Assembly (NCBI GenBank): GCA_000165345.1
Contig: CM000434.1
Coordinates: forward strand, 256,001 to 320,000
Length of the DNA: 64,000 nucleotides
Direction of reading: 5' to 3'
In this document: positions 1 through 64,000 of the stretch, piece by piece
How positions within the stretch are numbered: position 1 is the first letter of the stretch
Layout: each line of letters opens with the position of its first letter
The notes under the pieces: generated by a model
Seen by the model: the letters and a program-made list of their open reading frames with translations, nothing else
Told to the model about the DNA's origin: nothing
The model's database searches: none
Translations under genes and position numbers: made by a program

Positions 1-633
1 GATTTACCAGAGGATTTAATATCTAGGCCATTACCATTATCTCATGAATGGATTGTATGGGAACAATTAAATGTGGAGACAAGAAAAGATTTAGACTACT
101 CAAATGCAACAAAGCCAGTTGCCAGGTTTTCATCTGTTCAACAGTTTTGGTGGCTATGGCATAATATTCCTCAGCCTTCTGAGTTATTAAAGGGAAAAAG
201 AATGATTAGAGAATCATCAGATGGTTCAAAGAGTGTAGTAGACGCAGTGATTTTATTTAAAGAAGGTATCCAACCAATGTGGGAAGATCCAATGAATGCA
301 ACTGGTGGTCATATTCACTTTAGAGCTTGGCAATCATCAGTTGTTCCTGGAGAATTAGATACAATGTGGAATAATTTGGTTTTGGCTGTGATAGGAGGAA
401 GTTTGGAGAACTCTTCTATAGTTAATGGAATTAGATTGGTTGATAAACTTGGAGGTAATAAGGGTAATATTAGAGTTGAGATATGGTTTTCAGATTTTTC
501 AAATCAATCAGCCCATCAAGCACTTCTTAAGGAAATTGAGACTTTAATGAGTAGCTTATTGGATGGTACATCTTGTGAGCCTCCTCATTTTGAAGTTAAA
601 TCGCATTCAAAGTCAAAACCCGATGCAAATTAA
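1..633 (+). CDS. eIF4E: Translation initiation factor eIF4E (cap-binding protein), 5'-truncated by the window edge. Frame 1 is open from nt 1, and the listed ORF (73..633) is its in-frame continuation.
   Basis: Tryptophan-rich cap-binding signature: ...SHEWIVWEQ..., FWWLWHN and GIQPMWEDPMNATGGHIHFRAW resemble the eIF4E W-motifs (HPLQ..W.FWF; G.EPMWED..N..GG.W). Stop at 631-633. Confidence 0.8.
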   Translation, partial: DLPEDLISRPLPLSHEWIVWEQLNVETRKDLDYSNATKPVARFSSVQQFWWLWHNIPQPSELLKGKRMIRESSDGSKSVVDAVILFKEGIQPMWEDPMNATGGHIHFRAWQSSVVPGELDTMWNNLVLAVIGGSLENSSIVNGIRLVDKLGGNKGNIRVEIWFSDFSNQSAHQALLKEIETLMSSLLDGTSCEPPHFEVKSHSKSKPDAN

Positions 634-924
634 AAAGAAACAACAAATGTTGGGGATAATTTATTTTGAGAGATTTATAAGTTTTAAAAAATCTTAGTTT
701 GATTGAAATTCTCTCTTATCTTTTTCATTATTAATTGACAGAAAATTCAGAATTAGAATATATTTTTTGACTTATTAATAGAGGAATATAAGTAGTCTAA
801 AGGATTTATCTTATTATTTCAGACTCTGTATAAGAAAAACTACTACATTTTAATATTACGATTTCTTTATATCAGAAGTTAAGATTGCTAATATCTACTA
901 ACTTAGTTTAGTTATATCTATTGA

Positions 925-2622
925 TTAACTTGTTTGCTTCTTTGACTTCTCTCTCTGAATCCATTCTCTCCCCAAAAGTGGTTTTTCTGGGATATTACTT
1001 GACAGAGCCCTTCTTAGTACATGATTCTTTTCTCTGTTTGCAATTTCTCTACTAATAAGAGTGGAAATCAGGTTAACATCGTCATTACTTATCCGACTAA
1101 AAAGTTTTTTCAAGAAAGTTATCTTCTTTTTTGTTTTTGAAGTATTAAACTCTTTAATTAACAGCGATAGACCTTTCTTTGTCATTATTTTTCTAGCTCT
1201 TCTTTTACTTGAACCACTTCTTCTACTTGTTTTAATGGGATCTGTCTGTGTTGCAACAGAAACATACTTATACGAAGTATTAGTTTCCTGAGGTTTTGTC
1301 AAATTCTCTACTTGAGTGGAAACTTCTTGGATTTCTGGTTTCTCAAAAGTGATTGCAATCTCTTCATCTTTTGTATTGCTACCAGTAGAACTTGTGGTTG
1401 AACCTGATTTAGCACTAGAAGAGGAGGCCTTACTATTATCATCTGGGAACTCAACATTATTTTCGAAATCTGAAGAGAACTCTGACTCTTCTGCTTGCAT
1501 TTCAGATTTGAGTTTCTTGCTTTCACCATCCTCTTCCTCACTCTGAGAAGAATTCTGAGGTTTCAATTCAGTCTCATCATTTGTTTGTGAGCTATAACTA
1601 GATTCTGAATTTGTATTAGTTTTAGCTTCTGTATCAGTGGTGTTTTTTTCTTCCTCGGATGCAGAATCCACTGTTGGAAGATTATATGTGGAAGATTTTA
1701 GTAGTAATTGAAGTTCAACTTCATCCGATGAAGCTTCAGAAGTTCCTGGTAACAATAATCCCGAACCTGAATTTGATGTTGAGGCTAAGTTTGATGCTGA
1801 GGCTGAACCTGCAGGAGGTTTTGATCCAGAATCTGAATCTGGTCCTACAGAAGAGAGTTCAGGATGGATTTCCTCTTTATAGCCTCTGAGACCTCTTTGA
1901 GATGTTGAAGAGTATGACTCTTGAGAATCTTGGCTTAAAGTTTTAAGTTCGCTTTCCTCGTGATCTAACTTAATTTCTTCATCTGCTTGGTTTGAAGAGG
2001 AAGCATGATTAAATGTCGAGGTTTGAACTGAACTTGAGAATGAATCTGGAGCAGATTCCAAAGTTGATGCTGAAGATGATACTGCTGCAGATGAATCAGA
2101 ACTAGAATTTGAACTTGAACCTGAACTAGAGGTTGAAGTTGAGACCTGTTCCTGATTAATTGGAGTGGAAATAGTTTTTAAATGTAAATCTGAATCTTTA
2201 TTCTCAGATTCTGACTTTTGTTCCTCCTTCTTTTCATTAGTATTGATATCGTTATCTAATCTTGGAATTTCTTCTAAATCTAATGCTGGTGGTGCTTCCT
2301 CCATAAGTTTAATTGTGGAATGTTTTTCTGAAGATTTTTCAGGATCATCCTTATTATTCAATTCTTTTTCTTGAATAAAAGAATCAAAATCGCTACTATG
2401 TAAAAGCCCTATAGCTTCTGAAGAAGCACCATCATCTAAGCTTTCTGGCTTTTTGCTTGAGTCCTCACTATCTTGTGTATTTTTAACTTCTGTTAGATTG
2501 CTTTCACTCTCTTTTGCATCTGATGCATAAAGTAATTCAAAGTTTAAAAACAGTAAAATTACTATAATAAACAAGAATATAACAGAAATCTTTTTAAATC
2601 TGTGTAATCTTAAAAGCTCCAT
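925..2622 (-). CDS. Secreted acidic, Ser/Glu/Asp-rich low-complexity protein. N-terminal signal peptide and a basic C-terminal tail.
   Basis: 565-aa uninterrupted ORF. Hydrophobic N-terminus (ISVIFLFIIVILLFLNFELLYA). Long S/E/D-rich tracts. C-terminal KRRARK-type basic stretch. No recognisable catalytic domain. Confidence 0.6.
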   Translation of the reverse strand: MELLRLHRFKKISVIFLFIIVILLFLNFELLYASDAKESESNLTEVKNTQDSEDSSKKPESLDDGASSEAIGLLHSSDFDSFIQEKELNNKDDPEKSSEKHSTIKLMEEAPPALDLEEIPRLDNDINTNEKKEEQKSESENKDSDLHLKTISTPINQEQVSTSTSSSGSSSNSSSDSSAAVSSSASTLESAPDSFSSSVQTSTFNHASSSNQADEEIKLDHEESELKTLSQDSQESYSSTSQRGLRGYKEEIHPELSSVGPDSDSGSKPPAGSASASNLASTSNSGSGLLLPGTSEASSDEVELQLLLKSSTYNLPTVDSASEEEKNTTDTEAKTNTNSESSYSSQTNDETELKPQNSSQSEEEDGESKKLKSEMQAEESEFSSDFENNVEFPDDNSKASSSSAKSGSTTSSTGSNTKDEEIAITFEKPEIQEVSTQVENLTKPQETNTSYKYVSVATQTDPIKTSRRSGSSKRRARKIMTKKGLSLLIKEFNTSKTKKKITFLKKLFSRISNDDVNLISTLISREIANREKNHVLRRALSSNIPEKPLLGREWIQREKSKKQTS

Positions 2623-3814
2623 TTTTCTTAATTACGAATTTTCTGGTATCTGCTGCCTAAATAATATAATATAATTTTAAAATATAACCTTTTGTTTCCT
2701 TTATATTGATAAATCGGTTCTTATATAAAACTTTTAATATTACTATTTAAGAATCAATTACTTTCATATACTTTTAATCCACAATCCAAAATAATACTAT
2801 CGTTTCTCCTGCACTATTTTCAAGTAAAAAACTTATTTTCAACTTACTTAATTTTTAGATCGTAATTTATAGCCGCCACCCTACTGATCTATTTGACACC
2901 TTATTTGAAATCTCCCTTTAACTTTACAATTTCCCTAAGCTTTTAAAATATAACAATAGTTTTTTCAGAATTTACTCTTTGAAATGAATATTAAATTGCC
3001 ATTTCATTTTTTTTCATTTCTATCTATTTTTACTAAATAATATACGTCATTTTTGCTAGCCCCCCCCCACACCTTATTCTTTAAAGTCAAAATTTATTTA
3101 AAAAAAAACTGTAAGCAAAAATTTGGTAGGTATTAAACATTAGCCTTTTATTTCCGGCTAGCTTATAGATAAATTACAGATAAATAGAAGACTTATCAGA
3201 CTTACAAAGGTTAACTAATTTCTTATTATTGCTGATACCCTAATCATCTACAATAACTAGGGTGCAATAAGAAAATTGTTTAAATAAATTTTTAAAAATG
3301 CATGTATATCAGAACTCTATCTCTCTTTTGAATCTTTATAATCAATAATAAATGGACAACTATTTTTTGTGTATGCACCGTAAATTCACCATGTTTTTTT
3401 CCTCTATAATAATTTTTAATAAATTACATGTGGGCAAGGCGGTAAATTGCTAGATTAACACGTAATAGTTGACTTTCAATGAATTAAATTATGAAGAATA
3501 AATAAATTAATGGGTAAATATAGGTAGAATATGAATTTTAACTTAAAAATTAAAGTATTTATACATTTATATTTAAAAATATGAATAAATTTATTTAAAT
3601 GCTATGTTGTTAATGAATATTAAATTTATTAGCAATAAAGGGATAAATTTGTAATGGAAAATTTCAAAAATAATATTGGCAATATGCAACAATTCTCTTA
3701 TTAAATTATTCCTAATAAAGTTAGCGCAATTAATTTCAAATTTATGAACCAATATGGAGCATGAATAAAGTTTGTATATTTTTCTTTTAAAAAAAGTTGT
3801 AGTAAATCATTCAA

Positions 3815-4234
3815 TTAATCGATTATCATGTTTTTCTCTTCATCTTCAAATTCATCAAAAACTTTATAAGTATGTCTCTTTTTCCAATTACAATAGTTGC
3901 ACCTGTTAAAGATATTGGTTTTAACGAACTTTTTATTATTATTGTTATTGCCACCGGAAATAATTTGATCTTCAAGGATGAATTCGCAAGTAATGCCCGG
4001 AATAAAGTGGGTATTACATCTTTTACACCACAATCTCCTAGAATCTGGATCAATTCTAGCTAGTTTTTTCCTAGAAATTTCTCTTGCTAGACTATAGCAA
4101 TACCTAGAAAGCTCATTTGAAACTAATGCATATTGTTGGCTAACTTGAAGAAGAAAATTCATTCTATGATAAGCAGGTGCCACGGACATGCCTTCTTTCT
4201 TTTTCTCAGAATCTGGCTGAGAATTCTGCTCCAT
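3815..4234 (-). CDS. RNase P/MRP protein subunit Rpr2/Rpp21 family (zinc ribbon).
   Basis: The RMNFLLQVSQ motif is typical of Rpr2/Rpp21. A C-x2-C...C-x2-C zinc ribbon is present (CKRCNTHFIPGITCEF... CNYCNWKK), with the typical IPG-T segment. Confidence 0.65.
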   Translation of the reverse strand: MEQNSQPDSEKKKEGMSVAPAYHRMNFLLQVSQQYALVSNELSRYCYSLAREISRKKLARIDPDSRRLWCKRCNTHFIPGITCEFILEDQIISGGNNNNNKKFVKTNIFNRCNYCNWKKRHTYKVFDEFEDEEKNMIID

Positions 4235-5115
4235 AATTACTATCTATCAACTATAATAATTCTTATTACCAAATAATAATTAAATTAACTCATTAAAATA
4301 AACATGTAAACTAATCAATCAAATATAACCCTTTCTACCATTATTAGATTTGTAAATCTGTTTATTTAATAGTCTCACACAATTCTGATTTTTTTTCTTT
4401 TACATATTATTTTCTCTTGACCTATTTAACAAGATTTTCTTTATTTTTAGTTAAGTACTGATTATTTAATACTTGCCCGCCTAACAGTTTTTTTTCTAAT
4501 TATTTAATATTTTATTTACATTTAACTTTATATTTTAATATTTTTAGTTGCTTGATTTTTTTCACTAGTTACTATTATAAATACTTATCTTCATGTCTTT
4601 TCTTTAATCAATATACAATCATTTTTTTTTCTATATCTGGAGTGTCTTGTCTTTTGGCTGGAGTTAATAATTTATATATCGTATTAATGATATATTGAAT
4701 AAAAATCTATTAAAAATTGCAGAGAATTAATTTATTCAAGTCAAGTCAAATTTAGAAAAAAAAATATACTAAACATATTTTGTTAATTTATGCGTGCAAT
4801 TTTTATCCTCGAAATTACCGTCGACTTTTCTAAACTTGTTTAACTTTGGCGTAAACTTATTAAAAAATAATCCTTTAAGACTCTAAAAGAGAAAAAGGGT
4901 TCATAAATATATATATTTATATTTATATTAGCAAATGTTAATAATATAATAATACTTAATATACATCTTTATATGTATATTTATGTGTATTACATTTATG
5001 AAATATCTACTTAATAAATATATGCATAGTTCAATAAGGAAATATTTGATGCAAAGTTAATCGAATTTTATGCTCGGCTTTTAAAAAAACATTGAAATTT
5101 CCTCTCTATTATTGT

Positions 5116-5140
5116 GAGAGAGAGAGAGAGAAAAAAAAAA
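5116..5140. repeat. (GA)~8 dinucleotide microsatellite followed by A10, about 95 nt upstream of IscU.
   Basis: gagagagagagagag then aaaaaaaaaa. Confidence 0.85.
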
Positions 5141-5233
5141 GAGAATTGTGAATATTACGAACCATATTCACTCCTTTATTTGTATTGTATATTGCAATGC
5201 TAAGAGGTGGCTCTAATAGTGTAAATTTTAACT

Positions 5234-5686
5234 ATGTTGCAATTAAGACAGCTTATCGATAAAAGAATACTAATAAAGAAATGTGTTCCGATTTGTCAAA
5301 GACTTTTCTATAGTGATACTGTACATGATCATTTTAGAAATCCAAGAAATGTGGGGAGTCTCCCCAGTGATGACAAAAACGTCGGAACGGCAGTTGTTGG
5401 CAAGGCTTCATGTGGAGATGTCGTCAAATTACAAGTAGATATTAGGGATGGAATTATTAAAGATGCAAAGTTTAAAACCTTTGGATGTGGTTCTGCTATT
5501 GCCAGTACATCTTATGCTACTGAATTAATCATTGGTAAAACTACGGAAGAAGCTTTGAAGATCAACAACAAAACAATTGCAGATCACTTAAACTTACCTC
5601 CAATTAAATTGCATTGCTCTTTGTTAGCTGAAGATGCTATTAAACATGCAATTAAGAATTATCAAGACAAACAGCTCAAATCATGA
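5234..5686 (+). CDS. ISCU: Iron-sulfur cluster scaffold protein IscU/Isu1 (NifU N-terminal domain), with an N-terminal organellar (mitosome) presequence.
   Basis: Near-canonical IscU signatures: HFRNPRNVGSL, GKASCGDVVKLQ, KFKTFGCGSAIASTSYATE, LPPIKLHCSLLAEDAIK (the three conserved Cys plus His). The basic/hydrophobic N-terminal ~30 aa fits a targeting peptide. Confidence 0.9.
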   Translation: MLQLRQLIDKRILIKKCVPICQRLFYSDTVHDHFRNPRNVGSLPSDDKNVGTAVVGKASCGDVVKLQVDIRDGIIKDAKFKTFGCGSAIASTSYATELIIGKTTEEALKINNKTIADHLNLPPIKLHCSLLAEDAIKHAIKNYQDKQLKS

Positions 5687-6494
5687 ACAGCATTTTTTTT
5701 ATACTATATGTATATATATGTATGCATATAATCCAACCTGAAACTATTTGGTTACCAACTCGTCTATATAAAAAAAGAGAAAATTGAAGCTCATATTGAT
5801 TTAAACAGAGTTAAATATAATTTTTCAATGCCAAACACTTGATAAATATGACTATATTTAATATATTAATATTATTCAGCACAAGAATATGATTTTTAAG
5901 TTCCGTTCTCACATAAGATTGATTCAGCAGTCCTTTTACTGCATATTTGATCTTAATCTGTGTGATCTATTCTAATGAATCATCTTATCTCCCTTTTTAT
6001 TAAGTACTATTACTTAATGAATAGAACTTCAATTCTGTTCACTAAGAGGGAGATATTACTTTTATTTATTTATGCCTGCCATTAAACTAGGTTTTAATTT
6101 CCTTATATTGCAAACCCCTTAAATGCCTCTGTTTCTTATCTAGACACTTATACTAAGGATTCTCGGTAGGCTTTTCTTAAGAAAAAAGACGAAAAGAAAG
6201 GGAATGAAGTCACTGTGAAAAGTAATTGCAACAAAAACTTCTAATTTAGCTCCAAGTAGCAAATTGAAGCTAAAATTACGAGACGATGGTTCCCGCCAAA
6301 ACACGTAATTAAATGTTAAAAATGACATTCGATATTAATTTACCTCGAATCCGATTTAATTCTAATATTTTTTTTATTGAAGTTCTGAGAATCATTATCA
6401 CTACCGTTTTCGGAATTTGAATTCATAAAAGTTGATAATACTACACTTTGGAAACAATTAAATATATTTATATAAGATGAAAATTGAGTAACCA

Positions 6495-8246
6495 TTACTT
6501 GGGCGTTGAACAAAGAAATTTGTGTGAACTACTTACTTCAAATATTCCATAGTCTACATCTGTTGAATTCGAATTTTTATGTTCAGCCCCAAGTAAATTT
6601 TCTGAATAGTTCTCATTATTTTCGTTCTCCTCCTCCTGAAGAATCTGCTTAAGTCTTTGCCTTTGGCTTCTTAGTAAAGGAGACATTCTGGGAGGTATCA
6701 ACCTCTCTGAACTATCACTAAAAGTTTTACCACGCAAATAATTTGGAGTAATTTCTTGAGAAGAAACATTTCCAGTATTTAGATCGGAAAAATTATTTGT
6801 GAGAGTTGTCTTCTGTGAAAGATTGGTATTGCTTGTAACTATTACACTACTATTTGGAGGATCTGCTTCTTTCTTTGAACTTGATTCAGCTGTTTCTGTA
6901 ATTCCAACAATAAATTTTCTTCTGATAGTATTGTTTGGGCTTATTCTATAGCTTGGTGATGTAAAGAGTATCTCTCCATCGCTCTGGCTTAGAGAATAAA
7001 GCTCATATTCTTCTGAAGGAGGAGTCTCCAAATTCTTTTCTTTTTCTGGCTCTGTTGGTAAAGCCTCCTTCATGGAGTATGAAACTGAGTCTGGCTTGTA
7101 AACATTGCTAAAGTCTTTATTCTCTATAATGATATGGTTTGTTTTATTAACAGAAGTTGAACTACTATTGATCGGAGTAAGGCCGTATTCCTCTTCTTTC
7201 TGTTTCTTTTTAATCTTATCCGAACTTAAACCAAAACTACTAGATTCACGTTGCTTCCCTAAATAGCTTAAATTCTCTCTCGACCCACGTACTGGGCAAC
7301 TGTTTCTACCTGCCTGAGATCCATTCCTTGCCTTTCTTTTAGATGACACAGAACTTGGGTTCGAATTTGCGTTACGACCAAAAGATGTGTTTTTCTCCTC
7401 TTCTAAAATTCTCATATTTAAAATATGTTCCATTCTCTTTATTTCACGTAGTCTAGTATCCAATTCTTCGTTCTTATATTTGATTTTCTCTTCTCTACTT
7501 TGTAGAATCTCTTCCTGTCTCAATTTTTCTTGTCTTAAAGCCTCTTTAGTATGCTCTAAAGCCCTTCTTTCCCAATCAAGTTCCATTGATTTAAACTCTA
7601 ACTCAATAATTTCTGGGTCTCCATCAAAGTTACAACCAAATCCTGAACTTCCTGCGATAACTTCTCCATTTATAATAAATATAGGATATCCGCAATTACA
7701 TCTTCCAGTTGACTTGCCAAATTTTTCAGCTTGAATCTTCTTTGAATACTCTAAAAAGTCTGATTCATTTTTTTTGACCTTTAGCAAATAGTTTCTAAGT
7801 AATTCTAATTTGCTAAAAATATCCATATTTTGATCAGGGTCTGATGACTCTAATTCAAACTCACTTATTATTGAGTCTAAACTTTCAGTCATTTTTTTTT
7901 CTTTAAGCTTTAAGCTCTCCATAGCAGAATTAAATATCTTCTCAGTCTTTGCATTCACTACTCTTAAATACTCATTGTTTTTTTTTTCTTGTTCCAACAC
8001 CCTCAAAGACTCTGCTAAATTTGACTCTCTCTTCTTCAAATTTAACTCATTCTCCTTAAGTTCCAATAATGAAGCTCTTATCTCATTTTCTCTCTTATTT
8101 AGTGTACGCCTTAATATTTCAACTCCCGTCTCAATTGCCCTTTCATATCTTAAACTTTTTGGCCTGGACATATCTTTCCATTGAAATTTCAAATTTTTTG
8201 TTAATAATCTCCTTTTGCATGCAAACTTAATTATTATAAACCCCAC
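6495..8246 (-). CDS. Coiled-coil protein of unknown function. The real start is probably the internal Met (MSRPKSLRYER, about nt 8171).
   Basis: 583-aa ORF. Heptad-rich E/K/L/R segments (LLELKENELNLKKRESNLAESLRVLEQEKK...; EALRQEKLRQEEILQSREEKIKYKNEELDTRLREIKRMEHI). The first 25 codons of the maximal ORF look like read-through. Confidence 0.6.
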   Translation of the reverse strand: MGFIIIKFACKRRLLTKNLKFQWKDMSRPKSLRYERAIETGVEILRRTLNKRENEIRASLLELKENELNLKKRESNLAESLRVLEQEKKNNEYLRVVNAKTEKIFNSAMESLKLKEKKMTESLDSIISEFELESSDPDQNMDIFSKLELLRNYLLKVKKNESDFLEYSKKIQAEKFGKSTGRCNCGYPIFIINGEVIAGSSGFGCNFDGDPEIIELEFKSMELDWERRALEHTKEALRQEKLRQEEILQSREEKIKYKNEELDTRLREIKRMEHILNMRILEEEKNTSFGRNANSNPSSVSSKRKARNGSQAGRNSCPVRGSRENLSYLGKQRESSSFGLSSDKIKKKQKEEEYGLTPINSSSTSVNKTNHIIIENKDFSNVYKPDSVSYSMKEALPTEPEKEKNLETPPSEEYELYSLSQSDGEILFTSPSYRISPNNTIRRKFIVGITETAESSSKKEADPPNSSVIVTSNTNLSQKTTLTNNFSDLNTGNVSSQEITPNYLRGKTFSDSSERLIPPRMSPLLRSQRQRLKQILQEEENENNENYSENLLGAEHKNSNSTDVDYGIFEVSSSHKFLCSTPK

Positions 8247-9033
8247 AAATGTTTGTTTATAGTGTGGATGAATATTTCAAAAAATTCAATTCACTCAACT
8301 TATCTGAATTTCATAAAAAGTATCCAATTATTCAAAATTTTGGCTAGTTTAAATTGGTATATGACACAAAGAATAATTATATAGAATTAATACCTCTTCA
8401 AATTCCTCTTTATTCCCTCACTTGTATTAAGGAAATTTATTTTCCTACAAAATTCTTATAAAAATAATATTATTATTAATATTATATTTATATATAATTT
8501 TAATATGAGAATGTATTTATAAGTTGGATTTATCACGTTTATTACTCAAGTCACATGTGTTGACTAATTATTAACTTATTTACTAATGGTAGCTTTGAAA
8601 TTAAAAAATGAAAGATAAACTTTTGAAAAATATTAATATAATCCAATGGCCAACAAACCAAAATTCTTTAACTATGATTTGGAAAGAAATGTATTCAATT
8701 TAAATATGAGAAATAGGAAAAATGAAATATTGATTTTATTCTCTCAAGTCCTTTCAACCTTTTTTCGTTTCTCTATTAGAGCTTTTTGCCTTTTCACAAT
8801 ATTCCCCCCACACCCCACTATACCCACACACTACAAATATTGTTTATTAAGTACCAATCTAAAATTACAAACAATTTATTTATAAAATTCTCGTATTAAA
8901 TTACCACTTAATCATTCTCATCATACAGCTTTATCTATAATTTGTGCACCAAGTTTGTTCACCTATATTACTCTATTTCAAACAAACATCCCTCTTGTTT
9001 GTTTCTTAAATATTAAAAAAAAAGCATATTAAA

Positions 9034-9043
9034 TTTCCCGCGC
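9034..9043 (+). promoter_or_regulatory. E2F-like TTTCCCGCGC, about 285 nt upstream of EMC4. A second TTCCCGC half-site lies at about 9271..9277.
   Basis: Read directly from the sequence. Matches the E2F consensus TTTSSCGC. Confidence 0.4.
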
Positions 9044-9322
9044 TAAAATAACGTTATAATGTGACTAATTAGGAATAAAATGTAAATTAAAAATAATGAA
9101 TCGATAGATCCAACGCTTACAGAGGAATGGTAAATGCATATAGAGACTCAATTATTTTTTAATGATCTTGAATATTCTAATTAGGTAATTTTGAGTCAAA
9201 ACTTATACAAATTATATCATTTAGAAAACTATTTGCGACAGATTAATGTAACCACTCACCCCCCAAGATTCCCGCTCAAAATAATTTAACCCGACAAGAA
9301 GAAGCATTCCCAAGTCTCAAAA

Positions 9323-10012
9323 ATGACTGCAAACCAAAGAATGAGGAAAAATGAGCAAGAAGAGACACTCGAAAGCGACACAAGATCGAATCTTGGGAGC
9401 AGGTACGACGCATGGGTAATAAATCCAAAAACTATCGAAAAAAAAATTAATAAAAGTCCTGATAAACGAGTACTTATAGGATCAAGTCCTTGCGATCGTA
9501 CAAAGCAAGACCGCAACTCAAGTAGTAGCAATACTAACAGTCACTGCGCAAGTAACTCGACGCTAAACCCCAGAATAAAACACCAAGGCCCAACAGTATG
9601 TGCGATTGAAAACGCAGAAATACAAACAAACCAAAATGCCTCCGAAGCTTGCAATTTTGATAAGAAGGCATGGAGCATTGCTCATCTGCCACTTAAAACC
9701 ATGGGTATGACGTTTTTCATGCTATATATGAGCGGTAATAACGCCGGAATTTTCAGCATACTTGTCGTTAGCTATGCTCTCGTTAATGCAGTAAAGATAT
9801 TAATCCAAGCAAACAAGAACTTTCTTGAAATCGAGCGCGCAGCAAGAAAGCCGTTCAACATCCAAAAAGTGGTATATTGCCTATACTCACTCCTTGGAAT
9901 CGCCTTCATCCTCTTCAAGCTGGGCACTATGGGACTCATTCCTGTCAACCGCGGAGACTTCTTTTCGGACACACCACCTCACGCCTTTCCATTGTACGCC
10001 ATTGGTACATGA
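9323..10012 (+). CDS. EMC4: ER membrane protein complex subunit 4 (EMC4/TMEM85 family).
   Basis: KKAWSIAHLPLKTMGMTFFMLYMSGNNAGIFSI and KLGTMGLIPVNRGDFFSDTPPHAF align closely with conserved EMC4 blocks recalled from memory (...W.[21 protein letters not shown].ISIF...; ...SMGLLPTHASDW...). Two predicted TM helices, and an N-terminal low-complexity extension. Confidence 0.8.
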   Translation: MTANQRMRKNEQEETLESDTRSNLGSRYDAWVINPKTIEKKINKSPDKRVLIGSSPCDRTKQDRNSSSSNTNSHCASNSTLNPRIKHQGPTVCAIENAEIQTNQNASEACNFDKKAWSIAHLPLKTMGMTFFMLYMSGNNAGIFSILVVSYALVNAVKILIQANKNFLEIERAARKPFNIQKVVYCLYSLLGIAFILFKLGTMGLIPVNRGDFFSDTPPHAFPLYAIGT

Positions 10013-10433
10013 GAAAAATTCACAACCCGACAAAAAAATGAAACTTAGAAAAAATTTCAAGCTCGCTTAAATAAAAAATTAGTCTTTTCTGTTATTAATC
10101 CTCACTCGATCTAGCTCAAACATTAAAATCTTCATCACGCAAGGCAAACTAAGTAGCCAAATAATCTTCTAAGTAATCCTTCGAATTGTCTCGCCAAATT
10201 GCTTACTCTATTTTGCTTATAAGTTTACGATAATCAACTCATTCATACGAAAAAAACCTGCGGAACCCGTGGGAAAATTCTGGAAATTAAAAATTAATTA
10301 TTCTTCAGCATTGTAAAAACTGGCGTCCTGATTCAATGTAATAAACAAAACCCTTAATGCGAATTCGCACGAAAGATTTCCATTGCAATTACTCTTAAAA
10401 CTCTTAAACTTTTAAAATTTAATTGAAAAAAAT

Positions 10434-11408
<975 letters not shown>

Positions 11409-22643: not shown

Positions 22644-24470
22644 CTAGAGTCTATCAAAAGTAGAGTATAAACCAAGCAGACCATATGTCTGCAAACAGAC
22701 AACTTTTAGAATTTCTTCATTATTCTGAAATTTATGGAAATTGTTTTCTCCAAGTAAAAGTCGTTTTACCTGGATAAAACATTGCTTTGGTCTGTCCAAA
22801 GGATTATTATTTCTATTTCTGACAATAACTTCATTAGTCTTTAATATTTTGTCGTTTTCTCCGAATGAAAAATGCTTTACAAGCAAGAAATTGAAGAAAA
22901 CATTATCTCTGTAAAACATTTGTTTATTAGTATCATTAATTTCCTTCTGAATGACAATTTTTTGCACTTGTAAATCATCTTCTGAATAGAAGATGATCAT
23001 AGTTACAATTTCCAATTTTAAATTGAAAATTGGACTAGTCAGTTTTGGATCTGATTTATTAATAATTAAATTTAACATAAATCTGGTAAAGTCTGATTTA
23101 TAGTAGAGTCTCCTTTCTTGAATGTAATCAAATTTGGCAAAATATTGTTCAAAAACGTATTTCATTGAAGCAAAGTTAATGTAATTTCCAAAAAATGAAT
23201 GTAATTTGGAAATTCCATTTTTACCATTGATTATTTCAACAACTTTCTCGAGATTATCCTCCAAAGTTGAATAAACAACCAAATATTCATAAATTGCCAA
23301 GTATAAAAGCTTTGTTTTTGTGGGAGTAAAATAACTCTTCAATTCTTTATTTTCTGTTTGAATGAACCTATATGTTAAAGTTTCTGAAATATTGTACAAG
23401 GAAATTCCAGAAATTTCATTTTTAATTTTTAAGTTAATTTGATTTTCACTTCGAGTTGACCTAAGGGACTTTGATCTTGAACGAGAACTGGTTATTTCTG
23501 AATCACTTACTTCCTTAAGACCACGCATCTCCACCTTTTTGTTGTTAATTTCCTTTTCTGTTTCTCTTAATGCTTCCTTGAGCTCAGAATTAGAAAGATT
23601 TCGTTCCTCTATAGAATCATAGCTTATAATAGACTCACTTTCATTTTTTAAGGCTTCCAATATTTCATCAAAAATTGAAGCTTTATCATTTATTTCAATT
23701 TTGAAGCTGATATTGTCATCTTTAGATTGAACAATTTCTGTGATATTAAATCCGTCCAATTTTGAAGAATTATTATTTTCAAATAATTCTTCAAAGTTAT
23801 TCTGGATTTCAGCTTCTAATTCCTTAAATTTACTTTTCTTTTTTCCACAGCAAGATGATTTTTTTTCTTCAGTGTTATCCACTAATTTTTCTAATACTTC
23901 TAAATCTGTCCCATCAGGTTTTTGAAGAGGAATCTCACAGTTTTCTGAGGCTTTATTTGCATCTCCCTGATCAACATCAAATAAGAACTCTGATTCAGAT
24001 TTTACTTCACTTCTTTGCATCAGTCTTCTGCTGGATGGCTGCTGCTGGAATTCGTAGCTTCCAGATTTTAATTCAATACAATTATCTTTTAAAAATGCTA
24101 TATCATTGACTTTACTTTTTATGATATAATCAATAACTTCATTCTTACAAAAAAATAGCATCTTTTCTTTGTTACCCAATAAATCACCTACCAATTCTTC
24201 AATTTTCTCGTTTGCCATGATTACAATGAAGTTGAAAGTTGAGTTTTCGATAGGTAAAGGCTCGTGACCAGATTTTTCTGTTCCATTGGACACACGTTCT
24301 GTTAGTGAGACAGCTATCTTCTCATAATCATAGAAATCTTCGCCAGATATTAAACTTTTCTTGGAAATTACATTATTAATCTTATGTGCAGTAACATTTG
24401 TAAGTGATAAACTAGAAAGTACACTAAATAATAAACCCAAAATGAAAAATTTGAATACCTTAAATCTCAT
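22644..24470 (-). CDS. Secreted hypothetical protein (608 aa).
   Basis: Signal peptide MRFKVFKFFILGLLFSVLSSLSLTNVTA. Acidic/K-rich middle and hydrophobic-patterned C-terminal half. No recognisable family. Confidence 0.6.
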   Translation of the reverse strand: MRFKVFKFFILGLLFSVLSSLSLTNVTAHKINNVISKKSLISGEDFYDYEKIAVSLTERVSNGTEKSGHEPLPIENSTFNFIVIMANEKIEELVGDLLGNKEKMLFFCKNEVIDYIIKSKVNDIAFLKDNCIELKSGSYEFQQQPSSRRLMQRSEVKSESEFLFDVDQGDANKASENCEIPLQKPDGTDLEVLEKLVDNTEEKKSSCCGKKKSKFKELEAEIQNNFEELFENNNSSKLDGFNITEIVQSKDDNISFKIEINDKASIFDEILEALKNESESIISYDSIEERNLSNSELKEALRETEKEINNKKVEMRGLKEVSDSEITSSRSRSKSLRSTRSENQINLKIKNEISGISLYNISETLTYRFIQTENKELKSYFTPTKTKLLYLAIYEYLVVYSTLEDNLEKVVEIINGKNGISKLHSFFGNYINFASMKYVFEQYFAKFDYIQERRLYYKSDFTRFMLNLIINKSDPKLTSPIFNLKLEIVTMIIFYSEDDLQVQKIVIQKEINDTNKQMFYRDNVFFNFLLVKHFSFGENDKILKTNEVIVRNRNNNPLDRPKQCFIQVKRLLLGENNFHKFQNNEEILKVVCLQTYGLLGLYSTFDRL

Positions 24471-24920
24471 ACCTAGAATATATTTACCGTTTAGAATAAC
24501 AATTCATTAATTTATAATGATAGATATCTAAGACAACTTTGTGGGTATACCAGCAAATATTGGCGGGTAACGATTGTGTGTTATTTGCCAAATCTAATTC
24601 AAATCCAACAAAAGAGATAAAATAGTCAATAGACAAACAGAAAATTAATAATCTAAAGCCTATGATTAATGATAAGAGCAATAAAAAAATGTAGAATTCC
24701 AAATACTTCAGCGAAAAATTTAAGGAAAGAAACTTTCAAATGCCCATATTCTTGACAATGTGGAACAAATTAATCAAATCACAAATTCTAAGAAAAAAGT
24801 TACCAAAGAAGAATTGGTTTGAAAAAATATCAACGAGGATAAATCCAAACAAAACCAATTGCTCTTCACAAAAAAATATTTTTTAGAAAAATGTTTGTCT
24901 TTATTTTATTCATTTTGCAA

Positions 24921-27143
24921 TTACAACATTCCAAACTGGTTTTGATTGTTCAATAGAAATTGACCATAAAGTAGAGATTGATTATTGTTAACGCTTTGCA
25001 AAAAGGCTGAACTGTCAAAAAAGTTATTCAAGCTCGGCTGTCTAAAATTAAGGCTATGTTTTAAGTTATCTGCAGTCATTGGCTGTACGAAAGGGATCCC
25101 TTCATTATAGTTAATGCTAGATAAAGTTTGATAGCCAGACCTTAGAACACCATTATTGATGATCTGCTTGATTTGCTGGGAAACTGAAATAAATTCAGTC
25201 AGTTCAGTTAAACTAAAACTGTCCATCTTTTCACGCAGCGTTGAATCAAGAAGATTTTTTGCTGTCTTTTTACCCTCATCCTCGATAAAAGATTTGCCAT
25301 CGCTTAATGGCGATTCATGATAAGCTTCATTGTTTATTGCCATAACCTTTTGAAGAACAGCTATGCTGTTTGAGATTGTTGGACGTATTTGGGACACGTC
25401 ACAATTGAATTTAAATACGTTCAGTTTGCATGCGAGAACTAATGTTAGTGATTCAATCTCACCAAATTCCATCGAACCAAAAAATTTCTCTGCATATCCG
25501 TCGAGGCATAATTTCCAGCCTTTGTTGCGATTATCATAGTAAATTCCCTTCCACAGGCCCTCAGAGTCAGATAGGGCATTGCTTATGATATCTTTGAGCA
25601 TCAGCTGGGAGTCATTGTTATAAGAAACAATTCCCATACTCGGATTAATAATTGGAGTGGAAGGAACAATATTTGGAGAATTTACACAAGTCGTAAAATT
25701 CGTTCCATATTGTTGAGCTGGTGGTTGAGGAGTAGCTACCTTAGAGAAACAATGGATTGGAAGTCCCGTTGTTCCCTGTAAATTAACTGCGTTCCTAACA
25801 TTCATCATGGTACTTGCGAATAAATTATTCGCAATAATTTGATTCACAAGAATGTTATTAAGGATATTGTTAGTTATGTAATGAGAGAGTAATTGACTGT
25901 TGACATCTAAGTCTCCCTGAGAGGGAAACGATAATAGATTATTTAAATTTCCATTTAAAGGAACGGAGTCAGTGTTAAGTGGTTTGAATGATCCATCGAT
26001 ATAATTGTTGCATATCCTACTATTCGAACTAATATTCTTAAAAATATTGGTTCCATTTACAGAAGCACTATCGGTAATCTGGCTTTCAAGGCTCTTTTGT
26101 CCAGAAATTTGTCGTTCAAACAACTCATTCTGGCCGTCCTTTGAAAGGATTGGAGATACCTGATTATCGGATTTTCCATCTAATCTACGAGAGTTCTCAG
26201 AATTCCTGGCTGATTTTGAATCATTCCCAAAGTTTCCAATAATGTTAACTTGATAGAACCTAAGAGCCATTTCATACGACTTTTCAACTCCATATCTTTT
26301 TGCGGAGAAATACCTTGAAATTTCGGTTTGTCTTTTGCGAATACGTACCTGCCAACCATGATTCCTCCGGTCATAGTATATTCCTTTGAGAGATAGGCTA
26401 CGAAAGCCTTTGTTTGTAAGGCTAATTGCCTTGTCAAGATCCTGTGCGCTAATTCCTCCACTATTACTACTGCTACTCGCCCCTACTCCACCATGAGAAC
26501 TGCTACCACTAAGTTTGTTCTTACTAGTCCTTACAGCCCTTTCTCTTTTGGTTTGGAGAGGTTTCTGTACGGAACTATCGGATATAGTCGTTTTAATGAT
26601 ACCAGTTAGATGTTCCTCATCAATAGTTTGAATTAACGATGAACTAGACTGAGAAGTAGGGAATGCGTCAGTCATAGAGGAAGAAGAAACGGTGGATGAG
26701 CCTGAACTGGATAATTCCGTAAAATCTGTCGGGTTCAGTTCTTCTGACAAACCACCATTATATCCAGAACTGATAAGCTCTTCCTCATTAGATTTATTCT
26801 GATCTAACCTAAAATCAGAGCCTATAGATTCAAGCAGTTCTGTTAAATTTGGATTGTTAGTTTGAACTTCGGGTGTGGTTTGATAAGGAATTCGGTTTGC
26901 GAAAGCTATCATCGAATGTTGTAAATACGGAAGATTTGGGTTCAAAGCTACCGGAAGTTTATTCAAGGTCTGCTGTAAATACGGATTGAGATCGTTACTG
27001 AGGGATATGTTTGGAGAGCTACCTGTATTAGCTATTCTATTTGATGCAGCGAATGATGATGCTGAACTTGATGAGCTGCTTGTTCCACAATTGATACTTG
27101 GTAAATAGCCGTTGTAAAAATGTTGCATTCTCTGGAATCCCAT
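24921..27143 (-). CDS. ApiAP2 transcription factor with two AP2 DNA-binding domains.
   Basis: Two AP2-type domains: GIYYDRRNHGWQVRIRKRQTEISRYFSAKRYGVEKSYEMALRFY and WKGIYYDNRNKGWKLCLDGYAEKFFGSMEFGEIESLTLVLACKL. The rest is S/N/Q-rich low complexity, as is typical of ApiAP2 proteins. Confidence 0.85.
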   Translation of the reverse strand: MGFQRMQHFYNGYLPSINCGTSSSSSSASSFAASNRIANTGSSPNISLSNDLNPYLQQTLNKLPVALNPNLPYLQHSMIAFANRIPYQTTPEVQTNNPNLTELLESIGSDFRLDQNKSNEEELISSGYNGGLSEELNPTDFTELSSSGSSTVSSSSMTDAFPTSQSSSSLIQTIDEEHLTGIIKTTISDSSVQKPLQTKRERAVRTSKNKLSGSSSHGGVGASSSSNSGGISAQDLDKAISLTNKGFRSLSLKGIYYDRRNHGWQVRIRKRQTEISRYFSAKRYGVEKSYEMALRFYQVNIIGNFGNDSKSARNSENSRRLDGKSDNQVSPILSKDGQNELFERQISGQKSLESQITDSASVNGTNIFKNISSNSRICNNYIDGSFKPLNTDSVPLNGNLNNLLSFPSQGDLDVNSQLLSHYITNNILNNILVNQIIANNLFASTMMNVRNAVNLQGTTGLPIHCFSKVATPQPPAQQYGTNFTTCVNSPNIVPSTPIINPSMGIVSYNNDSQLMLKDIISNALSDSEGLWKGIYYDNRNKGWKLCLDGYAEKFFGSMEFGEIESLTLVLACKLNVFKFNCDVSQIRPTISNSIAVLQKVMAINNEAYHESPLSDGKSFIEDEGKKTAKNLLDSTLREKMDSFSLTELTEFISVSQQIKQIINNGVLRSGYQTLSSINYNEGIPFVQPMTADNLKHSLNFRQPSLNNFFDSSAFLQSVNNNQSLLYGQFLLNNQNQFGML

Positions 27144-27886
27144 AAACTATCAGTTCCCTTGTATATCTAGGGCAAAATTCTATTGAGAATCTTTAATTCT
27201 CCCCTAAATCCTTGAAGTATTCTTTTTATATCTTCTTAATACCCTAAAATCCCTGATTCATTAGGAGCGTTGACTAACTCACAGTTTTGTAAAGATGAAT
27301 AGCCCAATCACACTTCAATTTGTGCCATACTCTTTCTTCTTATTTCAATTCTTTGATTTTTATCTATTATTGCAATTTTAACTGTTATTTTATCCTCCTC
27401 CAAGATCTTAACAAATTAATGATAAAATGTTAGGCGGGCTGTCTGAGTCTACACAAATGTCGAGTTATAAGTGTGAGGCATTTTTTTTTGAGGGGGCTTT
27501 TCATGTCCAAATTGTAGCTGTTAGCCCGCCTAAAAAATCTCAAATATTGAGTTTCCTCGTAAATGTGGAATTATATGCCAGTTTACCATTAATTGCCGAA
27601 AGGTAACTATCCTGATACGTTTATTTCTTTGATCCAAGTGATGCGGATCAAAGATCGCTTTTTAATCTGTATCATCCCACTTCTCCTTATATTTGGAGCT
27701 GGCCTATATAAAAATAGAAATGCTTCTGATTTTGAGATATTTTCAAGGCGGTATTGGGACTTTACGAGGTAAGCAATTGTAAGGCACATTTTTTGTTCCG
27801 ATTATATTAAATTAATGTAATAAATTTATAGGTTTATCTCAAATGATTTCAGTTCTACATATTATCACTTTCTAATTGGCCTAACA

Positions 27887-28876
27887 GTGATCGTTAATAG
27901 AGGTTTAATTGGCGGAGACGAATTAGTTTCGAATGCATTTGAATTCTTAGGTTCAAAAAATATTTTAATTAAAACAATTGGGTTTTGGGATGTATCTCCT
28001 CCCGGAACTCCTACTCTCACCATTTTGTTCTTAATACTGACTTTATGCAAGCTTTATTCAACTCTCACAAATTTGAATCGTTCGGGGTGTTATCGAGGAT
28101 GCAAGTTTCAGAACAAAGATGCAATAATCGAAAATTTGGATCATGACTTGGGAAGGATTGTCAAAGTAATGGCAAAAGGCAAACATAATAAGTCTCTAAA
28201 GGGCGAAAGAGTGGGAGTAGTCGATATAGGAGGGAGTTTTTTAACAAAAGAAATCTTAAGACTAGAAAATTCGATCAATACACTCTCCCATATTTCTTCA
28301 GAAATAACTGAGTCACTTTACAATTTTATTTCTGCATTTCACTTCAATCAGGCAGACTTCCCTGACTCAAATGAGTTCTCTAATTTAAGATCAGAAGCTG
28401 TTGTAAATAAACTACAAGGAAGTCTAAATGCTATGCAGAATAACAACGCAAATCATGACTACAATGACCAAGTACAATCTTCGAACCTATACTCTAATAT
28501 TTTTTCGGTTCAAAGCACACACAATCCCGCCTCTTGCGTAAATGCGCAATTTTCCACGCATTTTAAAAACGGGAAATCAATTGAGAACCAGATACATGGT
28601 AACGGTTATTTGGATGAACAGAGACACCAGGAACAGTTTAACTCGGAAGCTCCAAAAGTACAGTCTTCCGGAAATGAATACAGCGTTCCAACACAAATCC
28701 CCAACATTGAAGCCAACAATGCAATAAGTAATCCTGAATTATATATAGATGATACACTTTTACAAGGTAAAGACACGAACTTCGATGATGCAAGCCGCAT
28801 CGAATATAATGGGGGAACCCCGAATGCGAGCACAACATACGAATTCAATTCTAACATTTACTCGAGCTTAATATAG
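27887..28876 (+). CDS. Possible hypothetical protein, N/Q/S-rich. Weak call: the true start may be internal.
   Basis: 329-aa ORF in an otherwise ORF-free gap. The composition is low complexity. No signal peptide or domain. Confidence 0.3.
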   Translation: MIVNRGLIGGDELVSNAFEFLGSKNILIKTIGFWDVSPPGTPTLTILFLILTLCKLYSTLTNLNRSGCYRGCKFQNKDAIIENLDHDLGRIVKVMAKGKHNKSLKGERVGVVDIGGSFLTKEILRLENSINTLSHISSEITESLYNFISAFHFNQADFPDSNEFSNLRSEAVVNKLQGSLNAMQNNNANHDYNDQVQSSNLYSNIFSVQSTHNPASCVNAQFSTHFKNGKSIENQIHGNGYLDEQRHQEQFNSEAPKVQSSGNEYSVPTQIPNIEANNAISNPELYIDDTLLQGKDTNFDDASRIEYNGGTPNASTTYEFNSNIYSSLI

Positions 28877-29009
28877 TATAAAGATTTCAAATACCCAATA
28901 TAGAACTGTATTTGTAGATAAGTAGCATTTATAAATGTAATAATTAATATAATTTATTTAGAAAAATGATTCCTGTGTAGATTTACTATCGCAACAGAGT
29001 AACCCAAAA

Positions 29010-31136
29010 TTACTTTTCTTTTGGCTTGCATACTGGAGTACTAATTGCTGAGGTCTGGACATCATTTTGATTATCCACGTTATTAGTGTTTGTTTCAGAA
29101 GCAACTGAATTGTTTAAGTTGAATGAGTCAATTTTATTTGTATTCTTATCTGATATAAAACTGTGGGTATTATTAAACTGTTGAGAAGCTAAGAAAGACG
29201 ACCAGAACATTGGAAATAAGGCATTCCCTATATTTGAAGCGAATCCAAAATTCGCACTATCTATTCCGGCATATCCGGTGAGGTTGGACTTACTAGCCTC
29301 ATTAGAGGGCATGAAAGATTCCGGATGGACATTACCACAGCCTGAACTTAGAACAGCTTCTGAACTACCATCCTGAAGGAGTCGAATAAATAAAGGAAGA
29401 TCATTTTTTGTTTTATCAAATGTATTTTGGACATTGGAAATAGGTTGCATAAGCCCTAGCCCTTTAGAAGATACCAATCCATTTTCTGATAAACTTCCAT
29501 TATTAATGCATGCGGCGTCTAATGCAGATCTTAGAGCAGCTGAAAACATATCTTGATTAAGGAACTTAATGCAAGATATTGCATGTAAAATTTCAGTTTG
29601 GAGTTTGGTACTAAGGGATCTAAAGTTAAGTAGTAGTGAAAGCTCGAGAGAATCTTTAGCGAAGTTTGAGTTAATATTCGAGCAAGGGACATGATTCTGA
29701 GAAAAAATGGAATTTTGGTCAAATGCTTGCCCTGGGTTTATTACACTACTTCCATTAATTGTCGCTGGGCTTGCGATATTTCCAACTGTTTTTCCATTCT
29801 CTGAGCCTGTTGTAATCTGTGTATCTTTGTTAACTTGTTTCAAAATTTGGTTCCCAAAAGAAACCAGGCCAGGATAGGTTTGAGCAAGATTCTTAAGCTC
29901 CATATCTTTGCTTGATTCTAATAAATGGCCAACATCATCCTTCATGTTTTGGCTAGTTTTTAGGTGTTTATCAATCCCCTTAGGATGCTTACGTTCATTA
30001 GGGGGGCTTGCTGCAATATTCATCTCAGCAACTGAATTAAAAGAATAGTCTTTTCTGATGTCTTCTGTTGCGAGGGACTCAGTATGGTCTTCAAAGAGGG
30101 CCATTCCTATTGGTAGGTCAGATCCATCTTTTTGTAGATGCACTGTGTGGAGTTTAATGAGCTTAGACAAGTGGGTGGAATTTATCAGAATTTGATGGCG
30201 GCTATTGAATGCATTGGTTCTCATTCTAGCGGAGTAGAATTGTTTCCATTGTGAGTCAGGCTTATTTGATTTGGCATATAAGATATAGAAGCCATTGTAC
30301 TTAAGGTCAAAACCGTTTTCGGTAATATAGGTAAAATCCTGGATATCGGAAACACTCAAATTCCGCCACTTCATGACCAGTCGCGAAAGAGGGTCACTCC
30401 CTCCCCCTCTATATCCGCCTCCGACCTTGTTCCCGTCATAGTTTAAAGGAGTGACTATATAAATGTTTCGTGTTCTATTTACTAGTGGTGGAGCATGGGG
30501 AGCTTTAGAGCAACCCAGTAGATCTTTAGATATACTCGATTTAGAAAAAACTACTCTATCAGAATCTACAGGTTGCCAATCACCTACATGGCAATTTAGG
30601 AGTGGAATACGGTACTGAACCTCTTCATTTTGTGGAATTTCAAGAGTATTACTTTCATAGAGATGCACTAAAAGTCTTGCAGCCGAAATAAGGCCCACAA
30701 GCTTTATTTGGTTAGATGACCCAATAATTAATCTCCTATAGATGGAGTCTGTTAATCTCTGAAAAAACGGTCTTTCAGTGAAGATCTGGCTACGAGTTGA
30801 AGCATTTTCATCAATTTTCAAGGAATTTTCAACTTTACGCAATTTAATTCCAGAGTCTGAGTTTTGTTTCTTCTTTCTAGTTGAAAGAGCCTTAGCAATC
30901 ATTTCATCCACAAAACCAATGTCATTACTCTCATTCTCCTTTTTAGATTCAGTTTCTGGGATCTCTTCCCTCATCCCAATTTGCAAATTCGGCTTTGATG
31001 CTTCCTGTTTCTCCCCTGAATTGTCTGTAGTGTTCTCTTCCAGTATTTTGTTTCCATTAATTTCTAATCTATTTTTTGTATTTGAAGCTTTCTGTTTCGA
31101 ATCCAATTCTATTCCATTCACTGATTCATTTCTCAT
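29010..31136 (-). CDS. Hypothetical protein (708 aa) with a central globular region and S/N-rich flanks.
   Basis: Long ORF. A conserved-looking block (...VTPLNYDGNKVGGGYRGGGSDPLSRLVMKWRNLSVSDIQDFTYITENGFDLKYNGFYILYAKSNKPDSQWKQFYSARMRTNAF...). I cannot assign a domain with confidence. Confidence 0.6.
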   Translation of the reverse strand: MRNESVNGIELDSKQKASNTKNRLEINGNKILEENTTDNSGEKQEASKPNLQIGMREEIPETESKKENESNDIGFVDEMIAKALSTRKKKQNSDSGIKLRKVENSLKIDENASTRSQIFTERPFFQRLTDSIYRRLIIGSSNQIKLVGLISAARLLVHLYESNTLEIPQNEEVQYRIPLLNCHVGDWQPVDSDRVVFSKSSISKDLLGCSKAPHAPPLVNRTRNIYIVTPLNYDGNKVGGGYRGGGSDPLSRLVMKWRNLSVSDIQDFTYITENGFDLKYNGFYILYAKSNKPDSQWKQFYSARMRTNAFNSRHQILINSTHLSKLIKLHTVHLQKDGSDLPIGMALFEDHTESLATEDIRKDYSFNSVAEMNIAASPPNERKHPKGIDKHLKTSQNMKDDVGHLLESSKDMELKNLAQTYPGLVSFGNQILKQVNKDTQITTGSENGKTVGNIASPATINGSSVINPGQAFDQNSIFSQNHVPCSNINSNFAKDSLELSLLLNFRSLSTKLQTEILHAISCIKFLNQDMFSAALRSALDAACINNGSLSENGLVSSKGLGLMQPISNVQNTFDKTKNDLPLFIRLLQDGSSEAVLSSGCGNVHPESFMPSNEASKSNLTGYAGIDSANFGFASNIGNALFPMFWSSFLASQQFNNTHSFISDKNTNKIDSFNLNNSVASETNTNNVDNQNDVQTSAISTPVCKPKEK

Positions 31137-31797
31137 ATTATCAACATTGATGCAAACCTACTCAATTGCCGATATATTACTTGAAATGAATCATGAAGAT
31201 ATAAAGCAGCCCTATATTATACTGTACTATTCATATAGTGAGATTTCCCAAAGCTTTACAAGTAAAGCCTTCCGAGATACCCCTTCAATTGAAGTATCTA
31301 TTGAGAATAAATTTTTGAAAAGTAAATTCCAAAAGTATTAGGTGCACACTATTCATTTCAAATTATCATTAAAGTTGCCACGACATTGCAACATAATCTA
31401 TCTTAACCTTTGTAATTTGTATTAACTAAATTAATTAACAATTATTCACCTACGCCTCGTCTTGTCAAATATTAGCTATTATTTAATAATTTGAATTTAT
31501 TAATATTGAAAAATTTATGTTATATATTCTAAGACGCAAAGTTTAAAAAGCATGATTTATTTATTAAATACATTACTCTGTTGAGGGGCAATGATGCCGC
31601 CTAATCTATTTTTTCATTTAGTCTTTAATTACATGTAACTACAATAATTAAGATTGATAAAAATTTCGATTATGGGAATAATTTCTAAGTTAAGAGGCTA
31701 ATATAATTCTAGAGTACGCCATTTTCTATTAAATATTGTGAGCTCTACACTTTAGCATCGAAAAGTTTGCTCGAAATTCGAATTTTGCATTTGACAA

Positions 31798-32559
31798 TTA
31801 TTTATCGAAAATAATATCTCCACGGCTGGGGTCATGCTCTTGTATTGCCTCCTCAACTACCGTTTCTGGTGCATCCAGATCTTCTTCTGGTATAAAGTTT
31901 TGCCAGTGGGTTGATGTAATTCCATAGCTCAACATTAGAAATGACAAAGGTTCTTCTTGCTCTGATTTGTAAAGCAACGAAAGAAGAGATTTTGATATCC
32001 ATGCATCCTCTTTTCCATCTAAAATTGGTCTGCTTATTACAAATCTATCGTAGTCAAAGTAGTACAATTCCAACAACGTTGTAGAATCTAATACTCCATT
32101 GAACGAAATATGCAATTCAGATTTCTCCTTATATGATGAATGCGCAGGTATTCCTACAGCCCTTGCAACCTCTGCAAAAGGCTTAAATAGGAACTTTCCT
32201 TCTTTTTTTTCTGGAATGCTTCCCTCTGGTTTTATAAGAATATCTTTTTCAGATTTCTTTTCTTTCAATTCATCTGGTTTCTTTTCTTTTAATTTTTCTG
32301 ATTCTTTTTCTTTTAGCTCGTTAGTCTCCTGCTTCTCAATTATCTCTGGGCTTATTATCTTTGCCCCTTTTTCTTCAGATATCCCATGAACTACGTTTTG
32401 ATAGTTTTTAATATTAGGTTCTTTTACTGGAGATAAAACTTCATTTTTGTGTATTTCAAGAACTTTAACAGACTTGGCTCCCTTCGCTATTTCCATTAAA
32501 TTATTGTAGTTTTGTTCAGCAGTTGGAGCGATAAATCCAACTTCCGAGCCTGAGCCCAT
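31798..32559 (-). CDS. Hypothetical protein, main exon (253 aa), with a K/E-rich middle. Probably preceded by a short spliced signal-peptide exon (next feature).
   Basis: Uninterrupted ORF. Lysine/glutamate repeats (KEKESEKLKEKKPDELKEKKSEKD). The ORF lacks its own signal peptide, but a separate in-phase exon upstream encodes one. Confidence 0.6.
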   Translation of the reverse strand: MGSGSEVGFIAPTAEQNYNNLMEIAKGAKSVKVLEIHKNEVLSPVKEPNIKNYQNVVHGISEEKGAKIISPEIIEKQETNELKEKESEKLKEKKPDELKEKKSEKDILIKPEGSIPEKKEGKFLFKPFAEVARAVGIPAHSSYKEKSELHISFNGVLDSTTLLELYYFDYDRFVISRPILDGKEDAWISKSLLSLLYKSEQEEPLSFLMLSYGITSTHWQNFIPEEDLDAPETVVEEAIQEHDPSRGDIIFDK

Positions 32560-32652
32560 CTGGTCAAAAAAAAGTGAAATTCAATAGTTTATTTAATTTA
32601 CCCCATTCTCAATATATAATTCCGAATTGGATAATTTATTAGATAAACTTAC

Positions 32653-32715
32653 ACACTCAAAACCTGATAGAAGAATTCCAAGTGCTTGGATTAAGAAAAT
32701 AATATACTTGCTCAT
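32653..32715 (-). CDS. Putative exon 1 of the 31798..32559 gene. It encodes the signal peptide MSKYIIFLIQALGILLSGFEC and is joined through a 93-nt intron (32560..32652).
   Basis: ATG at 32715..32713. Hydrophobic 21-aa ORF ending at a GTAAGT donor (32652..32647). AT-rich intron ending in a T-run plus GACCAG directly before the downstream ATG. Phase 0 is preserved. Confidence 0.45.
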
Positions 32716-33176
32716 AATACTTAATTCCTCATCTATTCTAAATATTAAATATTGGCTTTAATAATTTATTAGAGCTCAAACCTGATCAAGTAGCAATTCT
32801 TACCTTTCTAATATTAACCAAACACAACCTATTACTATATTTGGCTTTATTTCTTGCTTGCTTTAATGATTTTGTGCGTTTTAATAGAATTACTTTTTTT
32901 TGTTTTGAAAAAACTGATCTTTCCATGCTTAAGGAATTTGCCGCCTAAGATCTATCATTACATGGTGCAATTAGCCAATAAAACAATGGGGAAAAAAAAA
33001 TATCTTGGAGTCTGTAAAGAATCGTTATATCAAATTTAAAATAAAAATAAAAATGAACATTGTCTTCTAATCAAACAATTTGGTTTCTATCAAAATAGTG
33101 AAAATATTTAAGAAGCCAAAATACTCACAACTGAAACTGTAAAAGGAAACTCAGATATCCTATTCAAAAAGCAATC

Positions 33177-36100
33177 ATGCCGAAGAAAGTCGTGAGAAAT
33201 AATAAATGGATGCTAATTACATACAAACAGCTCCTATTGGTGGTTGCTTTTCTCTTCCATTTATTTCTGGTCTTAAATGCAATACCTATCATTCAGATCA
33301 ATAAGCAAGTTTCAATGGGAGAAGTTTATGAGCAGATATACCAAACTTCTTGCAATATTTCTGAGGATTCAATGATTAGGTTTGGATATTTAGGTGGTTA
33401 TCTAGCCGTTGACTTTCTCCCATCTCGAAAAAAAATCTGTTTTGAGATTGAAGAGAATGGAGAAATAGAAAAGAAAATGAAAGAATCGAATATGGAGATA
33501 AGTTTAACCAACCCATTGAAGTCAGCACAGTATATATGGTTAATTGCTAGAATGAAATTCAATGTATTTATTCTTGAGGCCGAATCATTTAACATTTGGA
33601 CTACAGTTTTGAAAGATCTAAATCTGATTGATCAGTCACAAGTTCCGAAATATTTTCCTGAATATAATAAAATTATCAGCTCTAGACCAATGAATCCAGG
33701 CAAACAAACATTGCTCAGAAGTTACCCAACCAAAGACGATTTGTTGATCATTCTTTCTCTTGCTACTCGAACATACAAAGGAGGAAAGTTTGCAACTGAC
33801 TTCACTGGAGGTAAAATGCTTGTTACAGATGAAATGAAAAAAAACACCACACCTTTAGTTTATTCAAATATTGAATACTATATTCCTGTTCTTATGAAGT
33901 TATATCCTCCCTCCTTTGATTACCAGGATTTGATTTCTTCAGTTTCATTCGTTTATAGAATGATTTACTATTGTACTGGACGTATTATCCTCCCAAAAGA
34001 AGCATGGGAAATTTGGGGGCTTGTATATTCATATGGAGGTGGTGGACACATACCTAAATACAGTGATTCGTACACAGAAGCAATATTAACTCAAGAACCT
34101 GACGATGCTTTTCCAGAAGAAAGAAACTTTTTTGTTGTATTAGAAAGATTAATTGAAATACAAGAACCTTCTTGGGATGTTCTAATACCTCCAATTTATA
34201 ACCACAGAAAAGAAAAGAGTGGTGGGTTCGAAGATCATGAACTATTCAAGTTTTTAGAATTTAAGGGAATCCCAATTCTAAACAAAAATTCAAAAGATAT
34301 CGATGGCGTCATTATAGTTTACTTCTTTTTCCACTACGTATTAAAATTATTCATTTCAGTTGTAACTGCGAGAGATTTATGGATTATTCTTAAAAATTGG
34401 TTAACCCATTCTACTGATTATTTTATCTCTGATAACGTCTATTTTGTACAAAATGAAAGACATAATACAAATAGGAAGATTAAATATGGAAAATTAGAAT
34501 ATCTTGAGGAAATCCCAAGATGGGCAACTGGAAATAAAGATCTTGATATTAACTCTGAAATCTTTAGCAGTTTTATTAATGAATTTGAGAATGAATTTCC
34601 ATACATTATTACTTGTCCAAATGGAGATCTTGCACTAAAGGATAGTGGTTCTGATTTTAATTACAAATATAACCCACAAAAGGTTCAAATAACAGATCGA
34701 ATGGCAGTAAGTATAGCAAAAGAAATACATACTCTTTTTCCTCAAATCAAATTCAAAAAAATTTGTAGACTAGCTTCTTCTCTTTCATTAATTGTTCCAT
34801 TTGACATTAAGTTGTTTTCAAAGTTCGTAATTAAAAAGAATGGTAAAAAAGGCAAGAATTCCAAATCTAATAAAAGTGAACAGTGGAGATTTGAAGATAA
34901 TATTGAGGGGATGGAATATTGTAGAAAAGGAATTTTAAGCCTTTTAAAAGAAGGACAAATTGAATTAGAACAATATAATGAATTAGACTCAATCCATATT
35001 GTTGGTTACTTAGATGCTGCTTGTCTGAGAATAATTAAGTCACAAATAAAATGCAATATAGACTCCCCTTACTATTTTCCATATCATGTTTCTAATACAA
35101 TAAATAGTTTTTCTGGTAATATTGCTACTGCATTATCGAGCTCATTTGTTGGAGAAAGAAACTATTATAAAGGAGTAATTGGAACTATATGGGATGGAAA
35201 ACTTCAATCTATTTTACAAGAAGAAACTTTTCCTTCTCTTATTAGGTTGTATAACCCAGGATTTAATCCAGAAAGTTTCTGTAAAATTTCAGATCAGTTT
35301 ATTATTCCTGCAATTATTAGTTATTTTGAGAAGAAGAACATAGAATATATGAAAAAGCTTAAGAAAAAAGCTATAAACAAAAATTTTTTATCTCGGATTA
35401 ATTTAAAATATTATGGTAAACACAGAACTCCTAATGGCAATATGGATTTATTTTTTTCTGATGTAGTGGCACTAAAGAAAATTATTAATGCACACAGGAT
35501 CCCAAAAGGAGCTAAGATTGAAGATTGGAAAGAATTTGTTATTGATGAAGAAAGCATCTCTTCTTTTATTTTGGATCATTTTAAGAAACCTTCAGAACTT
35601 AAATCTTTTTGTAGAACTTTGTTAGAAAGAAGGCTTAGAGATGGAGAAATCCAAATCTTTCCAATATCAACAGATTCAAATAAATATACAGATTTTTTGT
35701 TAAACCAAAAGAAACAAACAAAATTATTCTTCAAAAAGCTTGTAAAGGACGATAATTCTGACGCAAATCTCAAAGAAATAAGTAAATTATTAATGTTTAA
35801 AGACGAGTCACTTTTGGAGTTCCCAGAAACTATTGCAAGTAACTTCAGAGATTCAATTCTAAATGAGAGATTAGACCTTCAATTTAAAAACTTTATCCAA
35901 TCAGACATCAACGATTCTTGTGATAAAGTTTCGTCACTCTTTTATAATACAATTAAAACTAAAAGTAAAAAGAATTCTCATTGCTGTGACTACTCTAATT
36001 GTTTTAATTTTTTGAACAAAGCAGAAGATCCAGAATATTGTGTGGTTAAAAGCTCAAAAGATGAAAGTGAATTGATAGAAGAGGCAATTGAGCATGGACT

Positions 36101-39100
36101 TAAGATTGTTATGAACAACCCAAATATAAAGTTAAATTTTAGATCTTATTTACACAATGAAAATTTGCAAGCATTGGAACAGAATGGAGTTACATTAACC
36201 ACTAATTTACTTGATAAAAACTTTATCATTAATAATGCAAGCTTTATATATATTTATTTATCGAGCATTTCTCTTCCAATAAGTAAGAACCAAGCTCTTT
36301 TAGTTTCAGAAATTGCATCCGTTTTACTCCATAATTACCATTTACATGGAGAGTCATTAGTTAATGACAATGTTACATATTTATCATCCATTAATCGAGA
36401 TGAGACAAAGGTTGGAGATCCCACTCTTTTTCAAATTACTGCTGAGTCAAATCCAGTAAATTTCTTCCAAAAGTATTGTAAATCCAATGAATACAATGAA
36501 AGAACTTTAAATTTATTACAAAGAATGTCATTTATTGGCAATCCTAAAAATAATTTCAATAAAACTTTTCTTGACTGGACTGATGGCTATCTTAGCAAAG
36601 ACAAAGCTTGCAAAATAGCTGAAGATTTGATAAGAAATGATATTATTTATTCTGAAGAGTTGACGGAGAGTGCTAAACAAGCTAGAAATTGTCTCGAGTT
36701 TGTTAGTTCCGAATATCCAAATTTGCCACATATTCCTATCCATGTATGTAGCTCTCAGAGGCTAATGTTGAACTGTGGGACAGATAATTATCTGGATGAC
36801 GTGTTTGCTTCAATGATCATATCACATTTCCCAGTATTTGGTATTTATCAAAATTCTGATGTAGTAAAAGAAGCAATTTGTTCATACTCAAAGACTTTAA
36901 GTATTTTTTATGATAATCCCAGATTCTCAGAAAAATGTAAAGACTTATTTACAGAAACTTTTGGATTTAATCAACTTATGAAAGAAAGGTTTCGTTATCT
37001 AAAAAGTCAACAAGTGGAGTCAATAACTTTAGAGATTTGCGAAAGTGTAAATTTAATGCATTCCTGCAGTAATAGTAATTCAAATCCCTTGCACATATAT
37101 GAAATCAAGAGAGTTTCAGATATTATTATTTCTGAAATAAAAAATGAGTTTTCTGATTTTGATTTTTATTGGAGAAAAGATTTTTTATGTGATACAGCAA
37201 GTAAAATAATAAAATTTGGAATTGAAGAATGTGGAAGTATTTTAAAAAAGTTCTTAAAAAATTTTGATTATCAGTTTCCAATCGAGTTCGAGAAGACTTT
37301 ATGCAGTAAAATGAATATATGGCCAAGAGTTTGTTTTAAAGAGGTATTTCCTAATCAATCAGTTTTTTCTAATTTATTTTATACATATATAATAGTTCCA
37401 TTGATTAAGGATGATTTATTAAAAAATATGAGTGTTGTTAGTGAATTAAGCTTTTATGATAGCTGTAAGATTTTAGAAAATAATTTTTCAGAAGAAAATT
37501 ATAAATCAAAAGATTCAGAAATTTCAAAAATTGGTTTGGATCCAGAAAAAGCATGCACAGAATTCTTTGAAAATTTATTTCCTAAAGACGAAATGTATGA
37601 CCAAGAGGTAGGTCTTAGAATTATTGAAAAGAAAAGAGAATGTGGACCATCCATTTTAAAAAAGTTTGTAGCAATTGTTAAAGATCAGGCCAATTTTTCA
37701 TTCTTTGATAACAATTCGAGGCTAATTTCTCAAAATTTTCTTTATCTTCCAGAATATATGCAAACGGGAGAGATTGCTCACAAACTAATAAATCAATATA
37801 AATTGCCTCCAAGGGTTACATTGTTATTTATTGGGCTCGAGCATGCCTTGAATGAATTGAATTCGAAATCTAAAGTTAAACACGAATTTTCTAATTTAGG
37901 TTTAATATATAACTCTGTTAAGATGGTAACAAAAATGGATTATTTGAGTGATAAGGACTTATTACTTGAATGTGTTAAGATTAACAAGGAAAGAATATTT
38001 CCAGTGATTGGAGATAAAGAACTAGAAGAGGTTTGTAAACATACTTTTTCGAGTTTTGGGAATTCCGAATTTTTAGATAACATATATTTATTGTATTCAT
38101 TAAATAACAAGGTTTCATCTTATTATTGCACCCATTTTACCTCAGAAAACATATTATTGATCTCAAAGCCATATATATCAAAAGTTTTACAAGGTAAACC
38201 ATCTTTAGATATTCAAAGAGTGTATGAAAAGGTTTTGAATGAATATATTGACTATATGTTTAACTATTTCGATACTTATTTACCCGATCCAAACAATGAA
38301 AACAATGGTGTTTCAATATATAAAAGGTTAGGGATTAACAAAACAAATAAAATGAAAGACAACGGTGTAAATTCAAATCAAGAGAAAAAAGAAGAAGATA
38401 ATTTAACCCAATTTTTAAATGGAAGTGTGTATGAGACAGATGTTCAAAGAAAGCATAAAGACAAATTAGCTAAGGCATTGATTATGTTTAATTTCTTGTT
38501 GGAAACTAAAAGATTAGGAGTTTTTCAAATTCATATGAATGACCATCCTTATGAAATATCACAAGAGGTCTCTTCAATTTCAGTATTAAAATTCATGCCT
38601 CCAGATATAGCAAATTGGCTAACCTCATATAAAAATTATAAGTTTTCAAATATGTTTTTTGTAGTCCCAATTTATTCAGATGGTAATAAAGTATTAGGGC
38701 CTATAGCAAATTTAGATATAGAAAATAGAATTCTTTATAAAGAGCTTTCAAGTAAAGGAATTGCACTAAACAGAATTATGAATATATTAGAAAGCAAGCA
38801 GAAGTTGATAAGCGGTGATAAGAAAATTGAAATATCGAGTACAATTTTAGAAGCAACAATTAAATACATTATTCAAAATGATGATAGCAAACAATTAGAA
38901 TACGCTTCTTCAATAATTAATAATTCTTTCGTTTTTAGGAATGCAGTAAAGAAGCTCAATATGAATAAAGAAATAATTTTTGATATAAGAGAAAATATTA
39001 ATTCAAATATTTTGTTTATAAATAAGAACTTGGTTGCATTTGAAGGAATACAATATTTCATAGATAATAGTCCATCTAAAATAAGATCAGGTACTGATTT

Positions 39101-40403
39101 TTTTATAAATAACTTTGATTTCCTTAGAAATATCCACAAAGATAGTTTATTTTTTTATAAAGGAGATATAAATTCAGAAGAAATGAAGAATATTAGAAGA
39201 AGATTTTTCTGTCAAGCTTTTAACAGGGAAATAATGCGCGATGCAGATCATGGTGAGAATCCATTTTTTGAGTGTTATTACTTCAGGGTTGAAAATGGTT
39301 CTCTATATAGAGAAAAGAGACATATAGAAGGTAAAACTGTAAGGTATTGTGAATTCACAGGGTTATCAACTAATACAAGCAACTTTAAAGAAGAATATTT
39401 ATTACATAAAAAGTATTTAAAGTTCTTGATTAATGGTGAAGAACATTTTTATCCATTCATTAGTGATAGATATATGTTGAGTCCAGATGTGATAGTGAGA
39501 GGGATTGGAAGAATTTATGGTTATTGTATGTTAAAAGGGGAACCACTTAATTTCCATTTTAATAATTTTATCTTAAGATATTTAAAATCAGGTGAATTAA
39601 ATAATGAAACAAATATTAGAGAATACGTGGACGAAAGGATAAAAAAATTCGATAATATGATAAGTTTATCCTTCAATACATTAGATTCAAAGGATTTTTC
39701 AGAATTAATTATGGACTTCAAAAATGCAAAAAAGAAAGTTTTCAATGGCCAACCAATTTATTATTATGTTGATCAAAGGAAATTTGAACAAATTAATGGT
39801 GGGAAAGATTTAATATATAAAGATCTTGGCTTACCCGAGGTTAATAATTTTAGCAATTTGAGATTTTTGAGAAAACTTATTGCTAATTTTATAGGATTTC
39901 AAAAGTTTAATGTAGAAATTGAAAATTTTTCTAAAGGTGTATATGATATAATTCCTAGAAGATTCTTGAGATCATTTTACTTATCAAATCTTTCACATTT
40001 TACTCAAGGTTATATGAATATAAATGTAAAAAATGAGTTACCAGTTAAAAACCTATTGATGTCATTTTTTTATGTAGAAAATGAAGACCTCTTATTACCA
40101 CACAAGCGCAATTTGGTAAAATGGTTCCACATTGCATTAAATTCACTTACATGTACTGATTTAGGATTCTTTTTTGCATCATTTACCAACAGGTTTTCAA
40201 TATTCCCACCGACAGCTTACGCAGGAAGAATCAGAATTGTTGAAATCCCACTAATAGAGGAAAGAAATCCAGAAAAAAGAATTATAATCGATCCACTATT
40301 ATTAATAGTTTATATTCCTAAATACAAAACATTTGTGGATGTGGAACATGCTATTTTTAAAATTGTTGAAGCTAATAAAAAAAAACTACGCTATTCTATT
40401 TAA
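33177..40403 (+). CDS. Giant membrane-anchored hypothetical protein (2408 aa).
   Basis: Single 7.2-kb ORF. N-terminal signal anchor (LLLVVAFLFHLFLVLNAIPII). No confident domain. A weak HECT-like motif lies near the C-terminus (see findings). Confidence 0.7.
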   Translation: MPKKVVRNNKWMLITYKQLLLVVAFLFHLFLVLNAIPIIQINKQVSMGEVYEQIYQTSCNISEDSMIRFGYLGGYLAVDFLPSRKKICFEIEENGEIEKKMKESNMEISLTNPLKSAQYIWLIARMKFNVFILEAESFNIWTTVLKDLNLIDQSQVPKYFPEYNKIISSRPMNPGKQTLLRSYPTKDDLLIILSLATRTYKGGKFATDFTGGKMLVTDEMKKNTTPLVYSNIEYYIPVLMKLYPPSFDYQDLISSVSFVYRMIYYCTGRIILPKEAWEIWGLVYSYGGGGHIPKYSDSYTEAILTQEPDDAFPEERNFFVVLERLIEIQEPSWDVLIPPIYNHRKEKSGGFEDHELFKFLEFKGIPILNKNSKDIDGVIIVYFFFHYVLKLFISVVTARDLWIILKNWLTHSTDYFISDNVYFVQNERHNTNRKIKYGKLEYLEEIPRWATGNKDLDINSEIFSSFINEFENEFPYIITCPNGDLALKDSGSDFNYKYNPQKVQITDRMAVSIAKEIHTLFPQIKFKKICRLASSLSLIVPFDIKLFSKFVIKKNGKKGKNSKSNKSEQWRFEDNIEGMEYCRKGILSLLKEGQIELEQYNELDSIHIVGYLDAACLRIIKSQIKCNIDSPYYFPYHVSNTINSFSGNIATALSSSFVGERNYYKGVIGTIWDGKLQSILQEETFPSLIRLYNPGFNPESFCKISDQFIIPAIISYFEKKNIEYMKKLKKKAINKNFLSRINLKYYGKHRTPNGNMDLFFSDVVALKKIINAHRIPKGAKIEDWKEFVIDEESISSFILDHFKKPSELKSFCRTLLERRLRDGEIQIFPISTDSNKYTDFLLNQKKQTKLFFKKLVKDDNSDANLKEISKLLMFKDESLLEFPETIASNFRDSILNERLDLQFKNFIQSDINDSCDKVSSLFYNTIKTKSKKNSHCCDYSNCFNFLNKAEDPEYCVVKSSKDESELIEEAIEHGLKIVMNNPNIKLNFRSYLHNENLQALEQNGVTLTTNLLDKNFIINNASFIYIYLSSISLPISKNQALLVSEIASVLLHNYHLHGESLVNDNVTYLSSINRDETKVGDPTLFQITAESNPVNFFQKYCKSNEYNERTLNLLQRMSFIGNPKNNFNKTFLDWTDGYLSKDKACKIAEDLIRNDIIYSEELTESAKQARNCLEFVSSEYPNLPHIPIHVCSSQRLMLNCGTDNYLDDVFASMIISHFPVFGIYQNSDVVKEAICSYSKTLSIFYDNPRFSEKCKDLFTETFGFNQLMKERFRYLKSQQVESITLEICESVNLMHSCSNSNSNPLHIYEIKRVSDIIISEIKNEFSDFDFYWRKDFLCDTASKIIKFGIEECGSILKKFLKNFDYQFPIEFEKTLCSKMNIWPRVCFKEVFPNQSVFSNLFYTYIIVPLIKDDLLKNMSVVSELSFYDSCKILENNFSEENYKSKDSEISKIGLDPEKACTEFFENLFPKDEMYDQEVGLRIIEKKRECGPSILKKFVAIVKDQANFSFFDNNSRLISQNFLYLPEYMQTGEIAHKLINQYKLPPRVTLLFIGLEHALNELNSKSKVKHEFSNLGLIYNSVKMVTKMDYLSDKDLLLECVKINKERIFPVIGDKELEEVCKHTFSSFGNSEFLDNIYLLYSLNNKVSSYYCTHFTSENILLISKPYISKVLQGKPSLDIQRVYEKVLNEYIDYMFNYFDTYLPDPNNENNGVSIYKRLGINKTNKMKDNGVNSNQEKKEEDNLTQFLNGSVYETDVQRKHKDKLAKALIMFNFLLETKRLGVFQIHMNDHPYEISQEVSSISVLKFMPPDIANWLTSYKNYKFSNMFFVVPIYSDGNKVLGPIANLDIENRILYKELSSKGIALNRIMNILESKQKLISGDKKIEISSTILEATIKYIIQNDDSKQLEYASSIINNSFVFRNAVKKLNMNKEIIFDIRENINSNILFINKNLVAFEGIQYFIDNSPSKIRSGTDFFINNFDFLRNIHKDSLFFYKGDINSEEMKNIRRRFFCQAFNREIMRDADHGENPFFECYYFRVENGSLYREKRHIEGKTVRYCEFTGLSTNTSNFKEEYLLHKKYLKFLINGEEHFYPFISDRYMLSPDVIVRGIGRIYGYCMLKGEPLNFHFNNFILRYLKSGELNNETNIREYVDERIKKFDNMISLSFNTLDSKDFSELIMDFKNAKKKVFNGQPIYYYVDQRKFEQINGGKDLIYKDLGLPEVNNFSNLRFLRKLIANFIGFQKFNVEIENFSKGVYDIIPRRFLRSFYLSNLSHFTQGYMNINVKNELPVKNLLMSFFYVENEDLLLPHKRNLVKWFHIALNSLTCTDLGFFFASFTNRFSIFPPTAYAGRIRIVEIPLIEERNPEKRIIIDPLLLIVYIPKYKTFVDVEHAIFKIVEANKKKLRYSI

Positions 40404-40574
40404 TAGTGTTGTTGAAAAGCTCATTTTAAAGTAATAAATATAGTGAATTAGAATACATGTATTGTCTGCATACTCAGACATTAAAATATATAGTCTATAA
40501 ATAATTAGTTATAATAAATATAAGTATTAATTTTTTTTTCTAATTATTTTTTCAATAGTGTGGGAAAAAACAAG

Positions 40575-40583
40575 TTGGCGCCT
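40575..40583 (+). promoter_or_regulatory. E2F-like site TTGGCGCCT, 65-73 nt upstream of the J-domain gene ATG.
   Basis: Exact 9-mer. GC-rich island in AT-rich intergenic DNA. The same 9-mer occurs at the same distance and orientation upstream of the next two genes. Confidence 0.55.
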
Positions 40584-40647
40584 CAAGTTAATATTAATCT
40601 TTGAACTTTAAAGCAATTTTGAGTGAATATTTTATTGAAAATTCTTT

Positions 40648-41391
40648 ATGGTGAAAGATATTCGTCTTTATGAAATAATTGGCGTATCTCCAAATGCTGG
40701 TGCTGCAGAAATAAAGAAAGAGTATAGGCTTAGGGCACTTGCTTTACATCCAGATAAAAATCAGAATGACGAAAAAAGCAAGGAAAGGTTCCAAGAATTA
40801 CAAAAAGCATATGAAATATTGAGAAATGAAGAATCTCGCAAGCTATATGATGAGACTGGCATAATTGAGGGTGAGGAAGGGAAAAAGTTTGATGACATTA
40901 TTAATTATTTTAAACAGTTTACCAAAAAAATATCTGAGAAAGATATTCAAGAATATAAAGAACGATACCGTGGGTCTGATGATGAATGGGAAGATTTGTC
41001 AAATTTCTACCTAAGATTTAATGGAAATTGCAAACTGCTGCTTGAATATATTCCCTTTTCCGAGCCAGAAGATATCAACTATTATGTGAGTATGATTGAA
41101 GATGCAATAAAAGATGGCAGACTTCCTCAAAAAAAAGAGTTTAAAGGATCAATTAAGGAGTTGCATGCCCAGGGAAAGAAATGGAAGGCAAAAATGAAGC
41201 GAGAGAAGTCTAAGCATTCAAGTAATATGGAAGATCTCGTTCAAGCGATCCAAAGCAGTTCTAAAAAAAGGATGGGAGGCTTTGCAAGTATTATTAGCAA
41301 GTTTAGTGACGATAGCTTTGAAGAAGTTGATGAAAGCAAGTTTCAAGAGATACAGGAAAATCTCTTGAAAAATAAAAAGAAAAAACGCTAG
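40648..41391 (+). CDS. J-domain protein (DNAJC9-like small DnaJ).
   Basis: N-terminal J domain: LYEIIGVSPNAGAAEIKKEYRLRALALHPDKNQNDEKSKERFQELQKAYEILRNEESRKLYDETG (HPD). Charged C-terminal tail with KKKKR. Confidence 0.8.
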   Translation: MVKDIRLYEIIGVSPNAGAAEIKKEYRLRALALHPDKNQNDEKSKERFQELQKAYEILRNEESRKLYDETGIIEGEEGKKFDDIINYFKQFTKKISEKDIQEYKERYRGSDDEWEDLSNFYLRFNGNCKLLLEYIPFSEPEDINYYVSMIEDAIKDGRLPQKKEFKGSIKELHAQGKKWKAKMKREKSKHSSNMEDLVQAIQSSSKKRMGGFASIISKFSDDSFEEVDESKFQEIQENLLKNKKKKR

Positions 41392-41415
41392 CCTAATTTT
41401 AATTTCAATATTCTT

Positions 41416-41424
41416 TTGGCGCCT
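41416..41424 (+). promoter_or_regulatory. E2F-like site TTTGGCGCCT, 72-80 nt upstream of the DPH5 ATG.
   Basis: Exact match to the TTTSGCGC E2F consensus half. Same 9-mer as at 40575 and 43132 (the latter on the minus strand). Confidence 0.55.
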
Positions 41425-41495
41425 AGTTTGAGTCAAAATTGATTAATTCGAATTGGAAAAAAAAATAATCCGGGTTATAATAAAAATTTACTACC

Positions 41496-42308
41496 ATGGT
41501 TTTGTATCTAATTGGAACAGGGCTAAATGATGAGAGGGACATGACTTTGGGTGGTATAGAACTTATGAAGGTAGCTGATAAGATATATTTAGAATCTTAT
41601 ACTTCTATTTTATCTCAGAGAGCAGATTTGATGAAATATACAGATGGGAAACCTCTTATAGAAGCAGACCGTAAAATGGTAGAGGAAAATTGCGATGAAA
41701 TTATTGAAGAGGCTAAAGACAAATCCATAGTGCTACTAGTAGTAGGGGACCCTTTTTGTGCAACCACTCATTCTGATTTGGTTTTAAGAGCTCATGAAAA
41801 AGATGTCAAGGTTGAAGTTAGACATAATGCAAGCATTATATCTGCTATCGGGTGTACTGGATTACAAGTTTACCGTTTTGGAGAAACAGTTTCGATTCCA
41901 TTTTTCGATGGAAGTTGGCAGCCTTCAAGCTTTTATGATAAAATCAAAGCTAACATTGAGAGAGGACTACATACCCTATGCCTACTTGATATAAAAGTTA
42001 AAGAGCAGACCATTGAAAATATGATGAGGAATAGACCAATTTTTGAGCCTCCTAGGTTCATGACAGTTAATCAAGCAATTTCCCAATTATTTATTCTAGA
42101 GGACAAACTTAAACAAAATGTTATATCACCTAATTCATTAGCAATAGGGGTTGCTAGAATTGGCTCAAGCGACCAAAAAATTGTGTCAGGTACATTAAGT
42201 GAGCTTTCTGACACTGATTTTGGAAATCCATTACATTCATTAGTAATTTGTCATCCTGATTTGCATTTGATTGAACAGCGTTTCTTTGAAATATATAGGA
42301 AAAAATAG
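41496..42308 (+). CDS. DPH5: Diphthine synthase (diphthamide biosynthesis methyltransferase DPH5).
   Basis: MVLYLIGTGLNDERDMTLGGIELMKVADKIYLESYTSIL matches the DPH5 N-terminus (MLYLIGLGL.DE.DIT..GLE....D.VYLE.YTS.L). 270 aa and a tetrapyrrole-methylase fold length. Confidence 0.9.
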   Translation: MVLYLIGTGLNDERDMTLGGIELMKVADKIYLESYTSILSQRADLMKYTDGKPLIEADRKMVEENCDEIIEEAKDKSIVLLVVGDPFCATTHSDLVLRAHEKDVKVEVRHNASIISAIGCTGLQVYRFGETVSIPFFDGSWQPSSFYDKIKANIERGLHTLCLLDIKVKEQTIENMMRNRPIFEPPRFMTVNQAISQLFILEDKLKQNVISPNSLAIGVARIGSSDQKIVSGTLSELSDTDFGNPLHSLVICHPDLHLIEQRFFEIYRKK

Positions 42309-42376
42309 TAAAAAATGATTAATAAATATAGATTAATTAATTTTCGTTCTAAATTATATTCGTTTTTTTATTTAGT

Positions 42377-43066
42377 CTATTCACAAGGTACAATCGCAAA
42401 TGAAATTATTGGCTTAAATGAACTTGGCAGAAATGTTTGTTCCATCTTTAATATACATTTATAATTTGCTCTTTTAAAAATTTCTAGAAAGCTTTCTTCT
42501 GTCCTAATAATACTTCCATCAATTGGATCTACCTCATCTTCATAAGAATCTGCATTGTCCTTAATGCATACAACTCGTTTAGTTCTGTTTGCACTAGTCT
42601 CATTGCAATTATCAAATGAATTTCTAATTCTTATAAGGAGATCTACAAACTCATCATCAGATAAGTACTGTAGTGCCCATTGGATCCAAATAAAATCATA
42701 TCTTCCATTGGCTGGATTAAAATCTTGGAGTTTTGAATGAATTAGCTCAATACAATCTGGGTTATTTTTTTTTGCAACAGTTAAATGTTTAAGTATCGGT
42801 TCATTCAAATCCATCTTCTTACAGTGTTTCATTAAATTCGGTGTTACACGACCAATTCCACACCCCGCATCTACTCCGTATTCAAAAAGTTCATCCTTTT
42901 TCATGCAAAGCCTTTTTTTTAACGTTTCGATAAAATATGTGCTATTGTCGATATCTATTTCGTGGATGTGTATAAATCCATCTAGCATGCCTTCGTTAGT
43001 TGAAGGTTGCTTCTCCCAAATCTCCTCAGAACGACAGAGGATTCTTCCATTATCTGTTTCCATCAT
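42377..43066 (-). CDS. Protein N-terminal (X-Pro-Lys) methyltransferase NTMT1/METTL11 family, SAM-dependent.
   Basis: GVDAGCGIGRVTPNLM (SAM motif I, as in NTMT1 DCGAGIGR.T..LL). Upstream of it, GMLDGFIHIHEIDIDNST.F (compare GMLGGY..IS..DI..S..FL). Confidence 0.8.
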   Translation of the reverse strand: MMETDNGRILCRSEEIWEKQPSTNEGMLDGFIHIHEIDIDNSTYFIETLKKRLCMKKDELFEYGVDAGCGIGRVTPNLMKHCKKMDLNEPILKHLTVAKKNNPDCIELIHSKLQDFNPANGRYDFIWIQWALQYLSDDEFVDLLIRIRNSFDNCNETSANRTKRVVCIKDNADSYEDEVDPIDGSIIRTEESFLEIFKRANYKCILKMEQTFLPSSFKPIISFAIVPCE

Positions 43067-43131
43067 TCAGCCTCTCTCTTTAAACCTAGTTTATTAATAT
43101 ATGAACTTGAATTTTAATAATATAAAACCTT

Positions 43132-43140
43132 AGGCGCCAA
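43132..43140 (-). promoter_or_regulatory. E2F-like site TTGGCGCCT on the minus strand, 66-74 nt upstream of the NTMT1 ATG.
   Basis: The plus strand reads AGGCGCCAA, whose reverse complement is TTGGCGCCT oriented toward the minus-strand gene. Confidence 0.55.
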
Positions 43141-43242
43141 CCACTAAATGTCAAACTTTACTCCATCAGCATAATAAGATTTGAATGACCACTTAATTTT
43201 GAAATACTCAATAGTTCCTATATTGTTAAAGAGAAAATTAAA

Positions 43243-43842
43243 CTATATTGAATTTGAGGTATTTAACGTTACCTTTGTTGTGAGTTCAGATGCTGAATTT
43301 ATTTCCAAACTTTCTGTTTTCGTATTTGTATATATTTTTAAAGTCATTTTATGATACTTCCTATTTCTTGTAAATACCAATGCAATAATGAATAATACGA
43401 TATGAAGTATTATTCCAATAATTATTTTTGTCTTGAGTGTAACACTTTTCAGCATTAGCCTATATTTATTCATTTGCTGAATTATTATTGTTTTCTCATT
43501 AATTGGTAAAGTTTCTTTTTTCACTAATATACAGCCATTCAAATTAATGAAAGCTAAAATTTTACAAGAATAATTAAGTGATATGCTCTCAATTAAGTTT
43601 TTTTCTTTCTCGCAGTTGGATTGTTTCATTATTTTAATGTAAATATAATTGCATTTATTATCACTATTTGAATCCCAAGAATATAAAGTTTTATTTGAAT
43701 TACTTAAGATTTTAATAGGGTAAACACACTTAAATCTCCCAATTGTACTAATTAAAACATTTCTGTTTAGTATAGTCTCAAAATTATTACTGCATTTTAT
43801 TTTATCCACCAATATTTCACTGCCTTGTTCCAAATTTAACAC
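43243..43842 (-). CDS. Possible small membrane protein (199 aa) with one C-terminal TM helix. Weak call.
   Basis: ORF with a hydrophobic stretch (IIIGIILHIVLFIIALVF). N/K/I-rich composition that could arise by chance in AT-rich DNA. Confidence 0.35.
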   Translation of the reverse strand: MLNLEQGSEILVDKIKCSNNFETILNRNVLISTIGRFKCVYPIKILSNSNKTLYSWDSNSDNKCNYIYIKIMKQSNCEKEKNLIESISLNYSCKILAFINLNGCILVKKETLPINEKTIIIQQMNKYRLMLKSVTLKTKIIIGIILHIVLFIIALVFTRNRKYHKMTLKIYTNTKTESLEINSASELTTKVTLNTSNSI

Positions 43843-44288
43843 TGCAGAACTTGTTTAAGTTTGTTTCAATACTAGACATGATTAAAATAACTTACTGTGA
43901 ATTAATGTCATTCAATTCAATAGCTAGTATACTGCTGACTAAGTAATATATAATAAATAAAGAATAAAATATCATATTCAATTTTTTAAAAAAATAAAAA
44001 AAAAAAATCAAATAACAAACATGCATTAAGCGTACAACTTTTTGCATGATTCAACTATCAACTACTTTTACATGCAATAATACAAATTATTTAAAATAAA
44101 TAAAAATAAATGCTTTGAAAATATCATTAAAAAAGTATTATTCTTATGTTCAATAATTAATGAAAAAAGTCAAATATGACTTACCGCCAAACATTAAATA
44201 GTTTATAAGTGAACAAAAACAAGTTTTTATGTAACATTAGTTCAACAAGGGTCTAAAACCAGGATATTATGAGGTTGATTTATAAAAT

Positions 44289-45578
44289 ATGGACAAAGAT
44301 TTTGATTACCCTTTAGATTGGAGAGAATTTTTAAATCGGATACTTCAGGAAAGTAGTAAATGCCGGAGCAAGATAACTAGTGTATTATTAATTGGACCAA
44401 AAAATAGTGGTAAAACGACATTTTGCCTTAAAATTGCAAAAGAATTTTTAAATAATAAAAGTTACCTGAATAATAATATTTATATTTTAGACTGCGATTT
44501 GGGTCAGCCCTTAGTGTCTCCAATGAGCTGTGTCAAATTAGTAAAATGGGATATAGAGGATATTTGCATTGGAAACTCAAAAAACATTAATATTTCACCT
44601 GAAGTAATGTTTTACATAGGAGGAAATAGCCCTATTACTCATCCTTTAAGGTATATAAAAGGATTAAAGCAATGTTTTGAATACATCAAAAGTATTGAAG
44701 AGGATAATATAATACTTATTCTAAACATGCCTGGATGGATTACAGGCGTAGGATTAGAAATCTCTTCGATTATTACTGCGTTTTCCATTGATATTTCAAA
44801 TAATGTTTATATTGGGTTTACAAGAGAATTTGAACCTAATACTAATAATTCTGAAGATAATTTTTCTTCTATGACGAGCTTCTATTCTTTCCCAGTTTTT
44901 GACTTGAATTTAGTGAAAAATATTAAAAACGAGGAATTTTCAATTGACAACCAACTAAAAACAAGAATATTTGTAAATACATTAAGTAATTTATATTCAA
45001 ATATAGAGATAAGGGAAATAAAGAAAAATGTTAATCCCCTCATTTTTTTTAATGAATATATGGGGTATTATTTATCAAAAAAACACATTCCCCAATATTT
45101 CTGTAAAACAGTACATTTCCCATTCAGCACCGTATGCATAATCCCTTGCCCAAGCACAACCTTAGCGAGTGAAGAATTGAAATTACACATACCGGCTAGA
45201 TTAACCAATTCAATTGTAGCTTTGTGTATTTTTAATGATGAAAAGCATAATTTTATTCCAGATCTTTCTGAGGAAGATCAAAAGTTTAATATTTTAGAAA
45301 CAAGAATTTTATTGCCTTGCATTGGGTTTGGAATAGTACATCACATTAACTATCAACTCAAAAATGTTGTTATAACTGCCCCTTGCTGGATACCTTCAAG
45401 TACTTTATCAAAAGTAAATGCTTTACAACTTACAGAAATGATGCTTCCTCAGAATTACTCTTTTAGTACTTCAAAGCCTTATATTTGTAATAAGCGATTT
45501 CTTGTAAAGGGAATTTCTTCAGGTGGGAAAGTTCCAAGTAGCCGTAAAAATTTAAAAAGAAAGATTCATAACATTTAG
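44289..45578 (+). CDS. Grc3/NOL9/Clp1-family P-loop polynucleotide 5'-kinase-like protein.
   Basis: VLLIGPKNSGKTTFCLKIAKEF...YILDCDLGQPLVSPMSCVKL matches the Clp1_P/NOL9 block (GxxxVGKST...LDxDxGQ...PG.ISL). The P-loop is unusually close to the N-terminus (residue ~36), so an upstream exon or N-domain may be missing. Confidence 0.55.
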   Translation: MDKDFDYPLDWREFLNRILQESSKCRSKITSVLLIGPKNSGKTTFCLKIAKEFLNNKSYLNNNIYILDCDLGQPLVSPMSCVKLVKWDIEDICIGNSKNINISPEVMFYIGGNSPITHPLRYIKGLKQCFEYIKSIEEDNIILILNMPGWITGVGLEISSIITAFSIDISNNVYIGFTREFEPNTNNSEDNFSSMTSFYSFPVFDLNLVKNIKNEEFSIDNQLKTRIFVNTLSNLYSNIEIREIKKNVNPLIFFNEYMGYYLSKKHIPQYFCKTVHFPFSTVCIIPCPSTTLASEELKLHIPARLTNSIVALCIFNDEKHNFIPDLSEEDQKFNILETRILLPCIGFGIVHHINYQLKNVVITAPCWIPSSTLSKVNALQLTEMMLPQNYSFSTSKPYICNKRFLVKGISSGGKVPSSRKNLKRKIHNI

Positions 45579-45624
45579 AATTAAGATTTAACTAAACCAT
45601 TTTTTTATTTATTTTATCTATAGG

Positions 45625-46170
45625 TTATATCATTTTTGCTATTAATTTAATGAAACTCAAAATCTTCTCTTCGTTTATATCGCCTTTATTTTTAACTTCA
45701 TAAAAGAACACCACACTTATGTCTTCAAATAACGTTATTGCTAATCCAAAAGTATTTAAGCTATCTATTAGCCATATAACATCAGATGAATTTGAATCAA
45801 CTTCTTCGTTTTTAATATTAAACTGCTTACCCCACAAATCGATACTTAGCCCTTTCTTTTCTTCAGAGCTTTTATCAAAAAATTCTTGAATTTCTTCAAA
45901 AAAAAACTTTTCTATATTTGGGTGTAGAGATGTTTTCACATTCCATTCCTGAGCTTCGTAATTTTTTTTTGCTAATATGATTCCACGGTTTTGACTACAC
46001 CAAGATGGATATAGTGAAGTACATAGTTCATCCCAAGTATTAGAATCCAAATCATTAGGAGTTTCTAGTTTAATCCCCTGTCTTCTCTTCATTAACTTCT
46101 CTTGTTTGGGAATTTTTTTTTTGGATCTTTTTCCAAGTTTCTTTACCCTAAGTTTGAATTTATAAAGCAC
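45625..46170 (-). CDS. Hypothetical protein (181 aa), basic N-terminus.
   Basis: ORF with a K/R-rich N-terminus (KKLGKRSKKKIPKQEKLMKRRQ) and a Trp/Cys-containing core. No family assigned. Confidence 0.45.
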   Translation of the reverse strand: MLYKFKLRVKKLGKRSKKKIPKQEKLMKRRQGIKLETPNDLDSNTWDELCTSLYPSWCSQNRGIILAKKNYEAQEWNVKTSLHPNIEKFFFEEIQEFFDKSSEEKKGLSIDLWGKQFNIKNEEVDSNSSDVIWLIDSLNTFGLAITLFEDISVVFFYEVKNKGDINEEKILSFIKLIAKMI

Positions 46171-46407
46171 ACATTAACAAGTGTTCAACATTACCTCAAT
46201 GAAGCATGCTCTTTTTCACTCATTTTAACCAAATTAACAGCTATGATTTGACCTAGCTTAGTTCTTAATTGTATTTGACTATGAAAGCTAATTATATTCA
46301 ATTTATTTTAGCATGCCTAAAATAAATCTAAATATAAATTTATTTAGAGAATAAAAAAGGCGCTTGGAGTGCTTGTGATTATTTCAAAGATAAAAAAAAA
46401 TTTTCTG

Positions 46408-48012
46408 ATGGATAGCAAATCTCAATTGAAAGCAATTAAAAGAAAGGTAATAGATTTAATAATAAAGCTTGGAGAAGATGAGTTGATACTTAAGCAAACA
46501 GCCATCACAAATATTGGTATACTCTTGAAAGAATTAAAAACTAAGCCAATAGAAAATGTTAAACAAATTTTGGTGGAAGTGCTAATGAGCATAATAGCAT
46601 ACTCATCAGTAGATTCCAGGATCCAAAATTTAGATCAATTAGTCTCAGATATCCCACAAATTGTAAATCTTCCAAATATTATTCGTTTTCAATCAATGAC
46701 AGTTCTTTTAGATTCTTGTTATAATGAGCTCGATATTATTAGGAGGTTATCATCTATAGTTGTTAGTGGAGGTGGGGCTGAAAACTCTGAATATTCGATT
46801 CCAGCAAATGTAATTAGACCGCTCTTGGAGAAGATAGTAAAAAAACATAATAATGATTCACAGGTCATTAATGAAACAGTCAACTTTTTATTTTATAATA
46901 AAGAATGTATAAATAATATGATAGAGATTTGTTTTAACATCAAAGAATACAATCTATTATATAAATTCCTTTTGATTATTCTTCCTGTTATTGATTTAAA
47001 TACTTTGGCGAAGATTTTTAATTATCTTAATTTAAAAATAACATTCAATTTACAGAACTTTAGTCACAATCATGACTTTAATATCAAAGTTATCAATATT
47101 CTTTATTTAATGATGGTTAATACTAGATGCGAATTCTCAATAATTAATATTTTGATGGCTACAATTCCAATTATTAATATTCAAAAAGAAATCAACTTTA
47201 CTATTTTATCTTTGATTATTCTAACATCTCTAGTGGAGAATTCGAGTCAAGAGGAACTATCTAATAACTTGAGCGACCCAATCCAAATGATTAAATTATT
47301 AAAATTAACTCTTGAATATGGAGGAATCAAAGGGATTATTTCTAGGAAACTTGATAACATTAGAGATCTTATGTTTGTTACTCTTACAATATTATTGTAT
47401 AAATCTAAAGATATTTCAGAGTTTGAAATTCTTATGGAAGTTATCGAATTATTCTTGAATAACTTCAGTAAAATTAATGTTCTTACATTAATATCAGCAT
47501 TAGTTTATCATGTTAAAGGGAATTTAGTTGAAGATGATTACTTTTGTACTTGTTCAAAGAATATTTTAAAGGAGAAATTTAAATTTAATGGGATAGACAA
47601 ACTGAAAAATATAGAGTTCATTTATTCTTCAATTAACAATTTCTCAGGAGAAAATATTTATCATGAGATTAACGCATTATTAGTTGAAGGTAATCAGAAG
47701 TTTGATCAAAAAGAATTAACCAATCATTTTGAAAATATCAAGATTGAATTAATCAGTATTATCTACAATGGATTATATTCAGCGTTGAATTATCATAAAA
47801 TACGCTATCTATTAAAAAATAAATTACTTAACAATTATATTTATGATGATATATATTGCTTTTCAATTATAAGTATACTTTTAGAAATGGTTACAAAGTA
47901 TATTGAAAGCAAAAACCCAAAACTTTGCGAAGAGATCATTGAAATTATTCAAACAATTTTTATATTCAAAAGTCGGTACCAAGTTAGGAAGTATGATTCT
48001 TTCCCTCCTTAA
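46408..48012 (+). CDS. Hypothetical protein (~534 aa), I/L/N-rich.
   Basis: Long ORF. The ORF track starts it at a GTG (46369). The first in-frame ATG is at 46408 (MDSKSQLKAIKRK...). Confidence 0.55.
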   Translation: MDSKSQLKAIKRKVIDLIIKLGEDELILKQTAITNIGILLKELKTKPIENVKQILVEVLMSIIAYSSVDSRIQNLDQLVSDIPQIVNLPNIIRFQSMTVLLDSCYNELDIIRRLSSIVVSGGGAENSEYSIPANVIRPLLEKIVKKHNNDSQVINETVNFLFYNKECINNMIEICFNIKEYNLLYKFLLIILPVIDLNTLAKIFNYLNLKITFNLQNFSHNHDFNIKVINILYLMMVNTRCEFSIINILMATIPIINIQKEINFTILSLIILTSLVENSSQEELSNNLSDPIQMIKLLKLTLEYGGIKGIISRKLDNIRDLMFVTLTILLYKSKDISEFEILMEVIELFLNNFSKINVLTLISALVYHVKGNLVEDDYFCTCSKNILKEKFKFNGIDKLKNIEFIYSSINNFSGENIYHEINALLVEGNQKFDQKELTNHFENIKIELISIIYNGLYSALNYHKIRYLLKNKLLNNYIYDDIYCFSIISILLEMVTKYIESKNPKLCEEIIEIIQTIFIFKSRYQVRKYDSFPP

Positions 48013-48134
48013 TAAGGAATTTATTTTTAAAACAATTTGAAGAAAACCATTGCAAGTGCTTACACTTATCACCTATTCGGTGATTTCCTTCTGTAATAAC
48101 AAAAACCATTATCCCAATAGTATATAATAAGATA

Positions 48135-51100
48135 ATGTCCTCTGAAAGTCAACCTAATACAAGGATTTTAGAGAAAATATATCACTTATTTCTGAAAGGT
48201 GAATTACCTTATTCCAAATTGGAGAATCTCTTAATTAATCAAATAGATAGTGAACTATCAAATAATAGTAACTATTTGGATAAATTTCAAAATGGAATTA
48301 AGATTCTCTTTTGTGTTATAAGGTATAAGCCAGATATAGTTGATGAAGTTATTATTGAAAAAATACAAAAAGGATTAAATTCAAAGAACAAAATGGTTGT
48401 TTCTTATTCTCTTCATTGTTTGATTGAGCTTTGCAAATTCGGAATCATTGACTACGATAAGTGTATTGGAATACTTCTTGCATTACACTCTAATATTTTA
48501 ATTATTGATTTTGATCTACCGAATAATATCAGTCAATTAAAAGTTAAAGATAATCAAAATTTTGGAGTAAATAATTTTACATATCCAATTGAAGTAATTT
48601 CTAGCTTTCTAAGATTTTTTGGACTTTATATTGATCAAAAATGGCCATCAGAAGAAGAATCTTATCAGAAAAAAGTCCCTAATAATTTGTTTTATATTTT
48701 GTCAATGATAACAAAGATTATCAAGGATAGAGCAGGGCTTGAATCAGTTTATTGTCTTAGTATATTTTCAAGAATAATACTCGATTTTTTTTATCAGCAT
48801 GTAAATATGGATATTACTTTAAACAGTTTTCTATCATGGTGTATTGAATCAATTTTTTCGAATAAAATAGGTAACTTTCTTAATTTACTAGATTTGTTAC
48901 AGCAATTCATTGATATTATACGGAATTGTAATGGAATAGACTTTAATACATTACAATTCTTTCTTTTAAGCATTTCAAACCCTTTAAAAACTATTTTAAA
49001 CTTTGAATTAATAAATGAGAATTTTTATTTAAAAAAACAGACAAATAACCAGCAATTTGGAATGTATATTATTAATATTAAATGCAGTGAGATGGATGAT
49101 TTAGATATTAAAGATACTTTTCTTGAAAACATAAAAGGTAACCCAAAAAATAAAGAGTCTGGTGAATTGATTTTGAACAAATTGAAATCGATTAAAGCTA
49201 AAACAACTCACAACTATTATATACAAGAAATTCTTGGACTTTTTTTATTTGATTCAAAACAAGTAAGAATTGAGGTAATGAGGAATATTGATAAAATTAA
49301 CATTGTTGAATTTAGAATTGCAATACTAAAAGATTTTTTTAAGTTTATTCGTAATATTAAGTTGATTTGTTGTACAACATTTCAATGGCAGATGGTTTTC
49401 CAATTTATCAAGATATTAAAAGAATACTTCAATCAATTGGAATTCATTTTTATTGAGTTAATTCCGAGATCAAAAAATAAAAGTAATACTGGCAACATTG
49501 AAGAAGAGACTTTATTCTTATTCCTATTTTTTTTATCTTATCTTCCTTCAACAAACAATTCAAATTCAATATTTGATGATTATACAGATTTAATGAGAAA
49601 ATGCAAGCTTATAAGAGAAGGTGAAAAACAATTATTTGATGAACTTTTTATTGAAAATCAAGCTATCTTAATATTATTTTTATCATCTCTTGTGATTCTA
49701 AGATATGATATACTAGCTCAACTTTATAAAAGTTATATTTCAGAAATCGTAAATATTGAAATATTACCAAACAAATTATTTATCGCATTTGTGAATTCTG
49801 ATATAATAATAAATAAATATTTTTCAAATAAGAATTCCCTATTACAATACTTTACAACCAAGAAATCAATAAGTTTGGAAAAAAGCGTAATAATTCTAGC
49901 TTTTCAAAAACAATACTATGTTAATAAAGAAATTAATAGTATTGATTTTATTTCGTGTTTATTAAAGCACTTACACCAGCATAATGTAAATCATTTTGAT
50001 ACATTAAAGAATTACTTTGAATTAGTTAATGAGAATTACAATTTCAAAATTTTTACATGCATTGGAACTGAAAAGCAGCTTTTAGATCAAATCTGCATAG
50101 TTTCAAATGCTAACCTAATCAACAGTTATGCATTTGGCGTTTTCTCATTCTTTGATTTGGCATTTGATACTTTTTCTGGAAAAGATGAGTTACTGGATCA
50201 TGTACTTTATCTTTATAATCTTTCTGAAAATAATGACCCAAGAGACATTAAGAATTTGGTTTTCAAAACGGCATCTTTAGTTAAACTATTTCAGTATAAA
50301 ATGATCACAGTTTATGAAATAATTGATTTTATTAATTGCTATTTCATTTTAAATGATAATAATAACAGTGGAACCACACAAGATATTAATTTTCAATTTG
50401 GATTAATTAAAGCATTTTGTTTTTCTTATATAAACTATTACTTGAAAAAAATTATTGCCACAAATAGTAAGCCATTATTAAAGAATGAGCAAGCCTTAAT
50501 GATTGAAGAATATGCTATTGTGAATATGAATATCGTAAAATATCTTATTTCAGCGATATTTTACGAAAATAGCACCAATGACAATCAGGCATTTATAATT
50601 TCTTGCATTAAACTATCGAAAGGATGTTACTGGGTACCTTGGGTATCTTTCTTATATAATGAATCTGTAAATAACTTTGATATATTAAATGATGTATGCG
50701 GAACAATTTATAAAAATCAACTTTCCAGCATTAAAACTGAAAATAAAAATATAAAAGGGCACGACAAATACTCAAATATTGATTTACTTTTACAATCTTG
50801 TTCTAATGACCCAATAAAAATGAGTATTTGCACACTATTATTATCAATAGAAGTAATTAATTTGTCTAATTCTTTAGAAAACGAATTCAATTTTCACAAT
50901 AAGGAAAGATATTTTGATATTAAAATGTTAAACAAAAATTCACTTTTTTTTGTATCAATTTTAAAGTTTGATAGCTATACATTTAGATTGAAGAATCTAA
51001 TAGAAGAGACTGAACTTAATAAAATAAGATTAAATTTGAAGGAAATTAATATTTTACAAGAATTAATAATGGTTGGTGTTATAATTGAACTTTTTGAAAG

Positions 51101-52595
51101 TATGAAAATTTGTGAACTTTTAACAAATTTTGATATATCAAACTCACTTGAAGTTATTCTTTTTCAAGTAATCATTCCATTATGCGAATTGATTTTATTA
51201 AAAAATGGGCAAAATGATGAAAACCAGCTAATACTAGAATGGTTTATTGTTTTGGTTACAAAATTTCTTATCTCCTATTTAAATTCAAATAACAGTTTTT
51301 CACGAAAAGTTATCGAATTTGGTTATTTGCTTATTAATATTTTCAAGAATTTTAATTTCAATGACTTAGTTATGCTTTCTTTCACAAGAATTGTTGGAGT
51401 TGTTTTATTTACAAGTGATTCAAATTTTTCTCTTTTGTATGAGTTTATTATTAATATTTTTGAGACATTGGAAAATTTAGACAGTTATGAAATGCAAATT
51501 ACCTCGTTTTTTGTTAATTTGAATTCAGTCTTTAATTCTGTAGTTGTTTCAAAAAAACCTCGAATTTATGTTAAAATAGAAGTTTTGATCAATTCATTGG
51601 GAGAAATATCTTATAAATTACACAAATTTTATAATAAACCAATTCTAAACTCTTTTAAGCTGTTAATCAATACAATCTATGATTTTTTAAATTCTAATAA
51701 TCAGAAAAACATCATTTCAAATCTATTTAAAAACATTCATCCACTCCTTCTTGATGGACTTGTACTTGAAAATAAACTTTCTATCAACATTATTCATGAA
51801 TTTTATCTAAGTCTTGAAATTGACGAAATCAATTATGAAATAATATCTTTGGCAAATTTTTATTATTTATATTCGTTGAAAGATAAATCAGCTGAGACAG
51901 AAATTTTAAACTTCTTATATAAAGACTTTATTGAGTCAGGAAGTACGTCTATAAAACGTATTGTGGTAATAACTAGTTTACTTTCATTCATACTGATTCC
52001 TGATTCTACTTCTTTTCCATTTAACTATTGTTCGAATAAAGATCCAAAACATTACTATATTACTAATTCAGAAAAAAACTTATTGAATAATTGGATAGAC
52101 CTATGTTACTTATATTTACTTGATTTAGAAGATAATCCAAAATTAAGAGCTTGGAATGAACTTTTTATTAATAATGAAGGAATAATTTTCATGTCAAAAT
52201 TTTACTATTTAATTAAACAACAACTATTTTCGAGCATTGATACAAGCTTATTTAATGAAAAAGATATTATTTCCTTCTCTTTATATGAATTTCCTGAAAT
52301 TTTCTTATTTGAATTGGACTCACAAGTAAATTTTGATACTTGGAGGAAGTCAATTCCAAGTTTAATTTCTCATTCAAAATATAAAAAAGTTAACATTGAA
52401 CTGCCTCTACACCAATATAGTAATAGATTTTTACTTGAAATTTCTCACAAAATACTTTTCAAGCTGAGTATGGAGAATTTAAAAACTTCACTTGCACAAT
52501 TCAAAGATATATTAAATGTCATTATAAAAAAACTTATAGAAACTAATGATATTAACAAATTAAATAATGAAATGAATTTGAATAGGCCTTATTAG
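48135..52595 (+). CDS. Large hypothetical protein (1486 aa), I/L/N/F-rich and probably helical-repeat.
   Basis: Single 4.46-kb ORF. No signal peptide and no recognisable domain. Confidence 0.65.
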   Translation: MSSESQPNTRILEKIYHLFLKGELPYSKLENLLINQIDSELSNNSNYLDKFQNGIKILFCVIRYKPDIVDEVIIEKIQKGLNSKNKMVVSYSLHCLIELCKFGIIDYDKCIGILLALHSNILIIDFDLPNNISQLKVKDNQNFGVNNFTYPIEVISSFLRFFGLYIDQKWPSEEESYQKKVPNNLFYILSMITKIIKDRAGLESVYCLSIFSRIILDFFYQHVNMDITLNSFLSWCIESIFSNKIGNFLNLLDLLQQFIDIIRNCNGIDFNTLQFFLLSISNPLKTILNFELINENFYLKKQTNNQQFGMYIINIKCSEMDDLDIKDTFLENIKGNPKNKESGELILNKLKSIKAKTTHNYYIQEILGLFLFDSKQVRIEVMRNIDKINIVEFRIAILKDFFKFIRNIKLICCTTFQWQMVFQFIKILKEYFNQLEFIFIELIPRSKNKSNTGNIEEETLFLFLFFLSYLPSTNNSNSIFDDYTDLMRKCKLIREGEKQLFDELFIENQAILILFLSSLVILRYDILAQLYKSYISEIVNIEILPNKLFIAFVNSDIIINKYFSNKNSLLQYFTTKKSISLEKSVIILAFQKQYYVNKEINSIDFISCLLKHLHQHNVNHFDTLKNYFELVNENYNFKIFTCIGTEKQLLDQICIVSNANLINSYAFGVFSFFDLAFDTFSGKDELLDHVLYLYNLSENNDPRDIKNLVFKTASLVKLFQYKMITVYEIIDFINCYFILNDNNNSGTTQDINFQFGLIKAFCFSYINYYLKKIIATNSKPLLKNEQALMIEEYAIVNMNIVKYLISAIFYENSTNDNQAFIISCIKLSKGCYWVPWVSFLYNESVNNFDILNDVCGTIYKNQLSSIKTENKNIKGHDKYSNIDLLLQSCSNDPIKMSICTLLLSIEVINLSNSLENEFNFHNKERYFDIKMLNKNSLFFVSILKFDSYTFRLKNLIEETELNKIRLNLKEINILQELIMVGVIIELFESMKICELLTNFDISNSLEVILFQVIIPLCELILLKNGQNDENQLILEWFIVLVTKFLISYLNSNNSFSRKVIEFGYLLINIFKNFNFNDLVMLSFTRIVGVVLFTSDSNFSLLYEFIINIFETLENLDSYEMQITSFFVNLNSVFNSVVVSKKPRIYVKIEVLINSLGEISYKLHKFYNKPILNSFKLLINTIYDFLNSNNQKNIISNLFKNIHPLLLDGLVLENKLSINIIHEFYLSLEIDEINYEIISLANFYYLYSLKDKSAETEILNFLYKDFIESGSTSIKRIVVITSLLSFILIPDSTSFPFNYCSNKDPKHYYITNSEKNLLNNWIDLCYLYLLDLEDNPKLRAWNELFINNEGIIFMSKFYYLIKQQLFSSIDTSLFNEKDIISFSLYEFPEIFLFELDSQVNFDTWRKSIPSLISHSKYKKVNIELPLHQYSNRFLLEISHKILFKLSMENLKTSLAQFKDILNVIIKKLIETNDINKLNNEMNLNRPY

Positions 52596-52626
52596 GTTAA
52601 AAAAACAAAAAATAATCTTCTTTCAA

Positions 52627-54387
52627 TTATAAGATCTCTTCTCTTGCATCATACTTTGCGCGTGTTACAACAGGAACATACTCTCCAAGAGAATAGTTTA
52701 TTCTTTTATTATCAGCCTGAATTACAGCATCTGGAACAACAGTAGTAAAACTTTGAATAAAATTAGGAGAGACTTGGGGTCCTTTTGTGTATACTAGATC
52801 TCTTATTTTTTGCTGTAATTTAATTCTCATATGTAACAGTGTTCTTTCGGTACCTCTCAAATAGTTAATATTAGAAACTACAACATAGAACAAAGTGCGA
52901 ATATTTCTCGTTAATGGCATTATCATTTCAAAAGAAACTCTCGAAATATAAAATATTGGAGGCAATATTATAAAGACACCAATAACTGTTGCAATTTTAG
53001 AATTCAAGTTCTGTCCATGCATAAATGCTAATGAAAAGAATATACCATAAAAAACTGTGAGCATTGGTAGCAACGCAATAATTACAAGAATTCTATAAGA
53101 TGCTAAAACGTCTGTCCCCCTGATCTTAACCTTTGAATTTGCCAACGCTTTCTTTCTGTGTCTTTCTGCCATAAATGCAGGAATATACCTAATTGGTGCC
53201 CACAAAGGAAAGAAAGATCCTCCAACTATACTTACCAAAATTAAAAGAAGAAATTTGGTGATGATTAATTTAATACATTCGTAAACTGGTTGTTTAAGCT
53301 GCCAAACTTCTCTATCTGGAACTCCATAGTGATTAATAGTATCCTCGTATTCGCATAAATCTTTTCTTAAATGTTCAAGTTCTGGATCATCATGGAGTGC
53401 CCAAAAAAACTGTGAAAATAATTGGTGGAGTAAATAGTAATTATCTTGAGAAAGAGCTGTTCTGTCTGGTGGATATAATTGTACACAAAGCCGAATGCAT
53501 GTTAAAGTTGTATAGTCCCTTGCAGAAAGTAATACAGAGTTCATTCCTTTTTCAACCATAGATAATAATTCTTTTACTGCGTCTGACGGAGATTCCTCAT
53601 ATTTTTGAGCTAGTTCCAATGTAACAGGAATAGGTTGGCCAATTTCTACAACTGCGCTTGAGAGTGTTTTATGTGGTTCATAGTAATTCAATCCTACAGG
53701 GACAATTAGCAGATCCTCAGCCCCCTCTAATACCGAAGAAAGAGCCATGACTGCAACGCCTGGTTTAAGTGGAAGAAGAGTTGTTCTATCATGGGATCCC
53801 CCTTCTGGGAAAATACCAATTGAATGTCCATTTCTCATTGCATCACTAACCTCTTCATATACCGTGCTCTGGTCAATTTTTGGCATTATAAAGAAAGGAA
53901 AGCCATCTGTATATGTCGCAGAATACTCTGTACCTATTCCCTTATCGATGATGATTTCATCATCTGAAACAACTTCTAAAACTTTTCTAGACACCCCCAG
54001 ATCGTCTATTATTAACGTATCCTGGAATTTTACGTCTATTTTAAATCTTGTCTTAATACCTCTAATTCTTACATCGCTTGAGCTACTCCAAATTAGACCA
54101 CCTATTCCTCTATATCTTAAGTCTTGTGGCCTTTGAACAGGAATGCAACCTGCAGATTGAGCTAATCTACCAATTATTGGCCTTTTAAACGATGCTTCTG
54201 CTATTAAGAACCGTATTTGACGTGGAAAAATCGCAATAAGCATTGCCGCATCCACAAATTGGTTCATATGATTCCCAACAAACAAAACTGGGCCATATAA
54301 AGGTATCCTCTCTTTACCCAAAACTGTAACATTTTTAAAAAATGTTCTCGTAATAATTTGTGCCAACAACTTTACTAAAAAATACAT
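52627..54387 (-). CDS. Glycerol-3-phosphate/dihydroxyacetone-phosphate acyltransferase, Sct1/Gpt2 type (GPAT).
   Basis: GPVLFVGNHMNQFVDAAMLIAIF (H-x4-D motif I). FLIAEASFKRPIIG...VQRPQD. IGIFPEGGSHDRTTLLPLKPGVAVMAL (motif III/IV) closely matches the yeast Sct1/Gpt2 blocks. C-terminal TM helices. Confidence 0.9.
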   Translation of the reverse strand: MYFLVKLLAQIITRTFFKNVTVLGKERIPLYGPVLFVGNHMNQFVDAAMLIAIFPRQIRFLIAEASFKRPIIGRLAQSAGCIPVQRPQDLRYRGIGGLIWSSSSDVRIRGIKTRFKIDVKFQDTLIIDDLGVSRKVLEVVSDDEIIIDKGIGTEYSATYTDGFPFFIMPKIDQSTVYEEVSDAMRNGHSIGIFPEGGSHDRTTLLPLKPGVAVMALSSVLEGAEDLLIVPVGLNYYEPHKTLSSAVVEIGQPIPVTLELAQKYEESPSDAVKELLSMVEKGMNSVLLSARDYTTLTCIRLCVQLYPPDRTALSQDNYYLLHQLFSQFFWALHDDPELEHLRKDLCEYEDTINHYGVPDREVWQLKQPVYECIKLIITKFLLLILVSIVGGSFFPLWAPIRYIPAFMAERHRKKALANSKVKIRGTDVLASYRILVIIALLPMLTVFYGIFFSLAFMHGQNLNSKIATVIGVFIILPPIFYISRVSFEMIMPLTRNIRTLFYVVVSNINYLRGTERTLLHMRIKLQQKIRDLVYTKGPQVSPNFIQSFTTVVPDAVIQADNKRINYSLGEYVPVVTRAKYDAREEIL

Positions 54388-54614
54388 GTTCGGAAGGGAT
54401 CAACAATAAATAGAACCGTGTAATGATAAAAATCGTTCTCTGTTTATTATACAGGGATACATATGTCAAAATAAGCAGCTATGGTATTTTTTTCGACTAC
54501 GGTTTGAAGGGTAAACTTGAATTATTTTCGTATAGGCAATCCCCACTATTAAGCGCGTTTAGGAAAAAAAAAGAATAAAATATTTTCAGATAATCTTATA
54601 AGTAGCATTATTTT

Positions 54615-64000: not shown

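Follow-up and report, generated by a model that had tools for sequence, protein, structure and literature searches.

Three identical copies of the 9-mer TTGGCGCCT lie upstream of three adjacent genes on chromosome 6 of Cryptosporidium parvum. They are probably (at about 0.78) separate copies of the generic Cryptosporidium E2F-type promoter element, each serving the gene immediately downstream. The sites are real, and of a kind already known. In the window, i.e., the whole 64-kb stretch of DNA that was analysed (30.1% GC), TTGGCGCCT has three exact matches, at 40575..40583 (+), 41416..41424 (+) and 43132..43140 (-). These copies are also the only GGCGCC hexamers of the window, and all of them are in non-coding DNA. 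The sequence-only reading of this stretch had given the same coordinates and the same distances to the start codons, all of which matched when we re-scanned the window. It had also judged three copies to be improbable by chance, and this was borne out by an expected count of 0.08 and by dinucleotide-preserving shuffles of the window, none of which (0/100) gave three copies. The 9-mer is however not GC-only as had been claimed: this is true of the 6-nt core, whereas the full word has three T.

The first site (gTTGGCGCCTc, 40575..40583, + strand) is found 65-73 nt upstream of the ATG of cgd6_1190 (40648..41391, +), which encodes a J-domain protein of the DNAJC9 type (247 aa; Pfam DnaJ and HTH_DNAJC9). 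It starts 172 nt past the stop codon of cgd6_1180, in a spacer of 244 nt. The second (cTTTTGGCGCCTa, 41416..41424, + strand) is 72-80 nt upstream of the ATG of cgd6_1200 (41496..42308, +), encoding the diphthine synthase DPH5 (270 aa; Pfam TP_methylase). It starts 25 nt past the stop codon of cgd6_1190, in a spacer of 104 nt. The third (gTTGGCGCCTa, 43132..43140, minus strand) is 66-74 nt upstream of the ATG of cgd6_1210 (42377..43066, -), encoding the N-terminal Xaa-Pro-Lys methyltransferase NTMT1 (229 aa; Pfam Methyltransf_PK). It starts 18 nt past the true stop codon of cgd6_1220, in a spacer of 91 nt. Relative to the start codons (at 40648 and 41496 on the plus strand, and at 43066 on the minus strand), the 9-mer thus spans -73..-65, -80..-72 and -74..-66, and the distance from the start of the core to the ATG is 71, 78 and 72 nt at sites 1, 2 and 3, respectively. 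As previously proposed, each copy is oriented toward its gene: the sense strand of the downstream gene reads TTGGCGCCT at all three sites.

The gene identifiers were fixed by mapping published qRT-PCR primers onto the window, at positions 40822 (cgd6_1190), 41705 and 41843 (cgd6_1200), and 42983 (cgd6_1210). The Pfam domains agree with the identities first proposed from the translations (J-domain, DPH5, NTMT1), and for DPH5 so do the names in the source annotation. The last exon of cgd6_1220 (43158..43217, -; ELLSISKLSGHSNLIMLME and the stop codon) is joined over a 55-nt intron (43218..43272). Its terminal peptide and stop codon (TAA or TGA) are kept in 10 species, and the annotation of this gene in C. 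meleagridis stops at the equivalent position. A TAG located 3 nt before site 3 was rejected as the stop codon of cgd6_1220, since the reading frames across species lead to the TAA 17 nt before the site. Nine neighbouring ORFs gave no Pfam match, and no E2F_TDP domain was found among the 24 of about 31 ORFs of the window that were scanned with Pfam.

An E2F-like upstream motif of C. parvum was reportedly described by Bankier (2003) and Mullapudi (2007). The published motif is W-SGCGCS-W (TGGCGCCA)(PMC12246861, PMC3734150), given as motif 3, 5'-[A/T][C/G]GCGC[G/C][A/T]-3' (TGGCGCCA), by Oberstaller 2013 (PMC3734150). All three sites read T-GGCGCC-T and fit this consensus, so that the 9-mer had rightly been called E2F-like. 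They share with the known motif their non-coding upstream location and even the chromosome of its first report: chromosome 6 (BX526834) is where the excess of the motif in non-coding DNA was first noticed, according to PMC3734150. They also belong to a family that is abundant in the window and shows no single expression pattern; we find no essential difference between them and the C. parvum motif. The over-representation of E2F/DP-type motifs upstream of Cryptosporidium genes, mentioned in the sequence-only reading, is indeed published: the motif is enriched upstream of the genes of 163 expression clusters out of 200 (2,379 genes), without a particular expression pattern (PMC3734150).

The sites also resemble the canonical E2F/DP site, TTTSSCGC, known from the adenovirus E2 and DHFR promoters and from the E2F4-DP2-DNA structure (Zheng et al. 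1999, cited in PMC3734150). Common to both are a palindromic CG-rich core, a one-sided run of T and a position near the gene start. Site 2 (TTTTGGCGCC) matches TTTSSCGC fully, and sites 1 and 3 read GTTGGCGCC. In animals and plants the canonical site marks cell-cycle genes under the control of pocket proteins of the Rb family, whereas Cryptosporidium has no Rb orthologues and carries the motif upstream of most genes, including housekeeping ones (PMC3734150). The literature lists two or three E2F and two DP subunits in C. parvum (E2F: cgd1_1570/cpbgf_1001560 and cgd6_1430; DP: cpbgf_7003650 and cpbgf_8001850)(PMC3734150, PMC12246861, bioRxiv 10.1101/2025.01.17.633476).

From the similarity of the motifs we infer that E2F/DP is the factor binding the three sites. 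A winged-helix E2F/DP heterodimer would bind GGCGCC, the T-rich flank being on the sense strand, some 70-80 nt ahead of the start codon and probably near the transcription start. Once bound, it would keep the short spacer free of nucleosomes and permit initiation. The activating role of the sites and their position relative to the transcription start are putative. Sites 2 and 3 nearly abut the preceding stop codon on the same strand because the genome is so compact. They are so close to it that the 3' end of the upstream gene and the promoter of the downstream gene would overlap, or else the pair would be read through as a dicistron with an internal E2F site.

The whole motif family shows the same association with promoters. 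We found 14 strict E2F-like hexamers (SGCGCS, GGCGGG/CCCGCC) in the window, 13 of them in non-coding DNA, which makes up 25% of the window. Half of the spacers bearing a promoter (10/20) contain such a hexamer, compared with one of the 10 convergent spacers. In a positional test on the 64-kb window, seven of 12 E2F-like sites were at 60-140 nt from an ATG, where 2.1 were expected (P ~0.002; P 0.008 with a null restricted to the site's own spacer). Apart from the three copies studied here, the non-coding sites of the window (ten) are of the GGCGGG/CCCGCC or GGCGCG type. Two observations were discarded. The GGCGC half-sites of a convergent spacer at 22.4 kb seemed to speak against the association with promoters, but one of them is inside a tRNA-Leu gene. 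The word TTTGAC/GTCAAA beside sites 2 and 3 is within what chance would give (2/13 sites, about one expected) and inconsistent in orientation.

We compared the orthologous loci (6.8 kb) of 11 Cryptosporidium species, in all of which synteny holds. The most conserved 8-nt block of each intergenic spacer contains the GCGC core, with a tie in the spacer upstream of the DnaJ gene. At site 1 the core is invariant (11/11 species) and TTGGCGCC ties as the most conserved 8-mer among 240 windows. At site 2, TTTGGCGC is the most conserved 8-mer of the spacer, and a site with a GCGC core is kept in eight of the 11 species compared, being absent in C. bovis, C. ryanae and C. muris. At site 3, TTGGCGCC ranks first among the 8-mers of the truly intergenic part, and the core is kept in C. 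parvum, C. hominis, C. meleagridis, chipmunk genotype I, C. ubiquitum, C. canis, C. felis and C. muris. All three genes have the T-rich flank on their sense strand, and most species retain it. This phylogenetic footprint supports purifying selection on the core. The conservation in sister species that had been suggested as a check is therefore observed: C. hominis and C. meleagridis keep the core, as do six species that are more distant, and C. muris does so in part. Exact identity of the 9-mer and fixed spacing, which had also been put forward, hold only within the parvum/hominis clade. Across species the core lies 44-103 nt from the ATG. C. canis and the Logan species have A as the ninth base, and site 2 of C. 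meleagridis reads GGCGCT. New here are the conservation across 11 species at three promoters, the local preference for 60-140 nt, and the placement 18-25 nt after a stop codon. A CHR-like TTTGAA found 17 nt after site 1 is kept in the closest species only.

The position of sites 2 and 3 brings in the possibility that an E2F-type site in a very short spacer (about 100 nt at most) acts on both flanking genes. For the upstream gene it would mark the 3' end, help to form it or be a boundary, and for the downstream gene it would be an internal promoter, with cgd6_1190-1200 and cgd6_1220-1210 as dicistrons. We regard this as unlikely, even if several observations fit it. Besides the 25 and 18 nt that separate these sites from the upstream stop codons, a tandem spacer of 120 nt (60288..60407) has an E2F-like site 42 nt past a stop codon, and three of the four tandem spacers of 130 nt or less in the window carry such a site. 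Seven of eight species have 19-33 nt between stop codon and core in the second spacer. Xiao et al. 2025 (bioRxiv 10.1101/2025.01.17.633476) also found the E2F motif inside polycistronic transcripts, in 160 of the 201 internal spacers. The two short spacers here (104 and 91 nt) resemble these in having same-strand neighbours about 100 nt apart and one motif, and the pairs are candidate polycistrons; the spacer of site 1, of 244 nt, is an ordinary one. Site 1 is indeed far from the upstream stop codon (172 nt). Moreover, E2F-like sites are common in divergent spacers, which have no 3' end, and rare in convergent spacers, where 3' ends abound, and few internal spacers are accessible in sporozoites (Xiao et al., bioRxiv 10.1101/2025.01.17.633476).

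A binding factor other than E2F/DP, e.g., an ApiAP2 or a zinc-finger protein recognising GGCGCC, is a rather unlikely alternative for these conserved cis-elements. The GTGTGGGAAA box (40558..40567, +), 7 nt upstream of site 1 (17 nt from start to start), suggests that other factors act there: this GTGTGGG box is a possible companion element of site 1, its AGTGTGGG equalling the E2F core in conservation (0.90 identity to C. parvum over the 10 other species). Yet, the core and the T flank fit the E2F consensus exactly (site 2 is TTTGGCGC). Cryptosporidium alone among apicomplexan genera is reported to retain E2F/DP, and it is the only one to combine this with an excess of the motif (PMC3734150, PMC12246861). 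In sporozoite ATAC-seq peaks the E2F motif is the top, dominant one, with no AP2 motif (Xiao 2025, bioRxiv 10.1101/2025.01.17.633476).

The three GGCGCC-type sites are consecutive among the 13 ordered sites of the window, for which the post-hoc chance is about 0.04. The sub-type may thus have a meaning of its own. It might be that sites with a GCGC core (TTGGCGCC) and sites of the CCGCC type (TTCCCGCC) are two classes of E2F site, bound by different E2F/DP pairs. The stop-proximal GCGC-core sites would then punctuate transcription, and the run of three would be a small chromosomal domain under one such factor. We think this quite improbable; the points in its favour are the adjacency of the sites, the stability of the core type and the stop-proximal position.

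A dedicated module of chaperone function, eEF2 diphthamide synthesis and protein N-terminal methylation, marked by the identical 9-mer, was the interpretation first given to these sites, and we now consider it very unlikely. The copies are identical, adjacent, at similar distances (core start at -71 to -78) and in a common sense orientation, and they include every GGCGCC-type site of the window. Furthermore, eight species have GCGC-core sites in all three spacers, never switched there to GGCGGG. However, the genes are not co-expressed. In the qRT-PCR time course of Mauzy 2012 (Table S1; medians of four replicates at seven time points, in noisy data with replicates up to ~30-fold apart), the Pearson correlations were 0.29 (DnaJ-DPH5), -0.59 (DnaJ-NTMT1) and -0.18 (DPH5-NTMT1), and at 2 h cgd6_1190 was undetected while cgd6_1210 was at its peak. 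Among the matches listed in the accessible part of the Oberstaller cluster table, cgd6_1210 belongs to cluster 96 and cgd6_1220 to cluster 102, and there is no entry for cgd6_1190 or cgd6_1200. Within the window the exact 9-mer is specific to the three genes; its ninth base, however, is not conserved, and the core variant and the spacing also vary between species. The E2F family, for its part, is found upstream of most genes without a characteristic profile (PMC3734150), including half of the promoter-bearing spacers of the window. The genes have, hence, neither the common expression profile nor the member-specific cis-element of a regulon. The best reading of the identity beyond the 8-nt consensus, the adjacency and the near-equal distances is that they are coincidental, the motif family being abundant. 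That the sites are three functionless GC-rich words is refuted: their length is only 9 nt and they were looked for post hoc, but besides the shuffles and the non-coding location, the footprint keeps the core across up to 11 species in alignments that are otherwise 40-57% identical.

These results do not add a regulon joining chaperone function, diphthamide synthesis and N-terminal methylation. As copies of the E2F-type promoter element, the three sites provide a clean and well-conserved example of a motif already known in Cryptosporidium, of modest practical value. They are short, defined and footprinted targets for reporter mutagenesis and for E2F/DP binding assays comparing TTGGCGCCT with TTGGATCCT and TTCCCGCC. 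If there were indeed two classes of site, a GCGC-core site close to a stop codon would be where the upstream transcript ends or has its boundary and where the downstream one begins. The spacers of 91-104 nt would make good test cases for how adjacent transcription units are kept apart, or are not, in a very compact genome.

Exact-match search of the 64-kb window found TTGGCGCCT exactly three times, upstream of the DnaJ gene (site 1, 40575..40583, plus strand), of DPH5 (site 2, 41416..41424, plus strand) and of NTMT1 (site 3, 43132..43140, minus strand). For this window of 30.1% G+C, dinucleotide-preserving shuffles give an expectation of 0.08 copies, and none of 100 reached three. The only three GGCGCC hexamers of the window are those of the three sites. 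The downstream open reading frames start at 40648 (plus), 41496 (plus) and 43066 (minus), placing the 9-mers at -73..-65, -80..-72 and -74..-66 from the ATG. The distances and sense-strand orientation proposed in the sequence-only reading thus match at all three genes; its description of the 9-mer as GC-only holds for the 6-nt core, not for the whole word.

The gene identities proposed there agree with Pfam and the names used by the sources: a J-domain protein that also has a DNAJC9 HTH domain, a member of the TP_methylase family (named diphthine synthase, DPH5), and a methyltransferase of NTMT1 type. By mapping published qRT-PCR primers onto the window (Mauzy et al. 2012, PMC3305300, Table S2), we identified these genes as cgd6_1190, cgd6_1200 and cgd6_1210, respectively, and the 2,408-aa protein upstream of the DnaJ gene as cgd6_1180. 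The small gene upstream of NTMT1 was assigned to cgd6_1220 from gene order only (the listed primers have no exact match). An identical DPH5 protein is encoded by C. parvum chromosome 6 records (BX526834.1, CP029785.1 and others).

We compared the syntenic locus (large protein, DnaJ, DPH5, NTMT1, small gene, CLP1/NOL9-like) of C. parvum with those of C. hominis, C. meleagridis, chipmunk genotype I, C. ubiquitum, C. canis, C. felis, C. ryanae, C. bovis and C. muris, and with a partial Logan assembly contig covering DnaJ-DPH5-NTMT1 only. The GCGC core of site 1 is unchanged in all 11 species, and TTGGCGCC is the joint-best conserved 8-mer among the 240 windows of its spacer (identity to C. parvum of 0.90 vs. 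a spacer mean of 0.58). The best-conserved 8-mer is TTTGGCGC in the spacer of site 2, and again TTGGCGCC within the truly intergenic part of that of site 3. Such conservation shows the three sites to be under selection and excludes chance. Most species also retain the T-rich sense-strand flank, which supports the proposed orientation.

The conservation expected from the sequence-only reading therefore stands for the core, but not for any of the features that seemed to set the three copies apart. C. canis and the Logan species have A as the ninth base and so match the published TGGCGCCA. At site 2, C. meleagridis and chipmunk genotype I share the core GGCGCT, C. canis has AGCGCC and C. felis has GGCGCG; the syntenic locus of C. 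bovis, C. ryanae and C. muris lacks the site. The distance from core to ATG varies between 44 and 103 nt, so the spacing is not fixed.

Two other observations concern this locus. A GTGTGGGAAA box (40558..40567, plus strand) starts 17 nt before site 1, leaving a gap of 7 nt. Over the 11 species its conservation equals that of the E2F core (AGTGTGGG identity of 0.90), and it is G-richer in C. bovis and C. ryanae (GTGTGAGGGG / ATGTGGGGG). Of the 13 E2F-like sites in the window, two to three have a GTGTGG or TGTGGG word no more than 35 nt away (post hoc, nominal P 0.01-0.06). The box may represent an AP2 or G-box-like companion of the E2F-type site. The Logan contig (L012, SRR31861040_481569, 1..2724; 2.7 kb) has 50% G+C, its DPH5 is 86% identical to that of C. 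parvum, and its two spacers retain TTGGCGCCAA and TTGGGCGCCAAG. It appears to come from a Cryptosporidium-like organism of much higher G+C.

The word belongs to a known family. The C. parvum E2F motif has been described as 5'-[A/T][C/G]GCGC[G/C][A/T]-3' / TGGCGCCA, and chromosome 6 itself is where non-coding DNA was initially seen to be enriched in it (PMC3734150, PMC12246861). Non-coding DNA makes up 25% of the window and holds 13 of its 14 strict E2F-like hexamers (SGCGCS plus GGCGGG/CCCGCC). At least one hexamer occurs in 10 of 20 promoter-containing spacers and in 1 of 10 convergent ones. Seven of 12 E2F-like sites lie 60-140 nt from an ATG vs. 2.1 expected under random placement (P ~0.002, or 0.008 with shuffling inside each site's own spacer, for a range picked post hoc). 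The promoter-proximal preference is therefore a property of the whole family and not of the three genes.

CCCGCC/GGCGGG forms a second E2F-like class, with nine of ten copies non-coding (4476, 6292, 13605, 19743, 24562, 27433, 27525, 60329 and 61703) and T or A flanking most of them (e.g., ttCCCGCCtaa). The spacer of the copy at 6292 is apparently convergent. The copy at 13605 falls in 2.5 kb of DNA lacking ORFs of at least 100 aa (11409..13920; longest ORF at most 88 aa, no Rfam match), in which an intron-rich gene, or a non-coding one, may lie. This gap separates the cgd6_1090 DnaJ gene from gp60, the standard Cryptosporidium subtyping locus (GP40-15 glycoprotein, cgd6_1080; 10434..11408, minus strand; Pfam GP40, E 4e-114). 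A tRNA-Leu(CAG) gene (22456..22530, plus strand) occupies the 315-nt convergent spacer between ORFs 19875..22328 and 22644..24470; of the GGCGC half-sites in this spacer, one falls inside the gene, which accounts for it, and the rest adjoin the gene.

We conclude that the finding is real: these are three independently conserved copies of an E2F-type promoter element that is generic and has been described before. Cryptosporidium, which lacks an Rb orthologue, reportedly retains E2F/DP alone among apicomplexan genera. The E2F motif leads in sporozoite ATAC-seq peaks (bioRxiv 10.1101/2025.01.17.633476). From motif identity and published genome-wide data we infer that E2F/DP would bind the three sites and, close to the TSS, would open chromatin and activate transcription.

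Could the sites have a further meaning? Expression gives no support to the co-regulated module proposed for the three genes: in the noisy time course of Mauzy et al. (18S-normalised, four replicates, seven time points), median profiles have Pearson r of 0.29 (DnaJ-DPH5), -0.59 (DnaJ-NTMT1) and -0.18 (DPH5-NTMT1), and at 2 h NTMT1 peaks while the DnaJ transcript is undetected. These authors report expression to be uncorrelated with chromosomal location (PMC3305300). Among the rows listed from the Oberstaller clustering (PMC3734150), cgd6_1210 is in cluster 96, and cgd6_1190 and cgd6_1200 are absent. A specific meaning of the GGCGCC subtype is a weak, post hoc suggestion, drawn from the three GGCGCC sites being consecutive among the 13 non-coding E2F-like sites (chance ~0.04).

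Each of the three sites lies between head-to-tail genes. In a spacer of 244 nt, site 1 starts 172 nt past the cgd6_1180 stop, and site 2 starts 25 nt past the DnaJ stop codon in one of 104 nt. For site 3, the values of 18 nt and 91 nt follow from the corrected last exon of cgd6_1220 (43158..43217, minus strand; 19 codons), which encodes ELLSISKLSGHSNLIMLME and a stop after a 55-nt intron (43218..43272, minus strand; GTAACG...ATATAG). In ten species both the peptide and the stop that ends it (TAA or TGA) are conserved. The exon is missing from several C. parvum gene calls, which end at 43243, and present in the C. meleagridis annotation. The apparently fixed distance is thus partly forced, because in two of the three cases only ~100 nt can house a promoter element. 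Site 3 is separated from the cgd6_1220 stop by 17 nt (43141..43157, minus strand) that read AGTTTGACATTTAGTGG; within them AAGTTTGACA is kept from C. parvum to C. muris, with C. felis, C. bovis and C. ryanae as exceptions. The other E2F-like sites show no enrichment of TTTGAC nearby.

The position of the stop-proximal sites 2 and 3 fits the internal spacers of C. parvum polycistronic transcripts, of which 160 of 201 reportedly carry the E2F motif (bioRxiv 10.1101/2025.01.17.633476). It allows a boundary or dual-use role, at low probability. Beyond the generic promoter element, what remains most interesting is this architecture, in which two of the sites begin only 18-25 nt past the preceding stop codon.
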